DNA of 64,000 bases from a virus (taxonomy: Duplodnaviria > Heunggongvirae > Uroviricota > Caudoviricetes), in the IMG/VR virus record IMGVR_UViG_3300035208_002255, positions 1-64,000 of that record, one strand, 5' to 3'. Within the stretch, counting starts at the first letter, position 1. Each line of letters opens with the position of its first letter. The position numbers and the translations under genes are program-made. The notes below the pieces were generated by a model that saw nothing but the letters and a program-made list of their open reading frames with translations, had not been told where the DNA came from and did no database searches. Below are positions 1 through 64,000 of the stretch, piece by piece.

Positions 1-288
1 TTTCTAATTTAGAAAATCTTTTATGATATTACTACTTTGGTTAATCATAATATCATTTTTTAACCTTAGAATTTTATCTCTTGAGGAAATCATTTAAGAT
101 TATTTCAAGAGAACCAGATATTCAATTATCAATTCTCAAGAGAAGTAAATTCTCTTGAGAATTTTAAGGTGAATAAATAATGTTTCTCGACCTAGAAATA
201 ATAAACACATGAATGATATAAGACGGCAAATTCATCTCCAAGCTAAAGTATTGGAGCTTTCTTTGCACGATAATTGTGAGAAATGTTA

Positions 289-756
289 TCATTCTTTAAT
301 CCAGTGTAAAAACATTTCGGTTACCTGATCTAGATTATCGGCAGGATAAAGAAGTTGTTCTTTATAGAATAGCCATTCTAGGTATTCAGTTTGCGCTCCG
401 GGCTCTCTTCCTAGAAAGATTCTTTCGGATTTATGCCAAAGACCAAACTCGGCAAAGCTCTGATCATCATAAACACCTTTAGGAAACCAAAAAATGATAG
501 ATGTAGCTATTGCCATAGCCGATCTCTGCCAATTGAATGATATTTCTTTGGTAAACTTATCAGATTTAAGTTGATTCTTGGTTTCTGGAATAAAGATGGT
601 TATCGGTGTTTCGGAACTTTCCAATTTAGAGATGATGTCTAATCTCCAAGATTTTCCTTTGGGATTTTTTGGACCTGCAAGATAAACAGACCCAAGTCCA
701 TAGTGCAAATCATCAGATACAATTTCCTGACCTAGATACAGTTTTCTACAGTTCAT
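289..756 (-). CDS. nucleoside 2-deoxyribosyltransferase-like protein (YLAGP...W motif)
   Basis: 155 aa ORF; N-terminal VYLAGP motif typical of the nucleoside deoxyribosyltransferase / DNPH1-like Rossmann family; weak paralog of 41378..41875. Confidence 0.35.
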   Translation of the reverse strand: MNCRKLYLGQEIVSDDLHYGLGSVYLAGPKNPKGKSWRLDIISKLESSETPITIFIPETKNQLKSDKFTKEISFNWQRSAMAIATSIIFWFPKGVYDDQSFAEFGLWHKSERIFLGREPGAQTEYLEWLFYKEQLLYPADNLDQVTEMFLHWIKE

Positions 757-1014
757 TGTTCACCAAATGGAAAAGGCCAATAGTATTTACCACCGGCCTT
801 TTCGTTTCTCGACGCGAGATTTTACTTTATGGGAACAATTTCCTGTATTTTCTGATGTCCTTCAGACAGTTCTAAACATGAACAAAGTCGTTTCAGATCT
901 TCGTTTGGCATAACGAAAACAGGATACAATTCCTTATCATCTGGATCATACATAATGATAAGGTGCGAGGCACCTTTAGCAATGGCCTGCTCTTTCCAAA
1001 GCTTTTTAGACATG

Positions 1015-1099
1015 CGGAAGGGGCGAGGGTCGAACTCGCAAGGCTGTTACACTCGCCGTTTTTCGAGAACGGTGCCGTCACCTATCGGCTAGCCCTTCC
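1015..1099 (-). tRNA. tRNA-Ser (anticodon CGA), class II with long variable arm
   Basis: Hand fold: acceptor GGAAGGG/CCCTTCC, T-arm GCGAGTTCGACCCTCGC, anticodon stem CCGTT/AACGG, loop CTCGAAA. Confidence 0.7.
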
Positions 1100-1372
1100 A
1101 TTTACCAAACGTCCCATGCAGTAAGTCTACAGGCGTAGGGTGCTGAATCATTGTACTCATAAGGATCTATAAATCCTTGAGTAATTTTGTGCATTTCAAT
1201 ATTCATACGATGGCGGTAGGATCGGTGAACACTCTTCTTCCATTGAGATAGAGAGATTTTATCCCAACAATGAAGATGAGCAGCAACACGAGCGCCACGT
1301 TGAACGATTACAGGAACAAAGTTGTTTGTGTGCATAGTTAAAACATGCACAATCTCCAGACTAAACAAACTA

Positions 1373-1879
1373 TCATTCCGAATATCCTTTCAGTTCTTGC
1401 TGCAAGAGATAGATGTGAGTTTCACCAACACTTGACTGAGCCATAATCATATCATCAAGACCAAGAGTCATCATATCCTTGTCCTTGATTTCTTCATATG
1501 TTTTCTTACAGATCTTTTGGAAAGCTTTCTCGATGGCTAAAGATGATTCTAGAAGAGCTGTTAATGAATCATTTTTCGCGGAGAACCCTTTAGCGATTTC
1601 TCCGGCAGCGTTCGTAAAGAGTAAAGATCCGCAAAGCCCAACAACTCGCTCAGCAGCATCATCAATAATTTCGTCTTGTACTTCCTCATACAATCTCTGA
1701 AAGAGAAGATGATCTCCGTAATGCTGAGCAGCCCAATGATTCTCTTGGTGCAGCAAATACATCGCACGAGTAAATGCAACATACATGGACAAAAGCTTAT
1801 GAGATTCCTCATCCATTGTTTGCTGAGCTACTTTAGTTGCGTATATCGAGCTGAAGCTTTCAAGAATCTTATAGTCCAT
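1373..1879 (-). CDS. Dps-like ferritin-fold protein
   Basis: 168 aa; HQENHWAAQHYGDHLLFQRLYEEVQDE resembles the Dps HW...G..F..LH ferroxidase region. Confidence 0.5.
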   Translation of the reverse strand: MDYKILESFSSIYATKVAQQTMDEESHKLLSMYVAFTRAMYLLHQENHWAAQHYGDHLLFQRLYEEVQDEIIDDAAERVVGLCGSLLFTNAAGEIAKGFSAKNDSLTALLESSLAIEKAFQKICKKTYEEIKDKDMMTLGLDDMIMAQSSVGETHIYLLQQELKGYSE

Positions 1880-1897
1880 GAGAGTACGCTAAAATAG

Positions 1898-2350
1898 TCA
1901 TAGACCCAAAGTTTCCTTTAGCTTGGCATTGTACTTTCCAAACGGCCCACCAATAAGCTGTTCCCAAGTTACCCAAGCAGCAGGTCCCGCATCACCCTGT
2001 TTTGGTATGTCTTTTATAGTACCATTGTATAAGTATGTAATAACAAAGAATTTGGCATCTTTTCGGTTAAATACTGGAACTAACTTATTTTTATCCAATT
2101 TAATAAAGGACTCTTCCCAAACTTCTCGAACCAAAGCATCAACAGCATCTTCTCCTGGATCCACTTTTCCACCAGGCAGACCCCATTGATCGGTAGTTCC
2201 TCGGCGAGCTACTGCTAGAACTTTTCCATCTTCTCTTATTGCACAAACGCAAACCGATAGGATCAGTGCGTTAGGATTCCCAGCAAGGAACGAAGACTCA
2301 AGCTTCAGATCATTATTTAACAGTTTAAAAAGATCTTCTTTTGTAGTCAT
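1898..2350 (-). CDS. NUDIX hydrolase
   Basis: Nudix box GLPGGKVDPGEDAVDALVREVWEESF (GX5EX7REUXEEXGU). Confidence 0.8.
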   Translation of the reverse strand: MTTKEDLFKLLNNDLKLESSFLAGNPNALILSVCVCAIREDGKVLAVARRGTTDQWGLPGGKVDPGEDAVDALVREVWEESFIKLDKNKLVPVFNRKDAKFFVITYLYNGTIKDIPKQGDAGPAAWVTWEQLIGGPFGKYNAKLKETLGL

Positions 2351-2616
2351 TAAATAGCTTTCACGATATTTTGGTAATGCTCAAAATGCTCCTGAGTACC
2401 CTTAAACCCAAGATCACGAGAATAGGCATAAGCCAAAGCTTTTCCATTATTGTAAGCTTCTTTAGATCCATTAAAGCCCTGGCTCCATACAAAGCGATAT
2501 GTTGGTGCGTCAGTTCCGGGTAACACTCCGGCCCCATAGGTCAAAAAAGCATTCGTGTCAAAAATAAACACAAGTAACTGACGATCTGCAAACCATTTAA
2601 CTTTAGTGACTTGCAT
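2350..2616 (-). CDS. hypothetical protein
   Basis: 88 aa ORF, stop overlaps start of the upstream gene by 1 nt (translational coupling). Confidence 0.4.
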   Translation of the reverse strand: MQVTKVKWFADRQLLVFIFDTNAFLTYGAGVLPGTDAPTYRFVWSQGFNGSKEAYNNGKALAYAYSRDLGFKGTQEHFEHYQNIVKAI

Positions 2617-2644
2617 AATTTATTTCTGCTCATTCTCTTTCAGC

Positions 2645-2722
2645 TTGGTGTTTCTGATAATGCTGTAAGAAAAAGGATTAGAAGAATTAGAGCGGGTGGC
2701 GAGATTCGAACTCTTATTTCAT
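2645..2722 (+). pseudogene. duplicated 3'-terminal fragment of HNH endonuclease gene (direct repeat of 3393..3470)
   Basis: About 78 nt, roughly 90% identical to the last ~20 codons plus downstream flank of the intact HNH gene 2748..3458, including ...SDNAVRKRIRRIRAG and a GAGATTCGAACTCTTAT tail. Confidence 0.6.
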
Positions 2723-2747
2723 TCTATCAATAACACCACATTGCTAT

Positions 2748-3458
2748 ATGTATAGGGAAAAGTCATCAATCATTTGGTCATTAACAGAATCGGAATTCCG
2801 AGAACTTATTAAATCTTCCTCAACTTATAAAGAAGCTTTGATTAGGCTTGGTTTTGCCATAAAGTCCGGAGGAAACTATAAGACTTTAAAGAAGAGAATA
2901 CTAAGAGATAAAATAGATATTTCACACATTGAACGAAACAAACATCAATTTAGAGGTGTGGCTAAAGAAGAAATACCACTTGAGAAAATGCTTGTTAAAA
3001 ATTACCATAACTCAACTAGAAGTCTTAAACGAAAGTTATTAAACAGCGGATTGATTAAAAATCAATGTTTTAAATGTGGTCTTAAAGAAGAGTGGCAAGG
3101 AGAGCCTATCTCTTTGCAGCTTGATCATATCAATGGTGATCATGATGATAACCGATTAGAAAATCTAAGGATTCTTTGCCCAAACTGTCATTCACAGACA
3201 AATACTTATAGTGGTAAAAATTCACATCAAAGTAAAAGTCCAGATTGGATCTGCAAATGCGGAAGGCGTAAACACAAACAGTCAGATGTTTGTTACAGTT
3301 GTTTTAAACAACCGGAGAGAACTATTTGGCCATCTGATGATGATCTGATCAAGAAATCAGAAACACAATCAATACTAAGTATTGGAAAAGAACTTGGTGT
3401 TTCTGATAATTCTGTAAGAAAAAGGATTAAAAGAATTAGAGCGGGTAAAGAGAGTTGA
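2748..3458 (+). CDS. HNH homing endonuclease (paralog 1 of 3)
   Basis: LQLDHINGDHDDNRLENLRILCPNCH HNH motif; C-terminal LGVSDNSVRKRI helix-turn-helix; plus strand while neighbours are minus; paralogs at 43255 and 49747. Confidence 0.8.
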   Translation: MYREKSSIIWSLTESEFRELIKSSSTYKEALIRLGFAIKSGGNYKTLKKRILRDKIDISHIERNKHQFRGVAKEEIPLEKMLVKNYHNSTRSLKRKLLNSGLIKNQCFKCGLKEEWQGEPISLQLDHINGDHDDNRLENLRILCPNCHSQTNTYSGKNSHQSKSPDWICKCGRRKHKQSDVCYSCFKQPERTIWPSDDDLIKKSETQSILSIGKELGVSDNSVRKRIKRIRAGKES

Positions 3459-3665
3459 ACTCTTATATTTTGGTTGGAAGCCAAATGTAATAAGCCGTTA
3501 TACGACACCCGCAAAGTAATGAAATAAACCCTAGTGTCTACACTAGCACAGGAAAATTTTCCCGTTCCTTTGAAGATTATCTCATTAGTGTTGAGGTGGA
3601 ATATAAGCAATCTAAACGTCCCATATCCCCTTACTCTGCCTGGCAACCTCAACTCTGATTAATAC

Positions 3666-4571
3666 CTAGATATTACCTGTCTCGACCATTCTTTTCTCGG
3701 AAGATACAAAAATCGTTTGGTTACTCTTTAAATATTCGATGTAGTACTCGAAACTTTCATTTGCCAGAATTTCACCTTTGGATATTTTATCTTCTAGAAT
3801 GACTCTGATAGCACCAATCTCAGGGCCAATTGGGATACCCAATTTGAGAGAGATTTCATTACCAAGACCTTTCGGCAAACCCGAATGCTTGGAATCCTTC
3901 TCCCTGATTTCCCTGATCCTGGCCTTAAGTTCGTCAATTCTCCTGACGATCTTCTCTCGTTTCTTTGGTGAAGCAGTTGTAATATCAGACGCGCTCAAAG
4001 TCAAGAGATCTTCAAGGTACATGTCCATTTCTTTTGCGAACCTACGAACAGCCGAATCTGTCCACTCGTGTTCGTACCCTTCAGCGTACCCAAGATTGGA
4101 TACCAAGAAATGAATGCAGGTTTTTTGACCACAACTAAAGATATGGACTTTATTAGTGAACTTATCAAAGATCTTTGCAGAGATCTTCTCATGGTGATGG
4201 AACGTGACTTTGTTGTCCTTGATTGAAAAGGATTGAGCCTTTCCAAGGTCATGGAACAAAGCAGCCCACCTGAGGTTTAGCTTTGGAGGAGTTTGAGATA
4301 CAACACGAATAGTGTGTGGCCAAATCTCTTTGAATTGCTTTGAACTCTTTAGGTCCAAAGATTCCTGAATTTCCGGGATGAGCCAATCGAAGAACCCAGC
4401 CCGCTGAAGAACAACAAGCGCAAGTCCAACATGAGGACCAACCATTATCTCATGAAGAATGCGAAAGTCTTTCTTACCAAGCTCTTTCACTTCTTCTTTG
4501 GTAACTGGTATGAACTCATCATCACACTTACCATACAAAGCCAATGATCTGGCTTGTGTGAGTAATTTCAT
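3666..4571 (-). CDS. HD-domain phosphohydrolase (CCA-enzyme-like HD domain)
   Basis: 301 aa; AALFHDLGK HD motif, H...HD...D spacing; no nucleotidyltransferase head domain seen. Confidence 0.45.
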   Translation of the reverse strand: MKLLTQARSLALYGKCDDEFIPVTKEEVKELGKKDFRILHEIMVGPHVGLALVVLQRAGFFDWLIPEIQESLDLKSSKQFKEIWPHTIRVVSQTPPKLNLRWAALFHDLGKAQSFSIKDNKVTFHHHEKISAKIFDKFTNKVHIFSCGQKTCIHFLVSNLGYAEGYEHEWTDSAVRRFAKEMDMYLEDLLTLSASDITTASPKKREKIVRRIDELKARIREIREKDSKHSGLPKGLGNEISLKLGIPIGPEIGAIRVILEDKISKGEILANESFEYYIEYLKSNQTIFVSSEKRMVETGNI

Positions 4572-4894
4572 ATAACTGCAACTCTCTTTCCTGAAATGAA
4601 ACTTTCGAGATCAACCTTATCAGCGTATTCATCGTAGTCAACAAGAATCTCTTCATCTTTCTTGATAGGTTTAATCGAAACAAAATGCCAACCATCATCT
4701 CTTTTCACAGTCTTGGCATTGGGAATTTTCGAATCATTAATCAGAAGTCCAAAAGTATTACGAAAGAAAGTTTTTGATGTTTCAGTCTCTGATGATAGTG
4801 GAATTGAAAGACCAAGGTCTGTGTTCTTGTGAACATCTTCGGTACAGAATGTTCCATTACCATGAATTTTTGATTTCTTAATACACCACTTCAT
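4568..4894 (-). CDS. hypothetical protein
   Basis: 108 aa ORF, 4-nt overlap with flanking genes. Confidence 0.4.
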   Translation of the reverse strand: MKWCIKKSKIHGNGTFCTEDVHKNTDLGLSIPLSSETETSKTFFRNTFGLLINDSKIPNAKTVKRDDGWHFVSIKPIKKDEEILVDYDEYADKVDLESFISGKRVAVI

Positions 4895-5583
4895 ACAATA
4901 CCTTCAGCTAAGGAAAACCGCTTTTTCATTTCTGTAGTCTCTAGCAATGCTCTAAACCAGCTATCGTTTGTTACAAACTTTTCAACTTTGTCTAGAAACT
5001 TTTCGACATTTAGAAGATCCATTGTGATTCCATTTTGGTGTCTAAAACCATCAATAGAAATCCAGAACCTATCTCCATGGTGTTTGATTTTGCAAAGGTC
5101 TTTTTCCGTAATTTCGTATCCACAATATTTTGTATTTGGAACTTCCATTCCAATGAATAATGGAAATGCATTTAGTTGCATTCCCATAACTTCCTTATAA
5201 TCATGATCTGTTTTTGAAACTAGTATAGCTTCTTTGTCGGGAATAAGACACAGCGTATCAAGTAAATTCGTGTATCCATTCCTGATGTCTATCTGAACCC
5301 TCTGAATGGTGTCCCAGATATCAGGTCGTTCCTCTCTCAAAGAGAGGATTCCGTTCAGCATATCACGTTCCCATCGACCTTGCAAGATCCCTCTTACGCG
5401 AAGTCTATCTGCTTGATTTCGAAGATCTTCCAACCAATCGTCCGAAGGATAGGCCGGACGGGGCTCGGTATTTGAGCACAGATTCAGCCCCCACTCTACG
5501 AACGGATATTTCGCAGAGATTTCTACTAGTTCGGCTGGGGCAACAGAATCATCAACCCCGCAAATGGAAACTGTCGAAATCAT
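4891..5583 (-). CDS. hypothetical protein
   Basis: 230 aa ORF in operon-like array. Confidence 0.45.
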   Translation of the reverse strand: MISTVSICGVDDSVAPAELVEISAKYPFVEWGLNLCSNTEPRPAYPSDDWLEDLRNQADRLRVRGILQGRWERDMLNGILSLREERPDIWDTIQRVQIDIRNGYTNLLDTLCLIPDKEAILVSKTDHDYKEVMGMQLNAFPLFIGMEVPNTKYCGYEITEKDLCKIKHHGDRFWISIDGFRHQNGITMDLLNVEKFLDKVEKFVTNDSWFRALLETTEMKKRFSLAEGIV

Positions 5584-6185
5584 CCTTCAAATGCTGTATT
5601 ATGCCCGTCTTCAATTTCCAGGGTCTTTAGGTGATATCTGAAAATCATACTGGATCTGAACATGAAATTGAAGAACTTATCGTTCTTCGCCAGGATTCCA
5701 AAGTGCTCACAGTTAGGAAGCAGGATGATGGTTTTGGGTTGGAATGGAAGTTCTTTAATCTCTATATTTTTTCGGTCTACATCGTAATGTAGACCAGGTT
5801 TGTAATGACCATTGCTTTGGTATTCAACTTTGGACTTTAAAGCCTTTACCGTTTTTTCGTCACCAATCCAAATACCAAGATCTTCGGGTTTGAAGTCTTC
5901 ACAATTGAATCTGGTGGAAAAATCCCAAACGGCTTCTTGGAAGTTTTCTACATGATACAGAGGACGTAAAGAAGCAGCCTCGATAATCGCCTGCTCTAGT
6001 TTCGCTTTCCAATCAAATTGTTCTTGCGAAAGCATTGGCAGGCAAATTCTACAACACCTGACTTCGGAAGCTTGTTCACCGGCAAGTCCAAGGTACCAAA
6101 TATCTTCATCCCCACCCTCATAGTATGGAGAACACCCGCCAAGGTTATCATGTACTAAAACACTCTCAATGGTTCTGTGGCCCAT
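5580..6185 (-). CDS. hypothetical protein
   Basis: 201 aa ORF. Confidence 0.45.
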   Translation of the reverse strand: MGHRTIESVLVHDNLGGCSPYYEGGDEDIWYLGLAGEQASEVRCCRICLPMLSQEQFDWKAKLEQAIIEAASLRPLYHVENFQEAVWDFSTRFNCEDFKPEDLGIWIGDEKTVKALKSKVEYQSNGHYKPGLHYDVDRKNIEIKELPFQPKTIILLPNCEHFGILAKNDKFFNFMFRSSMIFRYHLKTLEIEDGHNTAFEG

Positions 6186-6380
6186 GTCCGTATCTATATC
6201 AACATCTTATGGTCAGAACTCAAGAGGTTTTATGCTGCGCTCCCCCACAATATTTCCGTTGTCTAAAGTGTAGATAAACTGCTGGTTTGGGTAATATGCA
6301 AATCTTTCAGTGATATCACTTATATGGAGCCCATGGCGAGGATTCAGCTCGATACATGGACAATCTTTCAGACTTGATTC

Positions 6381-6584
6381 TTAACAATCAATCAAGTCTT
6401 CTGCTAGTTTGAGCCAAACATGCTTATCACATGCATTATCGAAATTACCAGCATCGAACGGCTCAAGGAAGGAAGGCATGCAGTTTTCTGTTAATTCAAT
6501 TCGAGCATCGCGAATACCACGTAGATAATATTCCCTTAGCTTTTCTGCAACAACTTTGATAACAGCTTCTCTTAAAGTAACCAT
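6381..6584 (-). CDS. hypothetical small protein
   Basis: 67 aa ORF. Confidence 0.3.
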   Translation of the reverse strand: MVTLREAVIKVVAEKLREYYLRGIRDARIELTENCMPSFLEPFDAGNFDNACDKHVWLKLAEDLIDC

Positions 6585-6699
6585 GGATCCCTCACATAAG
6601 TGGGGAGTTCACCTAACCCGCTCCTCCATTACTATGCATTAGTATTCGCTGAATTGATTTCTTCTTCGGCGATTTCCTCTTCATAGTCGCGTACATACA

Positions 6700-6984
6700 C
6701 TAGAGTAATGGGTTGCCATCGTCATCAACTATACCACCACCAAGCCAACCAGCTTCATTTTGAGTTGGTGGTATTTTGAATGTTTTCATCATCTTAATAA
6801 CGCAATCTTCGCAGATATCGAATGAAGTATCAACTCCGTCGCCTATTCTAGAGCCGTATCCACCGCTCATTCTAGCTCCAAGATAAGAGCTGTACTGTTC
6901 AATAACTTCACCACATTGGTTGCAGATAACCTCTTCTACAATTTCAACCTCTCTCGTCTCTGTAATCTTCTTTATCTTTTCCAT
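6700..6984 (-). CDS. zinc-ribbon small protein
   Basis: CNQCG...CEDC cysteine pairs. Confidence 0.4.
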   Translation of the reverse strand: MEKIKKITETREVEIVEEVICNQCGEVIEQYSSYLGARMSGGYGSRIGDGVDTSFDICEDCVIKMMKTFKIPPTQNEAGWLGGGIVDDDGNPLL

Positions 6985-7255
6985 TTCTTCTCCAGTATTT
7001 GTATTTGAATATGATTGATACCAATAGGAAGTTGAGTGTGTAGTTAACGATTAGTATTAAGTCTGTTGTGTAAAAATGTAAAGCATAGGCAAGCATCATA
7101 CCTTCGCCTATTAACCATAACCAAATAGTTCCGTGTGCAATACCGTTTGAGTGTCCGTCTTTCCAAGACCTATAAGCTTGGGGTAATCCCGAGAATGCAA
7201 AACAAATAGCACCGATGGTGCCGAGAAGCATAAAGAAGTTGTGAGCTGTTAGCAT
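6944..7255 (-). CDS. small integral membrane protein
   Basis: 103 aa, three hydrophobic segments. Confidence 0.4.
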   Translation of the reverse strand: MLTAHNFFMLLGTIGAICFAFSGLPQAYRSWKDGHSNGIAHGTIWLWLIGEGMMLAYALHFYTTDLILIVNYTLNFLLVSIIFKYKYWRRNGKDKEDYRDERG

Positions 7256-7827
7256 TAGAATTTGTTATCAATCATAGATATGAGTTTATCCAAAGAGCCT
7301 AAATGCTCTACTGGAATCTTTACACCTTTATGACCGTTTGTTCTAGGTATCTCTACTAGGTTATCTTTGGCCTCTAACCATCTTTTTGATATTGTAGGAA
7401 TCCAACCACCCTCATGTATGTGTGGAGTTTCTGTTTCATTCAAATGAACGAAAAGCTGGATGTATGCATCAATATTTTTGTCAACCTCTTCTTGTTTGAC
7501 AATGAGGTTGAGCCCCTGTTTGAATGGAGCATATGAAGATGTTTTGATGTTGACCTTTTTGAAAGATCCACCAACGCGGATCTCTAGATCGAAATCATCA
7601 CCAACACCACATGTAATATTCATCGTACATACTTTATCTTCTTTGGATATTTTGTCGAAGATAAAGAGTGTACCTATTAGGTCCATCAAATCCCCAGTGC
7701 CCCGAACTTCTGTTTCTAGTTCGTGCCAACCAGCGACACGGTTATGAGGAGTTAAAGATGGGGATATGTATTTAGCGAAACGAAGAAGTTGCTCAGGGAT
7801 CTCTTTCATAGAGATGTTTCTCATCAA
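7255..7827 (-). CDS. hypothetical protein
   Basis: 190 aa ORF. Confidence 0.45.
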   Translation of the reverse strand: MMRNISMKEIPEQLLRFAKYISPSLTPHNRVAGWHELETEVRGTGDLMDLIGTLFIFDKISKEDKVCTMNITCGVGDDFDLEIRVGGSFKKVNIKTSSYAPFKQGLNLIVKQEEVDKNIDAYIQLFVHLNETETPHIHEGGWIPTISKRWLEAKDNLVEIPRTNGHKGVKIPVEHLGSLDKLISMIDNKF

Positions 7828-8153
7828 TAAGAAGATAATATAATCTTAACACCAGGAGTGTCTATATAATAACGAATTACATTATCATGGTTTGAACAAC
7901 TCATATAAATGAAATCCCACGTGTCAGAATATTCTTTTATTTCTTCTACATCTGCATATTCATAAGGATGTTTTTCAACGAAATAATCTAAAATTGCATC
8001 CCTACCTTTTGCGATAATTTCAGTATCATAACAACAATTATGTTCACACCAACTTTCTAACAAGTTGAAGAGCTGTGGTTCTTTCAATCTATCAATTGCT
8101 AATATGAAAGAAGAACTAGAACTATTGCTAACAAATCCTATTCGAAATTTCAT
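7824..8153 (-). CDS. GFVSNSSSSSF-motif family protein (paralog A)
   Basis: N-terminus MKFRIGFVSNSSSSSF; about 50% identical to 8451..8783; same motif in 15409..15651 and 49365..49634. Confidence 0.5.
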   Translation of the reverse strand: MKFRIGFVSNSSSSSFILAIDRLKEPQLFNLLESWCEHNCCYDTEIIAKGRDAILDYFVEKHPYEYADVEEIKEYSDTWDFIYMSCSNHDNVIRYYIDTPGVKIILSSY

Positions 8154-8155
8154 GA

Positions 8156-8479
8156 CTACCTAATTTTAATGGGGTTTTCAGGATCAAACTCAATCCCGTT
8201 TTCTTTCAGCCAATCCAGCCAATCCTTTCTTGGCTCACCAAGTCTGTAAGTAGAGTTCTGAGTAAAGATGATATCTTTTTCAACTTTACGAATACAAGAT
8301 GTAAGAATTATCTTACCATCTGGATATTTATAGTGACCATTGACACACCCCTCGACCATTAAATCTCTAAGTTCGGGAGGGGTAAAAGCATCACCATTGC
8401 CATAAACACAAGCCCAGTTGTCAATGACAGGAATGTTGTCCATGATTATCTCAGATGTCACAAAAGAATATCTTAGCAC
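8156..8479 (-). CDS. hypothetical protein
   Basis: 107 aa ORF between the two paralogs. Confidence 0.4.
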   Translation of the reverse strand: MLRYSFVTSEIIMDNIPVIDNWACVYGNGDAFTPPELRDLMVEGCVNGHYKYPDGKIILTSCIRKVEKDIIFTQNSTYRLGEPRKDWLDWLKENGIEFDPENPIKIR

Positions 8480-8783
8480 TGCTTTTTTCTAGAAAGTGTT
8501 CAATTACATCGTCATGATAAGAAATGTCAATGTATACAAAATCCCATGTATCATCAGAGTATTCCTTTATCTCTTCTACGTTTGCGTACTCGTAAGGATG
8601 ATCTTTAGCAAAGAGATTTAGAATATCTTGTTTACCCGATGCAATCATGCATGTTTCGTAATGACACTCACGTTCACACCATGTTTCAAGTAGCTTGAAA
8701 AGCTTCGGATCTTCAACTCTATTGATACCAATCAGGAATGAAGTACTAGAACTGTTGCTAACAAATCCATCTCTAACTTTCAT
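8451..8783 (-). CDS. GFVSNSSSSSF-motif family protein (paralog B)
   Basis: MKVRDGFVSNSSSTSF...HPYEYANVEEIKEYSD shared with paralog A. Confidence 0.5.
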   Translation of the reverse strand: MKVRDGFVSNSSSTSFLIGINRVEDPKLFKLLETWCERECHYETCMIASGKQDILNLFAKDHPYEYANVEEIKEYSDDTWDFVYIDISYHDDVIEHFLEKSSAKIFFCDI

Positions 8784-9010
8784 AACTTTCCTTGTTGGTC
8801 TTTTAGTTGTTCTTTTTCAGAGATACGTGAGCGTTGCTCTTGAAGAGTTTCGTGTCTATGATGTATGCAGCTAAATCGTCTTAGCATACACATTCCGCAA
8901 CAACCAACTACGCCACCACGTCTACGCTTTTTCTTTTTGTAGTTTGCCATGTTCCTCCAAAGCCGGCGCTACCGGCGCGGCTATGAAGGAATTAAGAGTT
9001 TTAGCTACAT

Positions 9011-9346
9011 TCATATACATTTACCAAGAGGTTTATTTACAACTAATGGATGAGAGAGTGTTAGCGATGTTACTTTAAGACAAGCATTGGGTTCTGAAAT
9101 AACTTGCCTTTTAACAACTCTCCGAAGATTTGTCCAGTTGATAGGAACTGGTGCAATGTCAAAATTGAAGTCTGACTCTTTACCACATTTTGTACATCTA
9201 TACAAAACATGATTATCACCACGTTCATCGTAAGAATCTGAAACGAATGAACCAGAACAAAGTTCATTTCCGCATGTGCAATGAATATATGTTACCTGAT
9301 GTATCTCAGGTTTTAGTAGATTCTTCAGTACTTTTAGCAAGTTCAT
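9011..9346 (-). CDS. cysteine-rich zinc-finger protein
   Basis: CTCGNELCSG...CTKCG motifs. Confidence 0.4.
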   Translation of the reverse strand: MNLLKVLKNLLKPEIHQVTYIHCTCGNELCSGSFVSDSYDERGDNHVLYRCTKCGKESDFNFDIAPVPINWTNLRRVVKRQVISEPNACLKVTSLTLSHPLVVNKPLGKCI

Positions 9347-9536
9347 CTTTGTACTTTACGAGGTCGTTGTAGTCCGCTTGATTCATTAAAACTCTTGAAC
9401 GTCCATTCTTATCAACCAGATGGACAACTCCTTCTTCATCAATAGCTGGGGTAAGCGGGCCGCCAAAACTCAATGGAGGCATTGCCTCAATTAGATTTTT
9501 GATATCTTTTAAGTTTAGTTTAGTTTCAGTTGTCAT
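9306..9536 (-). CDS. hypothetical protein
   Basis: 76 aa ORF. Confidence 0.35.
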   Translation of the reverse strand: MTTETKLNLKDIKNLIEAMPPLSFGGPLTPAIDEEGVVHLVDKNGRSRVLMNQADYNDLVKYKDELAKSTEESTKT

Positions 9537-9847
9537 AATCCAGCTAAAAGCTCGTCAACATTTTCGTTATTCGCTCTCAAATGTTGCTCGATCAAAGTTC
9601 TTAATATTTCTCTTGATGGAAGCGAACTGCAAGTTCTTGTAATTGCTAGAAGTGCAAGACTTACAGTTGTTGGAAGTTTTGTAGGGTCTACGTGTTGTAG
9701 AATATCATCTACAACATCGCCTGCATCAGACTCCATCAGAGATAGGATTGTATTGAAAACGTTACGAGTAGCTAGTCTTGGATTTAACTTTGCACTTGCT
9801 TCAATAAAAGCAATCCAACTATTTACGTTTTCAGATTTGAGATTCAT
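9533..9847 (-). CDS. hypothetical protein (start trimmed to MNLKSENV)
   Basis: The first 20 codons of the ORF-track entry translate the adjacent tRNA (VVGSNPT = T-arm). Confidence 0.45.
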   Translation of the reverse strand: MNLKSENVNSWIAFIEASAKLNPRLATRNVFNTILSLMESDAGDVVDDILQHVDPTKLPTTVSLALLAITRTCSSLPSREILRTLIEQHLRANNENVDELLAGL

Positions 9848-9849
9848 TG

Positions 9850-9922
9850 TAGCGAAGGTGGGATTCGAACCCACAACTTCCTCGTTATGAGCAAGGCACT
9901 CTACCATTGAGTTACATCGCTA
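9850..9922 (-). tRNA. tRNA-Met/Ile2 (anticodon CAT)
   Basis: Acceptor AGCGATG, T-arm GTGGGTTCGAATCCCAC, anticodon loop CTCATAA. Confidence 0.75.
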
Positions 9923-10237
9923 TTCGAAATTTGGTACCGTTGGTACCACGGATTTTATCTGACGATACTTCGGAGATACTTTACCTGTTCTTCGAAGCGT
10001 CCGGTTTTTAAGTTTCTTCCAGAAGCTTCTACACTTTGCAACATGTGTAGAGTTGCAACCTTTACCAGGATTTGGATTCTCCCAAGTAGGACCATCTCTT
10101 AGTCTTTATCTTTCTGTTTTGCCGGCTTTTTATTACTTAGATCTTGGCACAACCAACAAATCATATTTGGTTCATTAGGAACTTCAGCAGGCAATTCAAA
10201 CTGCCTACCGCAAATGATACAATAAGCGTTCATGAAC

Positions 10238-10765
10238 TCAATATGAAATTATTGGTAGATCGTACACCCTATAATGTACCCTTTTCTTTTCGGGTGTCAA
10301 GGAAAATCTCTCGACCCCAGGTTTTCCAATGTAAGGAAACTTGGACGGCGAAATTACAACCAGTTTAGTTGCCATCTCTGATAGTCTCCATACCAAAGAT
10401 GGTAACATAGATCTCTCACAAAGATGAAGAGCAAACGAACATATGATACATGAATATTTGGTATTTAAAGTGTTTTGAATGATGTCCTTAAATGATAACT
10501 CGTAACATCTACAGCCAGTCATAGCCGTGTAGTTGTGGGATAAGTAAGGATCAATACCTTCTATTCTTTGGTAACCAAGGGATTGAAGTGTTTTTGTAAC
10601 TAAACCACCACCACAGGCTAGATCGAGTACATTGTCAAGTGGTAAGTCTTTATGATTCTCCAACAGCAGGGATTCTACATAACTGGAATGATTGTTTAAG
10701 TATTCAATTCCGGATGTGTAGAATCCTTGAACCCCAAGGTCTTCATAATACTTTCGGATTGACAT
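10238..10765 (-). CDS. SAM-dependent methyltransferase
   Basis: Motif I VLDLACGGGLVT. Confidence 0.6.
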   Translation of the reverse strand: MSIRKYYEDLGVQGFYTSGIEYLNNHSSYVESLLLENHKDLPLDNVLDLACGGGLVTKTLQSLGYQRIEGIDPYLSHNYTAMTGCRCYELSFKDIIQNTLNTKYSCIICSFALHLCERSMLPSLVWRLSEMATKLVVISPSKFPYIGKPGVERFSLTPEKKRVHYRVYDLPIISY

Positions 10766-11973
10766 TACTCCATCAATTGACAGAGGACATCTTTTGGTTG
10801 GTTTAGAACAAATGCTCTTACCTTAACCTGTGAGATTCTTTCAATGATAATTTCGTTAGCTGCTTTTCTTCGACGTGCGGACTTCAACCCATCAATGTAG
10901 CTGAGTAGATATTCTGCATCAACCCTACGGGCAGCACTCTTAAATACAGCAAGTGTACTATCACTAAAGAATTCTTTAGCTTTTTCCGAACTAACCCCAG
11001 AAACAACCAAAGCCCGAATGTTTGGTTCCGGATCTGTTGCAAAGATAAGTTTATCATCATCTTTGAGAATTTCAAGAAGGTTTACTTTTAATGAGTTGTA
11101 TTTCCGATCACCACGGGTCGAAAGCTTTTTAGCCATCTGAACAATCATATCATAGCTAACATTGGTAATGTTTCGCCTTTCCCATTCCACAGACATGATT
11201 GAAATCATCTCATCAATTGACTTGAGTTTATACTGAAGGTCTAGGCGTTTACCTTCTACATAGGTACGCGTAACCTCCGTTTGATTCTTAAGCCATTCAA
11301 CAGCTTCATCAACCGGAATAATTCCAGAACAAACCTGGCGCAAGTAATTCTTCGGGGGTTTGTCCATAACAATTGATTGAACAACAATCCTTAAACGATC
11401 TTCCTCTTCCTCTGTAAACGAACGAGAATGAGAATCATTAGCATCGTAAACTTCAAATTCCAAAAGACCACGACGCACAATGGCGTACTTGGTTGACCGT
11501 GCAGCTGCGGGATTTTTCACAATAAGGATGTAAAAATCATTACCCCTATTGACATAATCCTCGTAGTACGTTTGGTCTTTCATGGTTGTACACCATTTGG
11601 TGTTCGAACCATAAGTAATCATTGCCGGCTTATCATCGACACGAATACATAGGAAGTCATCGTTCTCAAAGATCTTTTGAGCGCCTTCCTTATCTTTCTC
11701 TCGCTCCTGACGTTTTGAAAGACCCATAGACTTGATAAGGTCTTCAAGAGCTTTTAAATCTTTGTACTTGTTGATATCTTTTTCTTCGAATCGCTGAGGA
11801 TTCTCATGGAAGTATTTAATACTCGCTGAAATATCCGGAACGTTATGACCTTTCTTTAACTGTTTAGCAATCCATAAAAGGTATTTATTGCTACCATCAG
11901 AAGGATCATCTATCGTTAAAGCAATTTCAGCTTGTTCTGGATATTTCTTTTGAAGTAGTTCGACTCGATTCAT
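10765..11973 (-). CDS. hypothetical protein (about 400 aa)
   Basis: Long ORF; start set at MNRVELLQ to avoid overlap with the upstream gene. Confidence 0.45.
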   Translation of the reverse strand: MNRVELLQKKYPEQAEIALTIDDPSDGSNKYLLWIAKQLKKGHNVPDISASIKYFHENPQRFEEKDINKYKDLKALEDLIKSMGLSKRQEREKDKEGAQKIFENDDFLCIRVDDKPAMITYGSNTKWCTTMKDQTYYEDYVNRGNDFYILIVKNPAAARSTKYAIVRRGLLEFEVYDANDSHSRSFTEEEEDRLRIVVQSIVMDKPPKNYLRQVCSGIIPVDEAVEWLKNQTEVTRTYVEGKRLDLQYKLKSIDEMISIMSVEWERRNITNVSYDMIVQMAKKLSTRGDRKYNSLKVNLLEILKDDDKLIFATDPEPNIRALVVSGVSSEKAKEFFSDSTLAVFKSAARRVDAEYLLSYIDGLKSARRRKAANEIIIERISQVKVRAFVLNQPKDVLCQLME

Positions 11974-11984
11974 GATGTTCTTTC

Positions 11985-12272
11985 TTACTGAAAAGCTACA
12001 AAAATAGTAAACAAGGATATTAAACATAATATCCAAATTCCTATCTTTATAAATCTATCAACTTTAGGATCTAAATACGGAAAAACGGCATTAAATATTC
12101 TCAGTGCTTTTTCTGTATCCCCAGTTTTTTCAATCTTCCTGAAAGTATCCATTACCATGTTGTAATCAACAACAATCTTGTTTTTACGCATCCAGAATTC
12201 AAAATTGTGAAGGTCCCAGTTACGAAGATGCTCTCTAGCTTCTTCTAATTGGTATTCAGTTAACTTTGCCAT
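11985..12272 (-). CDS. small protein with C-terminal transmembrane anchor
   Basis: 95 aa, C-terminal IGIWILCLISLFTIFVAF. Confidence 0.35.
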   Translation of the reverse strand: MAKLTEYQLEEAREHLRNWDLHNFEFWMRKNKIVVDYNMVMDTFRKIEKTGDTEKALRIFNAVFPYLDPKVDRFIKIGIWILCLISLFTIFVAFQ

Positions 12273-12284
12273 TTCTATGAACCT

Positions 12285-12800
12285 CTAATCATGCAAGAGA
12301 GCCTCTTCGTCAATTAATAACTTTTCTTCATATTCTAACAAATCCTGCTCGTTATCAATGGCAATAGGACAGGTACCATCACCACCTTCAATTAGCATGA
12401 GTTCATATTCACAATCCGATGAGCAACAACAATCACTAACTTCTGGAGGAAACTCAGGACGTTCTGTTAAGCTTTGTACAGGTAACCAGATTTCTTCACC
12501 ACAGTTCATGCACTTGCCAACACGCACTTCATCTCCAGGTTGGAATTTTCGATAACCAAAGATTCCAATCTGCATCTCTTTAAATTGACTAGCTGTCGGA
12601 TCGAGGATTTCACTATCAACAGTCTCACACCACCAATGATCTCTATCGCCTGCAATTGTGCTAACCCACCCAGGAACAACTATAAGTTCCGGAAATTGCT
12701 TTTGCATTTCCGTAGCACCTTGCTTACATAGACCCCAAATACTCTTTTGATTAGATACCCAATTAGCTATCCAATCATAGTATTTTTTGTTATCACTCAT
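12285..12800 (-). CDS. hypothetical cysteine-rich protein
   Basis: 171 aa ORF. Confidence 0.45.
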   Translation of the reverse strand: MSDNKKYYDWIANWVSNQKSIWGLCKQGATEMQKQFPELIVVPGWVSTIAGDRDHWWCETVDSEILDPTASQFKEMQIGIFGYRKFQPGDEVRVGKCMNCGEEIWLPVQSLTERPEFPPEVSDCCCSSDCEYELMLIEGGDGTCPIAIDNEQDLLEYEEKLLIDEEALLHD

Positions 12801-12827
12801 CTTACTGACTTTCTTAGATTGATTTGG

Positions 12828-13091
12828 TCACTGCTTGGCAAATTTACTAAGAATGTCTCGCTCGACCTGGGATTGCTTGATTACTCCACGAGCCTTAAGC
12901 GCAAGTCTTTCCCTCATCTCTTCAACGAATTCTTCCTTTAGAAACAAACTAATATCAGGGTTATTGAGTAGTTTATCGGCAATCTCAATATCAGATGCTT
13001 CATTTCTAATTTTTCCATTTGGAAATAGATGTTTAGAAAGACCATCAACTATAGACATGAATAGGTCGAATTTTGAATCAATTTCTTGCAT
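12828..13091 (-). CDS. hypothetical protein
   Basis: ORF trimmed to an internal Met to limit overlap. Confidence 0.3.
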   Translation of the reverse strand: MQEIDSKFDLFMSIVDGLSKHLFPNGKIRNEASDIEIADKLLNNPDISLFLKEEFVEEMRERLALKARGVIKQSQVERDILSKFAKQ

Positions 13092-13347
13092 GTGTACCTT
13101 TGTTTTGCAAACGCTCATAGACTGAAGAGACGGCCGCCTCGGTTGTGAGACCCATCTCATCCAGCACTTGATCGCGCCAATACACGCCTACATAGATGAC
13201 ATCCGGCTCGTCATCGAACCTAGTCTTCTTGGCATATTCTACCAAATTTGCATTCGGTTGTGTAGCAATTTCTACCGGAATCTGGAGCGATTCTATATAC
13301 CAGCTACCGCCTTCTTCACATACTATGAAATCAACTTTCCCAATCAT
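13078..13347 (-). CDS. hypothetical protein (start trimmed to MIGKVDF)
   Basis: The N-terminal 30 codons of the track ORF are the terminator hairpin. Confidence 0.35.
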   Translation of the reverse strand: MIGKVDFIVCEEGGSWYIESLQIPVEIATQPNANLVEYAKKTRFDDEPDVIYVGVYWRDQVLDEMGLTTEAAVSSVYERLQNKGTHARN

Positions 13348-13370
13348 GTAAACAATGTTGGCGTATGCGT

Positions 13371-13402
13371 AAAAGAAAAAGGCGGGTTTGAGCCCGCCTT
13401 TT
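13371..13402 (-). terminator. Rho-independent terminator (hairpin GGCGGGTTTGAGCCCGCC flanked by A and T runs)
   Basis: Perfect 7-bp GC stem with a U-run on the minus strand, just after the ABC ATPase stop. Confidence 0.7.
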
Positions 13403-13420
13403 CCCGCTTTTCCTGAGCAA

Positions 13421-15412
13421 TCAGGATTTAGCGCCAACACTCAGCATGTAGTCTTCGATTTCGTTCACCGCCTCAATGAAGTGAGGTGAGCGCTTCATGC
13501 TTTTATCTCGTACGAACGGTAGAGGGGATCTGAACATCTTACGAATGTTTCCAGGATTCCTTCCCATCACGTAGATATCATCACCAAGATATACAGCTTC
13601 AGGAATATCATGGGTGACGAATACAACTGTTGGATTGATATCCGCCCAAATCTTAGCAAGAAGGTCCTGCATCTGTAGACGGGTTTCGATGTCCAAAGCT
13701 CCGAATGGTTCATCCATTAAAAGAATCTCTGAGTGATAAACCAGAGAGCGAGCAATTGCTACACGCTGAAGCTGGCCACCGGAAAGCGTTGGATACTGAG
13801 CGTATTTGTCTTCGTGACCTTCGAGACCCACAAGCTTGATCATTTCCATGGCTTTCTCTCTGCGCTGTTTGAGAGGAATGCCTTGGTATTCAAGACCCAG
13901 AGCCACGTTGTCAAGAACGCTCATCCATGGAAATGAAGAGTACTGTTGGAAGACCATTCCAACCCTATCTTCCTGTGTTCTTTCTCGCCCATGAATAAGG
14001 ATCTTTCCAGAAGTTGGGGTTTGAAGACCAGAGATATACCTAAGTATAGTTGAATTGTGAACAACAAATCCATTGGCCACAAAAGAATGAGATTCTGGAT
14101 TTGTTAGATCGTACACATCACTTTCTGATACTTCAATATTTGAAATTCTTCTATAATCGCGAATTAGAGGTTCTTTATTAGATTTTGGTTGTTGTTTTCT
14201 TCCTAGTTTAAACAGCTTATAAAGATTTTTAGATTGACGAATGTATACTCTATGAGATTTTCCACGAAATGATCTTTTGTATCCAATACCCATTGTAGAT
14301 AGCATAACGCATACAAAATCAATTAACTCTTTGGAATTTAATGCAATTTCGGCATCTTTATTATTTACACGAGAGTATCCATCTGTATCAAACAAACCTT
14401 GTAAAAATCGTAGTTGATGGTTGAACGAACTTTGTCGAATGCATTTTGGAACATCTTTTGTATCAGCATTAACATTACCAAAGATTTTGTGTAGCCAATA
14501 TGTAAAATGATTACTTTCTTTTGGTCGCAATAAAACTGCTTTTGTTCCATTTTTTTCACTTTGAGTAACTTCCACTCCAAATGTTTTTAGAGTGTATGTT
14601 TTGAAGAAATCGATCAATTCTTGATCGGCGGAAGTAAAACTAAATTGTTCACCAACAGAACCGTCGCCAGCAATCAAACCAAAATAATATGCAATGTTAC
14701 TAGATACAAAACCAGGAGCTTTAAACTTTGGTTTTTTGAGTTGATTTCTAACAACCCTATTAACAATCATTGGGCTAATATCTAGTAACTTTGCAATTTC
14801 TCTTTGGTTTAAACCTATCCTTTTATATCGTCGGATTTTTCGCTGCTTGGAAAAGAAACTTTTAGGAATTGCTCTGGGTAAACAGACCCGATCTTCCTGT
14901 GATTCGAAATTCATCTGCAAACCTTCTTTGGCAATAAAGTGCCCAATTTTAAGGTTTGCCATGGACATCCACTCTTCTTTGTTAGCAATTTTAACAAGAA
15001 CAGGATGTTCTGGAGTGCCCTCCAATCTATCTCCATCTTCTGTTGTTATGATTATAGTTTTTTTCTTACCACCATAATAAGTATGAGAGATTCTTTGATT
15101 CTCATTAGCTACCAGAACACCAAAATTGTTTCTTGGCATTGGCTGGTTTACCGGATGTTGTTCATCAAATAAATCTTCAATTCTACGAAGACCAGTTTCG
15201 CAAGTAACCCATGTACCTTTAGCTACACATTTGCCACAACCCGAAGCACCAAGCAAGACAACAAACTGTCCCTGATTCGGCTTGTCTTCAATGAGAAGAT
15301 TGAAGTCCTCGATGATAGGGGGCTTGCCATCATAGACCTGTGAAATACCACTCAATTCAATGATATCAGGAAGTTCTGTATTGGTGAATTTAACTGGTTG
15401 TTCCATAATCAA
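13421..15412 (-). CDS. ABC transporter ATP-binding protein (NitT/TauT family) interrupted by an intein
   Basis: Walker A GASGCGK is split; C-extein has LSGGQLQRVAIARSL, Walker B LLMDEPFGALD and an H-loop; 663 aa, of which 271 aa are extein. Confidence 0.85.
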   Translation of the reverse strand: MIMEQPVKFTNTELPDIIELSGISQVYDGKPPIIEDFNLLIEDKPNQGQFVVLLGASGCGKCVAKGTWVTCETGLRRIEDLFDEQHPVNQPMPRNNFGVLVANENQRISHTYYGGKKKTIIITTEDGDRLEGTPEHPVLVKIANKEEWMSMANLKIGHFIAKEGLQMNFESQEDRVCLPRAIPKSFFSKQRKIRRYKRIGLNQREIAKLLDISPMIVNRVVRNQLKKPKFKAPGFVSSNIAYYFGLIAGDGSVGEQFSFTSADQELIDFFKTYTLKTFGVEVTQSEKNGTKAVLLRPKESNHFTYWLHKIFGNVNADTKDVPKCIRQSSFNHQLRFLQGLFDTDGYSRVNNKDAEIALNSKELIDFVCVMLSTMGIGYKRSFRGKSHRVYIRQSKNLYKLFKLGRKQQPKSNKEPLIRDYRRISNIEVSESDVYDLTNPESHSFVANGFVVHNSTILRYISGLQTPTSGKILIHGRERTQEDRVGMVFQQYSSFPWMSVLDNVALGLEYQGIPLKQRREKAMEMIKLVGLEGHEDKYAQYPTLSGGQLQRVAIARSLVYHSEILLMDEPFGALDIETRLQMQDLLAKIWADINPTVVFVTHDIPEAVYLGDDIYVMGRNPGNIRKMFRSPLPFVRDKSMKRSPHFIEAVNEIEDYMLSVGAKS
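14054..15229 (-). mobile_element. intein (392 aa) with LAGLIDADG homing endonuclease domain in the ABC ATPase P-loop
   Basis: Starts with Cys right after GASGCGK, ends ...FVVHN followed by Ser; LAGLIDADG blocks YYFGLIAGDGS and LQGLFDTDGYS. Confidence 0.8.
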
Positions 15413-15651
15413 TCCTCACTATCATCAGTTCCCAAAAAATCATCGTAGTATTCAGGCCCGTCTTCATCTTCTACAGGTTTTTGCACAAAGAAGGCTCGCT
15501 TCTTTCGGTGATACAACATTTCAAGTTTGAACTTGAATTTTGAAAACATTCTTTTAAGATCATCAATCTTTCCAAGTATGCCGGTTCTCGGCGTGTAGAT
15601 TACAAAAGATGATGAGCTAGAGTTTGATACAAAACCTGTTCGGATTTTCAT
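15409..15651 (-). CDS. GFVSNSSSSSF-motif family protein (paralog C)
   Basis: Internal start MKIRTGFVSNSSSSSF; upstream codons overlap the permease gene. Confidence 0.45.
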   Translation of the reverse strand: MKIRTGFVSNSSSSSFVIYTPRTGILGKIDDLKRMFSKFKFKLEMLYHRKKRAFFVQKPVEDEDGPEYYDDFLGTDDSED

Positions 15652-15652
15652 A

Positions 15653-16438
15653 TCACACCCTGTTCTTATATGGAAAGAATTGCTTATCCAAAGCTTTGAA
15701 GATGATATCTTGAACGAAGCCAACTACCACAATTACGAACAGCAAAGCAAACACTTTGTCAATCCGGCTTTGACGAGCTGAGGTAAACAGCATAGCACCG
15801 ATACCGCCATTGTTGTTAACCATTTCAGCTACGATGATGTACGTCCAAGAGATTGCTACCAGAACTCGGATATCATCAAACAGTTTTGAGAACACAGCTG
15901 GAAAGAACACGGTCTTGATTGTTTGCCACTTGGAAGCTCCCAATGTGAATGCCGTTTGCTGATAAACGCTTTCGACTTGTTCGACTCTTTGTACAACCAC
16001 TGGTAGTAGGTAAACGATGATACCGAAAGCCAGGAATTGAATCTTCATCATATCAAAGATACCAAACCACACGATGAAGAGGCCAGTGATTGCAGTGAGT
16101 GGAATGAATCGGATGGCATCAACCGGCTTTGCAAACAATCCCTTAAACAAAGGGAATAAACCAATCAGAAAGCCAAGGGGAACACATACTGCAACCGCTT
16201 CAAAGTAACCCATTAGATTGAGATACATTGACCTTCCCAATTGCCTCACCATCGCATCATCAAAGTGAAGTTCAGGGAGACATGCAATTACAGCACCAGG
16301 ACTAGGAAGAAGGGTAGGAGGAACGAGGTGGATTGCGGTGATTAGGTACCATACAAACAAGAGACTCAGACCGCCAACGATACCGATGACAGTCTGAGTC
16401 TTCTCATTCAGAGTACCTCTTAGTTCAAAGAGGTTCAT
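15653..16438 (-). CDS. ABC transporter permease (TauC/SsuC/NrtB-like)
   Basis: Six hydrophobic segments; EAA-like loop TAFTLGASKWQTIKTVFFPA. Confidence 0.75.
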   Translation of the reverse strand: MNLFELRGTLNEKTQTVIGIVGGLSLLFVWYLITAIHLVPPTLLPSPGAVIACLPELHFDDAMVRQLGRSMYLNLMGYFEAVAVCVPLGFLIGLFPLFKGLFAKPVDAIRFIPLTAITGLFIVWFGIFDMMKIQFLAFGIIVYLLPVVVQRVEQVESVYQQTAFTLGASKWQTIKTVFFPAVFSKLFDDIRVLVAISWTYIIVAEMVNNNGGIGAMLFTSARQSRIDKVFALLFVIVVVGFVQDIIFKALDKQFFPYKNRV

Positions 16439-16443
16439 CTGTT

Positions 16444-18000
16444 TTACATCTCCAAGATTTGGAACTCAGTTCGACGATTCCTTGCAAGGCAGACGGGAGT
16501 GTCTTCATTACAAGCGGGCTTGCTAGGTCCGTTACCAACAACAATGAAGCGGTTGGTATCGAAACCATGCTTTTGCACAAGATAGTCTACCACAGCTTGA
16601 GCACGTTGACGAGAAATTTGAATGTTAACTGCAGCAGATCCAGTCTTGTCAGTGTTACCCTCAACTCGAATACGAGATGTGGGGAACGCCTTCAATTGCT
16701 CAACAACCTTATCATCGATGATAGTCTGAGAATTCTCATCCAAGGTTACAGAACCATGAGCAAACGAAATCTTAACCGGCTTAGAAGCGACTGCATGAGC
16801 CGTAACATCGCGCTGAGTCGGAGCCGTAAACGTAGGCTTAGCCTCGGCAGCAACTTCGCCAGGAACCTGGAGAGAGCTAATGAACGAAGTATCAGCAACT
16901 ACATTCCAAGGTAGAGACTTGCTTGCGAGATTCAGACGACCGTAAACGGTAGTCATCTTCTCATAGATGCTTCGACCAGTTACACCAGCATACGAAGAGT
17001 TGAGACCGTAGAAGTCCTTGTTGTCGCCAAGGGTCGTGAGACGCACATTACCAAGAGACGCAAGAGCAAACTCTTTGGTAACATTCTGAAGGCCCTCAGA
17101 GAGGATCTGGGCCGCACGTTGCTTCGCAGCATCCGAACCGTTGATCTCAACAGCACCACGGAGCCAACCTTCAACCAGCTTCTTCAGATCAGCCTTGTGT
17201 GCATTGTAGTAAGCTTCCTTGACCATGAAGCCATCTGCAATGATGTTCGCCGCCTGCTTAGTGCTAACAAGCACCTTAGCTGCACTCACAGATTTCACAC
17301 AATCAGCATCATCCGGAGACCACACAACAGCTGCATCAACCTGTCCAGCCTTGAATGCTGCAGCTGCATCGATAGCACTGGGAACCTTGACAATGTTCAC
17401 ATCCATGATGCTAAGGCCACCCATATCTAACATCCACAACAGGAAGGTGTGAGACGGAGTTCCTTCAGCAACAGCAATCTTCTTTCCCTGAAGGTCAACA
17501 ACAGATCCAATGTTACTCTTAGTAACAATCGCATCACCACCACGAGACCAGTCAGCCTGGAAGAGGAACTTCACATTCTCGCCGTAATTGCCAGACTCAG
17601 TTGGGAAGGCGTCAACAGTCACCCACATAAGATCCATTGCACCAGACTTGAATGCCGCACGAGAAGCAGCGAAGTCATCCATCACGGAGAAGTTCACACA
17701 GATACCGTCCTGACGAAACTTGGAGTTCGCGTTATCTTTGAACCCATTGTTCCAGTACTGACCGCCGGCATAACCAGGCCATGTCACGACACCAACATTA
17801 ATACATCCGTTTCCAGCTGCGGAAGTTCCGGAAACAGATCCAGAAGCTCCAGGACCAGCCATCAGGCCAGAGACATCTTGTTGTCCCTTACCCTGAGGAA
17901 GAATGTACGGAGCACCAAACTTGTACCCAACGAACATAAATGTTGCGATGAGTGCAAGAATAACAATCTTACCACCAGCCTTAATCTTTACCTTAGCCAT
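16444..18000 (-). CDS. ABC substrate-binding protein (SsuA/TauA/NMT1-like) fused to C-terminal OmpA-like domain
   Basis: N-terminal transmembrane anchor, PBP2 fold, C-terminal NTDKTGSAAVNIQISRQRAQAVVDYL...NRRTEF OmpA signature. Confidence 0.65.
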   Translation of the reverse strand: MAKVKIKAGGKIVILALIATFMFVGYKFGAPYILPQGKGQQDVSGLMAGPGASGSVSGTSAAGNGCINVGVVTWPGYAGGQYWNNGFKDNANSKFRQDGICVNFSVMDDFAASRAAFKSGAMDLMWVTVDAFPTESGNYGENVKFLFQADWSRGGDAIVTKSNIGSVVDLQGKKIAVAEGTPSHTFLLWMLDMGGLSIMDVNIVKVPSAIDAAAAFKAGQVDAAVVWSPDDADCVKSVSAAKVLVSTKQAANIIADGFMVKEAYYNAHKADLKKLVEGWLRGAVEINGSDAAKQRAAQILSEGLQNVTKEFALASLGNVRLTTLGDNKDFYGLNSSYAGVTGRSIYEKMTTVYGRLNLASKSLPWNVVADTSFISSLQVPGEVAAEAKPTFTAPTQRDVTAHAVASKPVKISFAHGSVTLDENSQTIIDDKVVEQLKAFPTSRIRVEGNTDKTGSAAVNIQISRQRAQAVVDYLVQKHGFDTNRFIVVGNGPSKPACNEDTPVCLARNRRTEFQILEM

Positions 18001-18002
18001 GA

Positions 18003-19034
18003 TTATCCTTTATTGTTGAAGAAGCTCGCCATTGCAGACGAAGTTTGTGTTTGGGTTTCGTATCCGGTATATTCTGGCAATGCTTGGGTTTCAGTTCCAG
18101 TCGTTGCAATTCGAACCTTACCAACATTGCGCTTGTCTTCGTAACTCAACAGGGAACCATTCTGCTCGAAACTTTCCAACATTGCAAGTCCTTTTTCATC
18201 CCAGACTCCGTTTTGCAGATCAACGTTCATCATGAAGCCTTCGGACAACTCCATGAAAGTCTCCATCTCCCCGAGTTTATTGGCAATGTCTTCGGCAAGG
18301 AATTCGGCCGATTGCTCGAATAGTTCCTTTGCTTCCGAACCGGCAACCAAAACTTCGGCGGACTTCATTGCCTTGTGCGCAGCCTTGACAGACTTGTATT
18401 CCATTTCCAAAATACGAATCTGATCTGCAGTATCATCACGAAGGAACGAAACAGAGTTCCGCATCTTCATAAGAATACGACCAAGGAACTCCATCTTCTC
18501 ACTGATGGTTTGAAGCTTCTTGATGAAATCCTGAGAACGCGCCGCCTTTCGAGCATTTGCAGCAATAGCTACTTGATTATTATTCTTCTTGGCAGCATTC
18601 GCCATATGCATGGCATCCTCTGCAATTTGCCTCTCTTCAGCAATGGTACGATCAAGCTTCTTCTTCTGACCATTTAGCTTGCCGATATTATCAGCAATGG
18701 CTTGAAGACGCTCATCCATGTCATCAAGGTAATTCTTGAGAATACCAATCGGATCAATAGTGATAAAGAAACTAGTTAATGCGCGCATTGCACTCTTGAA
18801 CATTGCTCCGGCAAGTGCTCGTACCTTGTTATTCATCACCAATGCAATAAGAGCAAAGAGTGTACCACCAAGGAATGCGGCATATAAAGTGTTAGCTAGA
18901 GCTGCAATAATGAATGGCATCAGATAGTTTCCAGCAAATAGGAAACCAAGGATACCAATGAAAATGAAGATCATTCCAGTGCGCCCCTCAGGACGCTCGA
19001 AGAAACCTTTTACCTTACGTTGCATGTCTTCCAT
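18003..19034 (-). CDS. membrane-anchored coiled-coil protein
   Basis: Two N-terminal transmembrane helices, then a long heptad-rich region. Confidence 0.45.
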   Translation of the reverse strand: MEDMQRKVKGFFERPEGRTGMIFIFIGILGFLFAGNYLMPFIIAALANTLYAAFLGGTLFALIALVMNNKVRALAGAMFKSAMRALTSFFITIDPIGILKNYLDDMDERLQAIADNIGKLNGQKKKLDRTIAEERQIAEDAMHMANAAKKNNNQVAIAANARKAARSQDFIKKLQTISEKMEFLGRILMKMRNSVSFLRDDTADQIRILEMEYKSVKAAHKAMKSAEVLVAGSEAKELFEQSAEFLAEDIANKLGEMETFMELSEGFMMNVDLQNGVWDEKGLAMLESFEQNGSLLSYEDKRNVGKVRIATTGTETQALPEYTGYETQTQTSSAMASFFNNKG

Positions 19035-19045
19035 GATAATTCCCC

Positions 19046-19729
19046 TTATGCGACAACAATGTATGTTTCGATCTTTTGCTTATCGCCTTGGAGTTTACCA
19101 GAGACGAAATTATAGGTTGCCTCAAAAGAGGCGGCAGTCTGTTGAATATTGAGTCGTTCACGACCAATCTCGGAATTGATCTCAAGAGCTTCTTGTTGCT
19201 TTGCAGCAATGGCAGCTTGTGCTTCTTGAATTTGCTGCAACAGAGTTTGGATCTCCGCTTCTTTAGCAGTCTTAAGGTCTTCACGCTTTGTGACTTCACG
19301 AGCGTTCATCTGATCAACCTGAATTTGGAATTCCTTCTTTTTGGAATCCAAGATACCTTGGTAATGATCGATGGCTTTTAAAAGACCATCCTTTGTAAGG
19401 CCCATTGTGGATGCAGTAGTGAAGACTGCAATATACTTCTGGTTTTCCGGCAGTGGAGCGCTTGCCATTGCCGCCAACGCGTTTCGGAACTCGATATAAT
19501 CGAATCCTGGAATGTTAGCTTCTTCAATTGCCTGTGAGAGAAAATTGACCATCTTCTCATCAACAGCCCCGGGAATAGCGGGAGCTGCAATTTGAACAGT
19601 TGCAGGTTGAGTTGGCGGAACTACAGATGTTGCCGCAGCATATCCCGGAGCAGGTTGAGCAGGCTTCTTCTCCTGCGGGGGAGGAGCATTCTCAACTTCA
19701 ACAAACATACTTGCTAATTTGCCAAACAT
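19046..19729 (-). CDS. proline/alanine-rich coiled-coil protein
   Basis: N-terminal PPPQEKKPAQPAPG low complexity, then a coiled coil. Confidence 0.4.
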   Translation of the reverse strand: MFGKLASMFVEVENAPPPQEKKPAQPAPGYAAATSVVPPTQPATVQIAAPAIPGAVDEKMVNFLSQAIEEANIPGFDYIEFRNALAAMASAPLPENQKYIAVFTTASTMGLTKDGLLKAIDHYQGILDSKKKEFQIQVDQMNAREVTKREDLKTAKEAEIQTLLQQIQEAQAAIAAKQQEALEINSEIGRERLNIQQTAASFEATYNFVSGKLQGDKQKIETYIVVA

Positions 19730-19731
19730 TT

Positions 19732-20238
19732 CTACCTCTTTAATGCCCGAAGTAGTTCAGGCTTCTTTAGTTGTCCAATATCACAGCAGTACTTCTCTCC
19801 GAAACCAAAATCTTTCTTTGGTAACTTGATAAGTGCTGTGTGAGTTATCCAGCCAATGTCTTCGAATCCAGTCTCAACAGAACCCAGAATAACTATGTAG
19901 ATATCAGCCCAACGTTGGGGTTCATTAGGATTAACAATCAGATGTCCCTTATCTCTGGGCTGTCCATCCTTCTGAAGACCCAACCATACCACCTCTACGG
20001 AAAGAGGTAAAGTGAAATCGGATCCTCCATCTCCCTTTTTCCCAACTGTCGCATCGAACGGCTGATCATACTCTTGAGCTGCGAAGTATTCCGCAGCAGT
20101 GGCATTGATGTCATTATCAATGGAACACTCAGAACCATCAGATCGATAACCAGAAATACCAACAGCTCTCTTTGATAGGTACCGAGCTTCAGCTAGTGCT
20201 TTTACCAGACGAAGGGTTGTATCGTCAAGCTTTTTCAT
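19732..20238 (-). CDS. hypothetical protein
   Basis: 168 aa ORF. Confidence 0.4.
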   Translation of the reverse strand: MKKLDDTTLRLVKALAEARYLSKRAVGISGYRSDGSECSIDNDINATAAEYFAAQEYDQPFDATVGKKGDGGSDFTLPLSVEVVWLGLQKDGQPRDKGHLIVNPNEPQRWADIYIVILGSVETGFEDIGWITHTALIKLPKKDFGFGEKYCCDIGQLKKPELLRALKR

Positions 20239-20606
20239 TTAACTCTCCGAAAAGAACTTCCTCGACCATTATCAACTCTTCCATCTGCGGTCATAACGGT
20301 TAATCCTTGAGCTTTTGCTTTTTTAATGTATTCATCATGAGCTTCTGGAGTAAATCCTTTTTTACGTTTTGGCTGATCGCTTGCGGGCAAAGAAACGGGT
20401 GCAACCGCAACACTACTCTCACCATTTGTCATGGTTTCGGTATCAATTGCAAACCCAAATTTATCTATACTAGGGTTCGAACTTGAGTTAAGCGGTAGTG
20501 TTACTTCTGGACTTGTAAAGTAAGTCTCAAAGAATTGCTGCGCTTTATCCCTAGACTCTTTCCATCGTTTTTCGTAAAGATCATCAATCTCTTTTAGATA
20601 ACTCAT
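20235..20606 (-). CDS. hypothetical protein
   Basis: 123 aa ORF. Confidence 0.4.
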   Translation of the reverse strand: MSYLKEIDDLYEKRWKESRDKAQQFFETYFTSPEVTLPLNSSSNPSIDKFGFAIDTETMTNGESSVAVAPVSLPASDQPKRKKGFTPEAHDEYIKKAKAQGLTVMTADGRVDNGRGSSFRRVK

Positions 20607-20614
20607 ATTCCCTC

Positions 20615-20650
20615 CAAGAAAAAAGGGGACGGGATAAACCCGTCCCCCTT
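20615..20650 (-). terminator. Rho-independent terminator
   Basis: Hairpin GGGGACGGGATAAACCCGTCCCC followed by a U-run on the minus strand, just after the flotillin-like gene stop. Confidence 0.7.
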
Positions 20651-20668
20651 TGGACTAAACAATTTAAC

Positions 20669-22972
20669 TTAGGTTGCCTTTTCCATCAGAGTCTTGTTAC
20701 CAGTCAGGTATTGAAGTAGTGCGAGTGACATGAGTCCACTCTGATCCTTCTCACCAGAAGAACCACCTCCAACATACACATCAGGAATGAGCTTTAGCTT
20801 GTTACTAGCAATTCGCTCCACAACCTGAATCTGACCGAAGACCTCATTACCCATAGCTTGAACCTGAAGCTTGTAAGCTTCAGCATTGGACTTACCTTGT
20901 TCTAGGATAACGAGAGCTTGTGCAAGACCCTTCTTCTCGATAGCTTCTGCGTCCGCAACTGCGTTGACCTTAGTTGCTTCAGCGTCAGCACCTGCCTTCA
21001 AACGTGTTGCCTTCGCAGCACCCTCAGCACGAATCTCGACAGCACGAGCATCACCAGTGGATTTCTCGATCTCTGCATTTGCAAAGTTCTTCGAGATTTC
21101 AACACCACGCTCTGCCTCTACAACCTTGGGCTGCATATTAGCCTGAGCCTTAGCATTTTCAAACTGACGGCGCTCTTCCTGAGCTTGCTTCTGAGTGGTG
21201 AAGGTCATCTTCTCTTGCTCAGCAATTTGTCGATCTGTAACTGTACGAGTCAGCTCAGTGGGAAGAACAACATCTGCAATCATCGTATCCTTGGATTCGA
21301 TGTGGTGAATGCGAAGCACGCTCTGGATATGTTCCTTGGCGCGCTCTTGCAGTTCAGCACGTTTGGTGTACAAATCCAATGCCTTAACGGATTGTGCTGC
21401 GTTACGGAAGTGAGATGAGATTGCGGGTTCGAGAACCTGCGAAATCATGTTGTCTACAGATCCTAGGTTTGCAACAACCTTCGGAGCGTCTGACATTGCG
21501 ATATGGATAATAACAGAGACATCCATATTCGCATTAAACGCATCAGCGGTACGCAGAGTGATGGTTTTCAGATTGGAATCCAAAGCATGAGCGCTGGACT
21601 CGTTGTCTGCCCAATTCAAAAGAATCTGAGTTGTAGGCACCTTATCAACCTTACAGACGCGAGTGTTGATTGGATGCTTGCCAGGTCCAAGAGGCTCAGC
21701 CCAAATACCCTTCTTACCAGTCTGGACAATCTTCGCGTTCACGTCCGCGTTTGTGGTATCTTCACCTTCATCACCAACGAATGAGGTTACAACACCACAT
21801 TCACCAATGCAGACCTCAACCATTGGAACTTGTTCAATCATTGCGAACCAAGGATTGATAGCATAGTTACCAGAGCGAAGAACCGGAATCTGCAGACCCT
21901 TCTGACCCTTTTCAGCAAGAAATGCAGCGGCATTTTGGAAGTTATTATGAACCTCGATGGATACTTCATTAGCTGCAATCTTGGATGCATCGATAATTGG
22001 ACGACCTTCAAGGATAGTTACAATACCGATAGCCTCTGGTCCAATATAGACCCAAGGAACAACCTTCACGATGTTAAACAGGGCTGTATTGATACGATAC
22101 GTTCCTGGCATGAGAATCTCAAGCTGATGACCTTTCTGACCACCATTCTGCAAGAATGCATTACCATTCTCAAAGTTTGAATGCCCATCAACTTTTTTAC
22201 CAAGAAGAGATCCGTCAGGAATACGAGATCCATCCATTGCAGAGATAAGGCCCATATGACCGTTCGGAATCACGGTGACAGGCTTATTCTCAACATGGAA
22301 CAATCTTGTATTGATACGGTAGTTTCCAGGAGGAAGAACAGCAATCTGAGGACCCTTTTGACCACCATTCTTAAGGAACAAGTCTGCGTCCTGGAAGTGA
22401 TCGCAATCAACGGGTTCAGCGAAAATACGACCAACAGCACAAGCCTGACCTGCAATAGATTCAACGAGACCAATTTCATCTTCTCCGATGATAATAGCCT
22501 TCTCAATATTAATCACAAATAGATGTGGGTTAATCTGATATTGGCCAGGAGGCAAGATGGCCAGCTGGGGCCCTTTCTCTCCACCATTCTTCAGGAATGC
22601 TTCACCATCTTGAAACAGATTACAATCAATGGTCTTAGCAAAGAATTGTCCAGTAGGCATTGGCTTACCGGTAATTGCAGTAATAATACCGATCTGGTGA
22701 GTGCCAATGTTGGTGAACTTATGTTTTGTAACAGTGTTGATAAAAGGAATGAAGAAGTGGATACCAGGGCCGAGCGTACGGGCCTGAACACCAACCTCAT
22801 TTCCAATAGCAACGGTACGACCATCTGTCATGGTCTTACCGAAATATTTGCGTTCGAACGTAATGAATTCATCACCACCAGCAATAGCAAAACTGGTGAA
22901 GAAGAAAACCAGTCCGACGATTGCCCCGATAATGACGAGGTAATGCGCCAAAATGAAATTCAGAATAAACAT
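20669..22972 (-). CDS. flotillin/SPFH (band-7) family protein with five N-terminal ~55-aa tandem repeats
   Basis: N-terminal transmembrane segment; repeats FLKNGG.KGPQ...PG.Y.IN..LF; SPFH core; C-terminal AEAEA/EAIEKKG flotillin-type repeats. Confidence 0.65.
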   Translation of the reverse strand: MFILNFILAHYLVIIGAIVGLVFFFTSFAIAGGDEFITFERKYFGKTMTDGRTVAIGNEVGVQARTLGPGIHFFIPFINTVTKHKFTNIGTHQIGIITAITGKPMPTGQFFAKTIDCNLFQDGEAFLKNGGEKGPQLAILPPGQYQINPHLFVINIEKAIIIGEDEIGLVESIAGQACAVGRIFAEPVDCDHFQDADLFLKNGGQKGPQIAVLPPGNYRINTRLFHVENKPVTVIPNGHMGLISAMDGSRIPDGSLLGKKVDGHSNFENGNAFLQNGGQKGHQLEILMPGTYRINTALFNIVKVVPWVYIGPEAIGIVTILEGRPIIDASKIAANEVSIEVHNNFQNAAAFLAEKGQKGLQIPVLRSGNYAINPWFAMIEQVPMVEVCIGECGVVTSFVGDEGEDTTNADVNAKIVQTGKKGIWAEPLGPGKHPINTRVCKVDKVPTTQILLNWADNESSAHALDSNLKTITLRTADAFNANMDVSVIIHIAMSDAPKVVANLGSVDNMISQVLEPAISSHFRNAAQSVKALDLYTKRAELQERAKEHIQSVLRIHHIESKDTMIADVVLPTELTRTVTDRQIAEQEKMTFTTQKQAQEERRQFENAKAQANMQPKVVEAERGVEISKNFANAEIEKSTGDARAVEIRAEGAAKATRLKAGADAEATKVNAVADAEAIEKKGLAQALVILEQGKSNAEAYKLQVQAMGNEVFGQIQVVERIASNKLKLIPDVYVGGGSSGEKDQSGLMSLALLQYLTGNKTLMEKAT

Positions 22973-23055
22973 TCTTGTCCTTGTGTTTGGGGGTAATTCC
23001 CAGTAGCCGACAGTGTGGCATACTCAGTTTCCCAAGTCAAGAACTTTCTGTTTGG

Positions 23056-23129
23056 TATCCCCGATTGGACTCGAACCAACATTAAGACAGTTTAGGAAAC
23101 TGTTGCCTAATCCTTTAGACTACGGGGAT
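23056..23129 (-). tRNA. tRNA-Arg (anticodon CCT)
   Basis: Acceptor ATCCCCG/CGGGGAT, T-loop TTCGAGT, anticodon stem ACAGT/ACTGT, loop TTCCTAA. Confidence 0.6.
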
Positions 23130-23369
23130 ATATTAGGAAAACGTTAACAAAATAATGAGTTCCTTGATTCTAGCGTCTAATCTGGTTAGGCGGCACAATC
23201 AAAGAACCCATCATCAACGCTGTTGTTTCTGGGTCTATCTTTTCGACCTTGGCCCTTCTCAGGTTGAACTGTTCTATTTTTCAATCTTGTTGGATCATTC
23301 TTTGCTAGGATTGCAAGGATTGTATTCCTTGGCTTTCTAGGCTTGCGTTTCTTATTAGACATAATACTC

Positions 23370-23636
23370 CTATTCAATTTCATCTACATTTACTTCCATT
23401 TTAATGGTTCCCTTTTTAGAGATTGTATGAAATGAGAACCGTTTTTGGTTTACGGTTAAGTCTTTTACCAGTTCAAGAAATTCTGTTTTCTCTGAACTTT
23501 TAAATGCATAAACTTCTAAATACTGTTGAGATCCTGGACCCCAACCTGTATCTATGGACATTTCGCTTGATACAAATACAACATACTTGGCATCAAGCCC
23601 ATCGGTTTCTTGAACGAGAAATTGATTCCATCCCAT
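23370..23636 (-). CDS. hypothetical protein
   Basis: 88 aa ORF. Confidence 0.35.
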   Translation of the reverse strand: MGWNQFLVQETDGLDAKYVVFVSSEMSIDTGWGPGSQQYLEVYAFKSSEKTEFLELVKDLTVNQKRFSFHTISKKGTIKMEVNVDEIE

Positions 23637-23997
23637 ATTAGCACCTCATTTCGTTCCTTGTCAATCTCCAACGAACCAGTTTTGCCAGCTGTCTATGGGA
23701 CATGTCTAATAAGTCATATCTCAATTTAAGATATAGGGCAAGCCGAAGAAGGTTCTCATGAGAAGCCTTCTTCAACTGACATTTTGGAATGTCATATAAC
23801 CCGATATACATTACTTTCCATGTTTGGCAAGACAATCAGTGGATATGCAAGTTCCTTCATGATCAATCTGAATTGCACCACAACCTTCACAAAGGGCAAT
23901 TGGAAATAATCCATTTTTGGTATCTTCTGGTAAAGATAATCCTGCAAGATCTTTTGAGTCCTCACCAAAAATTTTAATACTACATTGCTTACAGAAA

Positions 23998-24234
23998 TCA
24001 GCCATGTTTTCTTTCTATATGTACGACCCTCACATTAGGATCAATTGTGGCGGTCAATTGCAGTTCATGGGGTCCACTGTAAAAGTCCTCAGGAATGTCT
24101 GAACCCGTCTCATAGAGAGGGCGTACTGGTCTGCTCTCATTAATGTGAACAGCGCCCCCTTCAATAACATTCCACACTTGCTTGTTAATAACAGCACCTT
24201 TATCATCAAGTTGTTCGTATGTAATTCTATGCAT
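23998..24234 (-). CDS. hypothetical protein
   Basis: 78 aa ORF. Confidence 0.35.
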   Translation of the reverse strand: MHRITYEQLDDKGAVINKQVWNVIEGGAVHINESRPVRPLYETGSDIPEDFYSGPHELQLTATIDPNVRVVHIERKHG

Positions 24235-24904
24235 GTTTTAACTCCTCTCTCAAATCAGTCAATACAAAACCTAGCAAATTCAAGCCCTTCCACATTAATG
24301 GATCTTTAGCTGCTTTATCATCTTCTGCAAGACCGATACCCCAAATTCTATCAACAGGTGAAGCTTCTACAAGAATCTTTGATCCGGTACCAAGAAGAAT
24401 AGCTTTGTATTCATTATTTTGTGTGAACTTGTATCTATTACCAGAAAGAACTATATTGTATCTGTGTTCGATCCACACCTCTTCATCATAGTTTTTAACT
24501 TGGCGTCCAAGATCTTTTGCAATTTTAGGATAATCTGCTTCAAGAATCTTTTGAATGGTGTCCTCATCACCAAAGAGTCGAGCCTTTTCAACCATCATCC
24601 AGTGTTCAGCAGTTTTATAAAACACATCATCGACTGTGAAACCTTGATTTGCCCACTGAGAGAATGGACCTTTCCAAAATAATTCAAACTCGAACTTTTC
24701 TCCAGCTTTGATTCTTTCTTGTAGGTTTGTTACCTTTTTAAAGTCTTTCATAATTTCCTTTGGTGTTTCAAAAGCACCGCAAAAACATTTATATATGAGG
24801 CAAGCTCCGCCCCATTCATCTTTATTAAAGACGCAGCATTCATCATCAAGGCAATGTTCACTGCGTGCATGACCACACTTACACAAATCATCATTATTAT
24901 TCAT
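24227..24904 (-). CDS. NADAR (YbiA-like) domain protein with N-terminal zinc ribbon
   Basis: AEHWMMVEKARLF and ...GLNLLGFVLTDLREEL align to the E. coli YbiA signature blocks (SEHYFQAQKF ... NRLGYLLMELREQL). Confidence 0.7.
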   Translation of the reverse strand: MNNNDDLCKCGHARSEHCLDDECCVFNKDEWGGACLIYKCFCGAFETPKEIMKDFKKVTNLQERIKAGEKFEFELFWKGPFSQWANQGFTVDDVFYKTAEHWMMVEKARLFGDEDTIQKILEADYPKIAKDLGRQVKNYDEEVWIEHRYNIVLSGNRYKFTQNNEYKAILLGTGSKILVEASPVDRIWGIGLAEDDKAAKDPLMWKGLNLLGFVLTDLREELKHA

Positions 24905-25392
24905 AAATTACTAGGATCAATAATACTGATCTTGTATTCACGCCCTCTATTAATTTCTTTCTCGGCATAACGAATGGTTCCAAAAGTTCCGCCTTGTCTA
25001 ATGCCATTCCAAACACCTAAAAGCTGATCTGAATTATCTACAATCCACCGATCTCTAAGATACATTTTCTCAGGAGCATAAGGTCCGGGAGATACTACTA
25101 CAACCTCAATTGCTTGGTTAAGTAGCTCTCTGAATTTTTGCTTAGACCTCTCCGGCCACTGAGAGTCTTGACCATCACAAGGCATCGCAGCAATGAATGG
25201 AATACCCAAATCAATTGCTACGTAAGCTGCATACTGATCTACGCCAAGAGCCATTCCTGAAATGATCTTTTCAGGATTCAACTCTTTGATTTTATCAGTT
25301 AAAGCTTTGTATACCTTTTCATATGTTGGGTTTGGTATATCGTAACTGCAATTAAGTCCAGGAGGACGATGTCCAGTTATACCCAAAATCAT
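24901..25392 (-). CDS. SLOG/YoqJ-like (DUF1273) Rossmann protein
   Basis: N-terminal ILGITGHRPPGL; 4-nt overlap with the NADAR gene. Confidence 0.5.
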   Translation of the reverse strand: MILGITGHRPPGLNCSYDIPNPTYEKVYKALTDKIKELNPEKIISGMALGVDQYAAYVAIDLGIPFIAAMPCDGQDSQWPERSKQKFRELLNQAIEVVVVSPGPYAPEKMYLRDRWIVDNSDQLLGVWNGIRQGGTFGTIRYAEKEINRGREYKISIIDPSNL

Positions 25393-25628
25393 CCTGGCAC
25401 TCCATTGTATCCATTTTCTTCGATAACTCGAATAATTTCATCAACAGTTTTACGAGCAATAGGATCAGCAGATTGCATTCTGTTCCTACGTTCGAGTTCT
25501 AGGATTTTGGCATCCAACCGTTCGATTTCTTCAAACAGTTGACATACATGAGATGGGTATAGTTTAGCTCTATCTATAGTGCTAAGCCTATCTGAGTTAA
25601 AGTAAATATCAGCTATCTCTGGTCTCAT
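25389..25628 (-). CDS. hypothetical protein
   Basis: 79 aa ORF. Confidence 0.35.
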   Translation of the reverse strand: MRPEIADIYFNSDRLSTIDRAKLYPSHVCQLFEEIERLDAKILELERRNRMQSADPIARKTVDEIIRVIEENGYNGVPG

Positions 25629-25911
25629 ATGAATCCAATAGTGGTATGGAATGATCGGTTGAAGAATCTAGTCTTTCAACTATTTTGACCTTGTTCTTTT
25701 TTTGATCGATGAAAGAACCATCCAATGTATAAAACTTAACACACTTTCCGGGGATTATTCGACACCAACCGGCAGATGTTTCTAAAGATCCAACATTGAG
25801 TTTGACTTTTATCCAAAGATCTTTATCTTCTATCTTTTTAGGTTTTATAGTAATCGTTCCTAGAAAGATAACAACAGAAACAATTGCTGTTAGTAATCCC
25901 CAAAACCACAT
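25609..25911 (-). CDS. small membrane protein
   Basis: N-terminal hydrophobic helix. Confidence 0.35.
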   Translation of the reverse strand: MWFWGLLTAIVSVVIFLGTITIKPKKIEDKDLWIKVKLNVGSLETSAGWCRIIPGKCVKFYTLDGSFIDQKKNKVKIVERLDSSTDHSIPLLDSYETRDS

Positions 25912-25949
25912 TGAACTATTCCCAAGGTGATGATGTTTTGTTCCATGAT

Positions 25950-27344
25950 CTACCTAAAACCCAAAGCTTTCATTATAGAATTCTTACCAAGAATTTCTTC
26001 TTCATTTCCACTGTACTTTTCACGAAGTACATCAATCTCTTTAGCGCGTTCAAAGACTTCATCAATTGTAGATCTTTGCAACTGAAGACAGAGTTCTTTA
26101 ATATCTGCTCCAGTTAAGCCTTCGGAAGATTCAATACATTTGATCAGATCAACATCTGAAAGAGTTATCTTCATTTCGGAAGCATATCTTTCAAAGATTT
26201 CTTTCCGATCACTTTCTGAAGGTTCTGGTACTTCGTAAATCTGATCGATTCGGCCTTTACGAGTAACAGCTTCATCATACAAAATTCCAGAGAATGTATT
26301 GGCAGTAAACAAGAAGTTTGTATGTGGATTCTTGTCCTTTACAGACTCTAGCATTTTAAGTACTGCTTTGATGTAAGGTGGGCCATCATTTGATCTATCA
26401 CAGTCATCAAAGATGATGAAGTCTGGTTTCATTTGAAGAAATAAAGATTCCATTTCCTCAATGATTGGAACAGTATCAAAGCCAGAAATAATGAAGACTC
26501 TGCCTTCAACACTATCAACTATAGAGTTAACAATTCCGGTTTTACCAGTACCCGGCTTGCCGATAAGTAAATACCCGCGAGAGAGTTTGTTCTCCCTGAA
26601 ATATTTGTAATCATCCTTCAGTTTCTCAATTAACTTGTTAGATGATCCGAAAATCTTCTTCTGAGTTAGTTCAGTTTTTACATAAGTAAGGTTACCATCA
26701 TCAGCTTCAAGCTGAATGACACGACCTAGTTTAGACCAAAGCATATCGAGGATATCATCTTTAGTTATACCCTTTGTAACAAGAACTTTTTTGGTAATCT
26801 CAGATTCTCGCTCTTGCACCCAGTAAAGAAAACCATCTTTGTTGATTGGGTATCTGTACAACCAATATGGAGGAGAGAAAGGTGCATGGTCTTGAGGTCT
26901 GAAGACCTCATCTGGCTCAACTATCTGTTCGAGCAAATCTCCAATGATCTCTTCAGAGATCCCGAAATCAATAGTTGTAAGATCTTTACGCTCAAGAATT
27001 CTAGATCTATTGAAATCTATATTCCTAGCAAGTCTCCAAGCTAGAGCTAGCGTTTTTGTTCTAGCAATTAGCGGACTATCATTCTTGGACGGAATGAAAT
27101 GCCAATGATCGATAATTACCTCTACATAAGACGCGATGGTATTTAAGGATGGTAGTCCACAGAAAATTGAGTTTTTATCTATAATTTTTTGGATTCCAAA
27201 ACCTATTGTAGAATCATCAATATCAACTTCCCTGCGAGAAATAGCTTTGAGAGGTGGTGCTAAATTTTTCACATTCAAACTTTCTGGCGATTCACCAAAG
27301 AATTCAATCAGAATTAAAGAGGTGAGCCGCGCATTCCTCGACAC
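25950..27344 (-). CDS. AAA+ ATPase
   Basis: Walker A GKPGTGKT, Walker B IIFDDCDR, arginine finger region. Confidence 0.7.
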   Translation of the reverse strand: MSRNARLTSLILIEFFGESPESLNVKNLAPPLKAISRREVDIDDSTIGFGIQKIIDKNSIFCGLPSLNTIASYVEVIIDHWHFIPSKNDSPLIARTKTLALAWRLARNIDFNRSRILERKDLTTIDFGISEEIIGDLLEQIVEPDEVFRPQDHAPFSPPYWLYRYPINKDGFLYWVQERESEITKKVLVTKGITKDDILDMLWSKLGRVIQLEADDGNLTYVKTELTQKKIFGSSNKLIEKLKDDYKYFRENKLSRGYLLIGKPGTGKTGIVNSIVDSVEGRVFIISGFDTVPIIEEMESLFLQMKPDFIIFDDCDRSNDGPPYIKAVLKMLESVKDKNPHTNFLFTANTFSGILYDEAVTRKGRIDQIYEVPEPSESDRKEIFERYASEMKITLSDVDLIKCIESSEGLTGADIKELCLQLQRSTIDEVFERAKEIDVLREKYSGNEEEILGKNSIMKALGFR

Positions 27345-27349
27345 CGATA

Positions 27350-27553
27350 TTAGTTGCTTTCTCTCATTTTCTTAAGCTGTTCTTTAAGAACCATTCTTGC
27401 AAATTCTATATCTCTAAACAATGGTTGAGGTACTTTTAAATGCATCATCAAGACATCTCCATTTGAATTCTTTAAAATGGTACTTGGTCTTGCCTTGCAA
27501 TGCTGGATGGCATCTAACAGATCATCAAACGGTTTATCATTTACGAAATACAT
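27350..27553 (-). CDS. hypothetical small protein
   Basis: 67 aa ORF. Confidence 0.3.
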   Translation of the reverse strand: MYFVNDKPFDDLLDAIQHCKARPSTILKNSNGDVLMMHLKVPQPLFRDIEFARMVLKEQLKKMRESN

Positions 27554-28436
27554 CTTGTGGCTTTCCTACTAAGAGTAGAGAATCTTTCGACTTTTCAAAC
27601 GATACTTCATCACCAAGGCTTACTGGCACAACTTTATGATCTCCATCAATGTACAATGCTGATGAAGACATCTTCGAACGAGCATGTACAGAACATCCCT
27701 CATCGATTTCAATCATTCGTAGACCAGGAGCTTGATCTGGTCTGTGATACAGTTCCCGAACACAAAGCTGTAAAACCTTTGAATCCAAAGGCATAGGATC
27801 GAACCCAGCTGAGCGTCTAGCTCCTGTGGAACCAGCGGCTGGCCCAACCCAAAATCCGCTAGATTTCTGAGTTTCATTTGTACGGAAATAACTTAAATAA
27901 GCAGCGCATTTCTTTTCCAAAACATATGATGATGTTGTAGCCGGGTTTGTATGACAAAACAATACGTCATTCAATACGCGGTCAGCAACTGTAACACCAT
28001 TTTTCTTTACCAACATTCTGGTAAGAACTGTTGATTTAAAGTTCTTAGCAATTACTTGACTAATACTATCTTCAACATTTGCAGCAGTTGAAGTGCAGAA
28101 GAAACCAACGCTTGTTTCCGGATCTGAGTTTACACCAAGAACAGGGATTGTATTATGAACGTTATGAGAGGCACCAAGAAGAGTACCATCACCACCAACG
28201 GTCACAATGAGAGCAACCTCCGACAACTCAGCAATAAAGCTAGCGTTTGGAATATCAATATTGAATACAGTACCAAACTTGTTTGCAGCTTTAATTACCG
28301 CTTCTAGTGCTTCATAATGCCTATCGTGAGATGCTTTCCATCTGGTGATGATGCTTTTATCATCAAACTCAGCATTATCTTCCAAAACTTTGGAATACGT
28401 TGTCTGCTTGCTAACGACAATGATTCTGGGCTTCAT
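27537..28436 (-). CDS. nadK: NAD+ kinase
   Basis: GGDGTLL motif, GVN..G..GFF, C-terminal strand region typical of NadK/PpnK. Confidence 0.7.
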   Translation of the reverse strand: MKPRIIVVSKQTTYSKVLEDNAEFDDKSIITRWKASHDRHYEALEAVIKAANKFGTVFNIDIPNASFIAELSEVALIVTVGGDGTLLGASHNVHNTIPVLGVNSDPETSVGFFCTSTAANVEDSISQVIAKNFKSTVLTRMLVKKNGVTVADRVLNDVLFCHTNPATTSSYVLEKKCAAYLSYFRTNETQKSSGFWVGPAAGSTGARRSAGFDPMPLDSKVLQLCVRELYHRPDQAPGLRMIEIDEGCSVHARSKMSSSALYIDGDHKVVPVSLGDEVSFEKSKDSLLLVGKPQDVFRK

Positions 28437-29044
28437 AAACTCTTGACTTTGTTGAGAACAATATCAGCTGAACGAAGCGTATCTTCTAGAGGGCCTGAAT
28501 TATCAATCACATAGTTAGCATACTTGAGACGTTCATCTGAACTTATTTGGGAATGAATTCTGTTTAGAACATCATCTTTTGACAAATGAGTATTTCTATC
28601 CAAGACTCTTTGGATTTGAATATCCAAGTCAATATGAACAACAACAATGGGCCTGTAGTTTTCGAAATTGCTTTTCTCGATTAGTAAAGCGTTGTCATAA
28701 CAAGCTAGTTCATATCCTTTTAATTCAAGTACCGAAATCTCATCGGACATCAATTGTCCGATTACTGGAAACATAATGACTTCCAAATCTTTCAAACGAT
28801 CTTTATCACTGAAGACAACAGACCCCATCTTTTTACGGTCAATGACTCCATCGCTTCGAAAAACAACATCTCCAAATACACGTCTGATTGATTCAAGCGT
28901 ATTTAAACCAATTGCTGTATTAGGATCTACAGCTTTACGTGATAAGATATCCGGATCAATAATAGGTAGACCTTGCTGTGCCCAATGTTTTGACACAGTA
29001 GACTTGCCACATCCAATCCCACCTGTAAGACCAAAGATTTTCAT
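28433..29044 (-). CDS. coaE: dephospho-CoA kinase
   Basis: GLTGGIGCGKST P-loop characteristic of CoaE; 203 aa. Confidence 0.75.
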   Translation of the reverse strand: MKIFGLTGGIGCGKSTVSKHWAQQGLPIIDPDILSRKAVDPNTAIGLNTLESIRRVFGDVVFRSDGVIDRKKMGSVVFSDKDRLKDLEVIMFPVIGQLMSDEISVLELKGYELACYDNALLIEKSNFENYRPIVVVHIDLDIQIQRVLDRNTHLSKDDVLNRIHSQISSDERLKYANYVIDNSGPLEDTLRSADIVLNKVKSL

Positions 29045-30078
29045 TTGCTGTTATCTGAATCAAAAAGGTCTGCTGTATTCTCTAGAATGGTAGATAGTTG
29101 CTCATTTATTCCAAAGCGCTCCTTGTTATGAGTAATGCTTTTTAGAATGTTACCATCCGCATGACGTTGCGAACTAGCAAACCAATCACAAAACATTTCT
29201 ACAATATCAACAAGTGTCATATCACTAATATATGAATCTTCTTTTGTCTTTAACAAAGTTCCTGTAAATGTTAAATCTAAATGCTTTCCACCATTATTAA
29301 TACAATTCCATATTGCTGAAGCTCTTGCTTTATCATAACCCCTTTCTCTTAGTTCTTTTTCCATTTTATTAATTCCAAGAGTGGTTATGTCTAACTCTTC
29401 GCAAGTTACTTCATATTTTATATTTGCTTTTTTCAGATCATTATCATATGCATGAATTTGATTTTCAGATGAAGTTACCCATTCTAAATTAGAAATGTGA
29501 TTATCATCTTTAATACCATTTTTATGATTAACTTCTGATTTTTTATCATCGTTATCAATAAATGCTTCAGCTACTAAACGATGTACCATTGCATTTTTTC
29601 GATTATCTCCATCTTGCAACTGTAACCTGCAATAACCTTTAGGTGTTATATATTGCTTTAAAAGAATTCCTTGTTTGAAACATGAACCTGTTGGGCCTGA
29701 TCTATCAACAATTCTATTTTTACTTCTAACTCTTCCATGATTTGAAACTTCATGTGAAGTTTCAAATCCAACAACCGGTCGCCATTCTTCTATATTTTCA
29801 AAGAATTCTGGATGATGACGATTTTTGGCGTAATGATGGTCGAGAGCCACCTTCATTTCAGCTCTGCATTTATTGTATTCGTCAGATCCATACGTCATAC
29901 CTTTTAGACGATCTGTGTAAATAGCAAACACTGGAGCTTCAACATCACCAAGTTTTGACTGATCATGTTGTTCGCCTCGTTTTAAAAGTTCAACAGCAAA
30001 GACTCTAAGATATCGGCGAACGTTATCGATGTGATTCCGGGTTTCTTCGTTTGATGCTAATTCTTGTTGAGTTTTCAT
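29041..30078 (-). CDS. HNH_3/NUMOD4-type homing endonuclease with N-terminal HD-like segment
   Basis: NUMOD4 WRPVVGFE..YEVSNHGRVRS, HNH_3 HRLVAEAF...VNHKNGIKDDNHISNLEWVT; N-terminus H(x23)HDQSK...DHHYAKNRHH. Confidence 0.6.
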   Translation of the reverse strand: MKTQQELASNEETRNHIDNVRRYLRVFAVELLKRGEQHDQSKLGDVEAPVFAIYTDRLKGMTYGSDEYNKCRAEMKVALDHHYAKNRHHPEFFENIEEWRPVVGFETSHEVSNHGRVRSKNRIVDRSGPTGSCFKQGILLKQYITPKGYCRLQLQDGDNRKNAMVHRLVAEAFIDNDDKKSEVNHKNGIKDDNHISNLEWVTSSENQIHAYDNDLKKANIKYEVTCEELDITTLGINKMEKELRERGYDKARASAIWNCINNGGKHLDLTFTGTLLKTKEDSYISDMTLVDIVEMFCDWFASSQRHADGNILKSITHNKERFGINEQLSTILENTADLFDSDNSK

Positions 30079-30129
30079 ATAATTTTGAACACCACCATTC
30101 TAGGCTACCAGATTTTACGCAAAAAGCAA

Positions 30130-30160
30130 ACGCAAAAAGGCGGGTACTTCGGTACCCGCC
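30130..30160 (-). terminator. Rho-independent terminator
   Basis: GGCGGGTAC-TTCG-GTACCCGCC hairpin plus a U-run after the AAA ATPase gene. Confidence 0.65.
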
Positions 30161-30182
30161 AATTTGCCGTTCAACCAATCAC

Positions 30183-31712
30183 TTACTGACTGACCTTGTC
30201 GATATCTCGGCGCGTCAAGTGATGGTCAGAACTCATCAAAGGCATTCCCTTTTCAGATTCTTTCTGATACGTCGAAGCATCCACCACAATAGCCGGATTC
30301 ATGCGAACCTTAGCTGCATGAACATTTCCGTCAGCAATGATCTGCGCAGCCTTTTCACGTTCGGAACGATCATCCTTCTTCTTGGGCTCCAGCATTTCCA
30401 TGTGACGTTTCATGGTGCGAGCAGTGATTTCGATGTCTTCGCCAGTGAGCTTGACTTCACCGCCGCCATGAGATCCAACTCGACGAATGGCTGCCAGCTT
30501 GGAGCGCTCCACAACCTCACGAATGAGGGCCGGGATAATGCCAGCCAAAACAGCACTTGCTTCATCGAGGTTCGTACCCCCAGCCAGATCCGAACCTGCG
30601 TAGAACCGAATGAGGCGCTGAGCCGCATCCGCATCCGGCGCACGAACGGAGATCACAGTATCCAAACGACCGGGACGAAGCATCGCTTGAGTGATCTTCT
30701 CCAAGTGATTCGTGGTGAGGACCGTGATAATCTCTACACCCTTAGTATCAATACCATCAAGGGCATTAAGGATATCATTGACCTCATTATCACGACGATT
30801 CGGATCATTGAGAATTTGATCGATATCCTCTGCGAAAATTATTGCAGGTTGGTATCGAGAAGCGAAATGATATGCCTGAGCAAGGCATGTCACATCTTTG
30901 AGATAGATGAATGTCCATCCATTCTCTTTAGCAAGCGTTGCACCCGCAGCGGCCGTAAGCGTCTTACCGGTTCCATAAGGGCCTTCGAGTAGAATACCTC
31001 GCTTCAGAGGAATGTTATGAGTACGGCACATCTCGGTGTGCCGAATGGGAGTGAACATAGAGATGTCCACTTCTTCCTCAGTAGCTGCACTAAAGATGAC
31101 TTGTTCGGGTCGAATATAACCAACCTTAGCAAAGCGAGGGAATGTATCCTCTAAAGAGTTACAATCCCCCACATCTCTGAAGTCCGTTTCGATTGCATGA
31201 CCCTTATAGATAGAGTTGCGTAGCAACTCTTCCTTCACAAGATTTGCGATCTTGTCAACTAAGTATCGGTGCTTACCCTTAACTTCACCAAACAACTGGA
31301 AGACCAAATGGTCATTCTTAATAGCATAGCCAGGCTTGATCCAACCATCAACTCCAGGGATCATAAGTCGTCCCATTGGGAGAGATTCTTTGTTACCAGG
31401 AGATGTCTCAATACCAGTGTATTGAGGCTTCTGATTTCCAAAGAACCCTGGCGTACCAGTAGCTGAAACGAAACCGAATTCATTCTTTAAAACCCTAAAG
31501 AATGCAACGATGCCCTCAGCAACCTCGGCATCCAATATATGCTCAACACCGATAACCTCATCCTCTTCCTTCTGCTTGAGCTGAAGTGCTCTGATTGCGG
31601 TATCCAGGTCTACTTCTTCTGGAACAATAAGTTTGGTCCCCTTTCGCTCCATGCTTATGTCACGAAGGAGTGCGTTCTGCTTGTCTTGTTTTTCTTTTTC
31701 TTGTGGCGTCAT
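30183..31712 (-). CDS. AAA+ ATPase (second)
   Basis: Walker A GPYGTGKT, box II and sensor motifs. Confidence 0.7.
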   Translation of the reverse strand: MTPQEKEKQDKQNALLRDISMERKGTKLIVPEEVDLDTAIRALQLKQKEEDEVIGVEHILDAEVAEGIVAFFRVLKNEFGFVSATGTPGFFGNQKPQYTGIETSPGNKESLPMGRLMIPGVDGWIKPGYAIKNDHLVFQLFGEVKGKHRYLVDKIANLVKEELLRNSIYKGHAIETDFRDVGDCNSLEDTFPRFAKVGYIRPEQVIFSAATEEEVDISMFTPIRHTEMCRTHNIPLKRGILLEGPYGTGKTLTAAAGATLAKENGWTFIYLKDVTCLAQAYHFASRYQPAIIFAEDIDQILNDPNRRDNEVNDILNALDGIDTKGVEIITVLTTNHLEKITQAMLRPGRLDTVISVRAPDADAAQRLIRFYAGSDLAGGTNLDEASAVLAGIIPALIREVVERSKLAAIRRVGSHGGGEVKLTGEDIEITARTMKRHMEMLEPKKKDDRSEREKAAQIIADGNVHAAKVRMNPAIVVDASTYQKESEKGMPLMSSDHHLTRRDIDKVSQ

Positions 31713-32336
31713 TTCATTTTAATTTCTAGATGGAAAGACATCTTCTTTAGAGAAATTGTCATACATTAAGGAAATGTGACTAAGTTGGTATGGCTGAACG
31801 CTTAAAGGTCTAACCATAGTTAGAACTTCCATCCAGCCATGAACCGCACAGGATTCGAACCTATATTTCCTACACTTAGCATTGTCCGGACAATGCTAAA
31901 TGTGGCGTTCCTAAACCATTTAAACTAGCGGCACGAGGAGTTGAAATCTATCACATCGAAACTTGATGTCAAGAACTTTTTGTAGGACGAGTCAGGGTTG
32001 AACGATAACTTTTAAAACTCTGACAACTGCTGGCGTGAACCGCTAGCTATCCTGTTTCGAGATGCGAAGTTACTACTAGAAGTTCTGGAAGTCAAGCTTT
32101 TTCTTTTGGGGCCTACTGTTTCAGGGATTCAATTGGGCCACCATTTGGAACGAAAACAAAATCACGAAAACCACTGTTCCATAACTGCATCATAGGTGAT
32201 TTTCTCACCATTGCTAGATGTAGCGTTGCCTTCCAAAATGACACCCTCAAACCAAAGGTGAATGCTAAACCAAACCTTATCCTTTGGTAATCTACGAATT
32301 GCGTCACCAACTAACGCCGACTCCAATCCAATATCT

Positions 32337-32741
32337 CTATTTTTCATTTTGTACCTTATGTATCTTTTCCAAGAGTCTTTCCCGAATAGCTTGGACATCA
32401 ACTCCATCTTCCTTAAGCTCTTGGTTAATCTCTTCATCAGACATATTGGCAACATCTTCAGCTGCCAGTTCAAATATCCTGTACAGCACTATACTCTGCT
32501 CTTCCCCTGTCAAAGCGCCAACTTTTTGACGAAGACTACTCCGAAAACTATCCGCGATACGCTCATGTATAGCAATTGCTTCCCTGAATTCTTCTGGTGA
32601 ATTGATCTTGTTAGCATCTTTACGTGGTTCAACCCCATGACATTTATCACAGATTGGAGGAATTATAACCATGCAGTTTGTTTGGTATTCTTCACCGCAT
32701 AAAGAGCACGTTTCTTTCCTTGGCATGATCATGTGCGCCAA
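32337..32741 (-). CDS. zinc-ribbon protein
   Basis: CSLCG...CDKCH pairs; acidic C-terminus. Confidence 0.4.
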   Translation of the reverse strand: MAHMIMPRKETCSLCGEEYQTNCMVIIPPICDKCHGVEPRKDANKINSPEEFREAIAIHERIADSFRSSLRQKVGALTGEEQSIVLYRIFELAAEDVANMSDEEINQELKEDGVDVQAIRERLLEKIHKVQNEK

Positions 32742-33659
32742 CCTCTTCCTCGTGTAAATGGACTTAGTTCTGGGACTGTAAAATCAAGTCACCAGAACTT
32801 AATTCTAGACAATGATATTCCACTAGATCTGGACAGGATAAAGTAAGGATTTTCGGTTCTTTCAATGTCTCTACCACCATGTCCATGTCTTAGTGTGATG
32901 AGTTTCTGGCACTGAGGTGAATACTACCTAATTGGTTTGGGGTAGTAATGCCACTGGTTATTTGCTCGACACATGAGATCCGCTACTATCACTGCCTCTT
33001 CATAAGTAATCGGTTTACTACTAAAATATTTTGGATTACCTATATGTCCGAGAGGTTCGCAAAAAACTCCATAATTACCAGAAGGTGGGGCTTACCTTCT
33101 TCTGTGCCAATTGAAGTTATAATCTTATCTTTCTCTTCTTTGGAAATCATATTTATCCTTATCTTTCTTTTCTCAAGCAAGTCAATTACTGATGTTGCAA
33201 GATCTTCTTGCACACCATTCGCTAGTTAGTGATCCTACTGAGAGTTGAACTCAGCTTTTTCGATTTAGAGTCGAATACCTCCCACGAGGATAGGATCGAT
33301 TGAAGGGCCGTTTTATCACAGCCCTTCTTGGTTGTCAAGAGAATGCTAGTGGTAATTTCGCACAAAGTTTCTTCGAAATAGAAGACGGCTCCATTGTAAT
33401 AGCCGTGATTTTGTCTCCTATGTCTGGCTCTCGAAATACCGAGAATCTAACACCCTTTTCCGCTGCTGTCAACACTAGATTTTTCAAAGCCTGTTCATTT
33501 TCGACGACAAGTAATCCCAAGTAATTAGACTTGGTGTACCATTGATTGTCAATCTCAGGATGCTCATTTACGAACTCTCTCAAAGCATGCATACTTTGTA
33601 CGGCTTGAGATCCAAGAGAAAGGTCAGATCGAGTAATGACATAAAGCTTGTCACCTTCT

Positions 33660-34103
33660 TTAATCTACGTCATGATAAACCTCATATTCAAGAGCACTTT
33701 CCTTACATGACTCAAAATATTGTTGTAAGTGCTCTATAATTTCTTCCGGAATGTTTGCTTTTTTCAAAGCTTTTTCCCAATCATCGCAAGGCACGTCACC
33801 ATAATCTGATCTTTCGCCTATTGTAAAACAAGGAGGATCTGAGTATACTTTACCTTGAGGTGTTTCGATGAATGGCCAAATCTCTAAAGGACTATCAGCA
33901 CAACATCCGCAGTTGTGTCTTTTGTCATAGTTCTTTACCAAAGAATTAACCGAAGGACTATAATACGCAACCTTCTCCCATCGACCTTTGTATCGTTTTA
34001 GATCGGGATAAGCTGAAACCAATTCTTTAAGACGGTTAAGTTCTTGTATCTTGGCCTGAATCTCTTTTTCTAGAGTTGTGATGGCTTGGTCAACTTCGCT
34101 CAT
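33660..34103 (-). CDS. hypothetical protein
   Basis: 147 aa, N-terminal coiled coil. Confidence 0.4.
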   Translation of the reverse strand: MSEVDQAITTLEKEIQAKIQELNRLKELVSAYPDLKRYKGRWEKVAYYSPSVNSLVKNYDKRHNCGCCADSPLEIWPFIETPQGKVYSDPPCFTIGERSDYGDVPCDDWEKALKKANIPEEIIEHLQQYFESCKESALEYEVYHDVD

Positions 34104-34537
34104 GCCGCCACCTCATTGGAAACAACCTTATACTTTTCCTGAATCCAAGAGTACATTTCATCCTTGATACTTTTTTCAGTATCATGGAATTGTTGTTGTG
34201 CTTCTTTATTATCCCGAAGCTCCCAGATACCTTTTCCAAACTGGGCTTCAGTAATCTTTCTTGCAGCACTATGTGCAAGATCTGTTAAAATCCACTTACG
34301 CCCAATATCGAAAGTAGGATGATCCTCGTTAATCTTACGCTCTAACGCTACGTAAGGAACCCCACGTAGAAATGCATAAGCCAACAAAGTTGGACGAGAT
34401 GCTCGCTGTCCACCAGCCACAAAACCACGGAACTTCTTAATCAAGTCTTTTCTATTTTCCATTTGAACTCTCCTATAGTAAATCAAATCAAACACAAACA
34501 CTGGGATGTGTTTGGCTACGGGAGGTCCTCTTGGCAA
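34100..34537 (-). CDS. hypothetical protein
   Basis: 145 aa ORF. Confidence 0.4.
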   Translation of the reverse strand: MPRGPPVAKHIPVFVFDLIYYRRVQMENRKDLIKKFRGFVAGGQRASRPTLLAYAFLRGVPYVALERKINEDHPTFDIGRKWILTDLAHSAARKITEAQFGKGIWELRDNKEAQQQFHDTEKSIKDEMYSWIQEKYKVVSNEVAA

Positions 34538-34605
34538 ACTGGAATAAATCTAGGACTCGTGCATGGTTCTTTCCTTCACTTTCCGGTACTGTAACTCGGC
34601 TTCCG

Positions 34606-34800
34606 TCAGATGTCAACCTCAAACTTGAGGTATTTTTGCCTTTCCTCTTCAGTCAGGCCGGAGACTTCAAGACCACTCTGAATAGCAAATGCCAGAAACC
34701 TTTCCAAATCTTCTGGTGATCCAGAAACTTTGGTAACATTTCTAGGATTTGTAATACCAATTCCAATATCTTCGTATGCTTCAAATGAAATCTTTTTCAT
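34606..34800 (-). CDS. hypothetical small protein
   Basis: 64 aa ORF. Confidence 0.3.
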   Translation of the reverse strand: MKKISFEAYEDIGIGITNPRNVTKVSGSPEDLERFLAFAIQSGLEVSGLTEEERQKYLKFEVDI

Positions 34801-34802
34801 TT

Positions 34803-34876
34803 TGGAGCCCCCTGGGAGAATCGAACTCCCATATCCTGATTACAAAACAGGCGCATGACCATAATGCTTAGGGGGC
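34803..34876 (-). tRNA. tRNA-Thr (anticodon TGT) with genome-encoded CCA
   Basis: Acceptor GCCCCCT/AGGGGGC, T-arm GGGAGTTCGATTCTCCC, loop TTTGTAA, 3' TCCA encoded. Confidence 0.7.
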
Positions 34877-34895
34877 GTATTTTTATGTATCTATA

Positions 34896-35426
34896 TTAGT
34901 AGGGCATTCCATTTTGAGCCAATTTTACATTTGTATAATCTGGATCATTTGTAACTTCTCGACCAATCCATTCTGGAGTAATGAACTCTTGATCTGTTGA
35001 TTCAAGTTCAACTTCAGCAATTACAAGACCCTCAAGAGGACCACTGAAGAAGTCAATCTCCCACTTTGTATCATTTTCAATATGTTCATATCTAAGCTTT
35101 GAGATAGAACACTTACTCCATAAACGAATGGCTTCTTTAGCCTTCTCAACTGGCATATCGAATTCAATCTCATCACGTTCAAGAAGTCCAATACCTTTTA
35201 GGGTAATGTATGCTTTCTGGATTGATCCTGAATTGTATTGAATGCTATGAGCTATACGGATCCTTGTCATAGGATCCGCCTCATGCATATACGCTTGAGT
35301 GATAGCTTGATAGTTAGGTACTAGATTGGGAAGTTTATCAACAAGTACCAAGAACTTACGTTCGATTTCTTTCATGATCTTACTTTCACTATCAGTTGGC
35401 GTCTCCGGCAGGATTCGAACCTGCAT
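34896..35426 (-). CDS. CYTH-domain protein (triphosphate tunnel metalloenzyme)
   Basis: N-terminal EIERKFLV signature. Confidence 0.6.
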   Translation of the reverse strand: MQVRILPETPTDSESKIMKEIERKFLVLVDKLPNLVPNYQAITQAYMHEADPMTRIRIAHSIQYNSGSIQKAYITLKGIGLLERDEIEFDMPVEKAKEAIRLWSKCSISKLRYEHIENDTKWEIDFFSGPLEGLVIAEVELESTDQEFITPEWIGREVTNDPDYTNVKLAQNGMPY

Positions 35427-35472
35427 CTTACAGTTTAGAAGACTGTTGCCTTATCCATTGGACCACGGAGAC
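35400..35472 (-). tRNA. tRNA-Arg (anticodon TCT)
   Basis: Acceptor GTCTCCG/CGGAGAC, loop CTTCTAA, T-arm CAGGTTCGAATCCTG. Confidence 0.8.
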
Positions 35473-35508
35473 ATATTCCCTATACACATTAATGCATAGG
35501 GATTTTGA

Positions 35509-36183
35509 TTACTTAACCAAAGAGCTTATTTCTGCTTCTGTTAGAAGAGAATCTTGGCAAGAGAAATTAGCTCCTACTGCTTGAGCTTCTCGACGACGAG
35601 TTATGCCCTTAGAGATGCTTGCATACACACCTGGAACGTTAGCAGTGCGGAATCCATAAGTGTTCGAGGAATTAAAACCAAGGCGAGCACCCTGCTCTTT
35701 CTGAGATTCAATATCTCCACCACCCATGAACACAAAAGACCACTTGTAAACATCTGTCTGATGTTTAACCATTTCCTTTACTTTAGCGGCAGCGAATTCC
35801 TTAGAACAATTCTCTTGACCATCAGTGATGATGAGAAAGATAATCTGTCCAGGGCGCTTCTCTTCAGGAAGAGCTGATAGCCGAGCACCAACAGCATTTA
35901 CAGTTCTACCAACAGCGTCCAGAAGAGCGGTAGATCCGCGAGGAACATAAGTTTCCTCATTGAGGTCAGAAACATCACTGATGTCTTTACCTTCGTAATC
36001 AATTTGATACTGATCATCAAACTGCACGAGAGTTAATAGAGCCTTACCCTTCGCCTTTTTCTGCTCAGCTACAAAGCTGTTAAAACCTCCGATAGTGTCG
36101 GCGCGAAGTGATTGCATAGAACCCGAACGATCGATGATCGCTACGATTTCTGTTAAGTTATTATCTACCATTTTATACCTCAA
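35509..36183 (-). CDS. von Willebrand factor A (vWA) domain protein
   Basis: MIDAS motif IIDRSGSM, downstream T and D residues. Confidence 0.65.
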   Translation of the reverse strand: MRYKMVDNNLTEIVAIIDRSGSMQSLRADTIGGFNSFVAEQKKAKGKALLTLVQFDDQYQIDYEGKDISDVSDLNEETYVPRGSTALLDAVGRTVNAVGARLSALPEEKRPGQIIFLIITDGQENCSKEFAAAKVKEMVKHQTDVYKWSFVFMGGGDIESQKEQGARLGFNSSNTYGFRTANVPGVYASISKGITRRREAQAVGANFSCQDSLLTEAEISSLVK

Positions 36184-36186
36184 TCT

Positions 36187-36579
36187 TTAAAGAACCAACC
36201 CACCACCTGGCTTGCCTTGTGGCACATTGCGAGAAGGCATAGTGAGACCAGCTCGTGATGCTCTGTTCTGGATCATTATATCTTCAAACTCCTGAACCAT
36301 AAGATCGTATTTACGACCACGATCTGTCATCTCATCAAACCATCGAATATTATCGATTTTAACAAGAATGTTAACAGGCTCCTCTTCGGCATCAATTGGG
36401 GTCACCGTAGATTTCTGAATCCCTACGGGTCCTTGAGGAGTCGGGACCAGGAACATATCACAGCGAAGCTCTACAGCTTTGTGAATGATGACATTGTCAC
36501 CTGGCTGGATTTCTTCTTTTGGTTCTACAAGATCGCCTATAAGTCTTCGATTTCCGGAGTTGATTATCGCTTTAGCCAT
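36187..36579 (-). CDS. hypothetical protein
   Basis: 130 aa ORF. Confidence 0.4.
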   Translation of the reverse strand: MAKAIINSGNRRLIGDLVEPKEEIQPGDNVIIHKAVELRCDMFLVPTPQGPVGIQKSTVTPIDAEEEPVNILVKIDNIRWFDEMTDRGRKYDLMVQEFEDIMIQNRASRAGLTMPSRNVPQGKPGGGLVL

Positions 36580-36620
36580 ACGGGATTACTCTGCATGGCA
36601 ACGCTCTCTCGACTAAAAGA

Positions 36621-36863
36621 TTATGCATACACGTAATCAGTATGTCCACATTTAGGACACTTAACACGTTTCTTTGGCGGGTTACTCATTAGAAGTTCTC
36701 CAGGGTTTGGAAATTCCAATTCAGTACCACATTTATCACAAGCAATACCAGATAGATGGGCCTTGGCTTTAGCCTCTTTGTATTGCTTAACCTTATCTTC
36801 ATTATATTCTTTCAATGTCTTCATTACTTTCATCTCTAAATAATGGATTTTAAATCGATTCAA
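36621..36863 (-). CDS. zinc-ribbon small protein
   Basis: CDKCG...CPKCG. Confidence 0.4.
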   Translation of the reverse strand: MNRFKIHYLEMKVMKTLKEYNEDKVKQYKEAKAKAHLSGIACDKCGTELEFPNPGELLMSNPPKKRVKCPKCGHTDYVYA

Positions 36864-37156
36864 AATCCATGCAATTCTTCATCTACAAGATCTTTTTCTT
36901 GTATTTCACCTTTTGGTGACCAAGCAAAATCATCATAATAAACCCAATGATTATCTTTGAGTCTATAAGCATCTACAATATATGGATCTGGATCATCTTC
37001 CATACCAATCATTTCTAGAAATTCTTTATCTAGAACCTTTGCTCTAATACGGTCTTCGGATGGAGATTGTTCAACATAAACACCTTCAAGTTTCCTTCCG
37101 TATCCAGAATCAACACCAAACCATAAATCTATTTTTGTTCCGATTTCAATTGTCAT
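36860..37156 (-). CDS. hypothetical protein
   Basis: 98 aa ORF. Confidence 0.4.
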   Translation of the reverse strand: MTIEIGTKIDLWFGVDSGYGRKLEGVYVEQSPSEDRIRAKVLDKEFLEMIGMEDDPDPYIVDAYRLKDNHWVYYDDFAWSPKGEIQEKDLVDEELHGF

Positions 37157-38154
37157 AATGCAACTCTGACTCCCAAATACAATCCGAAGTTTCCAGCCGT
37201 ATCGACCGAAACAGATGGACCAACATGAAGGTTATCAACCAACGGAAGATCTTTACCTACGTTGTAGTTGATAGGAGATAGTATTAGAACAGGTGCTTGT
37301 TGTTGAGTTGCATAACCAACACCTAGTGTTAAGAAACTCCATTGTGGAGAAACTTTCGTTTGTCCATATGAGAATAAAGACAACCCTATATTTGGAACAA
37401 CCTCAGCATGAATTGGAGGATTTACAATTACACCACCATCAATTCCTAGATACAATCTTGGATTGAAGCTAAAACTTGGAGATGGATATTCTTCAACAAT
37501 CTTTGCATTGGTAATTGGTATTACGTATGTCTTTCCATCGGCATCAATCTGGAATCTTGAGTAAGCGTAATGACGACCATTCTCATCCTGACCAAGAACT
37601 GTTGTTGAAGAGTACGTTCTCGGAGATATCTCAACAGCCCAAGGTTTGTCCTGCCATGCTGAGAATCCTACTCGACCAAATGGTACAACAACATTACCTT
37701 CGGAACCGTTGAATGGTTCTGTTAGGGTAAACCATTGCTGATTTGATAAATATCCATTAGGATCAGTGATAGGCTGATTTGGGTTTGGAGGATTCGGATT
37801 AGGTGTTGTATTTGACGTTGGTAGATTAGAACCTTTGTATCCAGGAGTTACAACAGATATAGTATGAACACCCTGAACATCAGCACCAAGCGTTTTCAGA
37901 TCTTTCTTGATTGCATCAATACTCAATCCTTGTTCTTTTAGAAGTCGTTCAAGCTCAGCTTGGGTAACGTAAGCTGCTTGTGCTCTAACAATTCCATTTC
38001 CGATATTCTTGGATTCGACAACTGAGGTTTCGATAGTTTTTAGACGTTCGATTGTATCATGTTGAACTTTAACGATAAATGCTAGTACTGCAATTATAAG
38101 CAGTACAGCACCAGCTATTGCTGCTGTTATTTTCCAGTCTTTTTTCCAGTCCAT
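37153..38154 (-). CDS. membrane-anchored protein with PNPNPPNPNQP linker
   Basis: N-terminal transmembrane helix, coiled coil, Pro/Asn linker, beta-rich C-terminus. Confidence 0.45.
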   Translation of the reverse strand: MDWKKDWKITAAIAGAVLLIIAVLAFIVKVQHDTIERLKTIETSVVESKNIGNGIVRAQAAYVTQAELERLLKEQGLSIDAIKKDLKTLGADVQGVHTISVVTPGYKGSNLPTSNTTPNPNPPNPNQPITDPNGYLSNQQWFTLTEPFNGSEGNVVVPFGRVGFSAWQDKPWAVEISPRTYSSTTVLGQDENGRHYAYSRFQIDADGKTYVIPITNAKIVEEYPSPSFSFNPRLYLGIDGGVIVNPPIHAEVVPNIGLSLFSYGQTKVSPQWSFLTLGVGYATQQQAPVLILSPINYNVGKDLPLVDNLHVGPSVSVDTAGNFGLYLGVRVAL

Positions 38155-38507
38155 AGATTACCCTCACTTAATTCATCGATATTGTCTAGTATTTGATCTA
38201 TATCAACAGCTTTGATTCCAAGGGAAGGAGATGGGATTGGGGCTGTTGGTAATTCGGAATACCGTTTCGTTGGTGTTTCGTCTATAGGTTCGTAACCTAA
38301 GTTTGTAGGAACCAAGGGAGGTTTTGGGAATCGAATTGGAATTTCAAAAGCTTCTCTTTCAAGTCTCTGATAATGAATAACTGCTTCGAACAATTTTTGT
38401 TCTACTGTAGTTAAAGACTTATCAGAACGCATAACCTCTCTAGCCCACCAATCTGCTGCTGTGAGTATTTCTAGTTTTGCTTGTTCTGCATTTTCTATAC
38501 TCATCAA
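38127..38507 (-). CDS. hypothetical protein
   Basis: 126 aa ORF. Confidence 0.4.
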   Translation of the reverse strand: MMSIENAEQAKLEILTAADWWAREVMRSDKSLTTVEQKLFEAVIHYQRLEREAFEIPIRFPKPPLVPTNLGYEPIDETPTKRYSELPTAPIPSPSLGIKAVDIDQILDNIDELSEGNLWTGKKTGK

Positions 38508-38785
38508 TACAATGCAACACTATCCAGTTGAAATAGAATTGCCACCTGTAGTCTTGAATTATAGGTGGCGATAAGATTACTTTTATCGATCATACTTTGA
38601 GTCGGGTAATGTATGATGTCTAGAATTTTATATCATTAGAGTTTCTGTTAGTGTTCCTCCTGTTAGTATTCTAATTACGAATCAATTCCTTCCAATCCTA
38701 TCGTTGTGGCGGAACCTAAGGGTGGTGGTATTTTGACATTGATAATGAACATCCTTAGGATGATCTTTTCAATTAAGAGGTACAG

Positions 38786-39016
38786 ATGCCATTCCGCAGC
38801 AAAAGACAACAACGTTTCATGTACGCCACTAAACCTGAAGGTGTAGACCTAGAGGAGTGGGCAGAAAAAACCAACTTCAAAAAGTTACCAGAGAAGATAA
38901 GGAAAAAGAAGAAGGATAAAAGTGATGTTGAAGAGTGTGCGGAATGCTCGAAATTAGATAAGACTCTAGAACTCGCAGCAGCCTTCGAACACTATACCAA
39001 ACTTCTTGGTGATTAA
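38786..39016 (+). CDS. small lysine-rich protein (plus strand)
   Basis: 76 aa; only plus-strand ORF in this stretch, preceded by a ~280-nt non-coding region. Confidence 0.35.
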   Translation: MPFRSKRQQRFMYATKPEGVDLEEWAEKTNFKKLPEKIRKKKKDKSDVEECAECSKLDKTLELAAAFEHYTKLLGD

Positions 39017-39874
39017 TTATTCGAACCAGACCATCTGTGACAACCCAGCGAATGGATCTAGTGGAGATTCTGTTTGCTGGGTTTGCTGTGTCTGGAATGG
39101 GAATTGTTGTGTCGGCATTTGGGGTGGAGCATTTGCCGCTGGACTTATACCAGAACTACCACCAGCTTTTGGAGATATCTGAAGAATTTTGTTAATAACA
39201 TTCCTGTCATTTGTAACAGGAAGGAAGTTATCACTCTTAATACTCCAAGCAGGGGATTCTCCCAAAGCGGATGCGATAGAGTTTACTCTATTTTGAATTC
39301 CCTGAGCATGCTGCATGATACGCTGAGTAAATTCAGGAGCAGTTCCCTCAAAGTATGTTGTGTACCACATAGCCTTTGAGAATGCTAAAGTGTCGCCAGC
39401 TTGGGCTGCAGCTTCAATCAGCTCGCCTCTACTTGGACCAGGAATTTCACCACCCAAAGTTCTTTGACCTTGTTCAGGATCTGGCATCTGTTGCTTTCTA
39501 GAACCCTTAAACAACATGCTAACAACATCAGCTGCGCCGGAGACATCATCTGGATATGCTTTGAATCTCGTCTGGTACTTTCCTTGAACAGAAGAGTCTC
39601 CATGAGTGAAACTAGGTTCTGTGCGAGATCTTGTTTGAATAGCTCCCCAGTTATGAGAACCTTGACCTCCGGTACTTTGACCGTGGCCCCAACCTCTACC
39701 ATAAGAGGATTCAAGATCTGATACTGCCATTACAATTTGGCGTTCTGCAGGTGTAGGTTGACGCCCCATAACCTGTTGAAAGGCTTGGTTTACAATACCA
39801 CCAGCCCAACGATGAACATCGACAGCTACCGCCTTTTTGTACAATGTGGCAAACTTTAGGATACGACCCAGCAT
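39017..39874 (-). CDS. hypothetical protein, Gln-rich C-terminus
   Basis: 285 aa ORF. Confidence 0.45.
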   Translation of the reverse strand: MLGRILKFATLYKKAVAVDVHRWAGGIVNQAFQQVMGRQPTPAERQIVMAVSDLESSYGRGWGHGQSTGGQGSHNWGAIQTRSRTEPSFTHGDSSVQGKYQTRFKAYPDDVSGAADVVSMLFKGSRKQQMPDPEQGQRTLGGEIPGPSRGELIEAAAQAGDTLAFSKAMWYTTYFEGTAPEFTQRIMQHAQGIQNRVNSIASALGESPAWSIKSDNFLPVTNDRNVINKILQISPKAGGSSGISPAANAPPQMPTQQFPFQTQQTQQTESPLDPFAGLSQMVWFE

Positions 39875-40122
39875 GAACTAATACCCAAATATCGCCATTA
39901 CTTATCTTTCTTATGCCAACATACTTCAAAACCCAATACACGAACCCATAAAGATTCTGTGTCTGAAGAGACGGCTAAGAACCAATCTCTGGGAGCATCG
40001 AGCCAATCAAGGTAGCACGTTGGAGGAAGCCACATCCATCCAAGTTTACCAATATGTCCGTAAGGTACTTTACTCATAGCTATTTATACTACTACGATCA
40101 AAAGTTCTCGACTTACAATTGT

Positions 40123-40195
40123 GGGTCACCAGGGAATCGAACCCTGAGCTTCCAAATTAAAAGTTTGGCACTCTACCAATTGAGTTAGTGACCCG
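40123..40195 (-). tRNA. tRNA-Lys (anticodon TTT)
   Basis: Acceptor GGGTCAC/GTGACCC, loop CTTTTAA, T-arm CAGGGTTCGATTCCCTG. Confidence 0.8.
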
Positions 40196-40330
40196 TGAAT
40201 CAGGTGGGAGTCGAACCCACGTACTTAATTCGCTGTTTCTTTTTTCTTTACAGAAGTTTCTAGACTTGAAAATAATAAGTATAATCAAATCATTGTACCT
40301 GTATATCTTGATATTGATAACTGAATGCTT

Positions 40331-40747
40331 TTACTGACAAACCAAAATCATAGAACTAATCTCCAATGCATCACTTATACTCGTAAGTGGTTCAACCTTT
40401 ACTAAGGATTCGGTACTTAGTGTAGTTCCACCTACTCCAGGTGTTCCACTAATATTTATAGTGGTTCCAGCAGTTCCTGCAATTGATGTATCGGTAGTTG
40501 CATTTCCTGTAGTTCCACCTGTACTAACAGGAAAGCCTTCATTCTCCCATCCTGCTAAACCTGCGTTTTCAACAATTCCATCAGAATCATTTCCACTGGG
40601 CTCTCCATCTGGAGTGCTGATAAGCACAGATGAAACGGATGTAGAAGAACTACACTCACAAGACTTCACGGTTTGAGGAGTTCCTACAACGTATCCAATT
40701 ACACAACAAAACACAGACACTAAGATAGTCTTAATTGAAGATTTCAT
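40331..40747 (-). CDS. secreted or lipoprotein-like Thr/Gly-rich protein
   Basis: Signal-peptide-like N-terminus then Cys; T/G/S-rich repeats. Confidence 0.4.
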   Translation of the reverse strand: MKSSIKTILVSVFCCVIGYVVGTPQTVKSCECSSSTSVSSVLISTPDGEPSGNDSDGIVENAGLAGWENEGFPVSTGGTTGNATTDTSIAGTAGTTINISGTPGVGGTTLSTESLVKVEPLTSISDALEISSMILVCQ

Positions 40748-40777
40748 TTATACCTCAGCTGATACTTGATTCAGCTT

Positions 40778-41089
40778 TTACATCAAATTATGCCTACGAG
40801 TACTTCTCGATTCCCTTCTTTTATTGGAATAGTAAGGCTTAGTCTTTGCCTTATTTGTTGGCAACAATGGGTCTATAATTGATCCATCTTTTGCAAGCTT
40901 GATATCTTCTCTATACGGGTGAAAAGATAGCTCACCAAACTTAACTCTATCAGCATACTTTGCATTAAGCTCTTGTATCTGATCATCTGCTTTTTCTTTG
41001 GTATCAAATATCACATCAAATGCAAGATACCAACCAGAACTGTCTTTTCCCCAAATCTTAAAACCCATTTTATCTCTCGTATATTTCAA
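40778..41089 (-). CDS. hypothetical protein
   Basis: 103 aa ORF. Confidence 0.35.
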   Translation of the reverse strand: MKYTRDKMGFKIWGKDSSGWYLAFDVIFDTKEKADDQIQELNAKYADRVKFGELSFHPYREDIKLAKDGSIIDPLLPTNKAKTKPYYSNKRRESRSTRRHNLM

Positions 41090-41381
41090 ACTCTTGCAAA
41101 GAGCTAATTAAATCATCTTCGCAAGTATCACCTGATGTTTCCCATTCAATTTCATGAAGAACATCTCTAAGATTCTCGAACTTCTCTGAAGACTCTTTGA
41201 CATGATCGCGCAAAGCCTTTAGATGTCTGTGAGCAAGATATGCTCTATGGTATGTCTTGATCTTGCCCTCATCGATAAGACGTTCAAGTCTATCTAAAGC
41301 TTTATCAAGCTTCCATAGGTCAGCAGTTCCGATGTTATCGGAACAATACAAATAATCTAAAGATCCTCCGCTCATAATCAA
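41070..41381 (-). CDS. hypothetical protein
   Basis: 103 aa ORF. Confidence 0.35.
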   Translation of the reverse strand: MIMSGGSLDYLYCSDNIGTADLWKLDKALDRLERLIDEGKIKTYHRAYLAHRHLKALRDHVKESSEKFENLRDVLHEIEWETSGDTCEDDLISSLQEFEIYER

Positions 41382-41875
41382 TCCCCATCATTACAGATAT
41401 CAATCACAATTTTTGAGAAATCATCCCAAGTATCAACCATTTTGACTTTGTACTTGTTACAAACAATTTCTACATTACCTTTTCGGTAAAACCCATCAGG
41501 ACAACCAACAATCAGCTTATCACTTCTGGCATAGAGCCCAAGTTCTAGTAGAGATATTGGAGATTTTGTATTTGGGTCAAAGTACATTGCGATGATATCA
41601 GCATCATCCAATGCCTGAAGCTCCCATCTAACTTGCTCATAAAAATCATCATTCTCAATTTCTTGAGCCCAATCATGGTTCCAATTATCACGTCTTGGAT
41701 TGTAAAGAGTTACAGGTTTTGAAACTGAAGCTATCAAAACTGAAGCGATTCTGGATTGCCAGTCTTCAGCAACACCCATTTCGATAGAACCAGCAAGGAA
41801 GACTTTAAGACCTCTTGCTTTGGCAATACTTGTTGGCGGCTTGATTACTGTTATCATATTTTTACTGTCAGTCAA
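41378..41875 (-). CDS. nucleoside 2-deoxyribosyltransferase-like protein
   Basis: KVFLAGSIE...W and LLELGLYARSDKLIV fit the NDT/Rcl-like fold. Confidence 0.45.
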   Translation of the reverse strand: MTDSKNMITVIKPPTSIAKARGLKVFLAGSIEMGVAEDWQSRIASVLIASVSKPVTLYNPRRDNWNHDWAQEIENDDFYEQVRWELQALDDADIIAMYFDPNTKSPISLLELGLYARSDKLIVGCPDGFYRKGNVEIVCNKYKVKMVDTWDDFSKIVIDICNDGD

Positions 41876-41898
41876 TTATAATATTAGAAGCCCCAACT

Positions 41899-42171
41899 TT
41901 ACTTGGGTTTTCTCACTAAACGCTTGAGTCTTTTCTCTAAACGACGAACCCGTTTCCTTACGAAGGGTTCAATTTCCAATGAGTTTACATGAAATGTCTT
42001 ACCAGCATTAGGGCAATTTATTCTATTGTTCTTTAGATCTACAGATGGATGATAGAACTCTCCAAAACGGCAACCCGGTTCACAATCATTAACAGCATAT
42101 TTACATCGTTTGCAAACTGCTTTTCTGTTGTGCATTCTACCGATATCAAAATCTCTATCTTCCGGTTTCAT
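41899..42171 (-). CDS. cysteine-rich small protein
   Basis: CKRCKYAVNDCEPGC. Confidence 0.35.
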   Translation of the reverse strand: MKPEDRDFDIGRMHNRKAVCKRCKYAVNDCEPGCRFGEFYHPSVDLKNNRINCPNAGKTFHVNSLEIEPFVRKRVRRLEKRLKRLVRKPK

Positions 42172-42494
42172 GCTTTTTCCATATACGTTCTTGAAGACAT
42201 AATCCCTCTATCTACGGAATGCCGAATACTCTGAACAAACTCAGCACTATCTTTCAAAAATGATTCAGCATGTTCTCCGGACTCAAAAAGAGCAGAAATG
42301 CTATGATATGAAGATTCAATTAAAGATACATCAACAACCTTTACGTGTTGAAACAATTTGAAAAGAACATAGTTCTGATAATCTTTATCAGCTAGGAAGT
42401 AAGGCTGCTTCAAATTAATACAATACCAATGATTGGATCTTTCATATTCATTCATATTCACTTCTTGGGTTCTTCTTTCAAACCCCATGGGCAA
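42168..42494 (-). CDS. hypothetical protein
   Basis: 108 aa ORF. Confidence 0.35.
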   Translation of the reverse strand: MPMGFERRTQEVNMNEYERSNHWYCINLKQPYFLADKDYQNYVLFKLFQHVKVVDVSLIESSYHSISALFESGEHAESFLKDSAEFVQSIRHSVDRGIMSSRTYMEKA

Positions 42495-42658
42495 GCTTTT
42501 TCATAATCCCACACTTTCAAATGCCCTTGTGTGCAGTACCATTGTTTCGATCCATCAAACCAAAGATCGACAGGTTCTTTTAGAGATTTGATGAACATAC
42601 AATCACTGCAATGTTTTGGTCTTTGTTCTAGTTTTTCCATTTTAACATTGAATGTGTA

Positions 42659-42985
42659 TTATCTAACTTTAGTCTTAAGATCTTCTGAAGTGATTGCTTC
42701 AATTGAAGATTTTTTCTTATCCATTATAATGCCCCATTGACGAGCTTCATCTAGAATCTCTTCAAGTATTGAAGACTGATCTTCATTGCACCATTCACAT
42801 GGATATGACTGCTTCTTAATCCCTAATTCTACTGGGCAATCATCATCCCCATACTTACAACCATGCTTTAAACAGCAGTGTTCGGTATGAACATCTTTAG
42901 GGGATTTTAGGAAACCGTATAACATTTGGAGAACCAGTAGAGAATTGAACTCTAGCATTTGTGTTTTGCAGACACAACTACACAC
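42659..42985 (-). CDS. cysteine-rich hypothetical protein
   Basis: 108 aa ORF. Confidence 0.35.
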   Translation of the reverse strand: MCSCVCKTQMLEFNSLLVLQMLYGFLKSPKDVHTEHCCLKHGCKYGDDDCPVELGIKKQSYPCEWCNEDQSSILEEILDEARQWGIIMDKKKSSIEAITSEDLKTKVR

Positions 42986-43128
42986 CAGTGCGCTGGTTCA
43001 TTAGGGTAACGAAAGAGTGTTGACAAATGGGCCACAGTTTCCTGTGTTTTCCAAAAGCCCAGCGGGGATTCGAACCCCGTCTCGCCAATGTTTGAGATAG
43101 ATGAAATGTCAACGGGCGCGTTACTTAG

Positions 43129-43211
43129 TGTGCAAGGAGGGACTCGAACCCTCACGTTTTTAAAACGGCGGGGTTTAAGCCCGCTGCGGCTACCTATTAC
43201 GCCACTCGCAC
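43129..43211 (-). tRNA. tRNA-Leu (anticodon TAA), class II
   Basis: Acceptor GTGCGAG/CTTGCAC with one G-U pair, anticodon stem GCGGG/CCCGC, loop CTTAAAC, long variable arm. Confidence 0.7.
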
Positions 43212-43254
43212 ATTAAATGATAAGGATGCCTACTTTGATGTTATATATCCTTAC

Positions 43255-43959
43255 ATGAGACAAAAAACAAGTATAATTTGGAAACCTAATCGCGAAGAAT
43301 TTCAAACTATTGTAAATCAATATAACAGCTTAGCTGATATTTTACGACATTTTGGTTTACATGTTGGAGCTGGAAATTATAAAACTCTCAAAAATAGATT
43401 ACGAGAAGATAGTGTTAATTTTGAGCATATTAAGCTTGGTATAAATTCTAATAAAAATCGTCCGTCACCATTTAAGTTAGAGCTAAATGAAATTTTAGAT
43501 CGTCATTTAGTTTTTAACTCAAAAATAAAATCATCAAAACTGAAGGAATATATTCTTAAATTCAAATTGTTAGATAATAAATGTTCAGAATGTGGTCAAT
43601 TACCTGAGTGGAATGGTAAGCCGTTAATTCTTCAATTAGATCATATTAATGGTAATTCATCTGATAATAGATTAGAAAATCTAAGAATTCTTTGTCCTCA
43701 TTGCCATTCTCAAACAGATACTTTTTCTGGTAAAAGACTTAAAAAGCATTACAATTGTATTGATTGCCATTGTAGCATTACTAAAAACTCTACAAGGTGT
43801 AAATCATGTTCAAGTAAATTAACAAATAGAAAGACTAAGATTAATTGGCCTCAAAAAGAAGAATTAATTAAAATTACAAATGATATAGGATTTTCTGCTG
43901 CTGGTAGAGAGCTTGGCGTATCAGATAACGCTATTAGAAAACGATTAAAAATCCATTAA
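43255..43959 (+). CDS. HNH homing endonuclease (paralog 2 of 3)
   Basis: LQLDHINGNSSDNRLENLRILCPHCH; C-terminal LGVSDNAIRKRL. Confidence 0.8.
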   Translation: MRQKTSIIWKPNREEFQTIVNQYNSLADILRHFGLHVGAGNYKTLKNRLREDSVNFEHIKLGINSNKNRPSPFKLELNEILDRHLVFNSKIKSSKLKEYILKFKLLDNKCSECGQLPEWNGKPLILQLDHINGNSSDNRLENLRILCPHCHSQTDTFSGKRLKKHYNCIDCHCSITKNSTRCKSCSSKLTNRKTKINWPQKEELIKITNDIGFSAAGRELGVSDNAIRKRLKIH

Positions 43960-44149
43960 CATATAGGGGTCGAACTCATAAGTCCTTGCGGATCGTCAAC
44001 TTTCCAAGTTGATGCCGTCGCCAGCTGTCGGCTAGTCTCTCCATATTCCACTCGCGCACTCCCTAAGTGGACATCGGTTTTCTATCGTGTGCGCTACGCC
44101 AGTTCTATTGAACTAGAAAGAGTTTAAGTAACGAAAGAAGCGAGACCAT

Positions 44150-44262
44150 CGTTTTTCGGCGTCCTGCCACTAGACGAAATCCAATAAAGCTGGATAGAGG
44201 AATCGAACCTCTGTTTCCGGCGTGGAATGCGATGAATGATCTCAGAGCGCGTTACTTAGATG
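44150..44262 (-). other. tRNA-like cassette: T-arm + 3' acceptor (ATCCAGC), then TTT, then 5' acceptor-like (ATTGGAT) + D-arm (CGTC-TAGTGGCAG-GACG), flanked by motif 1 and motif 2
   Basis: Same permuted arrangement as 50791..50885, weaker acceptor pairing (5/7). Confidence 0.4.
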
Positions 44263-44333
44263 CGAGAGTTGGACTTGAACCAACGACCTTCAACTTATGA
44301 GGATGACGAGCTACCAGACTGCTCTATCTCGCA
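44260..44333 (-). tRNA. tRNA (anticodon CAT; Met or Ile2)
   Basis: Acceptor TGCGAGA/TCTCGCA, D GAGC/GCTC, loop CTCATAA, T-arm GTTGGTTCAAGTCCAAC. Confidence 0.7.
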
Positions 44334-44335
44334 GT

Positions 44336-44406
44336 GATCTTAATGGGAATCGAACCCATGTTACCGACTTGAGAAGACGGCTTCCTTGCCTCTAGAAGAT
44401 AAGACC
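44336..44406 (-). tRNA. tRNA (anticodon not resolved)
   Basis: T-arm ATGGGTTCGATTCCCAT with matching acceptor GGTCTTA/TAAGATC. Confidence 0.45.
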
Positions 44407-44540
44407 AAAAACAACGAAAATGCGATGACCAAATGTGTCTGCCAGTTCCACCACATCTAAGTTTCCTTAGATGACAGGATTCGAACCTGTAATTCCAATA
44501 TGTTTGTTTAGATGAATGGTCATCAAGCGCGTTGTTTAGT

Positions 44541-44612
44541 CGGCCAAAATGGAATCGAACCATTTTTTTAACCTTATCAGGGTTACGTGCTAAACCAGTC
44601 TACTATTGGCCG
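44541..44612 (-). tRNA. tRNA-Ile (anticodon GAT)
   Basis: Acceptor CGGCCAA/TTGGCCG, anticodon stem TAACC/GGTTA, loop CTGATAA. Confidence 0.7.
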
Positions 44613-44669
44613 TAATCTGTACTCATTCTATATCAAATTATTGATAGTGAACACTAGAATTATTTCTTG

Positions 44670-45011
44670 TTATAAGATTTTAGTAATTAGATGCCATGAC
44701 GGTTTCTTAGAACCAAGTTTAAGAACTGATGATATCTTCATCCATTTTTCATCAAGTTTTGATATATTTTTTGGAATTTTTAACTTAGTTACATACTCAT
44801 AATCAAATGTAGTATTTTCCCAGATACCAATACCGAATTTGGTATTCTCTGTATTCGATAAATCAATTACATTGAAACCTTTATGATCACCAAGAATTTC
44901 AAGCAAATCACTAACACCCCAATTACCCTCTGTTGGGAACCTTTTTAATATGTTTTTGGCTGTATATTCAGATATAACCACACCATAGAAAATACTTGCA
45001 TAACATTCCAT
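44670..45011 (-). CDS. hypothetical protein
   Basis: 113 aa ORF. Confidence 0.4.
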   Translation of the reverse strand: MECYASIFYGVVISEYTAKNILKRFPTEGNWGVSDLLEILGDHKGFNVIDLSNTENTKFGIGIWENTTFDYEYVTKLKIPKNISKLDEKWMKISSVLKLGSKKPSWHLITKIL

Positions 45012-45240
45012 TAAGCTTTAATGGAGGAGCCTTAATTTCTCGACCCAAAAAGAATTTTGGATTACAAATCTTCATTGGTGATATCTACACCATCACAAGT
45101 TAGCAACATAAACAATTCTTTTGCGCAAACCTCAGGGTCATGATTTTCTGGAGCAATATCTATTTTGATGTCTTGAAGACCGTTTTCTTTCTCTTTAGCA
45201 GAGAACTCACGGAGCTGATTCATCCAATACCCTTGCGTTT

Positions 45241-45558
45241 TCATAAATCCTCTTTAGCGCTTTCGATTCCATCTTGAAGGAGTTTCCAAGATTGTTCAGA
45301 TATTATGTTTTGAACAATGAGATAACCCAATTGTTTTTTCCCCATATGTACATTGATTACATCACCTTTTTGAACTTTGTCAAGAGCTTCCGGAACCAAA
45401 GCATCTACCCATGCAAACAGACCATCTTCATCTTGGTAAGGTGTACATCTAATTGAATATACAGATCCTTGGATTGTAGTATTCACAACAAATAGAACAC
45501 CTACACTAACCAAATGCAAATACAGGTCATTAATATTTACTTTGACAAATAGTCTCAT
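45241..45558 (-). CDS. hypothetical protein
   Basis: 105 aa ORF. Confidence 0.4.
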   Translation of the reverse strand: MRLFVKVNINDLYLHLVSVGVLFVVNTTIQGSVYSIRCTPYQDEDGLFAWVDALVPEALDKVQKGDVINVHMGKKQLGYLIVQNIISEQSWKLLQDGIESAKEDL

Positions 45559-45866
45559 TTCTCGTTCTCTTTACTCCAAGTTTCCCAATCCTCAACACTC
45601 TTAAAGATAGGAGGATTTTCTCTAAGTCTTTTAACTCTTTCCGATCTTTCAAGTTCATCTGATTTAATTTTTGATGCTGCAACTTTATCTACAAAGCCAC
45701 ACCCACCACATCTTCCACCAGGAAAATAAACCCCAAAATATTGCCCAACTGCCGGATATCCAGCTCCTAAATATTGCTTTACTATTGGGTATCCACATCT
45801 AGGACAATCACAATGATCTTCTATGTTATACATCTTAACCTGATCTTCCTCTACTCTTCTTATCAC
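45555..45866 (-). CDS. zinc-binding hypothetical protein
   Basis: CDCPRCG...CGGCG. Confidence 0.4.
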   Translation of the reverse strand: MIRRVEEDQVKMYNIEDHCDCPRCGYPIVKQYLGAGYPAVGQYFGVYFPGGRCGGCGFVDKVAASKIKSDELERSERVKRLRENPPIFKSVEDWETWSKENEK

Positions 45867-46125
45867 TAACTCTTTCAGTACGGAAGCGGCGAGAAGGATC
45901 TTGTTTACTTAACCACTTAATATGCTTTGCAAACTTCTCATCACTCAGAAGAATCTCAACCGTGTTGAATTTATCTTCCAACTCTTTATTAGTGAAGAAA
46001 GCATGTATTGATTTATGACAATCAAGACATATTGGTAGAGTTTCTTTTCCGCCTCGGGATTTTGGAGTCAAATGATGATCTGAGACTTCGGGAACTTCTC
46101 GACTACAAAGAGGACAATCATACAT
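45835..46125 (-). CDS. small HNH endonuclease
   Basis: HHLTPKSRGG...CLDCH HNH core. Confidence 0.55.
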   Translation of the reverse strand: MYDCPLCSREVPEVSDHHLTPKSRGGKETLPICLDCHKSIHAFFTNKELEDKFNTVEILLSDEKFAKHIKWLSKQDPSRRFRTERVSDKKSRGRSG

Positions 46126-46133
46126 ATTAATCC

Positions 46134-46550
46134 TTATTCATCATCTTCATCTTCTTCACGTTCCCAGCGCTCATATAATGCAGCTGGGCTATTATACGCA
46201 TCCCAAGGAATCTTATATTTCTTTTCTTCTTTGGTAATCTCTTTAGGTGGTTCCAGAGTAACATCTCTGGGAACAATTACCATTTTCAACTGATCGCCTT
46301 TTAAGACACAATTACCAATTATCAAAGGATCTTCACCTTTAGTTTCTCTGGTAAGATAATAAGTATTATTATCAAGACGAGGACCAATACCAAATCCTCT
46401 ATCATTCAATGCTTGTCGATAAAAATCAGTTCCATGACCAACACGTTTACCATTAGCGGTCTCAGTCAATGCTGAGTTTAACCAATGACGTTCAATATTA
46501 GTTAACGTTTGTTGGGCTAGTTTGAGAATCTGTTGGTGTCTTGAGATCAT
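46134..46550 (-). CDS. hypothetical protein (start trimmed; upstream codons overlap tRNA-Leu)
   Basis: Track ORF 46134..46637 runs into tRNA 46570..46653. Confidence 0.4.
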   Translation of the reverse strand: MISRHQQILKLAQQTLTNIERHWLNSALTETANGKRVGHGTDFYRQALNDRGFGIGPRLDNNTYYLTRETKGEDPLIIGNCVLKGDQLKMVIVPRDVTLEPPKEITKEEKKYKIPWDAYNSPAALYERWEREEDEDDE

Positions 46551-46569
46551 ATTTCTATGTCTATTTAGT

Positions 46570-46653
46570 GCCATTGGAGGGAGTCGAACCCTCATCCACG
46601 TACGTGGGCCAAATTTTGAGTTTGGTATGTATGCCAAATTCCATCACAATGGC
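46570..46653 (-). tRNA. tRNA-Leu (anticodon CAA), class II
   Basis: Acceptor GCCATTG/CAATGGC, stem CCAAA/TTTGG, loop CTCAAAA, variable hairpin CCACGTACGTGG. Confidence 0.7.
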
Positions 46654-46760
46654 GTAGATAACAGAGACTTGGATCTCTGCCCGAACCAACATTGATAATT
46701 TCCAAGTACCAATATCAATTCTAGAGTACAAAATAGGGTTCAAGCCAATCTGTACTTTGT

Positions 46761-46832
46761 AGGACGTATAGGATTCGAACCTATAACCTTTCCGTTATGG
46801 GCGGAACGCACTGACCGTTGTGCTAACGTCCC
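46761..46832 (-). tRNA. tRNA (anticodon CAT; third CAT tRNA)
   Basis: Acceptor GGGACGT/ACGTCCT, D GCAC/GTGC, stem TTCCG/CGGAA, loop CCCATAA. Confidence 0.7.
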
Positions 46833-47216
46833 AAAAAACTAATCTTGCTGCCCTTTAATCTGTTGCTTACCAAACCTTCGACCAATTCTCTTGAACCATC
46901 TGTACATAGATTTCTCAGAACTTCTCTGAGGTTTTTTCCTTTCCGGAACACCAAGGAATCGAGTCATCCTTGGCCAACCACCAGACTTACGCCGATCAAA
47001 TGGATTATCAAAGCCATAAGGTTTCATTTATTTAGCTTTCTGATTCTGAATGTTGCGGTCGGACAGTTCTGTTTGTGTTTTTCAAGAATCTCTTGAGCAT
47101 TCTTTTCCTTAACAAGAGAAATAGGTCTCTTGCAAGCATTACAAAACCACCAGCTTTTCATTAAGAAACATGAACATCCCATATACTGATACTAGAGTAT
47201 TCTAAGACTTCCTAGT

Positions 47217-47273
47217 TCTTCGAGTAGGAATTGAACCTACGTCCCTATGGCTCTTCCACTGAGCTATCGAAGA
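47217..47273 (-). other. 57-nt tRNA-like element with no anticodon arm (acceptor + D-arm + T-arm only)
   Basis: TCTTCGA-TA-GCTC-AGTGGAA-GAGC-CATAGGGAC-GTAGG-TTCAATT-CCTAC-TCGAAGA; perfect 7-bp acceptor pairing. Confidence 0.45.
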
Positions 47274-47302
47274 ATTGAAGGTTCCCTAAGGAACCTCCTA
47301 GC

Positions 47303-48145
47303 TTACCAAAGAATATTAGTATTCTGTGGTTCTGGTTTTTGCCAACCGAATCTCAGATCATTGATTGATAATTGCTGAATTGGTTGTGATATTAAAGAAC
47401 CTTCTGACATTGCGATTAGTCGTTTTTCAAATACAGATCTTCGCACAGTTCTTACTATATCTTCATCATTCCAAGTTCTCAGGTCTGTACTCTTTTTCCA
47501 GAATCTTTCAGCAAGAAAGACTCGTCTTCTAGAGGCTTCACCACCTCTTCCACAAGATCCTGATGCGTATACTTTTAGCTTTCCGCCAGGATTTGAACCA
47601 CATCTAGAATAAGACCATCGAATCATTTTCAAGCCTTCATAGAAACATAGCTTTCTATTATCTACTAAAGCTTGACCAGTAACACCTTTTTCGATATCTT
47701 CTGGATTGTCACCGAACTGAGGTGGTCTGTCATACTTCACATTCCAAGTACGAGTTTTTGATGGAGCTTTTCCTGCCTTGATTTGCATCATGCACCATGA
47801 ATGTCCCGAATCTCCTCTGCCAGAAAGATCACCATAATCAACATCTCTGCGAAATCCGGACTCATGAAACATGATGGATAGCATAACAGCTACTGTATGC
47901 GCTCTTCCATCTGGTCCATCAAATACTGGTTTGTTATTAGGATCGTAGACAACCTCTACCAAATCCTTAGCTATCGATTCATATCTTTGATATGATTCTT
48001 CTGGAGTTTCAAATAGAACAATTGCGTCCTTTGTTTTACTCATTCGTACTTGATCACGACGACTCTGTTCCGCAGGGGGAATCATTGTCATCATGAACGC
48101 CATAATCCATGCAAATAATCCGTTCATGTATCCTCGGGGTGTCAT
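47303..48145 (-). CDS. lytic transglycosylase (SLT domain) / peptidoglycan hydrolase
   Basis: FHESGF...SGHSWCMMQI matches the SLT ES...GLMQ catalytic signature. Confidence 0.6.
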   Translation of the reverse strand: MTPRGYMNGLFAWIMAFMMTMIPPAEQSRRDQVRMSKTKDAIVLFETPEESYQRYESIAKDLVEVVYDPNNKPVFDGPDGRAHTVAVMLSIMFHESGFRRDVDYGDLSGRGDSGHSWCMMQIKAGKAPSKTRTWNVKYDRPPQFGDNPEDIEKGVTGQALVDNRKLCFYEGLKMIRWSYSRCGSNPGGKLKVYASGSCGRGGEASRRRVFLAERFWKKSTDLRTWNDEDIVRTVRRSVFEKRLIAMSEGSLISQPIQQLSINDLRFGWQKPEPQNTNILW

Positions 48146-48169
48146 AGTATTAGAAGCCCCATGCGGCTG
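48141..48169 (-). promoter_or_regulatory. conserved 28-nt element GTCATAGTATTAGAAGCCCCATGCGGCT (copy A), putative phage promoter
   Basis: Sits right upstream of the SLT gene start; five near-identical copies in the window. Confidence 0.4.
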
Positions 48170-48450
48170 TTTTCGCCAGTGGTTAACCTACTGGTTGGTT
48201 GAGCGAGCCGAAACTCTAGTTACTTGTTTCAAGGTAGTCAAGAAGTTTTGGGATACAGCCGACCGGCTGACAAACTCTCAACTCGAAAACAAGAACAGTA
48301 TCCAAAGGCTCTTTGCCTGAGCCTAGGATTATTCCTCGACATCAAACCTTTACCCTTGAGATACTTCGTCAGACAACTTTCATTCTAACGAGAATTCCAA
48401 GCTTAGCAGTTTTCTCCGTATGTAAGATGAGGTAGTATTACCATACTACC

Positions 48451-56758: not shown

Positions 56759-56829
56759 GGTGTCCTCTCGGGATCGAACCGAGATCAACTGAGCCACAAT
56801 CAGTTCGCTTACCATTAGCGTAAGGACAC
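56759..56829 (-). tRNA. tRNA-His (anticodon GTG)
   Basis: Acceptor GTGTCCT/AGGACAC, stem ACTGA/TCAGT, loop TTGTGGC. Confidence 0.65.
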
Positions 56830-56834
56830 ACGCT

Positions 56835-56904
56835 CCAGGAGAGGGCCTCGAACCCCCAAATCAACACGTTAACAGCGTGCCGGCTTGCCAATTTGCCTAT
56901 CCTG
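56835..56904 (-). tRNA. tRNA-Asn (anticodon GTT), tentative
   Basis: Loop CTGTTAA; acceptor has one mismatch. Confidence 0.5.
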
Positions 56905-57171
56905 GAATAAAAACAACGAAAAGGGTGAAGACCTAGCCGCTCTGCGACCACGCTTGAGCAGTAATAACGGAATTGAACCGTCGATTTTTATGTTCCAATA
57001 AAGATGAAAGGTCTTCGAATCGCGTTGCTTAGTGGACCTTGAAAGCAGAAAATCCATCGCCCTAGAGTACCAATTCTAGGCTCCACAAATTAATGTGGCG
57101 TTTATTCTAGGCAGAATCTCGGGTACGTTCTGCAGAGATATTTGTATCTTTGAATCAATAGATTCTCTTCG

Positions 57172-57243
57172 TCGGGATAGAAAGGATCGAACTTTCGACT
57201 TCTAGTTCCCAAAACTAGCGGACTACCTCTGTCCTATACCCCG
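57172..57243 (-). tRNA. tRNA-Pro (anticodon TGG)
   Basis: Acceptor CGGGGTA/TATCCCG, D GGAC/GTCC, stem CTAGT/ACTAG, loop TTTGGGA. Confidence 0.55.
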
Positions 57244-57672
57244 TTTGTAAGTTCTAATACAATGACAATTTGAACAAACTAATTCACACTTAGAAATTTC
57301 TGTTTCGATTTTATCCCAAGAATAGTGACCTGGCATATTTGCTATGTTTTCCATTTTATCGTTTAAATGATCAAATTGCATTACATAATAAGGATAAGCC
57401 TTTCCACAATCCGTGCAAGGCTTATAATCTTTTAAAGATCTAATTTTAATCCTTTGAACATCACGATTTTTCTTGGTTGTATTATATCTTCTTTTATTAT
57501 GTTCTGTTTTGTTTTCAACGTAATGCTTCCGACAATATTCTTTTTGACATTCTTTACAATAAGAAGACAATCTTTTGCCATTATTTGAAAATTCTGTTTC
57601 TGACTTTTCTTGATTGCACTTTGGGCATTGCTTCATAAACTGATATGGGATTATTGATAGGTCCCAAAACAA
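57223..57672 (-). CDS. HNH endonuclease (Cys-rich)
   Basis: CPKCN...CKEC zinc knuckles and FDHLND...NCHCIR HNH core; 3' end overlaps the predicted tRNA-Pro. Confidence 0.55.
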   Translation of the reverse strand: MFWDLSIIPYQFMKQCPKCNQEKSETEFSNNGKRLSSYCKECQKEYCRKHYVENKTEHNKRRYNTTKKNRDVQRIKIRSLKDYKPCTDCGKAYPYYVMQFDHLNDKMENIANMPGHYSWDKIETEISKCELVCSNCHCIRTYKRGIGQR

Positions 57673-57745
57673 GCCCTCTACCAGATTGAGGTACGCTCTG
57701 ATTTTGAGCAGTTACTTAATCTGCTCGTCGTATATTGTCAAGGAA

Positions 57746-58087
57746 CTATCTAACCTTAATCGTTACGCCAAATGGCCGTACCTTATCAGTTAGTTCGTTC
57801 TCAAACCACCACACGTTGGTAGCTCTCTCGACCCCTTCTGTACTTTGTATTGTAGGTGTTGTACTAATGTACACTACTGAAGTTGAAGGATTACCATCAA
57901 CAACTCTAGCACTAAAAGCTTTACCACCAAAATATTCTTTTGAGTAGTACTGATAATTATCAGAAAGAACCTTTTGAATGATTGCATCAGCTTTCCTGAT
58001 TACGTTCATGAAAGGATCATTATCAGGACCATACTCGGCAGTCTTTTGAAAAGTTGAGCTATACTGAAGAATCTTTGAAGCATCCAT
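57746..58087 (-). CDS. hypothetical protein
   Basis: 113 aa ORF. Confidence 0.4.
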   Translation of the reverse strand: MDASKILQYSSTFQKTAEYGPDNDPFMNVIRKADAIIQKVLSDNYQYYSKEYFGGKAFSARVVDGNPSTSVVYISTTPTIQSTEGVERATNVWWFENELTDKVRPFGVTIKVR

Positions 58088-58169
58088 GAATGAATGAGGT
58101 ATTATTGATATTTACTCATTCTTTCGTCATAATGGGGAAATTTGGATTCGAACCAAATTTCCACCTTCG

Positions 58170-58248
58170 TGGTACCGGAGAGACTTGAACTCTCACCATT
58201 AAAGACTGACTTCTAGGGTCAGCGTGTCTGCCATTCCACCACGGTACC
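58170..58248 (-). tRNA. tRNA-Leu (anticodon TAG), class II
   Basis: Acceptor GGTACCG/CGGTACC, stem CTGAC/GTCAG, loop CCTAGAA. Confidence 0.6.
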
Positions 58249-58407
58249 ATAAAGAACAACGAAAAAGCGAGACCAGTTTTGTTTTTAAGCTTCCTGGCCG
58301 TTGTATTAGTTCTTTCGAACTAGTGGCCAGGGTTGGATTCGAACCAACAATCTATTTCTTTTCATGGAATTGCTTTGCCGATGAAAGATCTCTAACGCGT
58401 TGTTCAG

Positions 58408-58486
58408 TGGATGCAGTAGGATTTGAACCTACAAGTCTGTGAGGAACCGGAGCGATCCGGCGGGCCGCCAATTGCCCAATACATCC
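58408..58486 (-). pseudogene. tRNA-Tyr-like paralog with disrupted anticodon loop
   Basis: Acceptor, D-arm and T-arm nearly identical to tRNA-Tyr at 58588; anticodon region CCGGA-TCGC-TCCGG has a 4-nt loop. Confidence 0.4.
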
Positions 58487-58587
58487 ATCAACCAATCATT
58501 TAACGCCTTAGGGTGTATCTCCCCTGCCACAACTCCGATTGGTGCCGGGGGTTGTGCCGGCACAGATTTCATCTGCATAAGATAGAG

Positions 58588-58669
58588 TGGGTGCAGTAGG
58601 ATTCGAACCTACAAGTCTGTGAAGAACCAGAATTACAATCTGGAGGGCCACCAATTGCCCAATACACCC
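58588..58669 (-). tRNA. tRNA-Tyr (anticodon GTA), class II
   Basis: Acceptor GGGTGTA/TGCACCC, stem CCAGA/TCTGG, loop TTGTAAT, 14-nt variable arm. Confidence 0.65.
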
Positions 58670-58896
58670 GTAAGGCTGAGAAAGTTATCTGTTGTCTGGT
58701 GTTATAAAAAGACACCCAGTCTTTATCAACAAATAAATCCTCAGGAGCGTGGTGGCGGTTGGAATTGGACCAACACAGAAAACAAATCGGGAGTTTTACA
58801 AACTCTTGCCTTCACCAATAGGCGAGCGCCACCAAAGCATTCAGTTGTCAAGGATCGAGTGCTAGATTTAGCATTCGTACCAACTTGTCGTTGGAG

Positions 58897-58968
58897 TTGG
58901 GACACCGGGATTCAAACCCAGGACACAAAGTCCAAAGCTTTGCGTTTTTTCAACTAAACTATGTCCCA
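58897..58968 (-). tRNA. tRNA-Gln (anticodon TTG)
   Basis: Acceptor TGGGACA/TGTCCCA, stem CAAAG/CTTTG, loop CTTTGGA. Confidence 0.6.
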
Positions 58969-58993
58969 ATATTGTTGTACACAGAAACGCCGA

Positions 58994-59030
58994 AAGCCGG
59001 CTCGGGATTTTCTCCCTGCCGGCTCTTTTT
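58994..59030 (+). terminator. plus-strand Rho-independent terminator-like hairpin
   Basis: GCCGGCTCGGGATTTTCTCCCTGCCGGC followed by TCTTTTT on the plus strand. Confidence 0.45.
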
Positions 59031-59212
59031 GATCCTTGTTCCTCTTTAGATCAAATCGTACTCCGGCAGTATTGGCCTTCTGGTTGATGTGAATTAAATC
59101 GATACTGTCCAAACTTTGAACACAGAATTGTATTAACCTTAATTAGGTTAATTAGATTCTGATTATTCAAAATTATAGAACTCATATTTAAACTCCACAG
59201 GATCGCTTTTAT

Positions 59213-59241
59213 GTCATAGTATTAGAAGCCCCATGCGGCTG
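59213..59241 (-). promoter_or_regulatory. conserved 28-nt promoter-like element (copy E)
   Basis: GTCATAGTATTAGAAGCCCCATGCGGCTG, upstream in the minus sense of the tRNA cluster at 58.1-58.97 kb. Confidence 0.4.
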
Positions 59242-59431
59242 TATTATTACGAAGTTATGCCTAGGTTTCTCGACCTAGAAAGTTCTTTTATGATAAAATC
59301 TTCTAAGATGAAGATTGGAAGAGTAACTTGTCCGATTCACCGACCACTCGCCATGGTCACGGGGCTTCGAACAAGTCCTGACTAAGGTACTTCAGGATGA
59401 ATCTGGTGTCAACCTGTTTTTTTCGTTTTTC

Positions 59432-59899
59432 TTACAGATTCCTGACAAAAATCTTCTGTTCTTCGGTTTCTGGTCCGCGAGCCAGTTCATGAACACGGTC
59501 CAGAGCTTCGGCTGCTGGTGTTCCTAGTTTGACTAGGATTGAAGCAAGCGCAAGTGATGTTCGACCTACTCCACCAAAACAATGCACGAAAACCGTTTTC
59601 CCAAGACAAAGTTCTTCAATAACAGATGAAACCTTTGACATGAATGATTCAATATCCGAAGGAATACTGTAATCATCAATGGGAGACCAAATCTCCTTAG
59701 CTCCATTAATATCACCATGAGATTCTTCAAGCAGATTGAAAATGACATCAATCTTTCTGGTGTGAATTTCGTCTTCAATTGCGGAAGATTCCCATGAATT
59801 CCACATTCTTCCAAATAGAAGAGTTCCCATTGGAACTTCCATTTGACCCTTTACCAAAGGATTGATTTTGAGGAGCAGTGCGGTTACATCATCCGACAT
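59432..59899 (-). CDS. dual-specificity / protein-tyrosine phosphatase
   Basis: CX5R active site VHCFGGVGRTS. Confidence 0.7.
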   Translation of the reverse strand: MSDDVTALLLKINPLVKGQMEVPMGTLLFGRMWNSWESSAIEDEIHTRKIDVIFNLLEESHGDINGAKEIWSPIDDYSIPSDIESFMSKVSSVIEELCLGKTVFVHCFGGVGRTSLALASILVKLGTPAAEALDRVHELARGPETEEQKIFVRNL

Positions 59900-60740
59900 C
59901 TGGCTTTACTTTCTTTGGCGGCGGTGGAGGCGGAGACTTAGGTGTGAAGGTATACTCAGATGGTTGTTCTGTCAACCGTTTTTTCGAGAATTCGTCCAGA
60001 GCGCCTCTTGCTCTATCGTAATCTCCTTCTTGAACAGGATGTAATCCACGATGTTCTTTAAATAATTCACGGTAGAAGTCGGCTTCTCTAAATTTTCTAG
60101 ATTCAGGTTCCATAAGTGCAATCGCGTGTTCGGTCGGAAGTCTGGTGATGTTTCTCAGGCGACGAAGTTCGTCTTGTTTATCAACTGTCATGTAGCCGCC
60201 TTCTTGTTGAACCATCTTCTCCAAGAAATCACCAGTGTTATGCATCATATCATCAATCTGATTTAGGTTTGCAGTGAGGGCCTGAGCATCACGGGGAGAT
60301 TTTGATCTTTCAGCTATTTCAATCTTTATCTTTAGGTTAACCAAAGCGTCAGCAAACTTCGCCCATGGTTCACCACCATAACCTGGAGTTAATTTGCTGC
60401 GAAAATCAGCAGCAGCCATTTTTAAACCCTCTTCAGGATTGGATGTTAATGTGCTTAATACTGCAGCTTCATTTTCAGATCTAATTGTTCTATATTCTGA
60501 TGCCACAGCTTGCGTGCCGTACTGGAAAACTTCTTTAGCGCCAGGAATAAGTGCCTCAGCTAAATAATCCTGATAAGTAGCTGGGTTCTCTTTGTGAACA
60601 ATTTGAGGAATCAAACTGTGCAAAATGCGCAAAACCATATTTGTACTAAAATCAGCATTTGCATATAGGTAATACAAATTGGCGTACTTAAGAAGAATTC
60701 TGGTGTTCATGCATAAATACCTAGGTATTGGTATCTGCAT
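59889..60740 (-). CDS. hypothetical protein with proline-rich C-terminus
   Basis: 283 aa; C-terminal PKSPPPPPPKKVKP. Confidence 0.45.
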   Translation of the reverse strand: MQIPIPRYLCMNTRILLKYANLYYLYANADFSTNMVLRILHSLIPQIVHKENPATYQDYLAEALIPGAKEVFQYGTQAVASEYRTIRSENEAAVLSTLTSNPEEGLKMAAADFRSKLTPGYGGEPWAKFADALVNLKIKIEIAERSKSPRDAQALTANLNQIDDMMHNTGDFLEKMVQQEGGYMTVDKQDELRRLRNITRLPTEHAIALMEPESRKFREADFYRELFKEHRGLHPVQEGDYDRARGALDEFSKKRLTEQPSEYTFTPKSPPPPPPKKVKPDVG

Positions 60741-60756
60741 TCTTTGGTAAATAGGT

Positions 60757-61386
60757 ATGGTTCAAGGTTCTATCGCACTGCCGGGCGCTCTAGCTATGAT
60801 CAATACAGATCTAACTGAATCCACCCAAAATCGATTGGAGATTCAACTCCATATCGATGAAACTATCACTGGTGAGCAGTTCGATGTTAGATTCGCTGCC
60901 GATCCAGATTATCCTAATAATATCAGGATTATGAGAAGAAGGATTCTGGTTGTTAGGGATCATAGAGATGCCACAAACAGAGATCAGATGGATGTCATAT
61001 TCTTCTTAAAAAATGGTATGTTATCTGTTACCAAGAATTGTTTCGGTCCTCCTGGTCAAACATATCTTTTGAAGGATGTTTATTGGGGAGCGTTCTGTAT
61101 TTACCATACAGTTCTGAATAGGTCTTGTCACTCTACTTGTACTGACTGTACTCCATGTCCAACATGTGGATGTGCGGATGGTTATGGCCGCCCACCATAT
61201 TACCCAGCAAAGTATGACCCAGCATACCCTCAAGAAAACCATTCATACAACCAAGTTCCTTCAACTGGGATATTTAGTTCTGGATGTGGATGTAACCAAT
61301 CTCCAGATCGCCAACTATGCGGAACCTATAGGTGCAACTCTCAAGGATGCATTCCTCAGTTGGATTGTAGATTGGTTAAAGCTTAA
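60757..61386 (+). CDS. cysteine-rich hypothetical protein (plus strand)
   Basis: 209 aa; CTDCTPCPTCGC cluster. Confidence 0.4.
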   Translation: MVQGSIALPGALAMINTDLTESTQNRLEIQLHIDETITGEQFDVRFAADPDYPNNIRIMRRRILVVRDHRDATNRDQMDVIFFLKNGMLSVTKNCFGPPGQTYLLKDVYWGAFCIYHTVLNRSCHSTCTDCTPCPTCGCADGYGRPPYYPAKYDPAYPQENHSYNQVPSTGIFSSGCGCNQSPDRQLCGTYRCNSQGCIPQLDCRLVKA

Positions 61387-61982
61387 ATTGGTTCGGATTC
61401 TAATGGAGTCTCAGAGTTTCCTGTAGATTGATCTTTAAGCATGTTGTATACTTGGGTCATTACAGAATCAATTATATTGAGAATCTGTTTCCAAAACAAT
61501 CTGCGAGTTTCCCAATCATCAGCTGTATCAGCGCTAGCTGCACTTTTATCTTGTTCCATCTGATTAAACATAGAATCATTAAGATATGATGTCTTGAATG
61601 ATGTCCACTCATTAATAACTTTTTGGAACTCTGATAGTAATGTACTTACATCAATAGAGTTAGCAAGATCAATATAGAACTTACGACCATCATTTACCAT
61701 AGTTCTTACAGCTGACTTGGATTCTGGGCGAGATATTGGATACTCCTCCCTGTAATCCATTTTGTCTACTTCTTGATATAGAGTAGCGAACAAGCCTTCC
61801 ATAGGATTACGAAGGTTATCCTTTGTTGGTTTTTGAGTTGGTCTCTGAATGAATAGTTTAGTGGCTAACTCATTCAACTGCTTTATAGCATCATCTGTTG
61901 AAGTACTGGTAGTTGTAGTTGTGGTATCCTGAGCATACCTAACCCAACTAAGATAGATTGTAGCAGCTTGCAAAACCTTCAT
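61383..61982 (-). CDS. hypothetical protein
   Basis: 199 aa ORF. Confidence 0.4.
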   Translation of the reverse strand: MKVLQAATIYLSWVRYAQDTTTTTTSTSTDDAIKQLNELATKLFIQRPTQKPTKDNLRNPMEGLFATLYQEVDKMDYREEYPISRPESKSAVRTMVNDGRKFYIDLANSIDVSTLLSEFQKVINEWTSFKTSYLNDSMFNQMEQDKSAASADTADDWETRRLFWKQILNIIDSVMTQVYNMLKDQSTGNSETPLESEPI

Positions 61983-61989
61983 ATTATAA

Positions 61990-62385
61990 ATGTGGCATTA
62001 TTCGGTACAGGATTCTATGAAGATACAGAATGTTAAGACAATTGGGGATATTGAAAACCAAGCTGATAGTAAGGGGCGAGGTTCTGTATTCAGGGCTTGT
62101 CTCGCAATTCAGCGCTCATCTAGTACAGAAGAGATTGGTTCCAAAGCATTTGAGTTAGGTTATAATTATGTAGCAGGAATAGATACCATAAAACAGCTAA
62201 AAGCGCTTGTTGATGAAGTTTTCCCAAAATCAGAGGGAGAATTCAAACAAGCGCTTCAAGCTCTTAAGAATGCTCTCGAAGATGCCCCTTCAATTAAGAA
62301 GGTTCTAGCAGCTTTGATGGTAGTACCAAAAAGATGTGGTGGTTTAGATTATCCTTCAGTATCCGCCAGAGTTAAACCAACCTGA
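61990..62385 (+). CDS. hypothetical protein (plus strand)
   Basis: 131 aa ORF. Confidence 0.4.
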   Translation: MWHYSVQDSMKIQNVKTIGDIENQADSKGRGSVFRACLAIQRSSSTEEIGSKAFELGYNYVAGIDTIKQLKALVDEVFPKSEGEFKQALQALKNALEDAPSIKKVLAALMVVPKRCGGLDYPSVSARVKPT

Positions 62386-62538
62386 ACCTTTTAGCTGAAA
62401 ACCCTGACCACCCGAAACCAATCGCTGGGCCTCGGGTTTCTTGCATTCGGGACATTCGGTAAGTGGCGGATCTGTAATCTTAGCCTCATGTTCCCAAGTG
62501 TGTCCACAACTTTTACACGTATACTCGTATGTTGGCAT
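62356..62538 (-). CDS. FmdB-family zinc-ribbon protein
   Basis: MPTYEYTCKSCGHTWE...CPECK pattern. Confidence 0.5.
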   Translation of the reverse strand: MPTYEYTCKSCGHTWEHEAKITDPPLTECPECKKPEAQRLVSGGQGFQLKGSGWFNSGGY

Positions 62539-62572
62539 GGTTTTCCTTCATTCAGTGTTTATGAAACATATA

Positions 62573-64000
62573 TCACATCATTGTTGCTGCCAAGTTAGCA
62601 AGTTCAGAACGCTCACCCTTGGAAAGGGTTAGGTGACCAACTATTGGATTGTTATAAAGTTTCTCGATAGCAAAGCTCAATCCACATGATCCTTTATCCA
62701 TGTAAGGATTGTCAATCTGATCTGGGTCACCAGTCAAAACGATCTTGGTTCCATCACCACAACGAGTGATAATGGTTTTTAATTCATGAGGCGAAAGATT
62801 CTGGGCCTCGTCCACGATTAAGAACTGATTTGGAATGCTTCTACCACGAATATAAGTCAGTGGTTCAACCTTAATTAAGTCCTGTTTATACAGATCCTCA
62901 AACTTCATGTTTGTCTTCTTTTTACCAGAAGTCATCATTAGAAGTTCTAGGTTATCATAAATAGGTTGCATGTAAGGATCGAGCTTCTCTAAAAGAGTGT
63001 TGTGGGTAACAATAAAATCATCAGTTAAATACAAATGCTCTTCGTTTTCAATAAGTATACATTGACATTCCTTAACACCAACAAATTCTATTGATTTAAT
63101 CCTTGCATCATAAATATATGCACACTTGAATCTTTCACGTTTTCTTTCGATAAAGAAAGGATTCAAATTCTCTGGTAAAGAAATATTGAATTCATATGAA
63201 AGAAATTTTGGTGATATAGTCCTATTTTTTATGATTGATTTTTTACCAATTCTATCTCTTGATTTTATTTGGGCCCTACCACCAAGAGACTTTACAACCT
63301 CACAAACATCTTTTGCTAATTGTAAAGATGTTGTTGTAAATGATGCTTCTCCATTTGCTTTAACTGTACCGTCAGTATCCATCAAACCCCTAATTAGATT
63401 TATTCTATCTTCAACAGAAGAATATTTATACATATCAGGGATGAATTTATTATTACAAACTTTACCAAGTAAACCTAAATTATATATTGCATTTTTAACT
63501 GGATTAGACCATCTATTTTCATTTTCTACAAATTTATAAAAGTAGCCATCAATAGTTACATTTCTGGTACATTTATTATATATTGTAGATGTGTTAATGT
63601 CTGTTTTTTCTGCACAGATTCCAATTCGTGTATAGTTATAAACTTCACCAGTATTTGTATCAGTTATTTCAATTTGTCTTGCTGGTTTATTATTTGGTAT
63701 ATCTGAAACAATATTGTAATTAATTCCACATGGTTTAGATAAATAACAATTTAATTCTTTAACTTCTTCATTTACTCTTTGCGCAATTTCAACATCATTA
63801 TTTGATAATAATATTGATGTGCATAAAGATCCATCACCAAGTAAAGCGCCAAGAGTATATGGTTTTATAGGAAGTGACTTAACTTTATATTCTACAGGTT
63901 CATTTCTTGGAAGATAATGATTTAACTTTCCGTTTTTAGTTAGTGTATTTATTATCTCTCTTGTAGTTTTTATACTACCACTCTTATTTCTTTTCTTCTG
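62573..64000 (-). CDS. PhoH-like ATPase interrupted by an intein (partial, runs off the window edge)
   Basis: C-extein LIVDEAQNLSPHELKTIITRCGDGTKIVLTGDPDQID is PhoH-like; the minus-strand frame stays open with no stop from 63434 to 64000. Confidence 0.7.
   Translation of the reverse strand, partial: QKKRNKSGSIKTTREIINTLTKNGKLNHYLPRNEPVEYKVKSLPIKPYTLGALLGDGSLCTSILLSNNDVEIAQRVNEEVKELNCYLSKPCGINYNIVSDIPNNKPARQIEITDTNTGEVYNYTRIGICAEKTDINTSTIYNKCTRNVTIDGYFYKFVENENRWSNPVKNAIYNLGLLGKVCNNKFIPDMYKYSSVEDRINLIRGLMDTDGTVKANGEASFTTTSLQLAKDVCEVVKSLGGRAQIKSRDRIGKKSIIKNRTISPKFLSYEFNISLPENLNPFFIERKRERFKCAYIYDARIKSIEFVGVKECQCILIENEEHLYLTDDFIVTHNTLLEKLDPYMQPIYDNLELLMMTSGKKKTNMKFEDLYKQDLIKVEPLTYIRGRSIPNQFLIVDEAQNLSPHELKTIITRCGDGTKIVLTGDPDQIDNPYMDKGSCGLSFAIEKLYNNPIVGHLTLSKGERSELANLAATMM
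62999..64000 (-). mobile_element. intein with LAGLIDADG endonuclease domain inside the PhoH-like gene (N-terminal junction outside the window)
   Basis: LGALLGDGSL and LIRGLMDTDGT LAGLIDADG blocks; ends ...FIVTHN followed by Thr. Confidence 0.7.

Follow-up and report, generated by a model that had tools for sequence, protein, structure and literature searches.

The locus studied here, a 64,000-nt stretch of phage-like DNA (hereafter the window), raises the question of whether tRNA-shaped elements that lack an anticodon arm are debris of a tRNA array or RNAs in their own right. The window has a GC content of about 39% and carries nearly all of its genes on the minus strand, which is also the strand of all the tRNA-like elements listed below; its proteins include an AAA ATPase (phrog_10440) and two HNH endonucleases (phrog_10822), and a blastn search of positions 46500-48500 against 50,697 phage records returned 0 matches. 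ARAGORN called 37 tRNAs, on the minus strand throughout and most of them within 31.8-59 kb of the window, and Rfam gave 34 tRNA matches. The surplus of tRNA-like sequence is real and far above chance, because the motif GGTTCRANYCC occurs 41 times (40 on the minus strand) against 0.4 expected, and about 17 further well-paired T-arm hairpins lie outside the called tRNAs. A sequence-only reading of the window had listed six odd tRNA-like elements, and five of the six hold; the outcome that it had named as refuting, namely that tools fold the elements as canonical tRNAs, was found for 58749..58833 only and not for the other five.

Several observations on the window stand apart from that list. A tRNA of amber-suppressor type, with CUA as its anticodon and a D loop of 4 nt, lies at 33230..33297 (minus strand; Rfam 39.1 bits, missed by ARAGORN), and stop-codon recoding or suppression may be possible. 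An odd tRNA-like element at 54756..54828 (minus strand), with a possible CCA (Trp) loop, matched the tRNA-Sec model only (26.5 bits); elsewhere in the window no tRNA-Trp was called. Copies of a repeat about 65 nt long lie at 51405..51468, 54083..54148, 54217..54279 and 59213..59258, and two copies are also present in a relative, L109. Intein/LAGLIDADG insertions are found in an ABC-type ATPase gene (13421..15412, minus strand) and a PhoH gene (62573..63433, minus strand), near which lie NADAR, NAD kinase and CoaE (dephospho-CoA kinase) genes.

The first element without an anticodon arm (armless element 1; 47216..47273, minus strand) consists of a 7-bp acceptor stem, a D arm, a 9-nt linker, a T arm and a discriminator A (RNA: UCUUCGA UA GCUC AGUGGAA GAGC CAUAGGGAC GUAGG UUCAAUU CCUAC UCGAAGA A). 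Rfam aligned it end to end with the tRNA model at 46.2 bits, with 5 nt in place of 18 model positions, in agreement with the earlier description of 47217..47273 as a perfect 7-bp acceptor stem, D arm and T arm with 9 nt for the anticodon arm; ARAGORN made no call. It scored 66.6 bits with R1, a covariance model built in this analysis whose alignment contains both armless elements of the window, so that they match by construction, and intact tRNAs of the window score up to 45.4 bits with the same model. Three nucleotides before the element, directly past the stop codon of a 280-aa gene, is a 9-bp hairpin (47277..47298, minus strand; GGAGGUUCC UUAG GGAACCUUC, read directly from the sequence), which is kept with compensatory changes in the relatives L109, L150, L155 and L159. 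Exact searches of IMG/VR found neither the neighbouring protein nor the exact 41-nt core of the element; the exact 280-aa product has no database record, and the relatives' contigs were reached via homologues of this protein.

The relatives show what the slot of element 1 has held. L150 (79% amino acid identity) carries 44 tRNAs in 20.8 kb, including four tRNA-Asn and two tRNA-Tyr, and the window has one intact tRNA-Asn against these four. At the site of element 1, L150 has a tRNA-Asn(GUU) with an identical acceptor stem (UCUUCGA/UCGAAGA) and T stem (GUAGG/CCUAC), from which the window copy differs by a 15-nt deletion that takes out the anticodon arm; element 1 is a derivative of tRNA-Asn(GUU) that lacks the anticodon arm alone. 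The full tRNA-Asn, with acceptor and T stem identical to those of the window, occupies the slot in L150-L153. In L159 (neighbouring gene 82% amino acid identity) the 5' acceptor strand and D arm match the window at 24/24 nt, the flanks differ, and an armless-type linker is followed by the end of the contig inside the element; this copy is apparently armless. L154 has a 49-nt form (acceptor GUGUUGG/CCAACGC) and L160 a 60-nt form (acceptor UCCUUGG/CCAAGGA), both without an anticodon arm and with the D stem missing, and in both the acceptor and T arms are perfectly paired although their sequences differ. Another tRNA-Asn fills the slot in L155, a tRNA-Leu in L156 and an odd 85-nt tRNA-like element in L161. 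In the close relatives L109 and L157 the slot is empty but for a left-over TCTTCGA, so that armless element 1 is dispensable. The series from full tRNA-Asn through the armless form and the acceptor/T minihelix to nothing shows stages through which a tRNA gene can turn into a non-decoding tRNA-like RNA.

A second armless element, absent from the earlier list, was found with model R1 at 53902..53964 (minus strand; RNA: GAUUUCU UC ACUC AAUUGGUA GAGU GAACCUAUUGGUC CUCAG UUCAAUU CUGAG AGAAGUC U). It scored 45.9 bits with R1, in whose alignment it is itself included, and its fold has a z-score of -2.9; Rfam reported no tRNA at 53902..53964 even at E<10. The L150 tRNA-Asn at 5161-5233 has the same variable loop, T arm, 3' acceptor strand and downstream flank, and element 2 is rebuilt from a tRNA-Asn(GUU) other than that of element 1. 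Alignment to the tandem L150 tRNA-Asn genes (5086-5233) also identifies the decayed remains of two tandem tRNA-Asn at 53994..54110 (minus strand), consisting of a broken T arm and then the old 5' half (GACUUCU UA GCUC AAUGGUA GAAAAG ... CUGUUAAA). This old half, about 40 nt upstream of element 2, has decayed, and element 2 itself is perfectly paired. Both armless elements (47273..47216 and 53964..53902) have the 7-bp acceptor, the D arm and a T arm whose loop fits UUCRANY, and neither contains a stem-breaking substitution. A mobile-element origin of the armless elements was rejected, their sequences being unrelated beyond tRNA features and an ancestral tRNA being present at each site.

An anticodon arm of a 5-bp stem and a 7-nt loop is lacking not only in element 1 (47273..47216) but also in 58486..58407, which has a 4-nt loop, and in 31934..31840, which has a long hairpin, and ARAGORN called none of the three a decodable tRNA. 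The first of these other elements (58407..58486, minus strand; 'tRNA-???' in ARAGORN) is a tRNA-Tyr paralogue with the anticodon loop UCGC and the variable arm kept. It folds into a cloverleaf with a 5-6 bp anticodon stem under the UCGC cap, and differs from the true tRNA-Tyr by a 3-nt loop deletion and a compensatory A-U to G-C change in the anticodon stem; fold and alignment both agree with its description as a near-copy of tRNA-Tyr with a 4-nt anticodon loop (58408..58486). It is one of two tandem copies in the window where L150 has a single gene, and is a window-specific tandem duplicate. The element at 58757..58845 had been folded by hand as an acceptor and T arm around a GNRA-tetraloop hairpin; this fold is wrong, because ARAGORN and Rfam (34.5 bits) read a second, class-II tRNA-Tyr(GUA) at 58749..58833 (minus strand), in which the variable arm is long and the T loop (UCCAAUU) is aberrant; its homologue in L150 (512-596) is likewise called Tyr. 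The non-decoding copies of the window (47216..47273, 53902..54110 and 58407..58833) descend from tRNA-Asn(GUU) and tRNA-Tyr(GUA), both with GUN anticodons (queuosine-family).

The element at 31840..31934 (minus strand) has 6/7 acceptor pairs, a D arm, a T arm and, in the anticodon-arm position, a 14-16 bp hairpin with a CCGG loop, a fold that agrees with the T arm plus hairpin noted earlier at 31841..31935. Its Rfam score of 29.3 bits is just at the gathering threshold (29 bits), and the ARAGORN call of 'tRNA-Stop(tta)' is a forced reading. The 24-nt palindrome at 31876..31899 is unique within the window and absent from all fetched relative loci.

The remaining elements are of a different kind. 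At 43965..44060 (minus strand) a tRNA-Ser(GGA) pseudogene aligns over its full length to tRNA-Ser, including a GGA anticodon loop, and corresponds to the L150 tRNA-Ser(GGA) minus 13 nt, the 3' half of the T stem and the 3' acceptor strand being gone. ARAGORN and Rfam (even at E<10) are silent there and no stable fold is found (z-score +1.4), so that it is the alignment that bears out the description of a degenerate Ser-like tRNA beside an HNH gene. A lone T arm (40204..40220, minus strand; GUGGG UUCGACU CCCAC) lies directly 5' of tRNA-Lys(UUU); L150 has two tandem tRNA-Lys(UUU) at this site, with the T arm falling at the first, and it is probably the remnant of a second tRNA-Lys. The fragment reported at 40196..40240 thus stands as a lone T arm (40220..40204), and its placement after tRNA-Lys does not, since on the coding strand it is 5' of that gene. 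An orphan T arm (49713..49729, minus strand) adjoins the start of an HNH gene (49747..50421, plus strand). The truncated tRNA-Ser (44060..43965), the lone T arms (40220..40204 and 49729..49713) and the remains at 53994..54110 are ordinary dead tRNA pseudogenes or fragments.

The truncated tRNA-Ser adjoins another HNH gene (43255..43959, plus strand), and a 1.37-kb block (49620..50987), which contains two tRNAs and a stem unit besides an HNH gene and an orphan T arm, is absent from L109. Intact tRNAs stand in L150 at the sites of four window elements (armless elements 1 and 2, the Ser-like element and the lone Lys T arm), and together with the tandem duplication of the Tyr-like element this upholds the sequence-only reading's claim of heavy rearrangement of tRNA sequence. 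Its suggested link to homing endonucleases gains from the HNH genes that adjoin the truncated tRNA-Ser, the orphan T arm and the block absent from L109, and is real, if circumstantial. The listed elements are debris and survivors of fast turnover of tRNA paralogues in an HNH-carrying array of an uncultured large phage. Gain and loss of paralogues in this HNH-colonised array resemble the case of phage T6, in which the homing endonuclease SegB drives the amplification of tRNA loci (PMC13096335).

Do the armless elements belong with the debris? It is conceivable, although we think it somewhat unlikely, that every element, the armless ones included, is a young, functionless pseudogene left from collapsed, amplified tRNA paralogues by duplication, HNH-induced breaks and sloppy repair. 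Such an origin would fit the contrast between the 44 tRNAs and four tRNA-Asn of L150 and the single intact tRNA-Asn of the window, the different parts of the tRNA struck by deletions (the 3' end in Ser, the 5' part in Lys, the anticodon arm in Asn), the complete loss of the element in L109 and L157, and the documented precedent of homing-endonuclease-driven amplification in T6 (PMC13096335). It is harder to reconcile with the stems of both armless elements, which are free of breaking substitutions even though the adjoining discarded half has decayed, or with the slot at which four lineages have acceptor and T arms that differ in sequence and yet pair perfectly. It also has to account for the same architecture, with covariation, in more than 90 unrelated phage contigs, where the element is often the sole tRNA-like gene.

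This wider class, as defined by model R1, has a closed 7-bp acceptor, a D arm, a linker of 5-13 nt ending in C, a T arm and a discriminator, and no anticodon arm. IMG/VR was searched with a common D arm, 7-16 nt and a T arm, which yielded 67 contigs for one D-loop variant of this pattern and 40 for the other. At least 6/7 acceptor pairs were present in 95 of the 106 pattern matches (about 1.3% expected by chance), and the acceptor sequences were many and different. Over 49 distinct sequences, 96.7% of cells are paired, 7/7 acceptor pairs and 4/5 T pairs covary, and the covariation score is 0.728 (versus 0.157 when shuffled and 0.15-0.19 when slid); the unbiased pairing figure is the 95/106, because the D arm was fixed in the choice of these 49 rows, which had also passed a filter for acceptor pairing. 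Most linkers measure 8-9 nt and about 90% end in C (the partner of G15 in tRNA), and the many G-U pairs indicate that the class is an RNA of this strand. Most of the matches lie on a contig without any other tRNA. Many copies are followed after 17-34 nt by a Terminase_2, Terminase_5, TerL, portal or DUF4417 gene (the downstream genes include terminase small-subunit genes of three Pfam types), often with a terminator-like hairpin directly before the element and always with the element in the orientation of the downstream gene.

The armless design recurs under selection in more than 100 further phage contigs and is probably a working tRNA-like RNA missed by gene finders. The earlier suggestion of functional mini-tRNA-like RNAs is in this way supported for the class (by covariation, recurrence and the orthologous slot) and is no more than a possibility for the window copies, of which element 1 has no counterpart in L109 and L157. 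Rfam has no family except tRNA for the armless loci, and the literature that we searched (with incomplete coverage) held no description of tRNA-like genes without an anticodon arm in phages. A gut-phage armless element had 0 blastn matches among the 50,697 phage records, and cultured phages with a related terS (Acutalibacter phage Fontainebleau and C. difficile phages) do not carry the element. A published catalogue of gut phages contains expressed structured RNAs of about 64 nt (PMC10690425), whose identity with the armless class is not implied.

Some loci of the class have features of their own. A conserved sequence lies about 70 nt 5' of the armless element in L016, L100, L024 and L060, whose contigs are otherwise different, and G3:U70, the alanine identity pair, is present in L024, L060 and L003 only. 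In L038 (7950..8175, minus strand) an armless element adjoins a tRNA-like element whose anticodon position is taken up by a long, irregular hairpin; the window combines the same two forms. In L005, L009, L012, L064 and related gut-phage loci, module mosaic junctions fall exactly at both ends of the armless element, and in L064 the 5' acceptor strand has been swapped and is unpaired.

Those junctions at the two element ends, together with the swapped strand of L064, are what would be expected if the element acted as DNA, either as a conserved linker for the recombination of phage modules or as the remnant of an attachment site. We consider this very improbable: pairing is maintained through G-U pairs, which are A-C mismatches on the other strand, the orientation always agrees with that of the downstream gene, and positions of tRNA tertiary contacts are conserved. 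attP sites carry 3' parts of tRNAs and not a D arm joined to a T arm, and an attP identity was rejected on both architecture and position.

If the armless elements are RNAs, what they have kept may bear on what they do. The two window elements have lost the decoding arm alone; they retain a 7-bp acceptor stacked on a T arm, D and T loops that could make up the elbow, and the pairing of the linker-final C with G15. The acceptor/T-arm-type features retained here are those that RNase P, RNase Z and the CCA enzyme recognise in bacteria. Degenerate tRNA-like folds can stand in for real tRNAs as processing signals, and in mascRNA/MALAT1-type 3'-end modules and in mitochondrial 'tRNA punctuation' a longer transcript is cut where RNase P and RNase Z recognise a tRNA-shaped fold that does not decode. 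RNase P likewise cleaves a bacterial Y RNA whose acceptor-like stem has 7 bp, and this RNA receives CCA (PMC4201824). Our tentative proposal, which we hold as a serious possibility and not as an established role, is that the armless elements are tRNA-like RNAs that do not decode and act as tRNA punctuation. They would be co-transcribed with the array or with late operons, excised by RNase P and 3'-end enzymes and finished by the CCA enzyme, and the excised RNAs would be incapable of decoding. Their main role would be exerted in cis, where the cut would separate adjacent small mRNAs and define, release or stabilise their ends; a role of the released RNA in trans is possible and would not be needed.

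Under punctuation the retained value would be the cut, so a tRNA slot could shed its anticodon once decoding had become redundant. This would explain how the slot came to lose the anticodon, and even the D stem, while the acceptor and T arms stayed, why unrelated phages have one copy just before the first packaging gene, and why some relatives have lost the element outright. Several considerations weigh against it. Because other paralogues of this genome have been inactivated by deletions elsewhere in the tRNA, the loss of the anticodon arm could be one random, and merely young, outcome among varied deletions. The link with terminase genes may reflect the usual location of phage tRNAs and not a function in cis. 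The element is also dispensable, as its absence from the slot of L109 and L157 shows, and the L159 copy is cut off at the contig end.

Punctuation by armless elements would differ from the known cases. The mascRNA and mitochondrial examples are eukaryotic or organellar, and mascRNA keeps a short anticodon stem, whereas the armless elements are found in dsDNA phages, have 2-4 nt in place of the arm, and are predicted to be processed. YrlA (Rfam RF02553) is a tRNA mimic with a T arm, a D arm and an acceptor-like stem and no anticodon; YrlA-type Y RNA is modified by tRNA enzymes, and in M. smegmatis it is cleaved by RNase P and receives CCA (PMC4201824). Unlike YrlA, the armless elements of the window have their parts in the usual order from 5' to 3', their acceptor is open, and they appear to lack a Ro-binding stem. 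The tRNA-like domain of tmRNA similarly combines an acceptor and a T arm with RNase P processing and has no anticodon arm, but tmRNA has G3:U70, a reduced D region, a tag reading frame and pseudoknots, none of which is present in the window elements: their acceptors have U3-A70, not G3:U70, and the tmRNA model matches in the window are weak, at 20-38 bits (threshold 47), and located away from them. From ordinary tRNA pseudogenes the armless elements differ in their intact remaining stems and in the recurrence of the design under selection elsewhere. The armless design extends the known theme of tRNA mimics, and is widespread and unannotated.

The order of YrlA (T arm, closed acceptor, D arm) is shared by the 'permuted' stem units of the window, the best of which scores 31.3 bits with the Rfam YrlA model against a threshold of 69. 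Ten to twelve such stem units lie between the tRNAs on the minus strand (58404..58256, 57029.., 55050.., 54745.., 53359.., 51380..51315, 51230..51073, 50909..50762, 44536..44411, 44256..44128 and 43125..). Each is made of an outer stem (RYAACG/CGUURY), an internal loop, a covarying inner stem of 6-8 bp and a UUCAUC motif, and most enclose a T arm and a closed acceptor hairpin, sometimes with a D arm, in the YrlA-like order. The unit at 58404..58256 is kept in L150, where compensatory changes and a loop swap from GAAA to UUCG are seen. No Pfam match to Ro60/TROVE was found among the 30 window ORFs scanned, two of which were also searched against solved structures: the ORF at 35509..36183 was rejected as Ro60, having a weak vWA match and integrin I-domains, not Ro, as its nearest structures, and so was that at 37153..38154, which gave no match. 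A 99-nt tRNA-like element (56021..56119, minus strand; 2166-2264 in L150), called 'tRNA-Val aac' by ARAGORN, in which a 7-bp 'anticodon' stem carries a loop of 5 nt and the variable region is long, looks strongly conserved, because it is 96% identical in L150 against about 77% for nearby DNA. Chains that resemble tandem or permuted tRNA-like modules are conserved on chromosomes in L071, L083, L099, L104 and other Chitinophagaceae/Bacteroidota loci, in the order T arm, hairpin, D arm, AACAGAMA linker, T arm, hairpin, class-II D arm, anticodon arm; they match no Rfam family.

The armless RNAs might instead work in trans. Released anticodon-less bodies derived from tRNA-Asn and tRNA-Tyr could bind immune nucleases or toxins that target tRNA, and, being uncleavable, shield the host and phage tRNA pool, a role that we judge distinctly unlikely. 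Precedent for the targets exists: OLD removes or cuts the anticodon arm (PMC12445682), Septu and retron-Eco7 act on tRNA-Tyr, with Septu cutting its variable loop, and over-expressed phage tRNA-Tyr partly suppresses the degradation of host tRNA-Tyr (PMC13096335). The non-decoding copies come from tRNA-Asn and tRNA-Tyr, GUN-anticodon tRNAs that are multi-copy in relatives, the Tyr-like copy has kept its variable arm, and the elements are accessory, present in some relatives and not in others, as anti-defence genes are. Against this, one gene copy is unlikely to titrate an enzyme in the face of the cellular tRNA pool, the L154 and L160 forms may not form the elbow because their D stem is missing, no defence partner is known, and the literature searched describes no such decoys. 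The phage tRNAs with documented anti-defence activity (T6 SegB/tRNA-Tyr, T5 tRNA-Tyr, and tRNA-Thr against OLD; PMC13096335, PMC12445682) resemble the window in combining an array with a homing endonuclease, in the duplication of tRNA-Tyr and other paralogues, in altered anticodon stems and in variable copy number; they decode and replenish the pool, however, and the armless elements of the window cannot decode. A broader form of the idea looks improbable to us, namely that phages of many lineages encode a distinct class of anticodon-less tRNA acting in trans as an uncleavable decoy or inhibitor, with the window showing its birth from redundant tRNA-Asn and tRNA-Tyr; such a class would be invisible to tRNAscan-type tools.

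Standard tRNA finders skip the armless elements and Rfam files them as plain tRNA, so that annotations either miss them or overcount decoding capacity. Should the decoy role prove true, it would amount to a new RNA-based counter-defence in the arms race centred on tRNA. If instead the armless elements are processing signals, as we tentatively propose, tRNA punctuation would serve phage operons in much the way it serves mitochondria, and one place of its use would be the beginning of the packaging genes.

Follow-up and report, generated by a model that had tools for sequence, protein, structure and literature searches.

The window analysed here, a 64,000-nt stretch of phage DNA, closes on a listed open reading frame (ORF) of 286 aa (62573..63433, minus strand), and the question that this locus raises is what gene runs off the edge of the window and what interrupts it. 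A first, sequence-only reading had proposed that the frame stays open upstream of the listed start as far as position 64000, that it encodes a first LAGLIDADG block (LGALLGDGSL) on the way, and that the ORF list had cut short a PhoH-like gene carrying an intein. Translation of the window from 64000 to 62000 bears this out, revealing a minus-strand frame open from 64000 to the TGA stop, with 475 stop-free codons that include the LGALLGDGS block and end in ATMM. The start of the listed 286-aa ORF is the internal Met262 of the intein, and that ORF is an artefact of the window edge.

The missing part of the gene was recovered from a metagenome contig (L003) that is 100% identical to window positions 64000-59167, an overlap of 4,834 nt. 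The contig carries the frame on to an ATG located 1,098 nt past the window edge, yielding a stop-free 841-aa ORF composed of an N-extein (residues 1-294), a 406-aa intein and a C-extein (residues 701-841). An upstream in-frame stop or frameshift, which had been named beforehand as the observation that would count against a truncated gene, was looked for on L003 and none was found, the frame being continuous to the ATG. Numbering the contig as a virtual extension of the window places the gene start at 65098 and the intein start at 64216, 216 nt past the edge, in agreement with the earlier placement of the true start and the N-terminal intein junction beyond 64000. Intein residues 1-72, with Pro1, His64 and Trp66, are hence read from L003, a separate assembly, and not from the window itself, whose sequence stops short of the N-terminal third of the HINT fold. 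On this basis, window positions 62576-64000 (minus strand) make up the 3' end (1,425 nt) of a phage gene of 2,526 nt that encodes a PIN-PhoH (PhoH2-like) ATPase (Table 1).

An exact 45-mer taken at the window edge was absent from IMG/VR and GTDB genomes, with the JGI metagenome set as its sole source, and a megablast search of positions 62000-64000 against 50,697 GenBank phage records gave no match. At the protein level, no exact copy was found among 5.8 billion proteins, the top intein-bearing match being 54% identical; the same insertion is present in more than 100 database proteins at ~50% identity, which, with the profile matches given below, speaks against a chance resemblance.

Table 1. 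Features of the intein-bearing phoH2 gene at the edge of the window; positions above 64000 are virtual and were transferred from contig L003.
Feature	Position	Strand	Basis
TGA stop codon of the phoH2 gene	62573..62575	-	Translation
C-extein (precursor residues 701-841), C-terminal half of the PhoH ATPase, opening with Thr+1 (62998-62996)	62576..62998	-	Pfam PhoH
Walker B motif DEAQN of the PhoH ATPase, within the C-extein	62798..62812 (VDEAQN 62815-62798)	-	Alignment to the sequence of PhoH structure 3B85
Intein, in-window residues 73-406 of 406	62999..64000	-	tblastn of the L003 intein, 100%
Block G, Thr404-His405-Asn406: T of the WCT triplet, penultimate His and terminal cyclising Asn (predicted)	62999..63007	-	T/H/N conserved in 112-113 of 114
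Cys386, block F position 4, predicted class 3 initiating nucleophile, 20 residues before Asn406	63059..63061	-	Present in 113 of the 114 sequences with an intein
Second LAGLIDADG motif (block E), GLMDTDGT, acidic Asp282	63365..63388	-	Pfam LAGLIDADG_3 and Hom_end; Asp282 and Gly283 invariant
Internal Met262 of the intein, listed as ORF start; no real start	63431..63433	-	ORF list compared with the full frame
Inter-motif segment (NNKPARQIEITDTNTGEVYNY...NNKFIP)	63458..63715	-	Conserved in A1 homologs; weakly similar to a NUMOD1 DNA-binding helix-turn-helix
First LAGLIDADG motif (block C), LGALLGDGS, acidic Asp128	63827..63853	-	Asp128 invariant in alignment A2; in 104 of 109 homologs
Intein residues 1-72 (block A; block B with His64 and Trp66)	64216-64001, virtual (L003:3156-3371)	-	L003

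The interrupted protein has the architecture of PhoH2 (PIN-PhoH). Pfam PhoH matches residues 333-461 of the window fragment (E 2.3e-28; 99.6 bits against a cut-off of 27; profile positions 69-188), upholding the earlier assignment of the C-extein as PhoH-like, and PHROG PhoH families match with E 3e-41. On the full L003 protein, Pfam identifies PIN_4 (residues 5-142, E 7.5e-31), LAGLIDADG_3 and a PhoH match split into two stretches (E 5.3e-44). The N-extein comprises the PIN domain and the PhoH Walker A motif, and the intein parts Walker A from Walker B, sitting inside the conserved motif GFLPG/T(L)xEK (the slash marks the insertion point here and below). Joining of the exteins yields a sequence that aligns without gaps across the junction with that of PhoH structure 3B85, a comparison that the sequence-only reading had put forward as a check. 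The spliced sequence also aligns end to end with the NCBIfam PhoH2 model NF053827 (positions 2-422 of 427), scoring 258 bits against an equivalog cut-off of 680 bits; since it misses this cut-off, we regard the protein as a homolog of like architecture, not as an equivalog of bacterial PhoH2, and refer to it as PhoH2-like.

At its C-terminal junction the insertion reads FIVTHN/T (63016-62996), with Thr following the terminal Asn as had been noticed. In a 121-sequence alignment, 114 members of which carry the insertion, the junction His is conserved in 113 and the Asn in 112, and the +1 residue is Thr in 98 sequences and Ser in 12. Contig and window together provide the signature residues Pro1, His64, Trp66 (B12), Cys386 (F4), Thr404-His405-Asn406 and Thr+1. 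Two features define class 3 inteins: position 1 is none of Ser, Thr and Cys, and there is a WCT triplet made up of Trp at B12, Cys at F4 and Thr at G5 (Tori et al. 2010, PMC2807308). Position 1 of the phoH2 intein is Pro on L003, and its triplet is formed by Trp66 (on L003), Cys386 and Thr404 (63007-63005). Across the aligned homologs, Trp is found in 107, Cys in 113 and Thr in 112; 77 begin with Pro and six with Cys (five of the six being intein starts). Cys386 aligns with the catalytic Cys118 of the Msm DnaBi1 sequence (PDB 6BS8).

Homology to the HINT fold was detected with phmmer, which matched gp41-1 (E 1e-12), Msm DnaBi1 (6BS8, E 5e-8) and also 6RIX and 6RIY. The Pfam Intein_splicing and Hint models stayed below threshold on the intein (Hom_end_hint E 0.022; Hint_2 E 0.071), so that the HINT assignment is based on the blocks and on the similarity to solved inteins found with phmmer; the Pfam Intein_splicing and Hint scores are usable neither for nor against an intein. 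Judged by its residues, the insertion is a predicted intein of mechanistic class 3 and no canonical Cys1 or Ser1 intein. The sequence-only reading had counted it as the second intein of the window, and there is indeed another, of class 1, in the gene for an ABC ATPase (13421-15412); with a class 1 intein in that gene and a class 3 intein in phoH2, two splicing mechanisms would coexist in one phage genome, within the same 64-kb window.

A genuine intein might also splice by another route, either class 2-like, with Thr+1 attacking the N-terminal junction, or as a hybrid in which Cys386 merely coordinates, the role that Asp plays at block F position 4 of class 1 inteins. Thr+1 is present, a minority of the same-site relatives combine Cys1 with a retained WCT triplet, and WCT inteins could in principle proceed through class 2 or class 3 until Cys F4 was mutated (Tori et al., PMC5222942). 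However, none of the WCT inteins examined spliced once Cys F4 was mutated, the +1 residue being unable to start the reaction (PMC2807308, PMC5222942); moreover, the triplet is near-invariant among the same-site PhoH inteins, as expected if it is catalytic. We therefore consider a different route improbable for the phoH2 intein and retain the class 3 assignment, while the five same-site relatives that start with Cys1 suggest that some members of the family might use, or also use, a class 1 route.

The endonuclease domain predicted within the intein contains two LAGLIDADG motifs, the second of which, GLMDTDGT, had likewise been recognised in the first reading. Both acidic residues (Asp128 and Asp282) are intact, and the domain is recognised by family profiles, with Pfam LAGLIDADG_3 at E 4e-8 (33.8 bits against a cut-off of 22.5) and a phmmer match to PI-SceI over intein residues 230-312 (E 4e-5). 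A NUMOD1 helix-turn-helix in the segment between the two motifs is hinted at by a sub-threshold Pfam match (E 0.044; 14.5 bits against a cut-off of 22.8).

The insertion site is unoccupied in seven homologs, the six closest of which are 92-99% identical in the exteins and read DIGFLPG/[TS]LMEKLDPY there. For the C-extein, identity to the intein-free proteins P0088 and P0094-98 is 97-99%. In DNA comparisons, homology between the intein-free locus L001 and L003 runs to nt 3154 of L003 and resumes at nt 4375, breaking exactly at the two junctions of the intein (3156-4373), and the homology of the window DNA to L001 starts at 62997. The intein-free site in L001 reads ...GGCTTTCTTCCAGGC/TCTTTGATGGAAAAGC. 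The intein-free alleles of these sibling phages fix the insertion site to the nucleotide.

These empty sites also bear on the notion that no intein is involved, the insert being a free-standing LAGLIDADG endonuclease gene or a domain insertion retained in frame with phoH. A separate 286-aa ORF from Met 63433 does appear in the ORF list, but neither boundary of the insert has a stop or start signal and the 841 codons are continuous. Furthermore, HINT blocks with homology to solved inteins flank the insert, and its last two residues are His-Asn, with Thr coming next. It divides the ATPase fold into a Walker A half and a Walker B half, and it lies exactly between residues that are adjacent in intein-free orthologs. 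We see next to no chance for such a reading. A free-standing endonuclease gene and a BIL-type domain were both rejected as candidates on the continuous frame, the Asn end with Thr+1 and the conserved host motif.

Intein and surroundings are discordant in both composition and phylogeny. The intein has ~28 %GC and its flanks ~40 %GC. Its identity to its relatives is 54-61%, against only 31-55% for the exteins of those relatives, and the proteins with the closest exteins have no intein. Along the gene, L003-specific substitutions are most numerous in the 60-nt interval that has the insertion site at its centre (10 versus 2.6 expected; permutation P ~0.02), a clustering for which a stricter site set gave a permutation P of 0.25; we read this as a modest co-conversion-like signal at the insertion site.

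The same evidence weighs on the possibility that the intein has decayed, having lost splicing or carrying a dead endonuclease, with phoH2 reduced to a pseudogene or the element fixed and immobile. Inactive endonucleases are common among inteins, and an intein of class 3 type has been reported to be a pseudogene (PMC3196547). In the phoH2 gene, however, the 841-codon frame is intact and all splicing residues and both LAGLIDADG aspartates are conserved, while a recent arrival, and not long decay, is favoured by the foreign GC content, by the siblings without an intein and by the clustering of substitutions in the flanks. Decay is accordingly very improbable in our assessment.

Taken as a whole, the locus is most probably a PIN-PhoH gene of an uncultured large phage, interrupted by a 406-aa class 3 intein with a PI-SceI-like LAGLIDADG homing endonuclease. 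Based on the intact motifs, we propose that the 841-aa precursor would be translated as a single chain. With Pro at position 1, the intein lacks an N-terminal nucleophile; Cys386 (F4) is therefore proposed to attack the Gly294-Pro1 peptide bond, aided by the variant block B (His64 and Trp66), giving a thioester branched intermediate. Cyclisation of Asn406 would then release the intein, and an O-to-N shift would leave the 435-aa PhoH2 protein with the motif GFLPGTLLEKLDPY restored. In co-infections, the endonuclease domain would cut intein-free phoH2 alleles and the intein would be copied in; such homing would account for the patchy presence of the intein among near-identical phages, of which, like the low GC content and the clustered flank substitutions, it would be an indirect sign. 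At this locus, a full-length class 3 intein that keeps its endonuclease occurs together with a co-conversion-like footprint, and sibling phages have empty sites exact to the nucleotide; the empty sites and the footprint make the locus a convenient natural allele pair for homing between large phages. For annotation purposes, an 841-aa precursor leading to a 435-aa PIN-PhoH protein should supplant the 286-aa ORF, and the case illustrates an intein class overlooked by gene callers and Pfam intein models.

Whether the intein might be more than a parasite is suggested by its block B. Cys61 (block B position 7) is near-invariant (104 of 109 sequences) and its neighbour Cys60 nearly invariant, both adjoining the motif His64; in described class 3 inteins, block B position 7 is Ser or Asp. 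Block B acts at the N-terminal junction, the proposed target of the attack by Cys386, and a Cys48-Cys118 trap shown for M. smegmatis DnaBi1 offers a parallel (PMC6195587). A disulfide between Cys61 or Cys60 and Cys386, or a zinc site, could hold the precursor unspliced and, if so, keep PhoH2 off until the infected cell is reducing. We deem such a redox- or metal-sensitive switch on phage PhoH2 unlikely, if conceivable.

Tori and Perler are said to have proposed a phage origin for class 3 inteins, a proposal with which the phoH2 intein is consistent; it changes no concept. PhoH inteins, including class 3 PhoH inteins, have already been described, and the phoH2 intein adds a well-preserved member to this known kind. 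Novikova et al. (2016, PMC4760082) counted 21 bacterial PhoH inteins, and the PhoHi inteins of M. fortuitum and M. xenopi are mycobacterial class 3 PhoH inteins (Kelley et al. 2018, PMC6195587). These mycobacterial inteins share with the phage intein the PhoH host family and the class, WCT triplet included (PMC6195587). The published PhoH inteins are chromosomal, in Actinobacteria and Deinococcus-Thermus, whereas the host here is a phage PIN-PhoH protein interrupted at GFLPG/T. Among related loci (n=160) parsed with tblastn anchors, the actinobacterial and Deinococcales PhoH inteins (L033, L037, L046 and L047) start with Ala and occupy a different site, YMRGR/AQPL...THN/TLNDAF..DEAQN. On a modest reading, GFLPG/T may be a PhoH insertion site not yet described, with more than 100 Pro1-type members that so far come only from metagenome assemblies.

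No relative in a cultured phage exceeds 38% identity to the phoH2 intein. The class 3 prototype is the MP-Be DnaB intein of mycobacteriophage Bethlehem, with Pro1, Cys320, Thr339, His340, Asn341 and Thr+1 (Tori et al. 2010, PMC2807308). Like the phoH2 intein, it comes from a phage and is of full length, its endonuclease domain lying between blocks B and F. Both start with Pro1, carry His B10 and Trp B12 at near-identical positions (65/67 in MP-Be DnaB, 64/66 in the phoH2 intein), have similar distances from Cys F4 to the terminal Asn (21 and 20 residues, respectively), end in Thr-His-Asn before Thr+1 and reside in a P-loop ATPase or helicase. They differ in host (DnaB, not PhoH2), in insertion site and at block B position 7, which is Ser62 in MP-Be DnaB and Cys61 in the phoH2 intein.

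Among inteins of solved structure, Msm DnaBi1 (6BS8) and M. chimaera DnaB1 (6RIX, 6RIY) match blocks A and B of the phoH2 intein (phmmer E 5e-8 to 1e-6), and their blocks F and G align with it, catalytic Cys and THN included; in contrast to the phoH2 intein, both are mini-inteins without an endonuclease, starting with Ala1 and bearing Asp at block B position 7. The best match among solved structures is gp41-1 (6QAZ, 6RIZ), a cyanophage-like metagenomic split intein (E 1e-12, residues 4-82) that has THN in common with the phoH2 intein but is a naturally split class 1 intein with Cys1 and without an endonuclease, its wild type (6QAZ) having Asp at the position of the phoH2 intein's block F Cys. 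PI-SceI, from yeast VMA1 (1VDE, 1LWS), resembles the phoH2 intein, which Pfam Hom_end also matches, in carrying a two-motif LAGLIDADG endonuclease inside an intein, and differs from it in being a class 1 intein (Cys1) of a eukaryotic V-ATPase that is devoid of the extra inter-motif segment of the phoH2 intein.

Translation of the minus strand from position 64000 gives 475 stop-free codons ending in ...LANLAATMM, and the motifs that the sequence-only reading had quoted from this frame were all recovered where it had placed them. That reading had also held that the listed ORF was cut off too early; the 286-aa ORF (62573..63433) indeed starts at an internal Met, residue 262 of the intein, because the frame runs past the window edge. 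In the JGI metagenome set a 45-mer at this edge has a single occurrence, on contig Ga0172381_10011988 (8,205 nt; hereafter L003); IMG/VR and the GTDB genomes have none. L003 matches window positions 64000-59167 at 100% identity (gapless, 4,834 nt), reaches 3,371 nt past the edge and keeps the frame open up to an ATG at L003:2274, defining an ORF of 841 aa whose start and N-terminal intein junction lie beyond 64000, as had been proposed. Intein residues 73-406 fall inside the window. The L003 extension contains no in-frame stop or frameshift upstream of 63433, so the objection that such a break would raise to a continuous gene falls away; the observation is real, and its interpretation as a second LAGLIDADG intein in a PhoH-like gene is supported.

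Features of the phoH2 intein, its host gene and PhoH insertion sites (positions beyond 64000 continue window coordinates along L003; slashes mark insertion points)
Feature	Position	Strand	Detail
Gene start	65098 (virtual)		
N-terminal junction	64216 (virtual)		
Cys60-Cys61	L003:3333-3338		just beyond window edge
First LAGLIDADG motif	63853-63827	minus	LGALLGDGS
Second LAGLIDADG motif	63388-63365	minus	GLMDTDGT
Cys384/Cys386	63067-63059		
C-terminal junction	end at 62999	minus	...FIVTHN
Thr+1	62998-62996	minus	
VDEAQN	62815-62798	minus	
Stop codon	62575-62573	minus	TGA
Block B			...CCEDHLW; His64, position 10; Trp66, position 12
Block F			...ECQC386IL; Cys386, position 4, 20 residues from end
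Block G			V-T404-H405-N406, then Thr+1
PhoH site 1			P-loop; e.g. L005, L087
PhoH site 2			GFLPG/T, used by window intein; L004, L084-L086
PhoH site 3			...YMRGR/.../TLNDAF..DEAQN; Modestobacter, Trueperaceae, Deinococcales MAGs; L033, L037, L046, L047

The PhoH-like character claimed for the C-extein was borne out by profile searches. On the window fragment, Pfam PhoH matches residues 333-461 (E 2.3e-28) with profile positions 69-188 out of 205, so that only the domain's C-terminal portion is represented, and PHROGs PhoH families match at E 3e-41. The fragment also matches Pfam LAGLIDADG_3 (E 4e-8) and Hom_end (E 4.5e-4), the NCBIfam PhoH2, PhoH and several "intein-containing" models, and PHROGs terminase families, which evidently contain related inteins. 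Judged by these profiles, chance resemblance is ruled out. In the 841-aa protein, Pfam PIN_4 covers residues 5-142 at the N-terminus (E 7.5e-31), and the PhoH ATPase domain is matched in two separate stretches (E 5.3e-44). Removing residues 295-700 models a spliced product of 435 aa, which aligns end-to-end with the NCBIfam PhoH2 model (positions 2-422 of 427, E 1.6e-76); its 258 bits are far under the equivalog cut-off of 680, and we therefore name the host protein PhoH2-like. Alignment of the spliced extein to PhoH, which the sequence-only reading had proposed as a check, proved gapless over the junction: gflpgtllekldpy aligns against GFLPGTLNEKIDPY of 3B85, to our knowledge the only solved PhoH. 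The predicted product behaves in these comparisons like an uninterrupted PhoH-family protein. Because the intein separates Walker A (GLAGTGKT, N-extein) from Walker B (DEAQN, C-extein) within a strictly conserved motif, the unspliced precursor would be expected to lack ATPase activity. No PhoH more than 40% identical to the phoH2 extein was found among 50,697 GenBank phage records, where the best matches were uncultured phages and Bacillus jumbo phages such as AR9 and PBS1.

More than 100 PhoH proteins recovered in a protein search are interrupted at this site (~50% identity across the fragment), while seven homologs of 431-437 aa lack the insertion, six of them being 92-99% identical in their exteins. 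The intein-free proteins read ...MGKDIGFLPG/[TS]LMEKLDPYMQP, and the intein-bearing ones ...GFLPG/PQPLD...THN/T.... Contigs of three intein-free alleles were retrieved (L001, 233,817 nt; L164; L167), all syntenic with the window, phoH2 being followed by a 60-aa zinc-ribbon gene, more genes and a phosphatase; L001 also matches several tRNA stretches of the window. The DNA match between L001 and L003 stops at L003 nt 3154 and restarts at nt 4375, the intein occupying 3156-4373, and on L001 the two matching segments adjoin at 10887/10888. Window homology to L001 starts at 62997, one base into the Thr+1 codon.

Intein and host gene differ in composition and descent. GC content is ~40% in the extein and neighbour genes and 24-33%, mostly ~28%, over the intein, breaking at the junction. 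Against its nearest relatives the intein shows 54-61% identity, although their exteins share only 31-55% with that of phoH2; the nearest exteins (92-99%) lack an intein, and this discordance argues for different histories. Asp128 and Asp282, the acidic residues terminating the LAGLIDADG motifs, are invariant in a 12-sequence intein alignment, and the endonuclease domain matches PI-SceI (E 4e-5) and, over threshold, Pfam LAGLIDADG_3; a conserved segment between the motifs bears a weak, sub-threshold likeness to the NUMOD1 helix-turn-helix (E 0.044). When the spliced coding sequence was aligned to the three intein-free alleles (84.6-88.9% identity), no 60-nt stretch of the gene held more substitutions specific to the intein allele than the one with the insertion site at its middle, which had 10 where 2.6 were expected (binomial P 3e-4; permutation P 0.024 for the maximum anywhere in the gene). 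A stricter site set gave 7 there against 2.0 (permutation P 0.25). The sole amino-acid change beside the junction replaces Met by Leu at +3. With four alleles, this cluster is only suggestive of a co-conversion tract or of escape from the endonuclease's own target.

Directly upstream of phoH2, the intein-free siblings encoding P0088 have a TnpB/IS605 OrfB (Cas12f-like) gene (L164:3840-4991, L165:675-1826), in place of which L003, L001 and L167 have an opposite-strand DUF5661 gene; in L167 a further 162-aa ORF separates this gene from phoH2. Mobile elements thus seem to favour the surroundings of phoH2. The spacer from phoH2 to the zinc-ribbon gene, only ~35 nt in the window (62573-62538), is longer by ~560 nt in intein-free L001 and L002 (L001:11314-11879; called ORF 66 or 161 aa). 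Elsewhere in the window, a 345-aa minus-strand ORF (29041-30078) combining DUF5662 (two stretches), NUMOD4 and HNH_3 modules is a candidate for a further mobile endonuclease that has entered a phage gene or become fused to one. At 13421-15412 (minus) the window carries its first intein, of canonical class 1 with a LAGLIDADG domain, which interrupts the Walker A loop in an ABC-transporter ATPase (...GASGCGK/CVAKGTWV...FVVHN/STILRY; ABC_tran E 7e-24, Intein_splicing E 3e-13, LAGLIDADG_3 E 2.5e-15). ARAGORN called 37 tRNA genes in the 64 kb (1014-58968, all minus strand), which fits a very large phage carrying its own translation toolkit; among the calls are a tRNA (31840-31934) whose UUA anticodon would read the UAA stop codon (phoH2 itself ends in TGA), an anomalous call whose anticodon has two bases (58407-58486) and two long tRNA-like calls of 95-99 nt. 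Reassignment or suppression of a stop codon is a possibility in this phage. Minus-strand genes for SPFH/Band 7 (20669-22972), PspA/IM30-like (18003-19034) and periplasmic-binding domain plus OmpA (16444-18000) proteins are membrane-stress and envelope genes unusual in a phage.

The phoH2 intein begins Pro-Gln-Pro-Leu, position 1 being neither Cys, Ser nor Thr. Class 3 inteins lack the N-terminal nucleophile and have a Trp/Cys/Thr triplet with Ser or Thr at +1; the prototype, the mycobacteriophage Bethlehem DnaB intein, has Pro1, His65, Trp67, Cys320, Thr339, His340, Asn341 and Thr+1 (Tori et al., PMC2807308), and residue numbering for other members is available (PMC5222942). The triplet is near-invariant in an alignment of the query and 120 database proteins: of the 114 sequences with an insertion, 107 have the Trp, 113 the Cys and 112 the Thr. 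Position 1 is occupied by Pro in 77 and by Cys in six, five of these being CQP starts at the GFLPG site. The closest solved protein by sequence is the phage-like gp41-1 intein (E 1e-12), followed by the class 3 mini-intein M. smegmatis DnaBi1 (6BS8, E 5e-8), whose catalytic Cys118 aligns with Cys386. Entries 6RIX and 6RIY, deposited as replicative DNA helicase, match at E 4e-7 to 1e-6; presumably they represent the class 3 intein from M. chimaera described in PMC7664689. On its residues the intein is assigned to class 3, and from these together with the Cys386/Cys118 alignment we infer a class 3 pathway, in which Cys386 would attack the Gly294-Pro1 bond, the N-extein would be passed to Thr+1, Asn406 would cyclise and an acyl shift would follow. 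With the class 1 intein at 13421-15412, two mechanistic classes thus occur in one phage region.

Scanned with the intein alignment, the GTDB genomes yielded 236 relatives and IMG/VR at least 588. The 160 loci kept are 29-38% identical, except four at 43-56%; most belong to one intein type, with the pattern [A]QPL...C.DHLW.T...IVTHN/[TS], and are inserted after the Walker A lysine (GxGK/.../T/S), in flanks that by eye look like DnaB-type, SNF2-type, terminase-type and other ATPases. No relative above 38% identity was found among the 50,697 GenBank phage records, the listed relatives there being annotated as helicase, primase or terminase. PhoH is used at three sites among the kept loci. The ENA homolog P0001 (830 aa; alignment A1 columns 1-330) carries a second LAGLIDADG intein ending ...DDCILTHN/TL, whose apparent place is the Walker A region, upstream of the intein at the GFLPG site, so two can coexist in one phoH. 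PhoH has been reported as intein host in 21 cases from Actinobacteria and Deinococcus-Thermus (PMC4760082), and class 3 inteins are on record for the PhoH proteins of M. fortuitum and M. xenopi (PMC6195587); judging by the taxa, these inteins may occupy the MRGR site rather than GFLPG/T, of which, as a PhoH intein site, we found no description in the literature.

At position 7 of block B the phoH2 intein has Cys, like 104 of 109 sequences, against Ser or Asp in the class 3 inteins already described, and Cys is near-invariant at position 6; the window intein has an additional Cys384 two residues from Cys386. A redox or metal switch is a possible role for these cysteines. That Cys60 and Cys61, family-specific cysteines next to catalytic Cys386, make splicing conditional is a doubtful proposal; M. 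smegmatis DnaBi1, with its disulfide trap, would be the parallel. The addition to knowledge is modest: a well-preserved, full-length class 3 intein in a PIN-PhoH gene of an uncultured, tRNA-rich large phage, accompanied by exact empty sites in sibling phages. Its signature comprises exactly the features in the class 3 definition of Tori et al.
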